A DNA stretch of 62,973 nt, filler included, from Collodictyon triciliatum (Eukaryota): NCBI GenBank assembly GCA_043381765.1. It is 8 parts of 8 records of this genome, joined end to end, with 100 filler letters (N's around TTAATTAATTAA, not from the genome) between each part and the next. Parts side by side here need not be neighbours in the genome. Positions count along the whole stretch, not along the records: positions 15,745 to 23,533 come from JBHJMP010003739.1; 7 more parts are not named here. One strand, written 5' to 3'. The number at the start of each line of letters is the position of its first letter. The first letter of the stretch is position 1. The notes under the pieces are model-generated. The model made no database searches. It was not told the origin of the DNA and worked only from the letters and a program-made list of their open reading frames with translations. The position numbers and the translations under genes are program-made. This document shows, one piece after another, positions 1-62,973 of the stretch.

Positions 1-83
1 ATTTACTTCTTTTTCTCCTTTTCACGTCCAATCTGTGTAATTTGTGAATAAAGGTGCCAAAGATATTCTTTTCCGGATGGCCA

Positions 84-84
<1 letters not shown>

Positions 85-137
<53 letters not shown>
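85..137. repeat. (ATT)n microsatellite
   Basis: Perfect trinucleotide tract. Confidence 0.95.
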
Positions 138-167
138 TTAAAACACTTTTTTATTCCAAATGGAAAG

Positions 168-1223
168 GAATTTTGAAAAATACTCATTTTAAAACCATCG
201 CCAGGACGGAAGGAAGCATTATCTGCCGCCCTGCGAAAGTGGACGACGATAACCTCGATAATATCGATGACTATTTCGATAGTGATAGTGACAGAAATAC
301 TGGCTCAAATACACAAATAACACAGCTTGAAACTCACCCAGGAGGTTCGTCTTTGCACCTCTCTTTCCTTATGTCATATTCGTACTTCACTTTGGAGGGT
401 GGACTTAATCGGAAATGAAAGATAGGGATATTTGTTAATTCGTCGATTTTACTTCAACAGATGATTCTGGGCTTATTTCTTTCGATTCGCCCGAGTGGGA
501 TCGATTTGCCCGCGAATTTGGACCTCCGAAGCGGCGAAGTGTTCCCAGCAGAGGAAGTCACGGTGAACTTTTTACGAGTGACAATGAGAGCGAGGATAAT
601 TCTAGGTATTTAATGATATGATGATTTAAAATACTTAATGTATTATTTACATTTAAAGACTAGGAATTTGATAATAAATAGTAACAATTTAAGGTAAGAT
701 GATAATATAATGTTAAAGATCAAGGGATCACCAAAGATAGACAATTTTAGAAAACAATTGAAAAATGAAAACGCTCATTACGAAGAATAGAACTATGAAT
801 AAAATTGAAAATAGATAGGAAAACAGAAAAGGAAAACGGAAGGAAAAAATAAAAGAGAAAGAGAAAGAGGAGAAAATGGAGAGGACAACATAATAAGCTT
901 GCCATTATAAATGAATACATGGATTGTGATCGTTTTTTTATATAAAAATCATCTATCTTTGAATCGAATAAAGGAAAAAATATAAAAATTATCTATAATT
1001 GACAGCGTGAGTAATACAAACGACTCAGAAGCACCCACAGACGCAAAACAGCCGGTCAAAAAGTAAATTTTCATCGTTTAACACCCTCCAAGAATTTCAC
1101 ACATATTTTTCATGCTATTACATTTTTCTCTTATTTTCAAAAAAGGTAATATGAATATTTTTTTTTAAAAAAGTGAAATTTAGCAAAATATTATTATTCA
1201 TATTACAGATTTTCTCGTGTATC

Positions 1224-1322
<99 letters not shown>

Positions 1323-4300
1323 TAATAATAATAATATTTTATAACTGTAGGGCGAATAATACCTCTCTGGGTTCAAACAAAGCAAAGAAACTAGGGTCGG
1401 GATTGGCAAACCCTTCATCTCACAAATCCACCACCAATCTGTCTGGCCCGAATGTTTCATTTACTCCAAATAAGTCGTCGGCTCCAGAGAAAAAATTGAG
1501 GAAAGCAACAGAATCCAGACAATCAGGAGAATCGAAAGCCCGATCTCCAACGACCAGAGAAATTCCTGCTGCCGAAAGCACATTTGATGTACCTACTGGT
1601 GATGAAACATCTCTTGTTCACACACCTTCAAAAAAGTCAAAAACACCTCCTCGACGTTTACCCTCTGGGGCGCCCCCAGAAAGTAAACCAACCACACCAA
1701 GTCAGCGCACTCCGAGAAGTACTTCCATGGTGATCTACCGCAGTCCACGAGACATTAATATGGGATTGCAGACCGAGAGAGTAATGACAGGGTCAACTGG
1801 GACAAGACCAGATACGAAGCAGAAAACACCCGCACTGTCATCTTCTTTTGCTAATTCTGTGGGTATGAAAACCGCATCATCCTCGAGGCTAACCAATACT
1901 TCTGATAAAGACGCAGCTGGGCGCCAAACCCCAGCTTCACCCCGGGCAATGGAATCTCCTGTGCATACACCACACAACTTTAAATCTGCAAACAAGCGTT
2001 CCAGAGAAAATGAGTCAAGTGAAGGAGGAAGATCGCCAGCCAGCCAGAGACGCACTACCGTCGATGGAAAAAAGATTCCTCTACCAGATAGGCATAATCA
2101 TTCTAAAGCCTCTGAAGAAAATTCACATGATGAGTCAGGGAATCAAGAACACATTCAACTGAATGAAAAGCCACGAGATGGAATTGAACGATTGCCTAAT
2201 GAGCGCAAGATCGACTTTGATTTTGACGAAAACGATGAGCTAGGTGAAGAGACTCGGCAAACTCGCTCGAGTGCAGAACCGCAGTCAACACCTAATCTGC
2301 CTCAAAACGCTGAAGAGTTACCCAAACAGGATGCAAAAGAGAAAAAGCCGAAGAAAAAGAGCAGAACGACAAGTGGGACGCGAAAAGGTAACGAAAAGCA
2401 TCAAGAGCCTATTGTCCACAAGCTTGCTTTGCCCTCAACTAAAATGTCTCAAAGAAAAGAAAATATAGAGAATGACAATAAATTACATACAATAGGAAAC
2501 TCACAGCAAGGCAAAAGGCATGTACCTTCGAGTAGAGAAGATCCAAATATACCCACTAAAAGAAATGACGATCTTGAGGATGGCCTAGATAATATGATTG
2601 AAAGACGTGATCAAAGTAAAGAGTCACCGAATGTGCCAGCCCAAGGTGATCGATCACCTTCTGTAATTGTTCGCGAAGAAAATCCATTATCACGCAGAGA
2701 CTCGGTGTCCATTCCCGCTGCTAGAGACAAGAATGTTGAAATACATGTAGCAGAGCCAGATACATCACCACACGAAGGTAACGAAGGAAGTCCAGCCCTA
2801 AAAGTGACCAAAGAGAAACCGAAAAAGAGTGAAGCCAAGAAGATAGGGAAATCCAAAAAAATAGCCAAGAATGAACCTCAAGATAAAGTTGGAAAAAATG
2901 AAGATAATAGAGTAGATATGAGTGAAAAGGACGACGATGATATGACAACCAAACGGAGCATTCCTCCAAAACCCACCGAATCATGTGTTACTACTGAGCA
3001 GAAAGAGCCCATGACAGTCTCCGAAAAAGCGACCTACCAAACATATGTCACCATACCCATCCAAGACGCTGGCGTAAAGTGTAAGTGCGGAATATCTTCA
3101 TTTCTTATCCTATATATCCAAACTAGCGATAGGGTATATCCCTCTCTGAAGTTCAAATCATCTGAATTTGCATGCAACAAAACTGAGCTTTCTCGGCACT
3201 GCTGATTCTCTCTTTGCAAATATAAAATAGCTATTATTACCCAATTATTTTTTCTTGTATACTAAGATTTGTCTTCCTCTTAATTTTTTCTTTTTGCAGT
3301 ATTCGATAAAGAAAGCAGAGATGATGAAGAAACAGAGATTCGACGCAGTAAACGCATTCGATTGAAACCACTCGAGTTCTGGAAGAATGAGCGCGCTATT
3401 TATCACCGGAAAGATAAAGGTGAAGCTCTTATTACAGATGGCAAACATACTCACCTTTATAATCATTTGTGTGTATGTCTTTTACATATTTAAAACAAAA
3501 ATTATTTTGAAAAAAGAATTGCCAACAATTGAGCTTGTTGTAAGAGTTGAGAAGGATGACGATATGGATGAAATGCGTGTTAGGAGCGTAATAATTAGCT
3601 TTGATAGAAACTACAAATATCATGTTTCATTTTCCATGCAATATATTTCCAAACGTTTGAATGACATAATATCATTTCGACCAGAAACCAAAACCAAAGC
3701 CGGTATACGATGCAGAGAAAATCCCTGTACCGACGCATGTAAAAAAATCTTTCGATTTACATTTTATCTTGGCAGATGTAAAGTTGCCTTATCTTCAATT
3801 TAGTTATGCCCTTTATTCGATTCATTGATTATGTCCTGGTGAGAGATAGTTTTTTTTCTTTGTGGATTCTCTTAATCCTCTACGGTGTTCATCGACAAAA
3901 AAAATCATATGGCTTATCAATATGGTTGTGCATAGACTGAGAACGGAGCACGTGTCTTCGATAAAAAGAAAGGGACAATCGAGCGACGTATGATGATTAT
4001 CTACATTATCATTTATGAAAATCTTAGTAAAGGCTTTTTTATTTTTTTTTATTCTTTATTATTTGCATTTGCATTTGTTTACATTTCAAAGAAAATACAT
4101 ATAGCAAGGTGTTTAAATGAAGGAAATTTATATATGTTTATTTATTACAGACATCGCCCAGTCGAAGGAAATGCTCTCATTTATTGAATTAAAGGAGCTG
4201 TATGAAAATTTGGGAGACCACGTATGTTCCAGCAATCTTCGAATGATGTTTTGAAGCGTTAGTCAATATCATAACGAGGCTTTTTAATTTTTCGTAGTCA

Positions 4301-5297
4301 TTTCAAGAGGAAGGAATCCAAGTTGCCACCGCACTAGACGAGAAGAAGTTTGCCACAGGTTTTTCGTTTATGACAGAAAACTATTAAATTTGGAATAATT
4401 CAACTTGGACATCATCAACGATAGTTACTTTTCTCTCTTTTCTTCTCTTTTCTTCTCTTTTCTTCTCTTTTCTCTCTTTCCCCCTCCTTTTCTGTTTTAT
4501 ATTGCTTTGGTTGTTTATGTCTTGAAAAAAGAGAATATAGCCTGATTTATGGTTTTATTGTGTTTCTTTTCCTGGCTGGTCTATCATAAGTTCAATTTTT
4601 AAGTGTATGTCCATATCAGTAGTTTTTTTTTTGTTTTGCCTAGACTAATATGATTTTTGTAAGGTGTCCTTCATCTTCGTCCCAACGCAGTCAAACCAAT
4701 CCAAAACACCTTCGACTTAACAGAGGTATGATTCTATATACCATACTATTCTATAAACACCACAAAGTTTCCTTAAATTGTCAGATAAAATACCACAGCC
4801 CCAACGAATTACACATCGCTGAAGAGGAAGCAGAAACACCATTAAACAAATATTTCAGTATCTTACTAAATAAAAACCTTCTAATATCTCCTTTCTTTTC
4901 TTGGTGTACTTATCCAGCTGTTCTATGTATCCTCCGGCGATATCGAAATCACCTGTCATGAGTAATACATTTGATATCGATTGTTTCAAAAAACCCGAGT
5001 AGTGTTTCTCCTAGTTTGAGCACGAACACTCATCTTAGAATAATTCAAAGGTCTCAGTTTTCTCTTTGGAAAGGCTCATTCTTCTATATCCCACCACACA
5101 ACTCATACACCATAAAAAATTTGTCAGACACCAAGTAAGTGGCATGCTGTTTTCGTATTCTTTTCTCAAAACTAATCGAATATTTATTATTGTTCCGATT
5201 ATTTTCTACGAAACAAAACAGTTTTCACACATTTTCAACAAAGTTTGCCATTTTTAGGTCTGCGACCCTCATTTTCAGCATCATCCGATTGAAGTAA
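168..5297 (+). CDS. CENPC: Centromere protein C (CENP-C/Mif2), multi-exon, 5' end uncertain
   Basis: CENP-C motif RRSKRIRLKPLEFWKNERAIY starts at 3341. The C-terminal cupin is spread over exons (FATG/VLHLRPNAVKPIQNT...FSLWKGSFFYIPPHNSYTIKNLSDTK/SATLIFSIIRLK*). There is an N-terminal Mif2_N-like stretch (RTEGS...VDDDNLDNIDDYFDS) and a long disordered S/T/P/K/E-rich exon at 1351-3080. Confidence 0.88.
1224..1336. repeat. (AAT)n microsatellite, intronic in CENP-C
   Basis: Near-perfect trinucleotide tract upstream of the acceptor at 1350. Confidence 0.95.
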
Positions 5298-5887
5298 TGC
5301 TCGCGTTGATAGCTTTCTCATACGGTCCACATAATTGCGGATTGATACCGCACCAGGAAAAGAAATCAAACATACAACGACAACGTGATAAACATTCTAT
5401 CGATCAGAATGTAAGATAACAAGAATGAGATGAGCAAGGGGAATGCAGCAAAACTGAAATATGTTAGAATACACTTCAAATCATGCGGCAGACTCATCGC
5501 CCATCAATATATTCCAAGAAATTAATTCATCCACTTAATAAAAGAGACTATCACCCGATTACCTTCTTTAAAAGGTGGCTTCAAAAAAAATCTGAAAGCT
5601 GTAGCACAATTACCCACACAGCACCCAACCGATGTCAAACCCATATATAAGGTCATTGTCACTACTTGCTTATGGCTGCTGAAAAAACAAAGGTCGGTCG
5701 ATATCATTGTGATGAGCGCCCGATTTCATGCTTGATGGATACGATATACCTTCGCTCATAGTCTACTAGTTTTCGTTGCCCTTCCTTTCTTTTCTTTTCT
5801 TCTTTTTCCATTTCCTGTAGTTTCTTTTTTTTTTTCCTGTTATTTTCTGTCCTGCGATGGTCTTGTGTTTTTATGGAGGCACTGTCT

Positions 5888-7665
5888 TCATTGCGGCTGT
5901 GTGAGTGCGGTCCACACAGGGGATGCAACCTGCTGTGCGACAACGTAGTTTGGTTTCTGCCATCGCAGCCTCTTGAAAAGCGTGGGTTGGTAATCCGGTT
6001 TGTCGCTCTTGAACGAAAATCGTTTCTCCTCAACCTATCCCATCGTGTTGTAAGAAAAAAAGCACCAAAAAAGAAAGAAAAAAGAAAAGGGAGTTGTACA
6101 TATGGATAGTTGCCCGAACACATGTCCCTCTAAATAACAAGATAAAAGAGGAAAATAATAAGACAATCTTCATGCTTTTCAAATGAAACCATGAGTGGGC
6201 GCTCCTTGATTTCGGCTATAACATCGTCCACGTCGATGGGGTCTTCGTCGAGAGATTGGTGCGGAACAAAGAATCTCTCATAACAGATAAAAAAGAGAGT
6301 ATTCACCAGCGCTATAATCCACAATGTCCACCTAATTTTCATTTACAGGTTCCATTTCGTTAACTACTTTGATGTTGATACTGCTTTTTTTTTTTTCTCA
6401 AACAAGAAATAAAAATAGAAAATGCGCGACACAAACTGTCATACCTGGTTTCTTCCTTGATTGATTCCATTTCAAATGCATCTTTTAGCCATTCATAAGG
6501 CCTTGAAAAAATTAAACAACAACAGGGGTTTGTAAACATAGTGGGATTATTACGTTCGATATGAATATTTATTTTAATAATAATAAAAAAAAAAAGCATA
6601 AATCTTGTTTGATAAACTCTATTCTCCGTTGAAAGTTTCGAATGAGACTTTAAGCAGAAGAAACTAAAAAGGGTTTACCTTATCATCATCAAAGTGTTCA
6701 TGGCAAACTGAGCACTGAAAACAACAGTGAGATAGATGTTTTGGTAGACCGATTGACGGAAAATACCAAAGCTCTGGCTCAATGCAAGTCCAACTCCAGA
6801 GTACTGAAAGTTTGCGAAAGTAAAGCTTTCGGTAGAGTCTTGGTTTACAAGCGGGTCTGTATCATCGTCTGGGGTCACATAGCCACCTGTTCTCAAGTGG
6901 ATTTTTATTAGAAAAATAAGATTAAAGTGGCCTCTTGTCACACACAGCACGACATATGGTTCTTTTGGTGGTTTCCATACAGTTGATATGTTATTTTCTA
7001 TTAGCAATACTGAAGACAAAAAAACAACAAAAAACAACAAAAAACAACAAAAAACAACAAAAAACAACAAAAAACAACAAAAAAAAACAACAAAAAACAA
7101 CAAAAAAACAACAAAAACAAGCAAACCAAAAAAAAGCATGCCTTTTTGGATGAAAACTTGTGATTATATGGAGGAAACAATGAAAGAAATACTTGTTGTC
7201 CTGAAGTACTCGTTCGCCCCCACTTGAAAAGCAACAACGATGATTGCCAGCCCAAATACAGAGCGAAAGACAGTAGCAGAGACAAGGTCAGATTCAGGAC
7301 GGCCACGTGATAGATTTTTTCTCGCTTTAATTAAAGGCATGGTAATTGCCAAAGGAAATACAAGTCCTAGCAAAGTTGGTCGATGGTATTGTTATGAAAA
7401 TATACATATCGATTGAAAGAGTGGAAAAGTGGGAAAAGGGCTATTATATGACTAAATAAAATATTATTGTTTGAAGTCCGATGAGTTTTAATGTGTCAAT
7501 CAAACCCAAGTCCGCCCAAATATACTGATAGTCTCCTAGCTCCAAAAGGCTGCGGTAAAGAATCACCACCGACGTAAATTGAATCAGCCCGTAGCAGAAC
7601 ATAAATCGAAACATCGAAAAAGTAGAGACAATACAACTTCGTCCTTCTAAGAGAACCTCTGCAAC
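5888..7665 (-). CDS. P5B-type cation/polyamine-transporting ATPase (ATP13A/YPK9-like), C-terminal membrane region only
   Basis: VAEVLLEGRSCIVSTFSMFRFMFCYGLIQFTSVVILY, LSRGRPESDLVS and FTFANFQYSGVGLALSQSFGIFRQSVYQN match the conserved post-P-domain TM5-TM10 motifs of P5B ATPases. The 5' part lies beyond the contig end. Confidence 0.85.
7017..7135. repeat. (CAACAAAAAA)-like low-complexity tract, intronic
   Basis: Imperfect A/C tandem repeat. Confidence 0.85.
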
Positions 7666-7671
7666 CTAACC

Positions 7672-7751
<80 letters not shown>

Positions 7752-7851
7752 NNNNNNNNNNNNNNNNNNNNNNNNNNNNNNNNNNNNNNNNNNNNTTAAT
7801 TAATTAANNNNNNNNNNNNNNNNNNNNNNNNNNNNNNNNNNNNNNNNNNNN
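7752..7851. other. Artificial contig spacer (N44-TTAATTAATTAA-N44)
   Basis: Six-frame stop linker flanked by Ns. Confidence 0.97.
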
Positions 7852-7952
7852 AAAAGAAAAAAGAAAAAAGAAAAAAGAAAAAAGAAAAAAGAAAAAAGAA
7901 AAAAGAAAAAAGAAAAAAGAAAAAAGAAAAAAGAAAAAAGAAAAAGAAAAAG
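7852..7952. repeat. (AAAAAAG)n contig-end repeat
   Basis: Heptamer tandem repeat; poly-A 7674-7751 ends the previous contig. Confidence 0.9.
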
Positions 7953-8218
7953 GAGAGATGTCATAGCTACATGCTAGTTTGTTCGCCCCAATGATTGCAC
8001 TGGAGAGCGCATACGTTTTATTTGATTACGGTGGTATCTTTCACTAAAAAGCACGCGAAGATTACATTCTTCCACCAAACAGCCTCAAACATGCCGGGAT
8101 TTCTTTAAACCCTTAATCATCAGGAATAGCATAAAGCGGTGGTAACCCGAGTTGACTACCCCAGCAATTTTGCCGTGTCTCCGTGAAGAGAGGAAAGGAA
8201 GGAAAGTTGGAGTTTTCC

Positions 8219-15388
<7,170 letters not shown>

Positions 15389-15522
15389 GTAAGACGACAA
15401 TCCATTTAGTTAATTTGGGGTCACGAGCTCGAAATTATTACATTTATGCAGCAAACAAAATTGTTTACAATTTTGATTGATAATATTAGTATTGAGAATA
15501 TTGGTCTAGCTGAATCCATTTT

Positions 15523-15644
<122 letters not shown>

Positions 15645-15744
15645 NNNNNNNNNNNNNNNNNNNNNNNNNNNNNNNNNNNNNNNNNNNNTTAATTAATTAA
15701 NNNNNNNNNNNNNNNNNNNNNNNNNNNNNNNNNNNNNNNNNNNN
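15645..15744. other. Artificial contig spacer
   Basis: Same 100-nt linker. Confidence 0.97.
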
Positions 15745-15918
15745 TTTTTCTTTTTCTTTTTCTTTTTCTTTTTCTTTTTCTTTTTCTTTTTCTTTTTCTT
15801 TTTCTTTTTCTTTTTCTTTTTCTTTTTCTTTTTCTTTGTCTTTGTCTTTGTCTTTGTCTTTGTCTTTGTCTTTGTCTTTGTCTTTGTCTTTGTCTTTGTC
15901 TTTGTCTTTGTCTTTGTC
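15745..15918. repeat. Compound (TTTTTC)n-(TTTGTC)n microsatellite
   Basis: Two adjacent hexamer tracts. Confidence 0.95.
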
Positions 15919-16099
15919 ATTCGTACCTCTCGCCCATCAGTACTTGTATATTTTGAATTATACAAAACCTTCCATTTGTTTCCATTCCATTATGTATGTA
16001 AGCTACTTTGTACATGCTAAATCGAATATTACTGACCATTTACTGTACTCAAGGTTATTTTCTTTCACTCTGTCTGTCTAATGAAAACTTGCACATTAG

Positions 16100-17327
16100 T
16101 ATGACGGAGAAGGTAATGTAGTCAATCCAGGAAGCGTTTTCAGTAAAGGAAAAGTACAGCCATTAAAAGCAATGAAGCCTGTAAACTTCGATGTAGATGT
16201 AGTATATGAAGTCAAGGTTTCAAGAGATACCATTCTTTTTTGAAGCACATTAGCTCATGATAAAACCTTCCGTGCATGAAACGAACAAGCAATTATGTAT
16301 GTATATATCTATCTATCGATATACTTGTAGTCTCCGAAGCCTCCATTGGCCACGCTTTCAAAACTGCGGTCTCAATCGTAAGAATGAAACACATTTATCT
16401 TTGCAATATTGATCGTATATGCTTTCGATTTCATCATATCTTTTACATTACATTTATTCCCATTTATCTTTGTTATGCAAGCGATGACTTTTCCAGTTGT
16501 AAATCTAATTATAGCCAGGCAGATATTTTATACCTCGATATCAACTCTATCTCACCAACCTCGGGCTCTTGCCGATTGAAAATATAATTATTCACCATTC
16601 TTATAGTAATTTTTTTTAGAACACCATCTACAGCATTCCGCACTGTCCATCAAGTGACATTCATATACCCATATATGCATTGATAAAGTTCTGCCTCTGT
16701 AGTTGTCAATACATGATTTATCTAAGCAAAATTAAACACCTAACAACACCATTACCACAGCACCAAACATCTTATGCTTCAAATATTCCGTGAGAGCGCC
16801 TTTTTTTTATTTGCCCTCCCTTTTTTTCCCATCTAAATCATCGATATAATTTAGGAAGGAAACACCATACAAAACAATCGAACATAGTGCTATATTTTCC
16901 ATACTATTTCTTTAAGTGCCACAATATTTCAATTTGGCTCCTTACATTCAAAACCATCAACACAAGAATCGGGCCGTCAACCTTCCCTCACCGAATGGCA
17001 CCCACTCTCGCAGTATATTTCAATTCTTCTTCCCCTTGAATCACGCTAGTGCCCTGCTCTACATCCGTGCTTAATTTCCCTTTATACTTTCATTTTTTCT
17101 TCCGCCTATCTATCAAACAGACGGCACGCTCTACACGAGGAATTCGACCGCGAAGCGCTTCTAACTCGTGCATGGCGGACGAACCACAGTTTCGCATGTT
17201 CTTTCCAGATCAACTCGAATCACCCCGCAAAGTCCCTTTCATCAGCTCTCGACCGCACAGTGCCCCGCGTCCAAGTTCTAAGCCCCAAGCTCATGTGCCA
17301 GTTAGTCCCTTGCGCCCTTTCACGTGA
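16100..17327 (+). CDS. 3' exons of an unknown S/P/R-rich protein
   Basis: Several short GT-AG-bounded exons (YDGEGNVVNPGSVFSKGKVQPLK...; TARSTRGIRPRSASNSCMADEPQFRMFF...). No recognisable domain, and the last exon and stop are uncertain. Confidence 0.45.
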
Positions 17328-18136
17328 TGCCTGCATTGCTCACTCCTCTTCTCCTTTCCTTTCATAACCTCTTCGTAGCAGAATCAGCCAAAATCGACAA
17401 CCAGTAATGGTGGATGCGGTCTATCTAAATTGCTCTTTTCTTGGGGTGGTCGGCTGTGACTCTGTAAGTAACGAAATAAAACATCCTGGCCTCATCAAAT
17501 GAAAATCGGTCGCATACGTTCATGAAATGCATTTATAGTGTCGAATGAAACAAAGAGTTCACCTTCCTCTGTTGCATACACACCCCTGATTCAAAAGCCT
17601 TTGTTCTTACGCCCAATAAAACATAACCAAATGACCCACGACTCCAAAATACTCTGGACAGTCACAAGGGGACATATGCTGTGTCCTCATGGAGTGTGCG
17701 CGCATTCTCTCGCTCTAATGATTCGACCGAACGAGAAATCAATATATCCAGGCTTGAAAGCCTCGTGCAGCACAGCCTCTTAAACAGTTTGCTGAAGCAC
17801 GCCATATTCATGGCTTCTCTGACCATAGGCGTAGAGAGATGTGGGAATGTGTCGTGAAATATCTCCCACAACATATTCAATCACTACTACCTTCGCAACC
17901 AATCAACCAGTTGGGACGCCCACCTGACAAACTCGCTATCACCGATTTCTTTCCAGTGGTTGCATCTTCACAGCAGCGTCTTCTTCTACTTGCATTTGCT
18001 CTACAATATCCATTGTGTTGGCTTGTTAATTCGGCCTTTTTTTTTCAAACTTATTAAACATAGCCAAATGCACTTTTCAAGGTATGATAAAGGAAATGTC
18101 ATTTTGTTTCAGTTTATTTTTGCAGGGTACTACTCT

Positions 18137-21100
18137 TTATTGGGACATCGGATCGAATGAAGCACTCTTTTTGTGTAAGCTTTTCATCTTGACCAACTTT
18201 TTTTTGACATTGCCGTTCTGAAAAAGTGGAAAAACAAACGCTTTGCTCGCAAAGTATAGCAACCAGATAGAGTTCATGGTTATGATTAGTACTGTTATCC
18301 ATGCTTGCGAACCAAGCAAAGTGGATAAAAGCGCTAGGAAGAACGAGACAAAGATAACATACAAGCTTGACAGCTCCATTTGATTTTCTAATTTTGTGTT
18401 GTAAGGTTTGTAGACCTTTTGCACCCAAATAGAGGCCTACATATCGTATTGATAATTAATCAGAGGATTTTAATTGCGTATTAATTTGTGAGGTAAATAT
18501 TTAAATTACATGTAAAATATAGGGACCTGAATAACTATCACCAACAGTAAAAAGAAAACCGACGGATCAGAGTATGGAATGACACTTAGAATAAAGGAAA
18601 AAGCAATGCGACGCACGATAATGATGAATTCCCAGTATCGGAAGCTCTGTATGAAAAATGCACATTTATAAGAAATTGTCGACTACCATACTTAATCAAA
18701 AGGAAAGAAAAAGCCATAGAAACTACCTCTTTGTATGGCAAGTACAAGAATCCATATCTCGCTACCGGTTCATAGCCATGTTTTTCACACATAAATCTGA
18801 CTTTACTCCAAGCAAAAACTGGCAACCCAAACAGGAAGAGAGCAAACACCGGAACAGATACTGCAAGCATTTTTCGGTATTCATCTGAAGGGGGGCTGCA
18901 TTTAACCCAGGGCTTGTAATTCAGGTACCAAATGTCTTCGCCATCATCATAAACAGTGCAACCAAAAACTCCAAAAACTTCTCTTGCAATAGAATAGTAT
19001 ATATAAAACAGAAGATTCAAAGTGATGAAGACGGCCTAGTTAAAAAAAAATCTGGATTTTAAAATTCGTAAAATATGGACTTGATTTAATCGATATGTCT
19101 TACCTTGTTCCGTTTATGGCCATATCCAAAATAGTACAGGACTAAACCAGCGATGACAAATATGGGTATTCTCACAAAACTGAAAAGTAGTGAATCAAAA
19201 ACAGTTTTATTTTCGAGTAAACACGATGGATTTGGGAATTCAATTGACCCGATGGAAGAAGAAATATCGATAAAACTGTTTGTGCCGTCTGATTGCAGAA
19301 TTCCAGATGAAATAATGGATAATGTTTGCATGTGAAACATAGTAATCCTGAGTTTTGCTAGAATTTTTTTTAAAAAAGTATCATTTTAGGTAAATTTGAG
19401 CAATGAATTAAGTAAATTAGATGAAATAACCTGATTTTGAAGCTTCTGAACGGTATAAGTAAGTAATAAAGCCACAAAATCCCATAGAACCAAGAACCAA
19501 GGTTGAGTAAATCGACCCTTCATTACACTTCACACATGATCTCCCTTGATTTACGTATCCTTTCTGACATTTTGAACACGCGTGGCTTTCATATCCTTCC
19601 TTACAAAACTGAACTATTTCCACAGTTACATTTGAATATGATACTCTACTTGGAATACGCGTTTCGCATGAATTCGGATTTGGACATGGTAGAATGAAAT
19701 TTAGAGTGGAAACATTTGGCGAGGCATAGCAATATTTCAAAGAAACTCCGTCTAAACATTCACATTCCCTTGAACATGGCAAACAGTCGCTTCCGAATCC
19801 AAAATATCCTGGTAAACATTCACAAAATTCATAATCATAATACTCTGGATTCATATCAACTTTTAGTTCAATCAGACCAGATTTCGAGACAATGGATGGA
19901 CACAGATAAAATTTCGATTCATCCTCCAAACTATACGGCGATGAAAAATTCATGAACCCGGGAAGAAAATGGGATAATTCGTGATTCATTAAAGTATTAC
20001 TTAAACCTAGATATTCCAGCTTTGTGAACTGGCTGTATGATTCAGGAATATTTCCAACTATCGGATTTCCAGTGAGATCAAGATAAGTCCATTTTAGTAA
20101 ATTTGTAAGCTCTCCAAGTTTTGTGATGGTGTTATTTCTTATACTTAATGTCTTAACATTTGGAACGAAATTAAAAATAATCGAATTAATTTCTCCACTA
20201 ATGTTATTATCATTTAAGAGTAGGGTATCATAGTAGTAATTATAATCAATCGATTTGGGAGAAATAAAAAAGCCAACATCACCAAAGAATGAATTGTCGC
20301 TCAAATCAATAGTAACTAGGTTAGGAAGGTTCCAAAACATAATTGGCATACTTCCGGTAAATTTGTTATGGGACAAAGTAAGAGACTTGAGTCCATATAA
20401 TTCTTCAAAAAAATTTGAGATGGTTCCGTTCAACGTATTCCGGGACAAATCAATGTATTGAATCGATGGAATAACCCAACTACCAGGAATAGAACCAAAA
20501 ATTTGATTTTCACTTATATCTAAATTTGTCAGCTTTAGTAGATTAAATGAAGGAAGAGTTCCAGACAACTTGTTTCTGAATAATACTATTTCTCTAATAT
20601 TCACAGAATTCGAAAAATTTGGAACAAGTCCTCCTATTTGATTGTCATATGCAGAAAAACTATCTAAAAATCCTAGTTCTGAGAAATCCGGAATGGTTCC
20701 TATGACGAATGATTAGGAAATGAACCAAAAATAAGTGTAAATTGTAAAGAATACCGTTTAATTTATTGCTTGAAAGATTAATCGATACAACGGACGAAAT
20801 CCTTTTGAATTGAGGTATTGTCCCTAATGTAATAATATAGAATGATTAATAAATTTCACTATCTCACACGCTTATTGAATTACGATAGATTTCTAGGTTT
20901 ATTAAATAATTAAATTACCAGTAAGCTGGTTGCTGTAAATGTTTATACCCTTGACTCTTGGGAGGCCACCAAAGTCTGGGATAGTTCCTATAAGAAATAA
21001 TCAGGGACAAATTCATATCCACATGATATAACCGTTTACTCACCCACGAGTTCGTTGCTGTATATAAAAATTCCCCTCACCTTCGGGGTATTTGTGAAAT

Positions 21101-23145
21101 TTGGTATTGTTCCTGTAATAATAAATAAGTATTTATATCACATAATTATAAGAAATATATTAGGTACCATTAAGTTGGTTGTCATATAGGTAAATCCATG
21201 CGACATTAGGAATGCTCCAGAAGTCAGGGATTGTGCCTATACGTCTTAAATATTAGAAATTCAATATTTTTAAACCAAATCATGGAATTTACCGGTCAAT
21301 TTATTACTAAAAAGGTAAATATTTTGAACCAAGGGTATGTTTGTGAAATTCGGTATTGTTCCTACAATAAAAAATTATTAAGACAGGATGTTTACATAAT
21401 ACACAAAACCACCTAGCACGATAGGGAGAAAAATATTACCGTTTAATTGATTTTCATATAAGTAAATGTAAACTAAATTCGGTATATTTTCGAAGTCTGG
21501 AATAGTTCCTGTAAAAAAAAATTATCTTAAAATCTAATAATTTGAGGATATTTGAATAAGACTTACCATCAAGTCTATTGCTCAAAAGGTAAATACTACC
21601 CACGAACGGAATTTTTCCAAAGTTAGGAATTGTTCCTATAAAATTTCGATTTAATTTCGTAATAATTATATTTTAAAATAAACCTACCAACAAGACGATT
21701 TTCATTAAAATAAATCGTATCCAAAATCGGTATACTACTGAAGTTTGGGATTGTTCCTGATATTTGAAATAAACCATGTTAAAAAGGCATCCATCAGAGA
21801 GGATTTCTTTAAAGTAAAATACTCACCGAAGAGTCTACTTTCATAAATTGCAATTACTTGGACATTTGGTAATCCAGAAAAATCTGGCAATGTTCCTTAT
21901 GTGATAACTGGATTAGAAAATATCTCAGCGAATCAATAAAATGAGGCCTAAGTACCTGTGAGCTTATCGCTTAAACCAATATATAAACCACCAGCTAATG
22001 TAATTCCTGAGAAATCAGGAACAGTGCCTTCAAGTTTGTTGCCATCTATCTCCAGATGCTGCAGATTTGACATACCTTTAAAATCTGGAATAGTTCCGGT
22101 GATTTGATTGGAATAAAGATTTAGATAAGTAATGCTTGGAAAAGTAAAGTCTGGAAGTTTCCCAAAGACAAAGTTGTAACTCAAATCCAAGTCTCCGAGA
22201 AATAAGAATTTCTCAAAGATTGGCGACGAAGTCTCTATGTCACCATAAAGGTTGTTTCCTGACATCCACATTCCAAGCACCGGGCATGTATTATTCTAGT
22301 AAGATAATGTCGGAATCAATTTCAAAAAAGAAGAATCTTTCAAAGAGGCACTGACCTTGTATTCACCCTCTAGACAATTTTCGTCACAACTAACTCCGTA
22401 CCATTCACAAATCGGTACCTTTTCATTTTTCCATCCGCTACTGTCAAACCATTCATCACCATTAAATGCATCGTAAATATCAACCAAGAGTTTATATTGA
22501 TTTGCATTAATATCATTGTCAATTGTTCTTTCTGACGAAAATGTTCGCTCCAAACTTGATTTCTTTTTTTCCATCACGTGAAATTGAGGTTTGTTTTGAA
22601 AGTGCTCAGCTTTATCAATGGGATGGTTGCTCGGGTCAATTTCTCCACTCTGAAAGCTTTTGTTGATATCCCGGTTGTTATCGCATTTATCTGTTGTTGG
22701 CAGCAAGGGACAATATTTCTCGTTTTCTTGGACCAGTGAAAAGCATGTCTCGTCGTAAAATTCCAAAAGTATTTGTAATGCATCATCGACCTTCATGGAT
22801 AGAAACTCATCCTTTGTATATTGGCATCTAAAAATTATTTGTTAAATATTTAGATAATAATATGAAACTCCAAATCGAATAAAGGATACATATAGGAATG
22901 AATAGGATGGCTGCCCTACTTTCCAGGTGGTTTGAATGAGGAACATAAGACCGCAAGAAATATCATCGAAATGATTAGAACGAATGCTCTCCATTTTCTT
23001 CAAAAACATATTTTTAGTTGAAAAATAGAATAAAGTTATTCTACGTAAAATATAAATTAAAAATGTAGTATGGAACGAAACGGAGCGAACTAAATATTTG
23101 ATGTAAATTCGAATAAATTAAATTCATTCACTCTTGGTATTTCAT
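18137..23145 (-). CDS. LRR receptor-like membrane protein: signal peptide, N-cap, >20 plant-type LRRs, Cys-rich stalk, multi-pass TM C-terminus
   Basis: Signal peptide MKYQE/KWRAFVLIISMIFLAVLCSS uses a 14-nt first exon (23132-23145). N-cap WFDSSGWKNEKVPICEWYGVSC is followed by repeated LxLxxNxLxGTIP, then CECLPGYFG...CKEGYESHACSKCQKGY, then several TM helices with RYGFLYLPYK...YWEFIIIVRR. Confidence 0.88.
20755..21895 (-). repeat. Array of nine 69-nt exons, each encoding one 23-aa LRR
   Basis: Exons 21827-21895, 21688-21756, 21567-21635, 21440-21508, 21293-21361, 21168-21236, 21044-21112, 20919-20987 and 20755-20823. All are bounded by AG/GT, with the intron splitting the Gly codon of GT(I/L)P (phase 1). 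Confidence 0.92.
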
Positions 23146-23533
23146 ATATTTCCTATCTTCGACACGAAATTTTATATATGTAAGTATGTAAAATCAGAGC
23201 CCTTTGGTTTATTTATGTTTCTTACTTGAGACTGCTGCAATTTATCGAACACACACAACCACGCTCTAGGAGGGGCCTATTTGCAGCTGAATTCTGATGA
23301 AACCTATTTATCTCTTTTAGTATTCAATAAATATACTTGTAAGTCTGAAATTCTGTTCATACGATTATGAACATTAGGAGATGTTACAAATTCTCTATTC
23401 ATTGAGATTTTTGAATAAATAATTGTTTTTGTATTATTGATGCGATATCTTATTTTATACTGTATCTTTTAGAGAAAATCGATGTAAACTATTCTTGTTT
23501 GGGGTCATAAGGAATGAATAGAATTTTCAAATA

Positions 23534-23633
23534 NNNNNNNNNNNNNNNNNNNNNNNNNNNNNNNNNNNNNNNNNNNNTTAATTAATTAANNNNNNNNNNN
23601 NNNNNNNNNNNNNNNNNNNNNNNNNNNNNNNNN
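23534..23633. other. Artificial contig spacer
   Basis: Same 100-nt linker. Confidence 0.97.
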
Positions 23634-23732
23634 GTTTTTATTGTTTTTATTGTTTTTATTGTTTTTATTGTTTTTATTGTTTTTATTGTTTTTATTGTTT
23701 TTATTGTTTTTATTGTTTTTATTGTTTTTATT
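23634..23732. repeat. (GTTTTTATT)n minisatellite
   Basis: 9-mer tandem repeat at contig start. Confidence 0.9.
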
Positions 23733-24152
23733 ATTATCATTTTATTATTATTTCGTCTTTTGCTTTGTTAGCTATCACATCATCATTTCTTTCTGTCTTT
23801 GTGTGCTTCATGTGTGCGATTATGCAATAATGTAAGAGAAGTTGGGAAAGAATCCTTGTTGCTTCCTCTGCTCTGCTTTGCTTCCGCCTTTGGCTGTGGC
23901 GCTGTGACTTTGAGCCTTGAGAGAAGGATCAAATCACAAAATCCGCGCACTTGAATGTGGTCTGCATCAAAATTGATGCAACGTAAATTCCGCATTAAGG
24001 ATATATTCATTGAATTATTCTTTTCTTAAATCTTGTTTTTTTCTCCATTTTTTTCATTAATATCTTTTATTCCTGCATGTATATTTCCATTAACAATATT
24101 CACTAAATGTTTTTCTGGGCGTTTTCTCTCTCTCCCTCCCATTTTTTTTTTA

Positions 24153-25300
24153 TTAATTGAGGAGCGCAGATGCCTTTTGTGCAAGCTGCGGGAATCCGTG
24201 GCCGGGTTGCGCGACAGAGGATAACAAAGATTTCACTTTAGATGTATCACTGGCAGGGAGAGCAGACTTGATTTCCTGGGTATTCAAAGGGTTTGTTCGC
24301 GAACAGAACGTACTTGGTGATAAATTCTTTCAGTCTTTTTTTATTTTATTTAAAAAATGGAATCGATAAAGTGGGCAATATGTGTACCGAATATTGGATT
24401 AAATATAATTGCTGAAAAAATTACGGTATAGGTAGCAAAAATCAACTCGATTGGAGGTTCCATTCTTTCGCGCTCTTCTTCATTCTTCGCTGGTCCTTCT
24501 GCCGCATCCTGAAAACATTGAAACATCAATTAGTATGCTATTTTTTCTAATATGTTTCTCCTCTGCTACCCGTAATCATAACCAACCCTTGAAATTAAGG
24601 ACTTGTTTGCGATTTATAATATAGATTGATATTGGACATCAGGCTCCAAAGGTATGATTTCTATGATTGATGAATACCGCTAGTATTTGAGGGTAAGCCA
24701 AAGCCAAAGGTCGTATAAGGGTGTGCACGATTCCTGGTGATTTGACAGAGATGCTTGTGATGATACGGTACAGTGAATTTCGGGCGGCTCTTGACTCTTT
24801 CATCATCATAATTTGTTTGCTTAGGTGGCAAGCAAGGTCCTCTTCTGCCTGGTTTTTTTATTGGTCAAATGGTGTGATGCAGTAATCGTGAGTGAACCAT
24901 TTCGCGTTATGTTTTGTTTTTGAAAATATTTTGAATTAGAAATTGAACAAGACCAAATGTATGCATATATATATATCAGATGAGAATAAACATAGTTATG
25001 AATCGTGTATTGGTCTTTTAAATGAGAGAAAACTAGCCCCCACTTTCGAGTGGACACCCACCGGCCTGGAGGAAATAATATTCTCTGCAACATACAAAGA
25101 AAGTTCTTTGATTGGAATGGGCACATTTGTAATATCCAAGGAACGTAATATCTTTTCCACAAGATTCCTTTGCAGCGCATAGGAACATGTTCTTTGAGAA
25201 ATATCTATTATGTATTTAGGAAATGCAGTGAACAAGCACCAATGACAAAAGTCCTTATCAACTGGGGTAGAATAAAATATGCTCTCAATAATATGCTCCC

Positions 25301-25367
<67 letters not shown>

Positions 25368-28300
25368 TAAAAGCGCAAAACGCAATAGGTAATAGGCAAA
25401 AACATAACCAGCTAATAATGAAATATGACTAATGACAGAATTATGAAATACAGAGAGGCGGGAAAACAGTTATTGAAACTCACAAATCAGTCCGTTGACA
25501 ATCGAAAGGTACTTTTCGGATGCATCAATCCCTTCTTGACCACCCTAAACCCAACAAGATTATGAAAAAAATGCGAAAAAGAAAAGGAGAAATGGTTCAA
25601 CAGTAGACTATATTCATTTAGACACCGCGTTGCTAATCGAAGCTTTTAATGAAGTGTCTTACTTTTTGAATAGATGATATTGAATCGGAATACAAATTAA
25701 GAATAGCCTCAAGCCCAAGTTCCTGCGTATTTGACAAGACGGAAAAGGCTCTGTAAAGAGAAATTTACTCTTCTTTAATATTGCCGAGTAAATCTTGCTT
25801 CAGGTGAGATGATTTCTATTTAAATTACATGCAATAATCCAATTTGAGTCAATCAAGGAGAGTTTACTCTGAATCAAATACCTGTGACTTAATTGATCCT
25901 CGTCTGCATCATTCAAGACTCCGCAAATGCGTTCAATCTGATTGAATTAAAAAAATTACAAATTGCTCTGGAATGGACGCCTTTTTTTTTTTTTTGCGCA
26001 TTATTTATACAGAATTATTAGTGTCGGCGATGAAGAGCAAATTGGAGAGCTAGTATATCACTTACACCACCACATTCGCATAACTGCTTGCTATTTTCTG
26101 AATGTGATTTGACTAGATTTCCGAGACAGAAAGCTGATGTCGTGCGGCAATCATAGCTGCATTTTTCAAGAAGTTTTAATAAAAAAAAAAAAAAAAAAGA
26201 TAAATATACGCAGAACGTAAATATGTATACGAGCAATCGACTCTGGATAAAAATTTCTTTGCCGTCAACCATATGTTACTTAGTTTATATTGTGTATAAA
26301 ACAAATTTAAAATAGTTAAGTCGTACTGTGCACTCCATAGCTGTGCTGCGACAACTTTTATTCCGTTTAAATCGTGAACTATATTCTGAACGACCGTTTG
26401 TTGGAAGGAAAGATTTACCAGCGCCATAAGAGCAAATGTGCACAAATCCTAATCATATCATAAAAAAGACAGCTGTTAGTTTCGGGTGTAATTGCGAGAA
26501 TCTCCACCCTGGCATTACATATCGATCTCTGGCGCTTTGGTTCGTTCTCCATGATGTGTTTGCTGTAATATTTAAGGACATTTCAATAAATCTAAAATTG
26601 ATATGTCGAAAAGTTTACAGAACTATCTTTTTCTTTTTGTCTTTTTTTTTTCACTATTCACTTTTTTTATAAATTTAAATATGGTTTAGTATGAATTATG
26701 CCCGCCAAATAATATATAATTCGTAATAATACTTTTAAATCCGAATTTCAATTCACTTCTATACCTTTTATCTTCTCTGGACTCTCCTAATTTAACATTG
26801 AGTCAATGAATGCCCAATTTTTGTACGAGATGTATAAATCAACAACATAATCAAGATAATGCTTGTTTGAGAAGACACGCGAATGATCTAAAAATAAGGC
26901 TTACTTCGACTGGTGATTGGGAAATGATTTCCAATATAAGCTCCAAAACAGACTTTGTCCCGTATTTGACTTGATTTGAAGAATTATTCCATGCCAAATG
27001 AGATAGTAGCAAGCAAGTGAGTGATGTAACATTGACCATATTGGATCGAAGTAACTTGGCAAGCATTTCTAATGTAAAAAATGTGCACATATAGTTCTGG
27101 TTGTTCTTATTCGTATCGGTAAAGTTAATCATCAGATTCAAGCAGGCGACATATAATTCAATGTGGCCTCTTGTTTGAGACGAGGGGGCCTATGAATGAA
27201 AGTTAGTTAGTTTGTTTGTTTCCTGTTTAATTATTGAAACAGAAAATGATGGAGCTAACTAACAGTATGGAACACCTTTATTGGTGCAAAATAGATACAA
27301 AGAAAATATGGGAATGTCCCATAATTATGTTTAGAATTTTGCCTTATTATCATTATCATTTGGGATAAAATATGACATACCTTCATAAATTCATCGGTTA
27401 AGAATCCATAAACGCTTTCAATCAGTCGAGTTTCTCGAAGTTCGTCTTGGAGAGGAGAATTCTTGTATCTGAAACAGTGCATTAAGAAAACCCGAAAGTT
27501 ATAGGTCGCTCAAGTCTCAGGAATGGCTAATGGACACAATATAAAATTAAAATAATAATAATCTCACACCAAAGTATGATGGCAGCTTATTGTGCGTATG
27601 TATATGAATTGCATATTACGTCAGGTTTCCAAGTGCAACAAATGATTTCTCTAAGATTGCCAGCACAGGCGATTCACCAATTTGTTGGCTAATTATTTGA
27701 CGGTCTTTCAAAAATCGAGACATAAAGTGAGCCCCATTTTTATCCATGATATATTCCTATATAACAACGTGCAAAGGATTTAAGGAAAGTTGTGTTTATG
27801 CCCTTTTTTATCTCAAGCAGTTGAATTATACCTGATTTTGGTCGTTGTCAATGAGACTGCTTGCAACAATTGTCATGGATAGCTCCAGGATTGATGGTGT
27901 GACATCTTCTGCAGGGAATTGTGATATAATCTTCAACAGCGATTCCAAAATGGAACTTCGGCGAACCTAGCGAAATGTTTGAAATATAGAATGAATTGAG
28001 CAAATTATTTATCCTTTTTCTTCGTGATACAAATTAGATCATATTTATCTCAATATGTAAGCCTCTTACAATCGTTTTTACGTCTTCATTCTGCGATATT
28101 AGTGTCTGAAGTATTCTCAAACACAGCGTCTGTGAGGAAACAAAGTGCATGGGAAAACATCAATAGTATATAAAGGAAGAGCACGAATCAATGTATGTTC
28201 AAAAAGTCAGAATGATGTTTTTTTTTCAGATTTATTCATAATACACATAAAAAAAAATTGATGTTTGAATAAAAGCAGTAAAATCCAACTTTAATTGTAA

Positions 28301-31258
28301 TATTATAGTCCTTCAGACTATCACGCAGGAATAGAATACCGCCGCGATGAATAAACTCCTCTTGAGCCTCAGAATTCTCGTTAATCAATACAATGGTTGC
28401 GTTTAAAGTTGCTTCCATAATATTTTCATCAATATCTGCTCCTCATCAAAGAAAAATGTGATATTGCGTATGATTTGAGAAGATTCGATATTATTTGGTC
28501 AGTAGTTTGGTTATCTCGCTTCATTGATATTGATAATGTCGTTCATTTCCTTCATTTTCTTGAGTAAGGACAAAGAAAAATTTGAGCAAACGAAAAATTA
28601 AAACACTTCGCTACTTTCAGTCCATTTTAGGATACTAGACAAACACTGGAAGTGAACTGAAAAGCAAAGGTGACTGTAAATGTAAAAATATTGAGATAGC
28701 CTTGAATGGAGAAATATTTGGGAGATGCCCATGAGTGATTCAGAGACTTCTTCTTCATCAAAGTGGTTCGTTCTGTTTTATTATTCATCAATGAGTATAT
28801 CTTTAAAAAAAAAATGGCATCCATATATATGAAATGTCTTTGACCAAATGATTTGAAATATTTAACTAATTGGGTAAAGCACGCTAGAATATTTGTCAAA
28901 CAGGACGAAAATAATTAGAGTCGTTGCACCACAGTCAATCCTTGAACTCTTTATGTTGGGATTGTTGCCAAATAGATAAAAAAAAAAAATACGAAAAGCG
29001 TATCAGTGTTCCTACTGAATGTTTCGAACTAAGCCGAATAACTTCTTGATGTTATCAGCCTCCCTCAGAGATGATTCCAACTGTGTTTCTAACACATTTT
29101 AAGTTACTATATGTACCAGTTGAAGAGAAATCATATTTTCATATTTTCTTCCTATATTGTACGGCGCATCACAATTAAAATATTCTTGGGGACTAAAAGA
29201 GAAACCGTTCAGGCCGACAGTCTTTAATATTGAGCTAGATGCTTCATTCTGAATCAGTACCGACACTAATTGTTACTGGCAAGTTCAGTATCATGCTGTG
29301 AAATTATGCAAGAGTATATTTTGAATGGAGAAATATCCGAATACAAGGAATAGAAAAAAATTACCCAAAACAGATGAAGCTAACCAGGAGGTAATAGACT
29401 CATCATCATCAGATGCTTCGTTCATCACCTTGATGAGTGATAGGAATAAAGCTGAAGTGTCTGAAGGGGTAATATGGCTCGGATGCGGAAATAAAGAATT
29501 AAATAATATTCGGAGCAATGAATCCAAATAAATTGCATCCATGAAATCCGGCTTCGCTGTCAACAAGGAGAAAGTTTCGATCAAAAAGCGATTGAATCCA
29601 GTTGATTCATACAAATCTAAGTATACATAAAAATTTAAAAGAAACCTAATATTAGAATATACAGAATGCAGATAGAAAATAGACTAATAAATATGATAAT
29701 TTGGTCCATCCCTTTTCTCTTTTATTTTTGCAATAGAGTCTTCGTATTATTTTATGTCCAAAATAAATTACAAGTAGAGTATGACCGAAAAGAGATGCAC
29801 ACCTCTGATTGATTTATCCTTTCGAATGCACTCATATCCCAGAGTAAGGTAAGAGTCAGAAAGATCTGCCAATAACTCTGAAGTCTGAGGATTGGACAGT
29901 AACGGCGCGAAGGCTTCTCTCATTTGAATTATCACTTGTAATAATATGATGAATCAGATTTGGAGAAATAAATCAAAAAGGTAAGAGAAGAACGAAATAC
30001 ATCACAAATTACATAAAATGATATTACTGTTGTGACAAAAATGATAAAAAAAAATCATTAGAATTCTTATTTCAAGATACACAAATATTACATTTTGAAA
30101 TCGGTAGGAATGTGGTATCATGGGTAACTTCATTTTCGTCAGAGAATATGGCGCAAAAAATGTCAAATACCTAGATGATAAATGCAAGAAAAAAAGGTTC
30201 AGATGGAAATAATAAGATGATGAAATGGCGCACATTCTTAAAAAAAGAATATATTTGAATGGATGGTATACCTTCGTCAGAAGTAGAATACCCCCATCTG
30301 ACCTCAAGATCGTTTTATATTCGCTTAAAACAGAGAAAAGGTCACTCAGATGTATATTTTTGTTTGATTTTGTCTTCATTGCACACACAAGTGAATTTTC
30401 GGTCACATACAACTAATATTAGGTGAGAATATGGTTTGTGTAAGTTACTGGAGAAAAAAATCCAGTATTAAGATTAAAAAAAATTTTACAACATGTGATT
30501 CACATCTCCACCATGAAAAGTGTGGCAAAGTAATCGATTGTGCTTTGAGCGATTTTCAAGTGCTAAAATCCAATTAAATAAGCTCTACAAAATAACTATG
30601 TTATGTGTGAGGAATTAACCAGTAGAGATGCAATCTTTTCACAAAAATGGGGAAACAAGGCATGTGAGCTACGAATCGATGACACCAGGTCTTTGATGAT
30701 ATCAGTGGACTCCACCACAGCACAAAGATACTCTGATGAGCTCATGGAGAACTCCTTACATATGAAAATGTAAAACACAGATGATTTACATTGTAAGACA
30801 GAACGGGACGTTAAAATGATAATAAAAGTATGAATTTATCATGTTATAACAAGATAAAAAATAAAAATAGAAGCGATAAATTATCTTCTTCTTTGTACAT
30901 ATAAGTAATTGAGTGATGCGATGCAGCCTTCAGATGGAAATGGCTCTCCTGATTTCGATACAACTTTTGTTTCAGCCAAACGAATCAACTGCTTCAAGGA
31001 CTCTGTGATCTGTGGTTCGAACGATTGTAAGTGATAACAAGAATTATATAAAAGTACTGGCAGGCAGAAAGACACAGGCAAAAAGAAAATATACAACAAA
31101 AATTAAACAGACAGGAGAACAAAATGAATGATTTTACCATCAAAACAATAATCATGTCTATAATCACTACAATAGTTTGTGATAAACCTTTGAAAGCTGT
31201 TCTGTGCTAGGGGCTCCAGACTTTGGCGGCATCTTCCGACCTTTGTTTGCTTCTGTAT
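24153..31258 (-). CDS. Large armadillo/HEAT-repeat protein, many exons, 5' truncated
   Basis: ARM-like helices: DLCTFALMALVNLSFQQTVVQNIVHDLNGIKVV, CRTTSAFCLGNLVKSHSENSKQLCECGGVSDIL, ENSEAQEEFIHRGGILFL, TSLTCLLLSHLAWNNSSNQVKYG. C-terminal exon structure is approximate. Confidence 0.7.
25301..25365. repeat. (AAT)n microsatellite, intronic
   Basis: Perfect tract. Confidence 0.95.
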
Positions 31259-31304
31259 CTAATACTTCTTTCTTTTATAATGGGTAAATTCATTTTAATA
31301 GTTT

Positions 31305-31421
31305 GTTTTTTATTATTGTTTTTTATTATTGTTTTTTATTATTGTTTTTTATTATTGTTTTTTATTATTGTTTTTTATTATTGTTTTTTATTATTGTTTT
31401 TTATTATTGTTTTTTATTATT
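31305..31421. repeat. (GTTTTTTATTATT)n minisatellite
   Basis: 13-mer tandem repeat at contig end. Confidence 0.9.
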
Positions 31422-31521
31422 NNNNNNNNNNNNNNNNNNNNNNNNNNNNNNNNNNNNNNNNNNNNTTAATTAATTAANNNNNNNNNNNNNNNNNNNNNNN
31501 NNNNNNNNNNNNNNNNNNNNN
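31422..31521. other. Artificial contig spacer
   Basis: Same 100-nt linker. Confidence 0.97.
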
Positions 31522-31640
31522 TGTATGTATGTATGTATGTATGTATGTATGTATGTATGTATGTATGTATGTATGTATGTATGTATGTATGTATGTATGT
31601 ATGTATGTATGTATGTATGTATGTATGTATGTATGTATGT
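31522..31640. repeat. (TATG)n microsatellite
   Basis: Perfect tetramer tract. Confidence 0.95.
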
Positions 31641-31645
31641 TTTGC

Positions 31646-34600
31646 CTTGTATTTGTAGGTGAGGGTATTTCTTGGCTGTGATGGGATGGTTGAGTTGTAA
31701 GGCAGCAGCATCTCATCGCGATCGGCCTGAAAAGATTAACGCACACATCGTTATGTCAAATTTTTGTATATATCGAATATGAAATTACTGGAAATGGTGT
31801 AGGTTCTATCCAATTCAAAAGTACTTGTTAAAAAAATAATTGCTCATTTCAACTCTGTTTACATATTTAATATTTTACTTCTTTAATATATTATGAAATG
31901 AAAATGAGATTCAGATACGTATTGTTTGAGGGGAAAAAACCTGTGTCAGTGCTGTTTTTGGTCGTCGTGGGTCCAAGAATCGGCGATCTAGTCCCAAAAC
32001 TTGACCAGTACTCAACCCGACTTGAAGAAACAAGACAATTAAAAANNNNNNNNNNNNNNNNNNNNNNNNNNNNNNNNNNNNNNNNNNNNNNNNNNNNNNN
32101 NNNNNNNNNNNNNNNNNNNNNNNNNNNNNNNNNNNNNNNNNNNNNNNNNNNNNNNNNNNNNNNNNNNNNNNNNNNNNNNNNNNNNNNNNNNNNNNNNNNN
32201 NNNNNNNNNNNNNNNNNNNNNNNNNNNNNNNNNNNNNNNNNNNNNNNNNNNNNNNNNNNNNNNNNNNNNNNNNNNNNNNNNNNNNNNNNNNNNNNNNNNN
32301 NNNNNNNNNNNNNNNNNNNNNNNNNNNNNNNNNNNNNNNNNNNNNNNNNNNNNNNNNNNNNNNNNNNNNNNNNNNNNNNNTGAGTTCCCAGAGAATAAAG
32401 GCATTTTCGCGATATGATAATGCGTGGCAGAAGAAAAATTATATTTTCCATACTTGGCGGATAGTGGTGACTTTCTTGGATTCCCATGATGAAAACTTTG
32501 ATGATTCTCTGAAAAATTGACATATCGGTAGGTGGATAAGAAAAGAGTAAGTAAAAATGATTGAATATAGCTATATATAAGGCTCTGGTTGTGTTCTCTA
32601 CTGTCTATATTGCTTATGAGAGAATAATTGAGAAGAGGAGGAAGAAGGGATGGGATGAGTATGTGACAAAGTTTTGACAGTTAAAATATATGCTCACGAT
32701 GAATCGTCATCACTCTCTTCAAACATTTCTATGCCAGTCATATCGAACCGAGACTCTGCTTGGTTCCAGAAGTGATATGCAAGCCAATTATCAGAAAGAA
32801 CTACTCGGACAGGACCCTATGAAATTAATAATAAATATATAGATAAGGAAAGAAGTAATTAAGTCCTACAATTATTTGCTGCCAGACATAGAATGCGAAT
32901 AAAAGGTAATGGGTGAATCATGTGGATGTAACTATGAGAACGAGCCCTACTTTGGCTTGGTACTTTGTCTCAGAGTATATGATGGACCCTGTCACTGTGT
33001 CGAGCACATAAATGTATAAGGAGTGTTGCAGAGACTTTACACCTGCGTTGATATTAAGGAGAATAATTGGAAGTCAAACAAAAACATCTAATGTCTTTGG
33101 CTATAAAATAACAAAAAGAACGAATGCCTTGTGAGGGGGAAAAAAAGACGGGGAGATTGAATAGAGGACTCGTGTTACCGGTTTCGCTTGATGTGATCAC
33201 AACGAGTAAATTAGGATTCAAGTATTTCCATAGATATGTGCGGTCTCCAAGAATACGGACGGGTGAGTAAGGGGTTTCCTAATTATATTCCCAACATAAT
33301 TACTTCACGAATGCTTCTTCAAGACGATTTCATGTGATAAAATAGTTTAATCATCAATAAATAATCGAAGTTGGATTATTAAATTAGATTTCAGTAAAGA
33401 GAAAAAAAACCAAAGAATGGCGTGATGCAGTTGACTCAATCTTCTGGTTTGAAGGAACAATGAAGCTCCAAATCATTTGTCCGTAATATGTGTTGCTCTG
33501 CAAGTCCTGATAAGCCGTTTTTTTAGTAGAGAAATATAATGATGATTTTTGAAGATATTCTATTTATTTATCGCAGCCATTACTAAATAACTAATCTGGC
33601 TGATTCTTATCAGAGCAGTCTACCTTTTGTCTAATGGAATATCCCTCGATTTTCCCATTATCTGCGTCCAGGATATAATAATATCGACTATAGCAAGGCA
33701 AAAGAAAAAAGAAAAAAAAGACGAGGTATGTGACAGAATTTTGTTTGTTTCTTACTCGATTGGGAATATCAAAAAAGCGAAATATATTATTTACTGCTCG
33801 AATGGATGTAGGAGTATCATATCAATCATACCTGTTATAATGCTGTTTGAATGAGGCATGGGAACCATCTGCATCAGGGTAAATATGAACCTAGGTATGT
33901 GAGAATTTAATGAATAGAAATGTTTGAAGGCATGTATGAGGTTATTTCTCAATGTGATGGGCTTCTGGTAAACCTGATGTGATGAATCTACAATCATTAT
34001 AAGGCGACGTCGTTCAATATCTGAATCCGGAAGTTGACTCGCCTAAGTATTTTAATTCGCTCAAATGAAAACAAATAAATAATAGATAAATATAAGGTAT
34101 TTATGAAATATTAATTATGTATGAATCCAATATATTTCACATGCCATACTCACTTGTAGGACTTTGAAAGGGAGTGGGATGTATCGTGAGATGGTTCCTG
34201 AGATTGGGTCTATGTCAGCAGCATACCAGAAGTCCTACATTAGAAGGTCTGCACTTGAATATTTGACTGAGCTGGCAACTTGACATAAAAATAATGAAAA
34301 ATTTAATTTAGATAAAAAAAAAATGTTCATATGATGTTATGTAAATGAAATAGCTCACATTTTCAGTATCTCGAAGAATTAATGTTGCAATAGATATATC
34401 AACTCCGGTGTTTCTAGTTACGAAGCTGGACATGACGGTCAGAGGATGTCCTATATTCAGAAATCATAAGTTATTGTTGTCGTTATTGTTATTGTTGTCG
34501 TTATTGTTGTTATTGTTCTTCTATAATATATGGAAACGTGAATCTTGGTCTGTAATGTATGCACCGGTTGTAAGAGATATTATAGACAAACTGAGTTAGT

Positions 34601-37600
34601 GAGATTTTTCTCTTTTTTTGGTATTGGTATTGATTTGAAAAGATTACCTTCCGAGACAAATCCTAGTTTCCAAACTTCAGATCCATCATGACTGGACAGT
34701 CCGTACGCAGTGCCATATGAAGTAGTCACGAAAAGAACACGATTGAAACCGAATGTATCACGAACCAGTTCCCTTGGATTTAAACAAGAAAAATAACAAA
34801 ACAAGTATCAATATATATATAATTCAAAATAATCAGAATCTCTCAGTAGAAAGTTTCGTATAATTGTAATGACCAGTGCACAAAAGAATTATTAAATATA
34901 TATGTAGAATCGAAATACATTCATAATCACTCTGTTTGTAAGTGGTACTCTGGCACGATCAAATTGAAGTATGAAGGCGAATAGTAGAATATCATTTGAA
35001 ATAAAATAAAAAAAAGCTAATGCGAAACCGGCATCAATAATTACATACTTGCTTTCCGACTTTCTCTGAATCATATCCTGAACCCATTCCTGGTGAATAG
35101 GAAATGCGACAATTAAAGTATTAAATCGATGCAGAAAAAAACATGCTGTAATCAATTATAACATGTAGAAGAATAACTTTCAGCGAATATTATTACACAC
35201 AAATGAATATGATGAAAAAGTAGTATTCAGGAAATGTAGCCAGCCAAAATCAGGAGTGACATACTTTAACTTCAATTATCTGTGTGCTAACTCGCTTATA
35301 GAATGCCAGGAATATCCCAAATATTCCTAAACGCATTCATAAAGTTTGTGAACCATCAGCGATTTAGTCGGCATTATCAAACTCCATATTAAGGCAATAT
35401 ATCACAATACAAAAGTAAGGGTAACAGACCTTGCTCATTTGAGAATTCGGCTGTTAAGAGCTCAACAGTGTGGCGAGAAGCAGGGATATTGAGAATATGG
35501 GTCTAATATTGGTATGGAAAAGATGAAATATTAAATAGTATATATGAGAGAAAACAATAAGGCAATTCACATTGTATTACTATATAAAGTAGATGAATGA
35601 AGTGAGTAACGGAGATATTAGAACAATCTGAACTTATTTCAGTGATGATAGACGAATATAAAAAACCACATACCTTTTTCACATCGGCCAGTGAATCTTC
35701 TCGTCTCCAGATTATTGATGATTCCTAATGTAATTTTACCATCAGAACACATAATTCATAATAATTTTTACATGCATAGAATCATATAATGTATTGGATC
35801 AAGTTAACCGTTTCGTATCATATATGAGTGATATGATAAACAAGAAGAAAAAAAATATCCTACACAAAATGAAAGAAAAATAAAAATAAAAAGAGGAAAA
35901 TATTAAACGAAACGAATCGGTAAATTATATCTACTTTGACAGCAAATATGGAGCCATCCAGACGGACGAATGTGATGGTCGCAGTGGAATCTTCAAAAGA
36001 TGACCCCATGGTGAGGAATGCCTTTTAATAGATAATGATATCATGTGTCATTCAAATGAGAGGAAAAATATTTCCAGTAGATAGTTGGTCTATTATGTTT
36101 CATCATATTACATCACATTATGGTGGTTTCGAAGAACCAGACATTTCTCGATTTCTCTCTTTATTTTTTCCTTTCTTATTTCTTTTATCATAATTATATC
36201 AAACCTTGAAGACTTTGGCCTGGGATGTTGGTGTTGTGAAGATAACCCTAGAGGTTCTTAATTTACCGGATTCACGCTCGTATATGTTCAACTTTGTCTG
36301 ATACTACAACATATTTTCAATTATTTGAGGGTGTTGTCTACTCATGTCAAATTAAACTATCGTAGCATTTGCTCATATTTACCACTTCAACTTCAAAGCC
36401 AAAGAAATGAGTCTTTTCGTTCGAATATGCATACATGCTACTAGTACCAGAGAGCTAATATAATACATAGGTTAGATCCAAAGTATTGCGCAATTTTTTT
36501 GAAAATATCCATCGGCTTTAACTTTATATCGAACACTTAGAAACAAACATAAATATAAGAAGAAGAAAAAAAAGGCTCTTGGAATAGAATTTGGAAGTGA
36601 TGACAAACTCTGTTGGACTTAATCTCGCTTCCTGAGGTCCTGTCCGAGTCTTCAAGGCTAATGACATATGCAAGGCTTGGAGAACATGTCAAAATGAAAG
36701 ATTTTGCTCCTACGAGCCCATCTAACTTGGCTGTCTGGGAGTCTCGGCATACCTGATTAGAAATTGTCAGTTTTATAGTGAAAACAAATATTCGCTCAAA
36801 CTTGTGTGTCTGTGTGTTAGAACCGTTTACTTCTTTTCTTTGAGTTTCGTTATTAATTAGGAATATTTTATTTTCTTTCATTTTTTCTTTTATTGTTAAT
36901 GTGAGTCTATTTTTTTAGGTTTGTGGCACATTTCTTTCATAGAGAAGCTATATAAGATAATGAAATGAAATAATTACAGGGATATCGCGAACCACAAAAG
37001 AATCTTCCTGATTCGAACCAACAGTGATGATTTGGTGGAATTTTCTCGAAAAAATCAGAGACTCTGTTGCGCTCAGCGATAAGATGTCTTCAGGACTCAA
37101 GTCGCTTGAAAGAGCATGGTATTCAATATTGGACGTGGTGAATCGCCCATTGTTATATGATAGCGATACTAAAGCAAGAGTTCCCGTCGAGCTTAAGGTC
37201 AGAACGGAGATTTGGTTTGCAGATGGAGCGAGGTGGGAGAATACATCCACGATGACTTCAGAAAAGCTAGACAAATTTGTTAAAGATTTACAAACAACCG
37301 TTTATTTGGGAAAATGGGTAACAAATTGAATAATATGAGCTAACTCACATTTCGGGTGTCCATTTCCACACTAAGCTGGCGTCAGATAGTTCTCTCAACT
37401 CGACAGAATTACATGCTTTGATCAAAAGCCAGGCCTCTTTATCATTCTTTACGAGTTTGATCTAAAAAAATAATTGGATATGTTAGTTTTGTTACAAACG
37501 TATCTATTTCTTTGATACAGGCATCGCGCTACGTATGTTGGCATGTTGAGCATGTATTGATGTATCTATCTTGATTGAAAAGGCGAGGTTTATAGTTCTT

Positions 37601-38724
37601 GTTCTCTGCAAATGATTTTATTACACAAAGTTTAGGCTACGTAAAGGGATAAGTATGTTTCTTTGAGTAGAATACTACTTTTCCCGGTGAATTTATCAAC
37701 CAACCTTTGGTTGAACAACGGACGAGCTTGACTCAAGATCGCATGTGGTAGGTTGGTCGATTAAGAGAGCGCCATTGGACACCTTCCAAATTCTTAACCG
37801 TTGTCCATTATCCGTCAGCGTGTAAAGAGCTGTAAATGAAATTTTCGTGAACAGATTTCATTAGATTAATTCGATAGAAGAATCATACTTCCTTACGAGA
37901 CGATTGGGTTACATGAGAAAATCCAATATCCCATTCATACTTTTAAAAAAATATTGTCACAGAACAATCAATTGGATGGAAAATTTCTTTACAAATATAA
38001 CTACATTGAAATCATCATTTTCAAGGCAAAGCACATCTTAAACTAAAATAGTATTACTATCTTTCTCTATTATTAAGTTGTCGATGGACTCGTTTTCACC
38101 CAAGACTCGTCTCCAAACTGAATTGGTAGAAATAAAAGGAGAAAGATACAAAAAAAAAATATCGTCAGTGTGATTCAGATTTTGATTTTGGCCCATCAGC
38201 GTAATTATAATATAGTTGCAGACAACAGAATTGCTCTCTAATTATTTATATATTGGTATTAATATAGCGATGATGATATCGTGACCACCTATATTTCCGT
38301 TCTCAGTATCGATCAAAGCCAAGACATTCTTATCAGTGCTGACAATAGCTCCGTGCTTTACTCCTATCACAAACGACATGAAACAACTTAAACAATATAA
38401 TGTTATAGGAATAATCTACTGAGCCATAGAATGTGCCATACATAATTGCATAATTGCATAATTGTATAGTTGGATGATTGTATAGTCGTATAGTTGTTAG
38501 GAGAGCCAAGAAGGTATCCTAGAAAATGCCTCAGAGAGCGGCTCTTATGTTTATCAAAATATTTGTTCACCTGCGCCATTCACCGGCAGAAGCGTCTCGA
38601 CTCTTCCGATGTACGAGCGGAACCAATCAAACTTTCCAGCCTGATCTTCATAAAGGGCCTGGGAGGCCGGCACACCAGCAAAGACAAGCAGGACACAGAG
38701 CGCAGCCAACAGAGAGAGCCTCAT
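31646..38724 (-). CDS. EMC1: ER membrane protein complex subunit 1, 3' truncated, spans an internal gap
   Basis: Signal peptide followed by ALYEDQAGKFDW. Also RDTFGFNRVLFVTTSYG, RILGDRTYLWKYLNPNLL, GPVRVVLSDNWLAYHFWN and LDRRFLDPRRP, all hallmark EMC1 motifs. Confidence 0.93.
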
Positions 38725-39064
38725 GGTTTCTCTGATCGTCTGAATGAAGACTCTCTACCTAGAAAGAGCACATATTACTTCGCATGCAGGTTTCCAAAGT
38801 CCGACCAGAGGTGTCCAGTGGCCTCGGACTCGGAGGTGGGCTGCGTCTGTCAATGTGAATCTGATCTTCTTGGCCAAGCGCACAACCATCACGCTTCGTT
38901 GTGGTTTGATCACTTGCGTTTGTGGTCATACCGTCCAAATATTACCGTATCATTCCCCGAAATTTGGCGCCCACAACCCAGCCTTTCGTTGCGCGTGGCA
39001 TTGTTTGCGTCAAAAAAAGAATAAAAAAAAAATAGTTGGTTCGATGCGGTCCTGAGCTACAGGT

Positions 39065-39309
39065 GCTATATAAAAGTGGGCGGCCTTGGTAGATACCGCT
39101 CTATGATTGGATTGCATCTGTAGGTCCGTGTGCCGTGAGTACCCTCGCTGTTGCATTGTCGTGCAGTTTCTTGATAAGACTGATGAATCCGGCACAGAAG
39201 CCTCTTTTCCGTAGGATGGTTTCCAGTGCTTCGTGGTTCACATAGTCATATGCTTTCTCCAGGTCGTAGAAAATCATAGCGCGGGGTGTCCCGCTTACTT
39301 GATATTCCA
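39065..39309 (-). mobile_element. Degenerate non-LTR retrotransposon (LINE-type) reverse transcriptase fragment
   Basis: Reads AMIFYDLEKAYDYVNHEALETILRKRGF..FISLIKKLHDNATARVLTAHGPTDAIQS*SGIYQGRPL, matching the RT motifs D-x-x-KAF/YD and G-x-x-QG-x-PL. It is intronless and has an in-frame TAG at 39101-39103. Confidence 0.85.
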
Positions 39310-39409
39310 NNNNNNNNNNNNNNNNNNNNNNNNNNNNNNNNNNNNNNNNNNNNTTAATTAATTAANNNNNNNNNNNNNNNNNNNNNNNNNNNNNNNNNNN
39401 NNNNNNNNN
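39310..39409. other. Artificial contig spacer
   Basis: Same 100-nt linker. Confidence 0.97.
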
Positions 39410-39575
39410 ACAACAAAACAACAACAAAACAACAACAAAACAACAACAAAACAACAACAAAACAACAACAAAACAACAACAAAACAACAACAAAACAACA
39501 ACAAAAAACAAAAAATAACAACAAAAAAAACCACAAAATAATAACAAAACAACAACAAAAAAACAAAAAAAAAAC
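39410..39575. repeat. (ACAACAAAACA)n repeat decaying into A/C-rich tract
   Basis: 11-mer tandem repeat at contig start. Confidence 0.9.
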
Positions 39576-39616
39576 CAATATATATATAAATCAAAATGAG
39601 CAAATAATAGAACAGC

Positions 39617-42195
39617 ATGAACCGTAAGTCTCCCCGTCAAACCCCAGCACCACCCATGACCTCCACCGAATCTCATGAAGCAATTTTCCTTGAGAAAGCC
39701 GAGACCAGCACACTCCCTGCAACGAAAATATTGGTTGGGGCGTTACTTGATATGCCACTCATGCCTGACTCCTCCAGAGACATCAGCGTTCTTTTCAGTG
39801 GACCCGAGCAGACGCCGACGTTGCTTCCACCCTCAGCTTTTGAGCAAAGCACACAAAGCACACAAGGCACGGATTCTCCGCCGCCTTCTTCAAAATCAGA
39901 CCGCACGGATGAAGGAAAAGATGATGCTGAGCGACAGCGGAGTTACTCTGCGTTGCATTGGTCCAGTTGGTTCCGGTCGTTCCAGGAGTGGCTGACAGGT
40001 GGTTTGCAGGAGCCGACCCACTTAGAGTGCACACAGGAAAACACAGATTCGCCTGCGATTCATTCCGTGCTGGCTTCACTTGACTTGCTAGATGCACCTT
40101 TATGTGAGCCTTATCAGCAAATTAAAAATGATGTGCCAATCCACGTGACGTCAGAAAACTCTGTTCTGCATCATCTCGTTGAAAAAGAGAAAGATTCTGG
40201 TAAATGTGCACAAATACGGCACAATCGAAGTGCGAACGGACTAAGTCTGCTTCACAAAGGGTCTTTTTCAGAGTCTGAATCGGAGTCCGAGACTGATTTT
40301 GGGCCTCGAACAGTTGTCAATGGCACTCTCCCTGAACTTTACAGGGAAACCGAAATCCCAAGTCGTGATGATTATCGCCAAGATTTTGAGCAGTTGTCTT
40401 TGCAGGGAGACTCTTTTAGTCATCAGGAATTCATGTGCACCGGTGATTCTAGGAGTGTATTCAGTGGGAGAAACAAAAAAGAGTTGAGTTTAGATACCAA
40501 TGTGAAGGCGGACGTGGAATCGAAAGTTTTGGTAAAGACTCAGGATGGATTTACATTGAGTGCGACAGTGTTTGAATCACCTCATGCTTTCCAGGATTCT
40601 CCTATCGCGTGCGTTTTTGTGGTGCATTCTCTCTTTCATGATAGCAGAGCGATTCTCCCAGTTGCTCGTCGGTTCTGCGCTGCTGGATTTCGTGTTGTGA
40701 CTTTTGATGCGCGAGGTGAATTCATATTTATCGAATTGTTCCCAGCTTTTCTCCTCGCTTTTTGTTCCTCCATTCCTCCCTCCTTCGTTCTCTTGTCTAT
40801 TGTCAACTTTCTTGTCAACTGAGATTTATGAAGAAAAATGAAAACACACTTTAGGCGGCGAAGGAATATATTCATTTAGTTACATTGTATTTACTTTATA
40901 AAGTGGTAAATTTATTATTGAATAATACCAAACACTACATTTACGCAGTATACTATTTTTTCTTATGCTCTTTCTGTCTTGCGTTGTGTGCAAAATACCT
41001 AGGACATGGCCAATCCGATGGGGTCAGAGGGCGCATCAACGGAACGGAGTGGCAATGTGACCTTTCTGCTGTCATCAAATCATGTAGTACGGAGCACATA
41101 CCAAACTTTTTATTCGGACACGGTATGGGTGCCTCTGTCGCTTTGGCCTTATGTGCGGCAAAGACCAGTGGCTATCAGAAACCTCCATGCACCTACTTTG
41201 ATGATTACGAGCCCCGTTTGTCTGACTCTCATACACATCTTGATTCCTCAATCATGAACGATACGCTGGCGATAAACGGCATAATTGCTATCTCTCCTTG
41301 GTTTCGTGCATGCCGCCCGGTTCGGTCGTCATCAGCAAACTCTTTGTCTCTTACAAATATGAAGAAAAGTGTGTCGTCTACAAGTCTCAGCAGTATGGGT
41401 AGTTTCTCATCCAATCACCAGCCACTTCCTCCACGTCCTCACTTGATAACACCGGACCCGATCTGTGATATTTCTCCGTACGTGCTCAATTCCAGCCTCA
41501 ATCAAGCTTGGGGCCTGTCTGCAGATGTACTAAGTATGGCTTCTTCGCTAACGCGTCCGATTCTTCTAGTTCATGGAGATGCTGACGAAGTATTATATTG
41601 TCTCTTTAAATCATATTTGTCATTATTTGAGGTTTCCTTTTGTTGCGGTATTTTTTTTTTCATATTCCTTTCAGAACAATGTAAAACCCGCTACTAACTT
41701 TTCCTTACTCAATTTAACCTCTTTGTTTGGCAATATCTATTGCGATAAGTACGCCTCACCGGATGCTACTGAAGAGGTATTTTTTATATGATGTTTTCTT
41801 TGTGTGGGATGGCAAAACTAAACAAAACATTTAAAGGACTTTCACGAATCATTAAACTCTGGATCTGTTGATGTTGCTAGTGTGTAGAATCAGATATATT
41901 CTCTAACCCTGTAATCACAATTCTTATTTCTCCTTTTTTATTTTTATCGATGTCGTGTCAACTATAGTTCTTCGAAGGATACGAAGGGGAGAACAAAACA
42001 CTACACATCTGGCCTGGGACGGGTCATGAACCCAGCAACGAACAGTTGGACGATATTCTGTCGTTGGCTCTCGTCTGGTCATTCCACCAAACTCGTATGA
42101 TATACCAGAACAGGGAAGCTTCCTACATTAATTATGATGAGAAAACGCATGGCCTGGATGTTCGTGACTCTGGTGATTCTCAATCGACGCTATGA
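39617..42195 (+). CDS. Alpha/beta-hydrolase (monoglyceride lipase/Hydrolase_4-like) with long disordered N-terminus; nucleophile Ser absent
   Basis: GFRVVTFDARG/HGQSDGVRG, PNFLFGHGMGASVAL, GIIAISPW, PILLVHGDADE/YASP, IWPGTGHEP. Stop at 42193-42195. Confidence 0.85.
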
Positions 42196-42635
42196 AGTAT
42201 CCCAACAAAGAGCATAGCCTCGAAAAGAAATGTTGTAATTTCTACTGCGGCGTGTATTGACGCGAGATTGTACCGCCACAGCATCGCGCGGTACTCCCCT
42301 TTCAACCTTTGGGTTTCCTGTTCTATAACTCTATCATATAGAGGAGAAAATTATGAAAGCAGGATTCTCTCTTGTTAAACATACGCTTGACTGTATCCCA
42401 ATTTTTTTCATTCCGCTTAATTGTGGATGTTGGTCTCTACCGGGTCTGCGCGTTTATTTTGCACATCATTGATTGGCAAACCAAGAAAGGCCTTCCAGCT
42501 ATTCATCTAGAGAATAAAATATACGTTTTCAATACTTTTTGGTGTGTGTGTATGTGTATGTGCCGGGGATACAACGCTGCAACATCGGTTTATGTAATTT
42601 TGACCGGGTCGATGCCAGTCCCTGAATGAATTATC

Positions 42636-45448
<2,813 letters not shown>

Positions 45449-47196
45449 GAAGTCTGCGGCCTCCTGAAGTTTAACACACGGGTACTTATGTTCGACACCA
45501 TTCTGCTTTGCTCGCTGATTCACAAAAATAAGAAAAACTGGGCCGAATGAATCCGCCACGGAAGTGTGCGTCTTTTCTCGCCTCAGAACACTCATTAGTT
45601 TAAGTCTGACGTGCTTGCCACAATGATGAAGCGGCTGCGTGTCGAGGGAGGCAGAGCCAAAGGTGGGCATGACCGCGTTGTTGGTGAGAGTGAAAGAAGG
45701 GAAAGTGGGGATGTGGGAAAGCGCTCGGTTTGCNNNNNNNNNNNNNNNNNNNNNNNNNNNNNNNNNNNNNNNNNNNNNNNNNNNNNNNNNNNNNNNNNNN
45801 NNNNNNNNNNNNNNNNNNNNNNNNNNNNNNNNNNNNNNNNNNNNNNNNNNNNNNNNNNNNNNNNNNNNNNNNNNNNNNNNNNNNNNNNNNNNNNNNNNNN
45901 NNNNNNNNNNNNNNNNNNNNNNNNNNNNNNNNNNNNNNNNNNNNNNNNNNNNNNNNNNNNNNNNNNNNNNNNNNNNNNNNNNNNNNNNNNNNNNNNNNNN
46001 NNNNNNNNNNNNNNNNNNNNNNNNNNNNNNNNNNNNNNNNNNNNNNNNNNNNNNNNNNNNNNNNNNNNNNNNNNNNNNNNNNNNNNNNNNNNNNNNNNNN
46101 NNNNNNNNNNNNNNNNNNNNNNNNNNNNNNNNNNNNNNNNNNNNNNNNNNNNNNNNNNNNNNNNNNNNNNNNNNNNNNNNNNNNNNNNNNNNNNNNNNNN
46201 NNNNNNNNNNNNNNNNNNNNNNNNNNNNNNNNNNNNNNNNNNNNNNNNNNNNNNNNNNNNNNNNNNNNNNNNNNNNNNNNNNNNNNNNNNNTTATTTATT
46301 ATTTATTATTATTATGTTTTTCTTCATTTCATTTCCCATTACCTATTTCGTTTACAAGACGATTAAAATGGAGGTAAATTCATAAGGGTATTGCGCAATA
46401 TTTCTTTACATATTGGACTGATTGACACAGAAGTCACATGTGTTATAACCCAATCTCAGCCGTGTTTTTCCCTTCTTTTTGCATGTATGGCTCCAGCGTC
46501 CTCAACTTTGAAGGAAAAAGTTCCAAAAGTTGTTGACAAACCAGTCGCATTTCACTCAAGGATAAAGTCGTCAGAATACGGAGCTACTTCAGTCGACTCA
46601 ACGAATCCAAAGACAACTTCAAAGAGATCAGGCTTATCAGGGTTTCGCATTTATAACCAGCACTTAATCATATATAGTAAATAAAAAAAATTTTAAAAAA
46701 AAGACTTAATCACACACATACACATACCTGGCTTATATACATAAGAATCACCTTTTCTTTTTTCTTTAAACTGTATTAAAAGGAAAGCCAACGACTGAAT
46801 GAATAATAGCTGATTTTCAAATTGAAAAAAAAATCGTATATATTGGAGAAAGATGAGATTTTTGAGATATGTTTTGATATTGCATTCTTTCATATGACAT
46901 TCTAGGAACTTACTGGAAAATAGTACCCCATAAATCGTGGGCCTCCTCATATCCCTCAACCTCGGGCATCTGTTATTCCGCCACAATCCGGCGCCGTTCT
47001 ACGCCTGATTCATTCATGTGAATACATTCCAATATCACTGCCTTCTTTCTTGTTTTTTTCACTTTCACTTGGGTGCTTCTGTGTGATGATGGTTTTTAAA
47101 AGAAAAGGAAGAGAAAGCGAATCTTGATACTGTCGATTTGTATCAATCAAGGCAATGCAGAGAGAATAACCAGCTGCGGGTCTGATAAAGTCACTC

Positions 47197-47296
47197 NNNN
47201 NNNNNNNNNNNNNNNNNNNNNNNNNNNNNNNNNNNNNNNNTTAATTAATTAANNNNNNNNNNNNNNNNNNNNNNNNNNNNNNNNNNNNNNNNNNNN
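47197..47296. other. Artificial contig spacer
   Basis: Same 100-nt linker. Confidence 0.97.
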
Positions 47297-47851
47297 GTTT
47301 TGGTGTGGTTGGTGGTGTGGTGGGGGGGGGGGGGGGGGGTGGGGTGGGTCTAATGGGGAAAAAAATATGACGCGAGACCTTTCCTTATCTTTATTCCGTT
47401 TGATATGATTAATTATGGCTTGTGAGAGAATTACGCAAGCGGTAAACGTCTTTAAAATGTGACTTCCACTTGGGGATTGAAAACGTCCATGAGAGATGGA
47501 ATTGCGTATGCGAATATTGCAAGAGCGAGATTTACACGAGTTTTTATTTTATTTTGTTATCATTTTTTTTTTAAAAAAAAGTGATTTTGTCATGAATCAT
47601 GCGGCTTGACGTAGAGTTGACAGAACCATATACATCTCTAACCTACCTCTTCCAGAAAATTTTGAATATTTCAGTAGTTCTGAAAATAAGTTGACGTATT
47701 GTGTTGCTCCTTTATTGTTGTTTTTTTATTTAAAAAAAAAAGGATGAAAGTTGAATCGAATAAAGGAAAAAAGGATGAAAGTTTCTTGCTCTTTTATTAA
47801 ATTGAAAAACTATATATTGTTCTTTTGGTGCTTGCAGCCTTCTAAAGCCGA

Positions 47852-50800
47852 CTAATCCAAATCAGTAAGGCTAATTTCGAGCATATCTCGAAAATGTGGA
47901 CGAGAACTAGAGTCCTCATTCCAGCATCTTTTCATGAAAGAAACAATACTCTTGTCCATGTTCTTACGAAGCTCTGGCCTTAATCCATTCAAAATCAAGA
48001 ACTGTAGAGAAAGAGGGTCTTTCGTCGCGTATGGCAATTCTCTTGTCTCGATTTCCCACAAAAGAATTCCAAAGCTGTAAACATCTGCCTTCTCATTATA
48101 TTTATTTCCCTCTAATATCTGAGTACATGGACACATATAATAATATATTGAGATTATGACATTTATGAGTGCTTTTCGTAGATTTATTTTTTATGAATCA
48201 AAATCATACATTAATTTTATGTGTTTTTTTTTATCAGCTTATGCATGATTATTACCTCTGGTGCCTGGTAGATTAGCGTACCACATTTCGTCATCGTGCG
48301 ATTGCTAACTTTTACACGAGCGAACCCAAAGTCGCATAACTTGCTATGAAAATTCTCGTCCACCTATGAGGGAATTTAGTCACTAAATAGTCGGCAACAC
48401 CAAATTTTATTTTAAACCTTACCAATATATTGGATGATTTAAGGTCTCGATGGAGGATGATTGGGCTTAGAGAGTGTAAGTAATTCATTCCATTGATTAT
48501 ACCGTGGATGACTCTGAGTCTATGAACAGAAGAGAAAAAAATCTGAAATAGGAACTTATTTTTTCTTCGCGTCCAAAGAACTCATTTACTCACTTATTCA
48601 TCTTACTAATATCGACCATTCCGTTTTGTAAAATATTCCGAAGATTTCCTGGCTGAATCAGTTCTGTGATTATCGCAAGATTGGGGAATTCGCCACATGC
48701 CCCTATGAAACTAAGTACGTTGGGGTGCTTCAACTTCCTGCAAAGTGTGATTTGTTCATATATGGTTTAAAATAAATTCGACTGAATTCTGATTATGGTT
48801 TACGAAACAAAAATATAATTAAATCAGTATTTTACATCACCTCATTATAGACACCTCTCCAAAAAACAAGGAAGCTAAGTGCTCAGACATGTTTGGACCA
48901 GTATTGATCTTCTTTATTGCGACTTTTTGACCCTTTTTTTTAACTGTCAACAAGGCACTCTATTTATGATATGTTGGAAAGTAAAATAGAAACTTACTTG
49001 GTATTCACCAGGAAATACTGACCCAAATGACCCACTTCCTATGGCTGATTCACTTATGACTAACAAAGAATAATCTATCTCCCATTCTCTGGCATCCCGC
49101 AGTTTTTCTACAATATCATTTCTATTATTCTTCTTGTATGAAGAAGGGGTTTCTGTTTGACAGGGAACTGTTAAAGCCAAAAAGCCTCGATTCTCTGAAT
49201 TTCTAGTACTGTCGGGAATTATTTCTGGGACACTCGGATGCTTAGAGTCGAGTTCGGAGGAATATTTTGATACCTACAGAAAAATTTTATGATAATTTAT
49301 TGTTGTGCTATTAATTTATTTTTTTTTAAAAAAAAAACGATGTGTAAGTATGGTACTTAATATCGATACTACAGGGGGAAACAATTTGATAAAAGCTAAA
49401 TTGTGCCTTCTCTCCTTCACCACAAAACATGTTACTCATTCAATTATGTGGTATTGACTGAGGTTCAACACCAATGAAATAAAACGATATTTTTGAAATT
49501 TCATACATCACGCGTTGAGAATGGGTTTGATTGTGACCGACGGCATTGTGCATGATAATCCAATCTTCTATAAATCTTCTTAGGACATATCTATAGTTAC
49601 TTATATTTTAATACGCATTTCGTTGCTTGCCATGAGGATTCGTAATAAATAAATAAATAAATTAATAAATAAATAAATAAATAAATATTATTTAAAACAA
49701 TAATTTTAGACAATAATTTAGACCTCATAAAATGATGAATTTTCGCTTAGATTGTGTTGCAACTGAACCGGCTCGATTATGTTATTAATTTTTATTTCAT
49801 CTAAATGTCCACCTATATCCTGTAACATTTTGGAGGTGATTCGTTTTATTATTTAATACATCAAGGAAAATATTTTGTGATTGTGTTGAGTGCTCCCAAC
49901 CTGGTAGCAAGAGTCACTGAAAATGGTTTGTCCCTCCAAACAGAGGCGACTTATTCTAATTGCTTTTGAAATGCACTAAGCATGTCATAATTAGATACAT
50001 TCTACTGCATATTAATCTAAAAATTAAATAAATCTATAAATTGGAGAGATAAACAGCTACTTTTCCTGAGAACTTCAATCTTCTTGTGTCTTCGTCAAGC
50101 TTGCTGGTACATATACCGACATCGACACCCTGTAGTTTTTTAAAATATCTCAAACCCGTTAAATTCAATTTTCTACCATTCAGAAACAAACAAACAAACA
50201 AACAAACAAACAAACAAACAAACAAACAAACAAACAAACAAACAAACAAACAAACAAACAAACAAACAAACAAACAAACAAACAAACAAACAAACGAATA
50301 AATAAATATGGTGGTAAAGAGTATTAAAAGGAACCATATGGAACTTGAATCGAATAAAGGGGAAAAAAAAGGAACCATCTGGACTCGAAGTCCTCTCAAA
50401 TCTCCGCTGGCAGACACAGAACCTTCTTTATGCGCGAGGATTTCTTTCGGCCAGTCAAGTGCATTTAAATGTAGTTGGGTGTCAGAGCAAAACCTTTTAT
50501 TGGAAAGTGAAAATAAGTCTTTTAATTTCTTCTCATATATTAAAACAATAACCAAGAATAAAATATTTAAACCATTTTATCATACCTGATACCATTAATC
50601 GTTTCCTGAAATAGAATGATAAAATTCTCTCCATCATTTTGAGATATATATCCTTGTAGTTTACGACATTCCTGAATTATTAGTCAAATGGTTCATCTTC
50701 ACAAATAAAATCTAATCACAGGGAGAGAAAAACGGAGGTGTTTACTTCCAAAAAAATGGATATTTATTTCTTTACACTCTTGACAATCTTCCGATATAGT

Positions 50801-53800
50801 TCAGATGCTTCCTCCATAAACTCGGCTAGTTCCACCCACAAGCATTCAGAACCATACAATCGTACACAGACGGCACAAATGTTCCCCTCTGGTGGGGATG
50901 CTTCGTCATTCATAATTTCCTGTAATATAAAATAAATATATGGAATTTTTACTTACATAATGTTACTTTATTTTGGATATAAAATGAAATAAGTTCGGTT
51001 ACATAATTCATTTAATATTTTAAAATTATATAATAATCATTAACCAGGAATGATGAGCTGGATGAATGTCGGGATGTTTCGATTAAGCTCTGTTGATTAT
51101 TAATATTTCTTTTTGAATGAAATATGCCAAGTAAAAAAGGGGGAAAGGGGGAAAGGGGGAAAAGGGGAAAAGGGGAAAAGGGGAAAAAAGGGGAAAAAAG
51201 GGGAAAAAAAAGGAAAAAAAGGGGAAAAGGAGAAAAAAAGGGAAAAAGGAAAAAGAAAGGAAACAATACAAATATTTTTCTTGATGCTTCTTGAAAAGAT
51301 GGTCTCTCATTTGGATTTTGTGCCCAAAGCTGCTTTACAATTGTTTCGAAATCAACCGGTGTATTTGGGGGTATTTCTGGTCTTAAAGCATTCATCACAA
51401 CTTGTGTCGTGACAGCAAAAGCATTCTCGATGTTGTGATAGGGGTCTTTTCGAGACAATATTTCCCATGCGATAATACCAAAACTATAAACATCGGCGCA
51501 TGCTGTGTACTCTTTTCCCTCTATGACCTCTGGTGCTAACCAAAGTAAACTTCCAACGCCTTCGGCACTTGTACTAGAGCCTTGGATGGTGGTCAAACCG
51601 AAATCACTACAATTGTTCGAAAATTCATTAAATGATAAGGCTTGTAACATCGATGAAGAAATGATATATTATCCATTGATTTTTGAAATTTTAATGATAT
51701 CTTGCACAATAAGACATACCTAACTTTGAGTCGGAATCTATCGTCAACCTAAAACAAGATAATTTGTTTGAATTACTAGAACTTTAGAAAATCGGTTGGA
51801 AAAAAACTATCGAATTACATAAAAAAACTACAAACCAAAATGTTAAGGCTTTTCAGGTCTCTATGGATTATTGGTGGATTTGATGAATGAAGATAATTCA
51901 TACCTGAATCATTGAATTAGAACTTCTCGCTAGATTTAATAAATTACTCAAACGATTTTTCAGAGTATGAATTCTTACCCTTCGAAATATCAGACATGAA
52001 GGCGAGCTTTTGGGAATAAGACAGAGAAATTTCGCTGTGCAACACATCATATAAACTTCCTTGGTGCATAAACTCGCAAACAAGACATAGGTCACTACTG
52101 TTGAAGCAAGCTCCCATGTACAATACAATATTCGGATGCCTTAACTCTCTGCATTATTTGATTTTTGTTAACTTTATAGTGAAAAGTCTTTTAAAAAAAG
52201 CAAACACAAAAATGAAATGAAATGACATAAAATATAATAAAAAATCGATGATGCACTACACGAGAGAACCAGACATAACTGTTTGATAATAATAACAATA
52301 ATAACAATAATAACAATAATAACAATAATTGCAATAAAAGTAATAGTATTAGTAATGAAAATGATGATATCAATCATATATCAATATGTACAAGTAAATA
52401 AACTTAATACTTCAATAAAAACACCCATATAAAATAAAAGCATACACCATTATTGCGATTTCCTTCTTAAAGTTTTCTATCTGCCGGTTGTTGAGATGTT
52501 TTTGAAGAAGAACCTTAATGGCTACTTCGGCTCCTCTCCATTCCCCTTTGAAAACCTGCGAATTCTTGAAGTTTAAACAACAATTTTTGCATTTACTATT
52601 GTCTGAAATTTGATAGGAAGCTACCTGTCCAAAACTTCCTTGACCCAAAAGCTGTCCAAAATTTAAATCTTTAGGGTCGACCGTACCGTAGAGCTTCTTT
52701 TCAGCTCCTTTGACATCATCTATCATTTTTTTCCGGTAGAAGTACACAGTGACTGAGAAAAATACTAGAACACCTCCAACAACACCAGCGATGATGGCAA
52801 CATAATTGATTCTCTGGTGATTCTCTGAGATAAAAATTGGTAAGTGCGTATTTCATTGTAGCAAAAATGGACATCGCACTCATTACAATTTATTTTTAAT
52901 TTTATAGTAAAATGACCGCCATGCATGATTTTAAATCAATTATAACCTTTTTCCTGGCATTGTCCCTATAAAATAATGTAACCTTAACAATTAATTTAAG
53001 GATATCTATAAATGAGGTAATATTGTCTTACGTTGTTCATCAAATACCCTTGTTTGCATCGGCATTGGTTTATTTTGGCGTCATACGTGGAAGACGCAGA
53101 ACAACCTTCAAATTTTTTTATTTATGTGTCAAGTTTAAAAAACGGTTAGACTACATATCACATCAATCGTTACTCTTTTCTCATTAAAAATCAATACCAG
53201 GGTAGAACCAATCACGAGGGTCAAAGTTAGCCAGTGGGCCAATGGATGGAACTTTAGGTGTTAGCTTTTTGAATACATCGTAGTTGTATAGAATGAAGCT
53301 CTGAACTTGAATTTCAGTAGCGTTCTATAAATTGGTGTTAGAATGATACCATAAAATTGTCAGTTATAATAATTATATTTTTTTCAAAAGCCAACTTGAA
53401 TCAAACTCCTGGGCAAAATAATGTCAACAATATTGGCATCATAGAAGTCGTCGTCTCCGCCTCCAAGGAATCTCTATTTATATAAAGTTATGTGAACAAT
53501 TGACATGTATAAAAAAAATAAACAGAGTGTATTAACTGCTGATGATTCTTTATTCCTCAAGGAAAAATCTGCTGATGTGATATCGAAGAGTCCTACAAAT
53601 ACACTATATTGCCAGCTTTCCCTCGGAATGCCAGATAAATTGACAGGTATGTAAAACTATGTAAGGCAGTAGTTAAAGCTATTGAAATTGTGTTCAAATT
53701 TCACCGAATAATACTTTTTTTTCTTTTACAGATTCCCTTCATTTGATTAGAAAATGAATTTGATAAAGATTTCATAGTGTTTATGTGGTAGAAGACGAGG

Positions 53801-55018
53801 TTTGGTTATCATAAAAAAAATTTTTTTTAAAAAAAAAAAACACCTCGATAGAGTTCGTCTCCTGATTGAGATGTACCCGGCCGGTTTTTTCAGCCTCTAC
53901 TTGAAAACTTCTCATAGACCCGGGCCATGAAGGGCCGTATTTAAATGAAAATCCTTGTCCGTGCAATAACGCCATCCAAATCCAAGGATAGTTCAATTCC
54001 ACGAACGACTTATCATGGGTTGTATATCTTCCTGGGGTCTGTATATAATTCGGAATAATTACGGTGATATTATATTTATCTAACTATATAGATAAATATA
54101 ATATCATACGGCGAGAACAGAATTTTAAAACATATTTTTGCATTTTTTAACCTTAAAATTATCATGGCAATAAATGGATATGACTGGTAAGGAAAATCCG
54201 AAGGAGTAGTTTCGGGGATTTGTGAGTTTTTTCCCAAAAGTTGTTGTTAGTATCAAATGGGTGTAATTGTATCGCACACTAAATTCGCTGATGTCAAGAA
54301 GTCCAGACGGAGTTGTTCCTTCCATTTCTATATTCGTAGTATATAGACCAAACTCGTCCAGTCTTTCATCTTGCGTAGCGAACAATGTAGATATATCAGA
54401 CGCACCAATGAAAGGGATTATAATTTCATTCCCAAAGTTGGGGTTGTAACTTGAGAGAATCTATTTCGACCGAGTCATTTTCTGTTCAGAATTCTCACTA
54501 AACATAGACCTATCAGCCGTCTGTGATTACGGATAAATTAACAATTCTTACGAGGTTTTGTTCTGACCTTGAACGAGCTAATATGTCCACGATATTCGGT
54601 GTGTTTTTAGATTCATCGCCCCCTCCAAATGAATTCAAGGAGGCTTCTTTTCTGAAAGGAACAAACTCCCAGGGTTTATCCGATTCCATCCCTGTAGGTC
54701 CGTTAATTTTATGATACGTAAGCTAAAGGGTATCATCTTTTATGGTATTATTATTATGATTATTTATTGTTATTATTGTTTTATTTTTATTGTAATTAAA
54801 TAGTTCTTCTCTAAAATTTTAGAATGATTTTTTTCCTTTACTCGATTCAAAGTAAAGTTTTAGATTAATAAAAAATATTATATTTTCAACAATTGATTTT
54901 TACCGGTAAAGATCACGTAGGACCATGATGCATCCAATGGTTCAAAAAGATTTTGTGGCAATCGGGCAACGATTGTGTTTCCTTCAAAAAATATGGCATT
55001 GGAATTGATTCTGGTTTC
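47852..55018 (-). CDS. Single-pass receptor with two TKL kinase domains flanking a degenerate class III cyclase-like domain; ectodomain with tandem glucodextranase-C/DOMON-like domains; 5' truncated
   Basis: TM helix [26 protein letters not shown] (~52735-52805). Kinase 1: [26 protein letters not shown]. Middle domain: PPEGNICAV...LDWPKEIL...LRGLRVQMG...GQTI. Kinase 2: [42 protein letters not shown]. Confidence 0.9.
50184..50295. repeat. (AAAC)n microsatellite, intronic
   Basis: Perfect tetramer tract. Confidence 0.95.
51133..51263. repeat. Polypurine (GnAn) tract, intronic
   Basis: About 130 nt of G/A runs only. Confidence 0.85.
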
Positions 55019-55083
55019 CTGTATAACATTATATATAAATTAGTTTTTTTTTTTTTATTCTTCCTTTCAACTTTTGTGCAGGA

Positions 55084-55183
55084 NNNNNNNNNNNNNNNNN
55101 NNNNNNNNNNNNNNNNNNNNNNNNNNNTTAATTAATTAANNNNNNNNNNNNNNNNNNNNNNNNNNNNNNNNNNNNNNNNNNNN
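55084..55183. other. Artificial contig spacer
   Basis: Same 100-nt linker. Confidence 0.97.
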
Positions 55184-55352
55184 TTTTTTTTTTCTTTTTT
55201 TTTTTTTTTTTCTTCTTTTTTCTTCTTTTTTCTTCTTTTTTCTTCTTTTTTCTTCTTTTCTTCTTTTCTTCTTTTCTTCTTTTCTTCTTTTTCTTCTTTT
55301 TCTTCTTTTTCTTCTTTTTCTTCTTTTTTTTGTTCTTTTTTTGTTCTTTTTT
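55184..55352. repeat. T/C-rich low-complexity tract at contig start
   Basis: (TTCTTCTTT)-like repeats. Confidence 0.85.
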
Positions 55353-55691
55353 TCCTCTATTTCTTGCTGCCACAAATACTTCATGTCTCTCTATCCTTTT
55401 TTGACTTTCTTGGAGTGTGTTCTGGCACGACTTGATCAGGCCTCGAACACCTGCGATTCGCCACGCAAAGCAAAAAAGGATGAGGTGGGATCGACTCACC
55501 CTCCGTTTTTCTGCGTTTTATGTCGCGCTTGCATGACGCTATCCAGACCCTGCCACTGTTTGCTGGCTGGTCAAGCACGAGTCATCGGCTGTCAACCTTG
55601 AGCCTTGTTTGCAGCCTAAACAATAGACGTTTGCATAGACTCTGAGCAATACGCGAAGTAAGCTTCTGCAGAAGGCAAGAATAGCGCCGCA

Positions 55692-59363
<3,672 letters not shown>

Positions 59364-60012
59364 GTGAGTCTTCTGCATCGCCCGATGGTTTCACCCCTTG
59401 ACATTTNNNNNNNNNNNNNNNNNNNNNNNNNNNNNNNNNNNNNNNNNNNNNNNNNNNNNNNNNNNNNNNNNNNNNNNNNNNNNNNNNNNNNNNNNNNNNN
59501 NNNNNNNNNNNNNNNNNNNNNNNNNNNNNNNNNNNNNNNNNNNNNNNNNNNNNNNNNNNNNNNNNNNNNNNNNNNNNNNNNNNNNNNNNNNNNNNNNNNN
59601 NNNNNNNNNNNNNNNNNNNNNNNNNNNNNNNNNNNNNNNNNNNNNNNNNNNNNNNNNNNNNNNNNNNNNNNNNNNNNNNNNNNNNNNNNNNNNNNNNNNN
59701 NNNNNNNNNNNNNNNNNNNNNNNNNNNNNNNNNNNNNNNNNNNNNNNNNNNNNNNNNNNNNNNNNNNNNNNNNNNNNNNNNNNNNNNNNNNNNNNNNNNN
59801 NNNNNNNNNNNNNNNNNNNNNNNNNNNNNNNNNNNNNNNNNNNNNNNNNNNNNNNNNNNNNNNNNNNNNNNNNNNNNNNNNNCAGAGATCGACGTGTCGA
59901 ATAGCAGACGAGGGTCGGCGAGGCCGTCCGAGAAGAAAGACCGTGAGAACCAGTGCCTAAAATCACTTGTTGCTTGACTCAGTTCCGCTCAGCCCCACAC
60001 AGAGACCAGGCA

Positions 60013-61428
60013 ATGCCCAAGCAAGAGAGCCTCTCGCCCTATGTCGGTAAGTTAGCCTCCGTGATCGTCACGGCAAAAGAATCACACAAAACAAAAACAT
60101 GAACGAAAAGGACAAGTAAAGAACAAAAAACAGAAAGAAAAAAAAAAGAAACATCAGAGTCACCTAATGATCCTTGCCTCGCACAATCGACGCACTCTTG
60201 ATCATCCAGCTTGCGACAAGCCTCCAATTCCATGAAAGGCTCTTACACGCTGAGTCACAGTAACTCCCACGTACCAACTAGCTCGCCAAACTCTCCAGGA
60301 GAGATACTAATGGTATATTTAACAACGAACATTCCCTTCGTTACAGAATATGGTGCCAAGGAGAGAAAGTACCGCTGGACTCAGTCCGAGGAAGAGGCTG
60401 TCCTAACTATTCCAGTTCCTGAAGGTTCTGAAGCTGATGGCTCTCTTCCGATGTGTTTCCCTTGTTTTCTTTTTCTTTTTCTTTTTCTTTGTCTTTGTCT
60501 TTGTCTTTTTCTTTGTCTTTTTCTTTTTCTTTTCGCATAGTTTCAGATTGTGCGTGTGCTGTAATACGCAGATATTTCGCACTTTAAGCAACCAATTCAT
60601 ACAGGCACCACTGCCAGGAATGTTGTCTCTGAGATATCCACACACTACATTAAATTTGCAGTTGCCGGCAAACAGAAGCCGCTCGTCGAGGTAGGTTTTC
60701 TCAAACACATACCAAAGACTTTGTAATAATACTTTGTATATACAGGATCAATTCATATGAAGCCCTGCAGCTCCAACCTATTATAGTCCAGAATTGACCA
60801 TCCTACGTATCACATGATAGGGAAGACTTCACGAGCCATGCGTCGCCGATGATTCCACATGGACTATTGGTAAGAAAACAACCAGTATACTCGCAACATA
60901 GGCTGTACTTCTTCACATTTGCATCAGCCTCTCTGTTGTCCCACCGTGATGTCTTAAAAGTGTGATAAAAGCTGACATGATGTATAGAAAAGAACGAAAT
61001 TGAGGTTACTCTGTCCAAGGCCAAGAAGGGATGGTGGAAGGGTATCATCGTCGGCCACAAGGTTTGGTCTCACTCTTTCGGTTCTATTTTTACATTCTTC
61101 CTATCTCCAGTACCGCACCCTAATCCCTTCTGTTAGGCCCTTGATTCAGTATCCAAGTCCAACTTTCTCTCCCAGATTAGAGTCTCAGTAGTATATGTGA
61201 AAGACCCTTTCGTGAATGTCTCTGCTAGCCTAGCACCCACTTTCTCTCCTTCCTCATAATTCCTCGATCTTCTGTACCCACCAGGAAGTGAACCCCGAGC
61301 AAATCGAAGGGTCCAAGTACATTGATGATTCTCTTCTGGCTCGCATCTACCACGAGCGCAAAGCCAAGGAGGCCGAAGAAGCTGCCGCCAATCCCCAACT
61401 GCCAGAGCTAGAAAGCGATGATGAATAA
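60013..61428 (+). CDS. NudC-family CS/p23-domain co-chaperone
   Basis: Six exons join in frame: MPKQESLSPYV/EYGAKERKYRWTQSEEEAVLTIPVPE/GTTARNV...PLVE/GRLHEPCVADDSTWTI/EKNEIEVTLSKAKKGWWKGIIVGHK/EVNPEQIE...SDDE*. Confidence 0.85.
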
Positions 61429-61688
61429 ATCCACACAGAGATAGGCCCGAACAACATGATATTGAATCAGGATAGGAAAAATGAGGCTTGGATTGAACAC
61501 CCGATCCGAAGGGATGCGAACCTGAAAAATTGTGGATTCCACATTTGTCATGATGTTCGGAGACTCTATCAGGTGTTGATTCGATCTGGGTTCAAGCCAC
61601 ACACTGTTTTTTTTTTTTTATTTGGGTGAACTATTATCGCTGCGCTGCCGATCTTCTTCTGTGACAAACCAACGCCAAACACTGCAAG

Positions 61689-62488
61689 ATGGCCACGCCT
61701 TCCGCACAAAATACCCAGCAAGATGCTTCAACCCCGGAGGATGCGTTTCCGCCAAACGTCGATCTTGACGATGACGTGACGCGCTTTATTGTGGAGCTTG
61801 AGTTTGTGCACACGCTAGGAAATCCAAACTACTTGGGAGGTGAGTATGACCCGAGTCAAAAGAAGAAAACAAACAGCAAGATATTTAAAATTGTAAGAAT
61901 AATGATAAGATACTTGCATATCTTTGCTACATGCAAGCTCCCAGTTCATACTTGATATACAATCGGATATCTGTTTGCTTGCTGTCCATCATTTATCTTT
62001 GCATCACGGCATTTGTTTCTGAAATAAAGTAAGCAAGAATGTAAATGTCATTGCAGAACTCGCTGCCTCGGGCTTTTTACGCGACACGGCCTTTATCAAT
62101 TACCTCAAGTACTTGCTCTACTGGAAAACAGAGCCATATGTGAAATATATTACGTAAGGGCTGTTTACACATTCTTTCTCTTCAAATCAAGAATGACACA
62201 AAACGTTTGGATTTTATTGTATATCGCACAGAATCCCTTCACTTCGCCATGCATATCTCCTTGATGCTTCAACCATGCCTGTTGTTATATCAATGATGCA
62301 CGTCGCTTTTTAAAAGGAAGCCATTCTGCCTGTTTTACCTGACGCGCCTTCAGAGCGAGCAATTCAGGGAAAAGTGTGCGGATCGCCTGATGGTTGAGCA
62401 GATGATTCTTCAACAGGAGCTCCACAAGACAGACTGCGATCAGAATATTCATATGTTGAACGAGCCAGATATCGTCAGCTTCCCTTAG
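61689..62488 (+). CDS. MED31: Mediator complex subunit 31 (SOH1)
   Basis: Three exons: RFIVELEFVHTLGNPNYLG/ELAASGFLRDTAFINYLKYLLYWKTEPYVKYIT/KPFCLFYLTRLQSEQFRE. Confidence 0.95.
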
Positions 62489-62875
62489 GCACTTTTCTCG
62501 AGGGGCATTGTGCCCTTATCAGTCTGCTTCTCTCTTCTCTGTTGTTTTTTTCTTTATTTCTATTTTCTTTTCTTTTTTTTTCCTTTTTTCTTTTCTTCTC
62601 TTTTTTTCTTTTCTTTTCTTTTGTTTTTTCTTTTTTCTTTTTTCGACCCTCATAAAACGATATATCTCTATGACAGCCAGTTGTCAATACAAGAAGCAGT
62701 TGCTTGGGGAGATGTTGGTGCAGAGTGGTTGTGTTTCTTCTGTTTGATCCCAATTTCAAGCCGGATCGGAAGCTGGAACGGGTTGCTTCCTGACGCCAAC
62801 GTGCTGAACTTTGAAATAAAGCACACTTCGCTGGGCAAGGACGAGTGCAGATCTTGCGCTTTTATTCTTTTCCAT

Positions 62876-62973
62876 TTTTTTCTTTTTTCTTTTTTCTTTT
62901 TTCTTTTTTCTTTTTTCTTTTTTCTTTTTTCTTTTTTCTTTTTTCTTTTTTCTTTTTTCTTTTTTCTTTTTTC
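62876..62973. repeat. (TTTTTTC)n at window end
   Basis: Heptamer tract. Confidence 0.9.

What the first reader, a model, noticed from the sequence alone, without database searches (positions are those of the whole stretch)
20755..21895. One-LRR-per-exon cassette: nine symmetric 69-nt exons with variable binding-face residues in a surface receptor
Seen: nine consecutive exons of exactly 69 nt, all phase 1-1, separated by short introns (about 50-95 nt) of unrelated sequence. They encode GTLPDFSGLPNVQVIAIYESRLF, GTIPNFSSIPILDTIYFNENRLV, GTIPNFGKIPFVGSIYLLSNRLD, GTIPDFENIPNLVYIYLYENQLN, GTIPNFTNIPLVQNIYLFSNKLT, GTIPDFWSIPNVAWIYLYDNQLN, GTIPNFTNTPKVRGIFIYSNELV, GTIPDFGGLPRVKGINIYSNQLT and GTIPQFKRISSVVSINLSSNKLN. 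The framework is conserved while the exposed beta-strand positions vary and are aromatic-rich. The LRRs on either side lie in long intron-free exons, so only the central block is modular. Known: LRR exon shuffling is described for brown-algal (Ectocarpus) LRR-ROCO genes, and LRR cassettes underlie lamprey VLRs. Inference: any exon can be skipped, duplicated or swapped without a frameshift (2^9 skip combinations), suggesting a diversifying recognition system for prey, pathogen or self/non-self in a protist.
Basis: partly seen in the sequence, partly recalled or inferred. Interest (0 to 1): 0.8.

Follow-up and report, generated by a model that had tools for sequence, protein, structure and literature searches.

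The report
Nine single-repeat exons in LRR receptor
A protist membrane-receptor gene has nine consecutive 69-base exons that each encode exactly one leucine-rich repeat; this looks like an old product of exon duplication, of a kind already known from brown algae and animals, and nothing found so far shows that the exons are skipped or reshuffled.

Summary
On the minus strand, nine 69-nt exons (21895-20755) are each flanked by AG/GT, all in phase 1-1, and each encodes one 23-residue plant-type LRR. They are exons 4-12 of a 17-exon, 1243-codon gene (22966-18137). The product has an LRRNT cap, about 23 LRRs, a Cys-rich stalk and a multi-pass membrane domain. Spliced RNA contigs confirm four other introns of the gene, but none covers the nine-exon block.

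All 16 traced relatives with this architecture are Diphylleia rotans transcripts.

The block looks like an old, lineage-specific tandem exon duplication. Its units resemble each other (51% aa) more than flanking units (37%) and lack positional counterparts in four of the five closest relatives, whereas the intron-free flanking units have them. Synonymous sites are near saturation and the introns share no similarity.

Nothing supports ongoing diversification:
- No orphan exons in the window.
- The binding face is not more variable than other variable positions; it carries a conserved Tyr/Phe ladder.
- 39 Diphylleia isoform comparisons show no whole-LRR indel.

Exon skipping remains untested in this gene. 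This is a new member of a known kind.

The parts
18137..22966 (-). Whole coding region of the 17-exon gene (1243 codons plus stop): signal-like N-terminus, LRRNT cap, about 23 LRRs, Cys-rich stalk, multi-pass membrane domain
   Evidence: Open frame only with the ATG at 22966; exon table; collinear with Diphylleia transcripts P0002 (36.8% identity over 1300 columns) and P0001 (39.6% over 1098 columns, 28 gaps)
22920..22966 (-). Exon 1 (47 nt): start codon and short hydrophobic N-terminus
   Evidence: An X1 RNA contig runs 22986-22920 and joins to 22827. The start codon is the first in-frame ATG after a stop. The hydrophobic stretch continues upstream of it, so the true start is uncertain
22356..22827 (-). 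Exon 2 (472 nt): N-terminal region and LRRNT_2 cap
   Evidence: Pfam LRRNT_2, E 4.7e-5, 24.0 bits against a cut-off of 20.7; the intron 22919-22828 is skipped by an RNA contig
21956..22295 (-). Exon 3 (340 nt): first four to five LRRs, intron-free, ends in phase 1 just before a GT(I/L)P unit
   Evidence: Pfam LRR_1/LRR_4/LRR_8; exon table
21827..21895 (-). Exon 4 = LRR unit C1 (69 nt, phase 1-1)
   Evidence: A DNA metagenome contig of X3 spans 21811-21957, exon plus intron flanks, with 8 differences
21688..21756 (-). Exon 5 = unit C2
21567..21635 (-). Exon 6 = unit C3 (closest to C5, 15 of 23)
21440..21508 (-). Exon 7 = unit C4 (closest to C6, 17 of 23)
21293..21361 (-). Exon 8 = unit C5
   Evidence: A DNA contig of X4 covers 21188-21385, introns included, with 0 differences
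21168..21236 (-). Exon 9 = unit C6
21044..21112 (-). Exon 10 = unit C7
20919..20987 (-). Exon 11 = unit C8 (has a positional counterpart in P0001, 13 of 23)
20755..20823 (-). Exon 12 = unit C9 (has a positional counterpart in P0001, 13 of 23, with an identical INLSSNKL strand)
19431..20699 (-). Exon 13 (1269 nt): about ten further LRRs, a Cys-rich stalk (15 Cys in residues 740-900) and the first membrane helix; intron-free
   Evidence: Pfam LRR families. The closest solved structures are plant LRR receptor-kinase ectodomains: GSO1 at 2.3e-62, FLS2 at 2.6e-56. Its 3' boundary is confirmed by an RNA joint. Both boundaries are mirrored in the genomic ORF P0222
19104..19357 (-). Exon 14: membrane domain
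   Evidence: RNA joints 19357/19431 and 19034/19103 ('cut +1') in X2
18727..19035 (-). Exon 15: the most conserved part of the membrane module (extracellular Cys/Trp loop between helices)
   Evidence: RNA joints. phmmer finds 58 relatives at E<=0.001 among 1.84 billion representatives. Of these, 28 carry LRRs, 7 carry DUF7630 and 5 match PF06011 TRP
18527..18646 (-). Exon 16: membrane domain
   Evidence: RNA joint 18646/18727. The loose end at 18438 fits a junction 18527/18436 (reading)
18137..18436 (-). Exon 17: last membrane helices, C-terminal tail and stop
   Evidence: An X2 RNA contig covers 18143-18438 with 0 differences; exon table

Best explanation
Exons 4-12 are the result of old tandem duplications of a single LRR exon together with its phase-1 intron. 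At least once the duplication probably took two exons at a time (C3-C4 giving C5-C6). This happened inside a gene for an LRR-ectodomain, multi-pass membrane protein.

The duplicated piece was bounded by introns that split the same Gly codon. Every copy therefore inherited the same length (69 nt, one 23-residue repeat) and the same phase. Symmetry is thus a by-product of how the block grew and need not be a device for variation.

The copies then diverged until synonymous sites and introns lost their similarity. They kept the LRR framework and a Tyr/Phe ladder on two positions of the concave face.

The mature mRNA most likely includes all nine exons. It would give a continuous solenoid of about 23 LRRs on a Cys-rich stalk, fused to a membrane module distantly related to the fungal Flc/TRP family (PF06011).

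Shown: the exon anatomy, expression and splicing of the gene outside the block, the similarity pattern of the units, and the age of the duplications. Inferred: constitutive inclusion of all nine exons. Also inferred is that the aromatic stripe is a ligand-contact surface, possibly for an extended or repetitive ligand such as a prey or cell-surface polymer.
For: Anatomy: nine 69-nt phase 1-1 exons, with the flanking LRRs intron-free.

Duplication within the gene:
- Mean identity among the nine units is 51% aa and 57% nt. Against four 23-residue flanking units it is 37% and 48%. Among those flanking units it is 28% and 44%.
- Units C2-C7 find their best match inside their own gene (13-17 of 23), not in any of five Diphylleia proteins (7-13 of 23).
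- The best pairs are C4/C6 (17 of 23) and C3/C5 (15 of 23), both two units apart.

Register-shift test:
- Flanking intron-free units match their positional counterpart better than counterparts shifted by 1-3 units: P0002 10.0 against 4.2-6.8; P0156 9.2 against 4.0-6.8; P0162 8.0 against 2.3-6.0; P0001 9.5 against 5.8-8.2.
- The nine exon units show no such signal in P0149 (7.6 against 7.0-8.3), P0156 (7.6 against 6.9-7.9), P0002 (7.6 against 7.4-8.4) or P0162 (7.6 against 6.5-7.4).

Age: third codon positions are 37% identical, against 28% expected from composition. Intron pairs score 14.9, against 14.8 for shuffles. There is no TRF array.

All nine exons fit the mature product:
- The frame is open over 1243 codons.
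- The model aligns with transcript-derived relatives across the block almost without gaps: P0149 has 11 gaps in 1005 columns and P0001 has 28 in 1098.

Expression: four other introns of the gene are removed in contigs of X1 and X2.

Stable architecture: the ORF P0222, on a 1790-nt genomic contig and 50% identical, starts its homology exactly at the first residue of exon 13 and ends it at the last. It has Phe-rich (pyrimidine-tract-like) read-through before and 'GY' (GGT TAT-like donor) after.

Conserved, not diversified, face: aromatic residues at positions 16 and 18 number 12 of 18, against 4 of 34 (Fisher p 8.8e-5) and 102 of 954 (p 4e-8).

Low prior for skipping: high exon-skipping rates are a bilaterian trait linked to gene architecture (PMC6142364, abstract and passages).
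Against: - No RNA contig covers 20396-22691, so inclusion of all nine exons in every transcript is not shown.
- In P0001 the exon units do show some positional signal (8.7 against 6.1-7.9), driven by C4, C8 and C9 (12, 13 and 13 of 23). So part of the block predates the split from that Diphylleia gene, and 'lineage-specific' applies mainly to C2-C7.
- Unit comparisons rest on 23 residues each and on only four flanking units of equal length.
- Higher similarity among the nine units could also come from past gene conversion rather than from later duplication.
- The isoform survey is from another species. It comes from a short-read Trinity assembly, covers only members clustered at 90% identity, and the gene structures there are unknown.
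- No second genomic locus could be read, so conservation of exon number and order across strains or paralogues is untested.
Confidence: 0.65

Rival explanations
1. One reading: the nine symmetric exons are a splicing cassette. Exon skipping, or somatic or germline swapping, produces receptors with different LRR numbers and combinations, forming a diversifying recognition system.
For: - Formally possible: every exon is 69 nt and phase 1-1, and each begins and ends at a repeat boundary, so any subset gives an in-frame, seamless solenoid.
- Precedent: in brown-algal ROCO genes each LRR lies in one 72-nt symmetric exon, and alternative transcripts with different LRR sets are reported (PMC11378527, passages; PMC3341825, passages).
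- In human NLRs the same modularity is used for regulated skipping of an LRR exon (PMC6642158, abstract and passages).
- LRR number differs by whole units between family members.
Against: - No RNA evidence either way for the block.
- 39 isoform comparisons in 15 Diphylleia clusters show only terminal truncations, C-terminal differences, 1-aa indels, one 5-aa insertion and one 12-aa half-unit gap. None shows a whole-LRR indel.
- The Ectocarpus hallmarks are absent here: no recent duplicates, and no inactivated or reverse-strand LRR exons in introns or nearby. The introns are only 52-95 nt.
- There is no docking/selector-like complementarity.
- The concave face is not preferentially variable.
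- Exon skipping is uncommon outside bilaterians (PMC6142364).
Confidence: 0.12
2. Relic architecture: the ancestral array had a phase-1 intron between all or most LRR units. The flanks lost theirs, for example through recombination with reverse-transcribed mRNA, and the centre simply kept them. The block would then be the oldest state rather than an expansion.
For: - The introns bounding the block, before C1 and after C9, have the same position and phase as the internal ones.
- The intron position at the start of exon 13 appears conserved in a relative that is 50% identical.
- C8, C9 and C4 have positional counterparts in P0001, so they are old.
- All duplications are ancient anyway.
Against: - The nine units are more alike to each other than to flanking units, and C2-C7 are closer to each other than to any unit of five relatives.
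- They lack positional counterparts where the flanks have them. That is what a later internal expansion predicts, and it is not expected if all units are equally old.
- Intron loss on both sides of a retained centre is less parsimonious than one growing centre.
Confidence: 0.15
3. Artefact or dead gene: the '69-nt exons' are not spliced as modelled, or the locus is a pseudogene.
For: No read-level proof of splicing for the eight internal introns. The start codon is uncertain.
Against: - The frame is intact over 1243 codons across 16 introns, all with GT..AG ends after the one-base adjustment of the exon 14/15 junction that the RNA joint indicates.
- RNA contigs with four introns removed show transcription and splicing.
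- The model is collinear with transcript-derived proteins through the block.
- First and second codon positions are far more conserved between units than third positions: 62% and 71% against 37%.
Confidence: 0.02

Closest known systems
Brown-algal (Ectocarpus, Saccharina) LRR-ROCO genes with 'shuffling' LRR exons (Zambounis et al. 2012, PMC3341825; Teng et al. 2024, PMC11378527; passages read; supplementary tables not seen)
   Same: One plant-type LRR (GxxPxxL...LxxLxLxxNxL) per short symmetric exon, arranged in long tandem runs. Frame-neutral removal or addition of an exon is possible.
   Different: - There: 72-nt exons, phase 2 as reported in PMC11378527, cytosolic ROC-COR GTPase proteins, related inactivated LRR exons inside introns and on the opposite strand, clustered fast-evolving genes, positive selection, and alternative transcripts.
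- Here: 69 nt, phase 1, an extracellular array on a membrane protein, introns too short (52-95 nt) to hold pseudo-exons, none found, ancient divergence, and no splicing data for the block.
Exonic modularity of LRR domains in vertebrate NLRs (Hoss et al. 2019, PMC6642158; abstract and passages)
   Same: Strict repeat-per-exon architecture, with the intron always at the same place in the repeat, described as a precondition for in-frame alternative splicing.
   Different: Those are RI-type 28/29-residue repeats in cytosolic sensors (one per exon in NOD/NLRC genes, two per exon in NLRP genes), and regulated skipping is shown experimentally for NLRP3 exon 5. Here the repeats are plant-type 23-residue units, and skipping is untested.
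Glycoprotein-hormone (LH/FSH/TSH) receptor genes, as cited in PMC11378527 (Koo et al. 1991; Kobe and Deisenhofer 1994; only the citing passage seen)
   Same: An LRR ectodomain built from exons of one LRR each, with all introns in one phase, interpreted as growth by duplication of a prototype exon. The overall layout is LRR array, then Cys-rich hinge, then multi-pass membrane domain.
   Different: Those are phase 2 and carry a rhodopsin-type 7TM domain. Here the membrane module shows no significant GPCR match: Pfam gives none and Foldseek GPCR rows have E 0.5-1.7.
Plant LRR receptor kinases and receptor-like proteins (closest solved ectodomains: GSO1 6s6q, FLS2 4mn8, MIK2, PEPR1)
   Same: LRRNT_2 cap and the GxIP-type LRR consensus, with strong sequence similarity of the ectodomain (E down to 2.3e-62). 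ERECTA and SERK genes are recalled to have one LRR per exon in a static architecture. I could not confirm this from the papers searched.
   Different: There is no kinase domain and no single-pass anchor. The C-terminus is a multi-pass module. The repeat period is 23 rather than the 24 residues recalled as usual for plant-type LRRs.
Fungal Flc/TRP-domain membrane proteins (Pfam PF06011; for example Flc1; PMC9600462, search listing and abstract only)
   Same: The membrane module of this family is linked to PF06011 through 5 of 58 relatives at E<=0.001. One of them, P0192, just passes the curated cut-off with 28.9 against 28.5 bits. The atlas also lists TRP and Ephrin_rec_like clusters as look-alikes.
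   Different: The window's own module gives no Pfam hit. No solved structure matches the predicted fold clearly. The fungal proteins are not described with LRR ectodomains in what I saw.
Lamprey variable lymphocyte receptors (recalled; no call)
   Same: LRR modules as units of receptor variation.
   Different: VLRs are assembled somatically from flanking cassettes by gene conversion. Here the modules are ordinary exons of one germline gene, and no donor cassettes lie nearby.

Membership tests
Plant-type (GxIP) extracellular LRR domain | N-terminal cap of the LRRNT_2 type | tested here: met
   PF08263 in exon 2, E 4.7e-5, 24.0 bits against a cut-off of 20.7
Plant-type (GxIP) extracellular LRR domain | Repeat consensus LxxLxLxxNxLxGxIP | tested here: met
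   In the nine units G1, T2, P4, F6, I15 and L22 are invariant and N20 occurs in 8 of 9. There are 19 motif hits in the gene. The best solved relatives are plant LRR-RK ectodomains
Plant-type (GxIP) extracellular LRR domain | 24-residue period (recalled as typical of the class) | tested here: not met
   The nine units are exactly 23 residues, and flanking units are 22-24
Plant LRR receptor kinase | Single-pass anchor followed by a cytoplasmic protein-kinase domain | tested here: not met
   No kinase family in the exons scanned or in the full-length relatives P0001, P0002 and P0004. The hydropathy scan finds nine overlapping hydrophobic windows between residues 972 and 1207
Exon-shuffling LRR receptor genes of the Ectocarpus ROCO type | Each LRR in one symmetric exon of constant length, in tandem | tested here: met
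   Nine exons of 69 nt, phase 1-1
Exon-shuffling LRR receptor genes of the Ectocarpus ROCO type | ROC-COR GTPase domain | tested here: not met
   No such Pfam family in the window exons or in the relatives
Exon-shuffling LRR receptor genes of the Ectocarpus ROCO type | Related inactivated or reverse-strand LRR exons in introns or nearby (a sign of recent shuffling) | tested here: not met
   0 of 28 tblastn HSPs and 0 of 19 motif hits lie outside the gene's own coding strand. Tested within this 63-kb window only
Exon-shuffling LRR receptor genes of the Ectocarpus ROCO type | Recent duplicates (highly similar exons and introns) | tested here: not met
   Highest nt identity is 67% and the mean is 57%. 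Third positions are 37% identical against 28% random, and introns are like shuffles
Exon-shuffling LRR receptor genes of the Ectocarpus ROCO type | Positive selection on concave-face residues | not testable with these tools
   Synonymous sites are near saturation and no orthologous loci are available. Entropy shows no excess on the concave face: 2.07 against 2.14 bits
Exon-shuffling LRR receptor genes of the Ectocarpus ROCO type | Alternative transcripts with different LRR exon sets | not testable with these tools
   No RNA contig covers the block. 39 isoform comparisons in relatives show none, but their gene structures are unknown
Pfam PF06011 (TRP / Flc-like membrane proteins) | Match to the family profile above its curated cut-off | tested here: inconclusive
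   The window's exon 15 gives no family at E<=0.01. Among 58 relatives of that exon, 5 match at E<=0.001 and one reaches the cut-off with 28.9 against 28.5 bits
Pfam PF06011 (TRP / Flc-like membrane proteins) | Shared fold with a solved member | tested here: inconclusive
   The model of P0161 has pLDDT 85.3 and pTM 0.80. Foldseek finds nothing at E<=0.001. The best VIA-align Z is 8.4 over 85-87 residues of generic helical bundles
LGR-type (LRR-containing) G-protein-coupled receptor | Rhodopsin-type seven-helix domain after the LRR array and hinge | tested here: inconclusive
   No 7TM Pfam family. GPCR chains appear only at Foldseek E 0.5-1.7 with TM-scores of 0.17-0.25

The most novel reading that the evidence does not exclude
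The gene belongs to an undescribed family of receptors, so far traced only to diphyllatean flagellates, that fuse a plant-type LRR array to a Flc/TRP-like multi-pass, possibly channel-forming, module. In this member, the nine frame-neutral exons would be used by exon skipping to make receptors with different numbers of LRRs and different lengths of the aromatic stripe, tuning what the cell recognises (prey, microbes or self).
Probability: 0.1. Interest if true: 0.7.

Novelty: new member of a known kind. Interest (0 to 1): 0.3.

Why it matters
Repeat-per-exon LRR genes are the raw material of proposed 'innate diversification' systems in brown algae and of regulated isoforms in human NLRs.

This locus adds a clean example from a very different branch of eukaryotes. 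Its only traced relatives are from Diphylleia, a CRuMs flagellate. It also occurs in a different protein context: an extracellular array on a multi-pass membrane module.

The locus is a useful negative control for the idea that symmetry implies diversification. Here symmetry is explained by how the block grew, the copies are ancient, and the putative binding face carries a conserved Tyr/Phe ladder rather than hypervariable residues.

The receptor family itself (LRR, Cys-rich stalk, PF06011-like module) has at least 16 expressed genes in Diphylleia. No paper in the searched library couples Diphylleia with leucine-rich repeats. The family may deserve attention as a candidate prey- or surface-sensing system of a predatory protist.

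Tried and rejected
- Whole genome for a paralogue or orphan-exon census: not held.
- RNA across the block: no listed holder is on record as RNA. X1 and X2 behave as RNA, with four introns removed, but no contig covers 20396-22691. There is therefore no evidence on inclusion or skipping of the nine exons.
- Genomic loci of relatives:
  - Two scans of metagenome contigs, one with a single sequence and one with alignment A1, found pattern matches (153 and 158) but no relative.
  - Scans of genome contigs and viral contigs with P0222 found none.
  - The contigs of P0222 and P0223 could not be fetched, because the look-up tool for encoding contigs is closed.
- Earlier notes of this scan: nothing for this genome, for look-alike stretches or by words.
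- DNA-level tandem repeat: none.
- Dscam-like docking/selector complementarity: only 8 short AT-rich inverted pairs with no system.
- Rfam: no RNA family in the window.
- Fold of the membrane module: no clear solved relative.
- dN/dS between units: abandoned because synonymous sites are near saturation.
- Literature for the recalled one-LRR-per-exon structure of ERECTA and SERK: one search found no paper. The paper I opened from the other had no relevant passage. That comparison therefore stays a recollection.
They may hold details on exon phases and inactivated exons.
- The Trinity isoform numbers (for example i20) first looked like a hint of many splice forms. Alignment showed only terminal truncations and C-terminal differences.

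Full report
**What is there**

The feature lies on the minus strand.
- A mechanical scan for AG + 69 nt + GT with an open frame finds nine such segments in one frame offset. They lie at 21895-21827, 21756-21688, 21635-21567, 21508-21440, 21361-21293, 21236-21168, 21112-21044, 20987-20919 and 20823-20755.
- I joined them with the neighbouring exons by coordinates. Only one start codon (22966) gives an open frame, and it runs 1243 codons through 17 exons to a stop at 18137.
- The nine exons are exons 4-12. Each is 69 nt and starts and ends in phase 1; the intron splits the Gly codon of GT(I/L)P. Each encodes exactly one 23-residue repeat.
- The nine peptides equal those in the finding.
- The eight introns between them are 52-95 nt. 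The flanking introns are 60 and 55 nt. All are GT..AG and AT-rich.
- The LRRs before and after the block sit in intron-free exons of 340 and 1269 nt.
- A degenerate LRR motif hits 19 times, all in this gene, and never in 20 shuffled windows.

**Is the gene real and expressed?**

- No genome is held for the window.
- Among public runs, two small runs of one study (X1, X2) hold 27% and 20% of the gene's sampled words. Runs labelled freshwater metagenome hold smaller shares.
- Laid on the gene, contigs of X1 and X2 skip 22919-22828, 19430-19358, 19102-19035 (cut +1) and 18726-18647. All four have CT..AC on the plus strand, that is GT..AG for this gene. A loose end at 18438 fits a fifth intron.
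- These contigs are therefore spliced transcripts, so the gene is transcribed and spliced.
- DNA contigs of X4 (21188-21385, 0 differences) and X3 (21811-21957, 8 differences) carry exon plus intron.
- No RNA contig covers 20396-22691. The splicing of the nine exons is therefore inferred. The inference rests on the open frame, the canonical sites, the likeness of these introns to the verified ones, and collinearity with transcript-derived relatives.

**What the protein is**

- Pfam finds an LRRNT_2 cap in exon 2 and LRR families in exons 3 and 13.
- The closest solved structures are plant LRR receptor-kinase ectodomains: GSO1 at 2.3e-62 and FLS2 at 2.6e-56.
- After about 23 LRRs comes a stalk with 15 Cys, followed by nine overlapping hydrophobic windows between residues 972 and 1207.
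- The best full-length relatives (37-41% identity end to end) share this layout.
- All 16 such relatives whose source I looked up are Diphylleia rotans transcripts in EukProt.
- The most conserved membrane exon (exon 15) has only 58 relatives at E<=0.001 among 1.84 billion representatives. Of these, 28 carry LRRs, 7 carry the Cys-rich DUF7630 and 5 match Pfam TRP (PF06011). One of the five just passes the curated cut-off.
- The protein atlas gives the same leads.
- A confident model of the module (P0161 with family alignment A3; pLDDT 85.3, pTM 0.80) has no clear solved relative.

So this is an LRR ectodomain fused to a rare multi-pass module that is at best distantly Flc/TRP-like. It is neither a receptor kinase nor a recognisable GPCR.

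**How the block arose**

- The nine units are 51% identical to each other in protein and 57% in DNA. Against four flanking units of equal length the figures are 37% and 48%. Among those flanking units they are 28% and 44%.
- C2-C7 find their best match within the gene (13-17 of 23), not in five Diphylleia proteins (7-13 of 23).
- The best pairs, C4/C6 and C3/C5, are two units apart. This suggests that a two-exon piece was duplicated at least once.
- A register-shift test is the most telling.
  - The intron-free flanking units match their positional counterparts in relatives better than counterparts shifted by one to three units. For example, P0002 gives 10.0 against 4.2-6.8 of 23, and P0156 gives 9.2 against 4.0-6.8.
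  - The nine exon units show no positional signal in P0149, P0156, P0002 or P0162.
  - Only in P0001 do C4, C8 and C9 stand out (12, 13 and 13 of 23).
- So the flanks are old and individualised. The middle of the exon block is an internal expansion whose 3' end is older.
- The expansion itself is ancient. Third codon positions are 37% identical against 28% expected by composition, introns are no more alike than shuffles, and TRF finds nothing.
- A duplicated piece bounded by two introns in the same codon position yields copies of equal length and phase by itself. The symmetry needs no further explanation.

**Tests of the diversifying-system reading**

- (a) Binding face. In the plant-type register, the solvent-exposed strand positions are 13, 14, 16, 18 and 19 of the unit.
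  - Their mean entropy is 2.07 bits. The other non-framework positions have 2.14 bits and the framework has 0.40.
  - Positions 16 and 18 are Tyr or Phe in 12 of 18 cases. The figure is 4 of 34 in the gene's other units (p 8.8e-5) and 102 of 954 in 16 relatives (p 4e-8).
- (b) Hallmarks of dynamic shuffling described for Ectocarpus are inactivated or reverse-strand LRR exons in introns, recent duplicates and clustering (PMC3341825). They are absent in this window.
- (c) There is no docking/selector-like complementarity.
- (d) Across 39 isoform comparisons in 15 Diphylleia clusters I saw terminal truncations, C-terminal differences, 1-aa indels, one 5-aa insertion and one 12-aa gap. None showed a whole-LRR indel. 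This is weak evidence, because it comes from another species, a short-read assembly and unknown gene structures.
- (e) A genomic ORF from an unnamed record (P0222, 50% identical) begins and ends its homology exactly at the two ends of exon 13, with intron-like read-through on both sides. The intron that closes the block is therefore old and stable.
- (f) High exon-skipping rates are essentially a bilaterian trait tied to gene architecture (PMC6142364, abstract and passages). Introns here are 52-95 nt.
- Against all this, LRR number does differ by whole units between family members, so units are gained and lost on an evolutionary scale. The direct RNA test is also missing.

**Comparison with what is known**

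- Repeat-per-exon LRR genes are well described:
  - brown-algal ROCO genes (72-nt exons; PMC3341825 and PMC11378527);
  - vertebrate NLRs (PMC6642158);
  - gonadotropin receptors (cited in PMC11378527).
- This locus shares the architecture but differs in exon length and phase (69 nt, phase 1), protein context, age of the copies, and lack of shuffling hallmarks.
- It is not a ROCO gene, a receptor kinase or a recognisable LGR (see Membership tests).
- No paper in the searched library couples Diphylleia with leucine-rich repeats (0 papers).

**Verdict**

- Best reading (0.65): an ancient internal tandem duplication of an LRR exon, most likely constitutively spliced, giving a long solenoid with a conserved aromatic stripe.
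- Rivals: splicing cassette (0.12), retained ancestral introns (0.15), artefact (0.02).
- It is a new member of a known kind, of modest interest. The receptor family and its membrane module are the less expected part.

Noticed in passing
window 22967-22999 (minus strand): The hydrophobic, signal-peptide-like stretch continues for 11 codons upstream of the first in-frame ATG (22966), up to a stop at 23002-23000. Two upstream ATGs (23009, 22994) are in another frame. The true start, or a further 5' exon, is therefore uncertain. The X1 RNA contig reaches 22986.
   Followed up: partly
window 20178-20264 (exon 13, about residues 639-667): An X1 transcript contig that otherwise matches at about 98% replaces 85 nt with 91 unrelated letters here, which keeps the frame. 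This is the irregular stretch of the LRR array (Tyr/Asn-rich 'island'), so it may be a variable insert between strains or close relatives.
   Followed up: no
window 51012-52852 (minus strand): ORFs with protein-kinase motifs (a glycine loop and a conserved C-lobe), preceded by a hydrophobic segment. This suggests an intron-containing membrane-anchored kinase gene. Seen only in the ORF list.
   Followed up: no
window 23540-23760, 31990-32300, 45620-46290, 59400-59900: Scaffold gaps (1985 N in all), next to short-period microsatellite-like and low-complexity runs. The window is a draft scaffold, so exon counts near gaps elsewhere should be read with care. The gene studied here contains no N.
   Followed up: no
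Diphylleia proteins P0207 and P0205 (relatives, not the window): One Trinity isoform lacks 12 residues (half an LRR unit, starting at a GxIP) inside the array. This is the only internal LRR-region difference seen in 39 comparisons. It might be an alternative splice site or an allele.
   Followed up: no
Relatives P0004, P0005, P0007 (FG-GAP repeats) and P0006 (NIDO domain): Some family members carry extra N-terminal adhesion-type domains and up to three LRRNT-capped LRR arrays in one protein. The family varies its ectodomain by domain accretion as well as by LRR number.
   Followed up: partly

Follow-up and report, generated by a model that had tools for sequence, protein, structure and literature searches.

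The locus raises the question of whether a sugar-enzyme module of prokaryotic type, Glucodextran_C, forms the outside of a eukaryotic receptor kinase within one gene, and, if so, where the module came from and what it might bind. The window, the whole stretch of 62,973 nucleotides of Collodictyon triciliatum DNA that was analyzed, consists of scaffolds of ~7.8 kb chained by linkers, from an assembly that is highly fragmented. Its minus strand carries the 3' 7.2 kb of a protist gene rich in introns, and we put the probability of the gene structure and family assignment given below, as read from the genomic sequence, at about 85%. The product, at least 1209 amino acids long, is predicted to be a type-I receptor at the cell surface.

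Structure of the receptor gene

The gene model comprises 27 exons running from 55018 to 47852, with GT-AG boundaries at all 26 introns and a single stop codon at the terminus. It encodes, in order, Glucodextran_C repeats, a transmembrane (TM) helix and two kinases, the latter separated by a cyclase-homology-like region. The features of the locus are as follows:

55084–55183, no strand: linker N44-TTAATTAATTAA-N44 with two unrelated scaffolds either side; what lies beyond it is outside the receptor gene
54904–55018, minus: exon 1, mid-portion of Glucodextran_C copy 1 (HMM positions 125–205 jointly with exon 2)
54552–54691, minus: exon 2, C-terminal part of copy 1, starting MESDKPWEF (PF09985, E 0.0037, profile 163–210)
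54152–54460, minus: exon 3, inter-repeat linker and N-terminal third of copy 2 (PF09985, E 9e-6, 25.8 bits)
53844–54038, minus: exon 4, mid-portion of copy 2 (repeat HMM)
53537–53656, minus: exon 5, copy 2 continued (repeat HMM and six-frame ORF match)
53396–53473, minus: exon 6, end of copy 2 (repeat HMM; six-frame ORF match, E 5e-8)
53198–53324, minus: exon 7, extracellular stalk from copy 2 to the membrane (spliced reading)
52625–52824, minus: exon 8, predicted TM helix, juxtamembrane segment and kinase 1 Gly-loop GQGSFGQ (hydropathy and motif reading)
51270–52555, minus: exons 9–13, kinase 1 (motifs including APE; alignments)
49724–51089, minus: exons 14–20, short linker, then cyclase-homology-like region (collinear with the Diphylleia inter-kinase stretch)
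48998–49567, minus: exons 21–22, linker to kinase 2, where the model is least secure (one in-frame GT-AG path)
47852–48932, minus: exons 23–27, kinase 2 and the stop codon at 47852–47854 (PK_Tyr_Ser-Thr; motifs)

The scaffold piece terminates at 55083, within the intron upstream of exon 1, before which stands the acceptor TTATACAG. Because the gene runs into the scaffold end its 5' end is missing, and this truncation is also the reason that only ~1.4 Glucodextran_C repeats are kept in the window. A signal-peptide-like open reading frame at 55616–55807 on the minus strand was considered as the start of the gene and rejected, as it sits on another scaffold. Farther downstream, from 49.7 to 49.0 kb, the exons follow one in-frame GT-AG path, others being possible. 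A missing 5' end and introns that contain microsatellites could also describe a decaying pseudogene copy of the receptor; we consider this very improbable, given that the break falls at the scaffold end and not at a lesion, that the 1209 codons of the model are free of internal stops and frameshifts, and that every kinase motif is retained.

An ectodomain of Glucodextran_C repeats

The exons between 53396 and 55018 splice in frame to give about 1.4 copies of the Pfam family PF09985, Glucodextran_C. Eight unspliced peptides were searched against Pfam, seven from the ectodomain and stalk and one from the TM and kinase 1 exon, with a gathering score for PF09985 of 22 bits. Two peptides matched this family: the exon 3 reading frame (54128–54460; E 9e-6, 25.8 bits, profile 27–76), which passes the cut-off, and the exon 2 reading frame (54516–54722; E 0.0037, 17.2 bits, profile 163–210), which lies below it; the other five short ectodomain pieces gave no match. 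A local HMM of 208 positions was then made from six repeats of a Diphylleia relative, which are themselves PF09985 (total E 8e-134). Against the spliced model this profile finds a partial copy 1 (positions 125–205, 59 bits) and a complete copy 2 in exons 3–6 (positions 1–198 of 208, 95 bits), and it decided against an alternative exon 4 acceptor at 54083, which scored 86.9 bits compared with 95.3 bits for 54038. Among all 1992 six-frame reading frames of the window, E values below 0.01 occur only in five exons of the receptor gene, the best score outside it having an E value of 1.8.

The fold was approached through AlphaFold, with the model built for repeat 6 of the Diphylleia ortholog and not for the window protein (pLDDT 75, pTM 0.80); the alignment behind it included prokaryotic members of the family, which biases the model toward the glucodextranase fold. 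With this repeat as the query, Foldseek returned glucodextranase as the sole match at E≤0.001 (1ug9, E 4e-8), and VIA-align placed 1ulv_A first with a Z-score of 20.4 (rmsd 3.1, 213 residues aligned, chain residues 773–1017), ahead of the carbohydrate binder Sas6 at Z 8.9. A PDB sequence search with the Diphylleia protein P0006 and alignment A1 matched no chain. The C-terminal domain of the Arthrobacter globiformis glucodextranase (1ULV/1UG9) belongs to the same sequence family as the window repeats, while its likeness in fold rests on the model of the Diphylleia ortholog. The motifs LTNP(W/R), GGG(D/R)D and PN(I/V)(I/V)D(I/L) are common to the window repeats, glucodextranase and archaeal GH15 enzymes. 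Unlike glucodextranase, the window protein has no glycoside hydrolase domain, and its module is present in tandem, contains spliceosomal introns and is joined to a TM helix and kinases.

The original prediction had made the Glucodextran_C (DOMON-like) call by eye, and Pfam, the local HMM and, for the Diphylleia repeat, the structural comparisons it had suggested all bear it out; its profile check succeeded for exon 3 and fell short for exon 2 and the five unmatched pieces. All peptides that it quoted, ILSSYN and TNSIE included, were found on the minus strand where it had placed them, and its limits of 53395 and 55018 agree with the derived splice sites (exon 6 end at 53396, exon 1 start at 55018). 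Its copy 1 has to be reduced to the C-terminal ~40% of a domain, and its 'sugar-binding' label is not established for this domain family in the accessible part of PMC10074034.

Continuity of ectodomain, membrane helix and kinase

All eight introns in the ectodomain and TM part of the model have GT..AG boundaries; the exons have a GC content of 40.7%, against 26.2% for the introns. The predicted TM helix in exon 8 is the sole strong hydrophobic peak (19-residue Kyte-Doolittle mean of 2.56); it contains a GxxxG-type motif, and the basic stop-transfer sequence YRKK is present in the same exon. Four N-x-S/T sequons lie in the ectodomain, one of them in exon 7.

The same architecture is found in Diphylleia rotans, where the transcript P0011 encodes six PF09985 domains together with TM helix and kinase. 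The Diphylleia TRINITY_DN156 proteins (P0006, P0011 and P0012; EukProt EP00002) have, as in the window, repeats, a TM helix with GVVGG and then a kinase, and a single BLASTP HSP crosses ectodomain, TM helix and kinase (model residues 12–523 with P0011 1080–1602, E 6e-90, 34.7% identity over 527 columns). The Diphylleia relative opens with a hydrophobic leader or signal peptide, as read by eye. P0011 differs in having six repeats where the window keeps 1.4, and it stops inside the N-lobe of kinase 1, the TRINITY_DN156 sequences being unannotated transcriptome reading frames. Since identity between the repeats is only ~33%, the window gene would be a distant ortholog or a paralog of the Diphylleia protein. 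Copy 2 scores 131 bits against Diphylleia repeat 6 and no more than 42 bits against the other repeats, and in our tree these two are sisters with support of 99/98.

A highly fragmented assembly, and an exon chain read from genomic DNA alone, leave room for ectodomain and kinase exons that belong to two adjoining genes, or for a mis-assembly of eukaryotic DNA with that of a prokaryotic contaminant. This explanation is largely refuted, and of extremely low probability in our estimate: canonical introns lie within the domain, the exon and intron composition matches the rest of the scaffold, the junction of exons 7 and 8 is in frame and stop-free, and the one P0011 HSP spans repeat 5, the TM helix and the beginning of the kinase. 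A contaminant is further opposed by a phmmer search of 1.84 billion proteins with exon 3, in which no Glucodextran_C relative from a prokaryote reached E≤0.001. Two proteins that it did match, P0008 and P0010, were rejected as relatives: their similarity is limited to a short stretch of 22–29 residues, and Pfam assigns them Peptidase_S74, SdrD_B and other families. The architecture common with P0011 and the sister relationship of the membrane-proximal repeats argue instead for a conserved protist receptor rather than an assembly chimera. The earlier proposal of an intron-containing module in frame with a TM helix and kinase is thereby upheld by the splice model and the P0011 HSP. By sequence, the predicted Glucodextran_C version of the receptor is conserved between the Collodictyon window gene and Diphylleia rotans.

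A dual-kinase chassis

The proposed TM-kinase chassis holds for the helix and the first kinase, and the predicted gene goes further, to a cyclase-homology-like region and a second kinase that ends at 47852. Direct reading finds the Gly-loop, the VAIK lysine, HRD, DFG and APE in both kinase domains; their catalytic motifs are intact, and both are TKL-like and predicted to be competent. In Pfam the last exon matches PK_Tyr_Ser-Thr with an E value of 2e-17, and the short first kinase exon matches the same family (E 2.7e-4, 20.8 bits) but falls short of the 23.1 cut-off. The kinase at 47.9–49.1 kb was considered as a separate neighboring gene and rejected; its collinearity with the second kinase in the Diphylleia proteins makes it part of the receptor gene.

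The middle region appears homologous to a cyclase-homology region through collinear alignment only. At E≤1, Pfam assigned no family to two window reading frames of this region, and the cyclase family PF00211 was likewise absent from Diphylleia P0027 and P0015. In Balamuthia P0014 it is found at residues 1173–1360 (E 3e-10); an HSP between P0014 and the model extends to P0014 residue 1347, and a weak match (E 0.02) pairs P0014 1317–1341 with window positions 49972–49898. One intron within the stretch of exons 14–20 contains a (GTTT)n microsatellite.

This order of TM helix, kinase, cyclase-homology region and kinase recurs in dual-kinase receptors from Diphylleia (P0018 and P0027, with Kelch ectodomains), Balamuthia (P0014), Luapelamoeba (P0022), Megavirus (P0029) and Pandoravirus (P0024, 'kinase/receptor'). 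A single HSP aligns model residues 356–1209 with P0027 546–1408 at 42% identity; P0018 also gives a single HSP, and P0014, P0022, P0024 and P0029 give collinear HSPs at 31–34% identity. On these alignments the predicted receptor is a member of the modular dual-kinase receptors of Diphylleia, amoebozoans and giant viruses. In those receptors the ectodomain is PBP_like_2, Kelch, NMT1-like or 5'-nucleotidase-like, whereas that of the window protein is Glucodextran_C, and PF09985 is listed for none of the 114 nearest kinases. What is new is the Glucodextran_C ectodomain; the chassis is already known from the modular receptors of protists and giant viruses.

The receptor's architecture had not been recognized as described, and we likewise found no description of Glucodextran_C repeats with a TM helix and kinase in the literature. 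It is not unique among eukaryotes, Diphylleia P0011 being alike, although that protein is an unannotated transcriptome reading frame. Plant LysM-RLKs, malectin-like CrRLK1L proteins and WAKs follow the same logic, in that a single TM helix links an extracellular fold of carbohydrate-binding type to an intracellular TKL-group kinase; these glycan-sensing receptor kinases have one kinase each, demonstrated ligands and ectodomain folds unrelated to Glucodextran_C. To the numerous receptor kinases of protists, the window gene would add one with a nameable ectodomain family, conserved in two protists. In a survey of 128 species, ~40% of the non-kinase domains of protist transmembrane kinases had no Pfam annotation, and the accessible portion of the survey's main text does not mention the Glucodextran_C module (PMC10463195).

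Origin of the Glucodextran_C module

The family is overwhelmingly prokaryotic, both among Atlas neighbors and among the loci found. Halorussus proteins combine Glucodextran_N, GH15 and Glucodextran_C, and a GH97 enzyme carries the module in 10 of 16 plasmid records. Such a distribution would suit a recent capture from a bacterium or archaeon in the lineage of the source organism alone, which we nevertheless regard as highly improbable. An unrooted tree of 36 rows, with 29 prokaryotic domains whose sampling was pattern-biased, places the seven eukaryotic repeats in one group, divided from the prokaryotic rows by a branch with support of 98/98; several of the eukaryotic branches are long. The window copy pairs with one specific Diphylleia repeat, so the repeat array would be older than the split between the two. 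Identity to the archaeal domains is 16–42% per exon piece in the alignment (21% for the exon 3 piece), and that between a Diphylleia repeat and an archaeal domain is 26.7% by tblastn. The ectodomain and TM part also has eight introns, and each of the two copies is interrupted at a near-identical domain position (HMM ~197–201).

Horizontal acquisition of the module, as first proposed, is plausible on this sequence evidence, and any transfer would be old, given that the eukaryotic repeats group apart and that phmmer found no prokaryotic match. The phylogeny bore out one eukaryotic group and named no donor lineage among the 29 sampled prokaryotic domains. Searches for further relatives gave no match in word-index protein searches, whether with exon 3 against longer proteins or with a three-row alignment of N-terminal halves, nor in the metagenome scans, the viral scan and the first genome scan for Glucodextran_C relatives.

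Putative ligand and signaling

We suggest a model in which the tandem Glucodextran_C β-sandwich modules would capture an extracellular ligand, and capture would change how the helices oligomerize or are arranged and so switch the kinases. Our best guess at the ligand would be a polysaccharide, such as an α-glucan of prey or biofilm, because the prokaryotic module sits on α-glucan enzymes of families GH15, GH97, GH57 and GH65. By this analogy a glycan ligand for the window repeats is conceivable but doubtful. The fuller scenario, in which a deep protist lineage, that of Diphylleia and Collodictyon, long ago captured an enzyme-tail module from prokaryotes and so gained a dedicated receptor for α-glucan or dextran-like polymers of prey or biofilms, with a dual-kinase, pseudo-cyclase relay, is unlikely as a whole. 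If true, it would be the first signaling role for the Glucodextran_C family and would offer a direct way to show its sugar binding; a soluble ectodomain built from the repeats would be a simple reagent for this question.

A reading to which we give a substantial chance, if somewhat short of even, keeps the same gene and has its repeats serve as a stiff stalk or spacer, mediate adhesion or self-association, or bind something other than sugar. A stalk would accord with the six tandem copies seen in Diphylleia. Haem binders are known among other proteins of the DOMON fold, and the fold neighbors below glucodextranase mix haem binders with carbohydrate binders: the haem-binding DOMON-like subunit of ethylbenzene dehydrogenase (Z 6.8), the carbohydrate binder CBM9 (Z 5.2) and the cytochrome domains of cellobiose dehydrogenase (Z 4.8–4.9). 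In its accessible part, PMC10074034 describes sugar binding by the family as not demonstrated, and does not class the family as a CBM; the kinetics given there nonetheless suggest a role in recognition of the α-glucan chain. Like the occurrence of the prokaryotic module on α-glucan-active enzymes, these kinetics favor the glycan reading, as do related receptors whose ectodomains, PBP-like modules among them, are genuine ligand binders. Both PBP-like domains and solute-binding-protein domains occur in the dual-kinase relatives of the window receptor, which with its Glucodextran_C repeats adds evidence that the dual-kinase chassis repeatedly recruits extracellular modules of prokaryotic type.

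Architecture of the receptor

Our analysis describes a real, conserved protist receptor in which a Glucodextran_C ectodomain is mounted on a dual-kinase chassis, a further variant within an already known family of modular receptors. We demonstrate its gene structure, domain order, family membership, kinase motifs and conservation with Diphylleia. Put together by position on the minus strand (55018 to 47852), the 27-exon model comprises 3630 nt with GT-AG boundaries at 26 of 26 introns, and it reads 1209 codons with a sole stop, at the end (47852-47854).

The peptides quoted in the original prediction for 53395-55018 were all recovered on the minus strand where it had placed them, its limits agree with the splice sites derived from the sequence (exon 1 start, 55018; exon 6 end, 53396), and its assignment to Glucodextran_C is correct, both by Pfam PF09985 on single exons and by a repeat HMM on the spliced model. 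As unspliced peptides, the ORF at 54128-54460 matches PF09985 with E 9e-6 (25.8 bits, profile positions 27-76) and the ORF at 54516-54722 with E 0.0037 (profile positions 163-210), the latter at 17.2 bits and so below the Pfam cut-off of 22 bits; Pfam matched none of the remaining five short pieces of the ectodomain. The local HMM, of 208 positions, was made from the six repeats of one Diphylleia protein. In the spliced model it matches the partial copy 1 (exons 1-2) over HMM positions 125-205 with 59 bits and the complete, membrane-proximal copy 2 over positions 1-198 of 208 with 95 bits, collinear over exons 3-6; six-frame translation of the entire window gives 1992 ORFs, of which only five exons of the receptor gene match at E<0.01. 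The scaffold stops within the intron upstream of exon 1, which leaves copy 1 incomplete and the gene without its 5' end. All introns in the ectodomain and transmembrane (TM) part (8/8) are bounded by GT..AG, with a GC content of 26.2% versus 40.7% for the exons.

The receptor contains one strong hydrophobic (TM) segment, followed by YRKK, and the Gly-loop, VAIK, HRD, DFG and APE motifs are intact in both of its kinases. Searches of the scaffold with Diphylleia proteins (tblastn) place kinase 1 at 52.8-51.3 kb, a middle region at 50.9-49.7 kb and kinase 2 at 49.1-47.86 kb. This order, the same as in the Diphylleia proteins, rules out a separate neighbouring kinase gene downstream, and identifies the downstream kinase as the second kinase of the same receptor. 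The simple TM-kinase chassis originally proposed therefore stands as far as an in-frame TM helix and kinase are concerned, but the gene is larger, with a second kinase and a cyclase-homology-like region. Residues 356-1209 of the model align with the Diphylleia kinase protein P0027 in a single BLASTP HSP (42% identity, 877 columns). The least certain stretch of the model is 49.7-49.0 kb, where one in-frame path was chosen and alternatives are possible.

No Pfam cyclase domain was matched (E<=1) in the two window ORFs tested or in the Diphylleia kinase proteins P0027 and P0015, and we therefore name the middle region cyclase-homology-like only; the sequence suggests a putative pseudo-cyclase. 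PF00211 (adenylate/guanylate cyclase domain) does match between the two kinases of the Balamuthia receptor P0014. By eye, the window protein has Arg where class III cyclases carry their first metal-binding Asp; Balamuthia has Asp there, and Diphylleia has Ser or Arg.

Relatives in other protists

With exon 3 as phmmer query, five of 1.84 billion representative proteins matched at E<=0.001. Three of them are true relatives carrying PF09985: P0006, a Diphylleia rotans transcript protein from EukProt (E 1.5e-14), and P0007 and P0009, two short, unnamed ORFs that each combine a hydrophobic leader with the N-terminal half of Glucodextran_C. The other two (P0008 and P0010) were rejected, as their match is limited to 22-29 residues and they belong to other families. 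P0011 (1633 aa), an isoform sibling of P0006, has six PF09985 repeats (E 8e-134), then a TM helix by sequence and a kinase at 1493-1602 (Pfam), so that the predicted ectodomain-TM-kinase architecture is present as mRNA in another protist. Residues 12-523 of the model align with P0011 1080-1602 in a single BLASTP HSP (E 6e-90) that spans repeats 5 and 6 and the TM helix and continues into kinase 1. P0006 differs from P0011 in having 21 extra residues, in frame, within repeat 6 and an end that diverges early, and P0011 closes with non-kinase sequence past the N-lobe; both isoforms look as if introns had been retained in the assembled transcripts.

The kinases nearest to the C-lobe exon of the window's gene (114 of 548 candidate proteins, those with E<=1e-10; top identity 48%) come from Diphylleia transcripts, amoebozoan receptors (Balamuthia, Luapelamoeba) and Pandoravirus and Megavirus 'kinase/receptor' proteins; PF09985 is listed for none of the 114. 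Like the window receptor, the Diphylleia, amoebozoan and viral relatives have two kinase domains. Same-chassis relatives (P0014, P0016, P0020, P0121 and others) carry PBP_like_2, NMT1-like, 5'-nucleotidase C-terminal and SBP_bac modules, and the dual-kinase chassis seems repeatedly to recruit prokaryote-type extracellular modules.

Fold of the repeat

The sequence folded was repeat 6 of Diphylleia, to which window copy 2 is sister, the window's own domain being spread over four exons. In addition to repeat 6 itself, the 27-row fold alignment contained 20 prokaryotic domains, the ORFs P0007 and P0009 and four exons of the window gene; since it included prokaryotic family members, the fold result depends partly on the profile evidence. 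The predicted model has a mean pLDDT of 75.1 and a pTM of 0.80. Foldseek against the PDB, a comparison proposed for the window domain and run here on repeat 6 in its place, gave the Arthrobacter globiformis glucodextranase 1ug9 as sole match at E<=0.001 (E 4.1e-8, query TM 0.67). Furthermore, VIA-align against 48,161 chains placed 1ulv_A first (Z 20.4, rmsd 3.1 Å, 213 residues aligned, chain residues 773-1017), with Sas6 (Z 8.9), the ethylbenzene dehydrogenase gamma subunit (6.8) and a putative carbohydrate-binding protein (6.3) far below, and CBM9 (Z 5.2) and cellobiose dehydrogenase cytochrome domains (4.8-4.9) lower still. These neighbours fit the description of Glucodextran_C as 'DOMON-like, CBM9-like' in PMC10074034. 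By sequence alone, queries with P0006 and an alignment matched no PDB chain.

Prokaryotic homologues and origin

Against plasmids, P0006 matched two Halorussus 'glucodextranase DOMON-like' genes by tblastn (E 3e-5, 26.7% identity), with the domain order Glucodextran_N, GH15, Glucodextran_C. An archaeal Glucodextran_C domain as query found 16 plasmid records, with the domain on a GH97 enzyme in 10. In two of them, both haloarchaeal plasmids (L005 and L006), an alpha-glucosidase gene adjoins the GH97 or glucodextranase-like domain gene, which is consistent with alpha-glucan utilisation loci. A genome scan with a haloarchaeal alignment yielded 20 loci from 207 pattern matches, drawn from Halobacteria, Bacillota, Betaproteobacteria, Myxococcota, Bipolaricaulota and Cloacimonadota.

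The 36-row maximum-likelihood tree, which is unrooted, takes in 29 prokaryotic domains along with the six Diphylleia repeats and copy 2 of the window gene. It omits copy 1, which is partial, P0007 and P0009, which are half-domains, two duplicates (L003 and L004) and seven plasmid matches. All seven eukaryotic rows lie on one side of a branch with support 98/98 and no sampled prokaryote falls inside the group, in a tree that has no root, several long eukaryotic branches and a pattern-biased prokaryotic sample. Window copy 2 pairs with Diphylleia repeat 6 (support 99/98; phmmer 131 bits versus <=42 bits for the other Diphylleia repeats), and the repeat array is thus older than the split of the window and Diphylleia genes. 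The simplest reading would be an old, single acquisition of Glucodextran_C. The predicted horizontal acquisition is plausible; the eukaryotic repeats group apart from the prokaryotic domains, and no donor lineage can be named from the 36-row tree.

Proposed model of receptor function

The repeats would sit outside the cell, to judge from a leader seen in Diphylleia only and four N-x-S/T sequons in the window receptor, and there they may bind ligand. GxxxG-type motifs occur within the TM helix of each of four proteins, the window protein (GVVGG, 52740-52800, minus strand), P0011 (GGVVGG), P0027 (GSSIG) and P0018 (GFSLG), the last two being Diphylleia kinase proteins with a Kelch ectodomain, and activation would pass through these helices. 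A juxtamembrane Y/F-Y-R-(R/K)-K-M-I string is conserved after the helix in the window protein, P0018 and P0027, with ARRYSARL in P0011; motif and string together hint at helix-helix dimerisation. A glycan ligand is suggested by analogy with the prokaryotic enzymes that carry the module and by the kinetics reported in PMC10074034, which states that sugar binding by the Glucodextran_C family is undemonstrated. Of the original prediction of a glucan-sensing receptor, the observation and the family call hold, and the interpretation is partly supported.

Literature naming Glucodextran_C was bacterial work only, and our searches found none joining glucodextranase with a receptor kinase; that joining glucodextranase with DOMON was prokaryotic by title, among the matches listed, and that on Diphylleia rotans and kinases included none on receptors, judged from the listing. 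The main text of a transmembrane-kinase survey (PMC10463195) has neither 'glucodextran' nor 'DOMON', and its supplementary domain tables might list PF09985. The conserved receptor extends the known modular dual-kinase family with a Glucodextran_C ectodomain.

Scaffold setting

The receptor gene lies on the scaffold piece 47297-55083 of a fragmented, AT-rich (~33% GC), microsatellite-rich eukaryotic assembly. Linkers recur every 7,887-7,893 bases:

Linkers between the scaffold pieces
7752-7851, 15645-15744, 23534-23633, 31422-31521, 39310-39409, 47197-47296, 55084-55183: N44-TTAATTAATTAA-N44

The pieces between them measure 7,787-7,793 bases and shrink slowly, and the microsatellites on the two sides of each linker are unrelated; the window is therefore a chain of size-sorted scaffolds, and the sequences flanking a linker do not adjoin in the genome. 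An ORF at 55616-55807 (minus strand) in a GC-richer stretch, with a signal-peptide-like start (MKAIESVGTLKGIILVVIAALFLPSAEA), has no relation to the receptor, since it is on the next scaffold, past the linker. Long microsatellites of the (GTTT)n, (TATC)n and (AATAAC)n type occur in introns and intergenic sequence (50170-50300, minus strand; 57340-57480; 52270-52330), and scaffold ends typically fall in such repeats. On a separate scaffold, 19417-22841 (minus strand) holds long ORFs with leucine-rich repeats and then a Cys-rich EGF-like stretch, and resembles another receptor-type gene.
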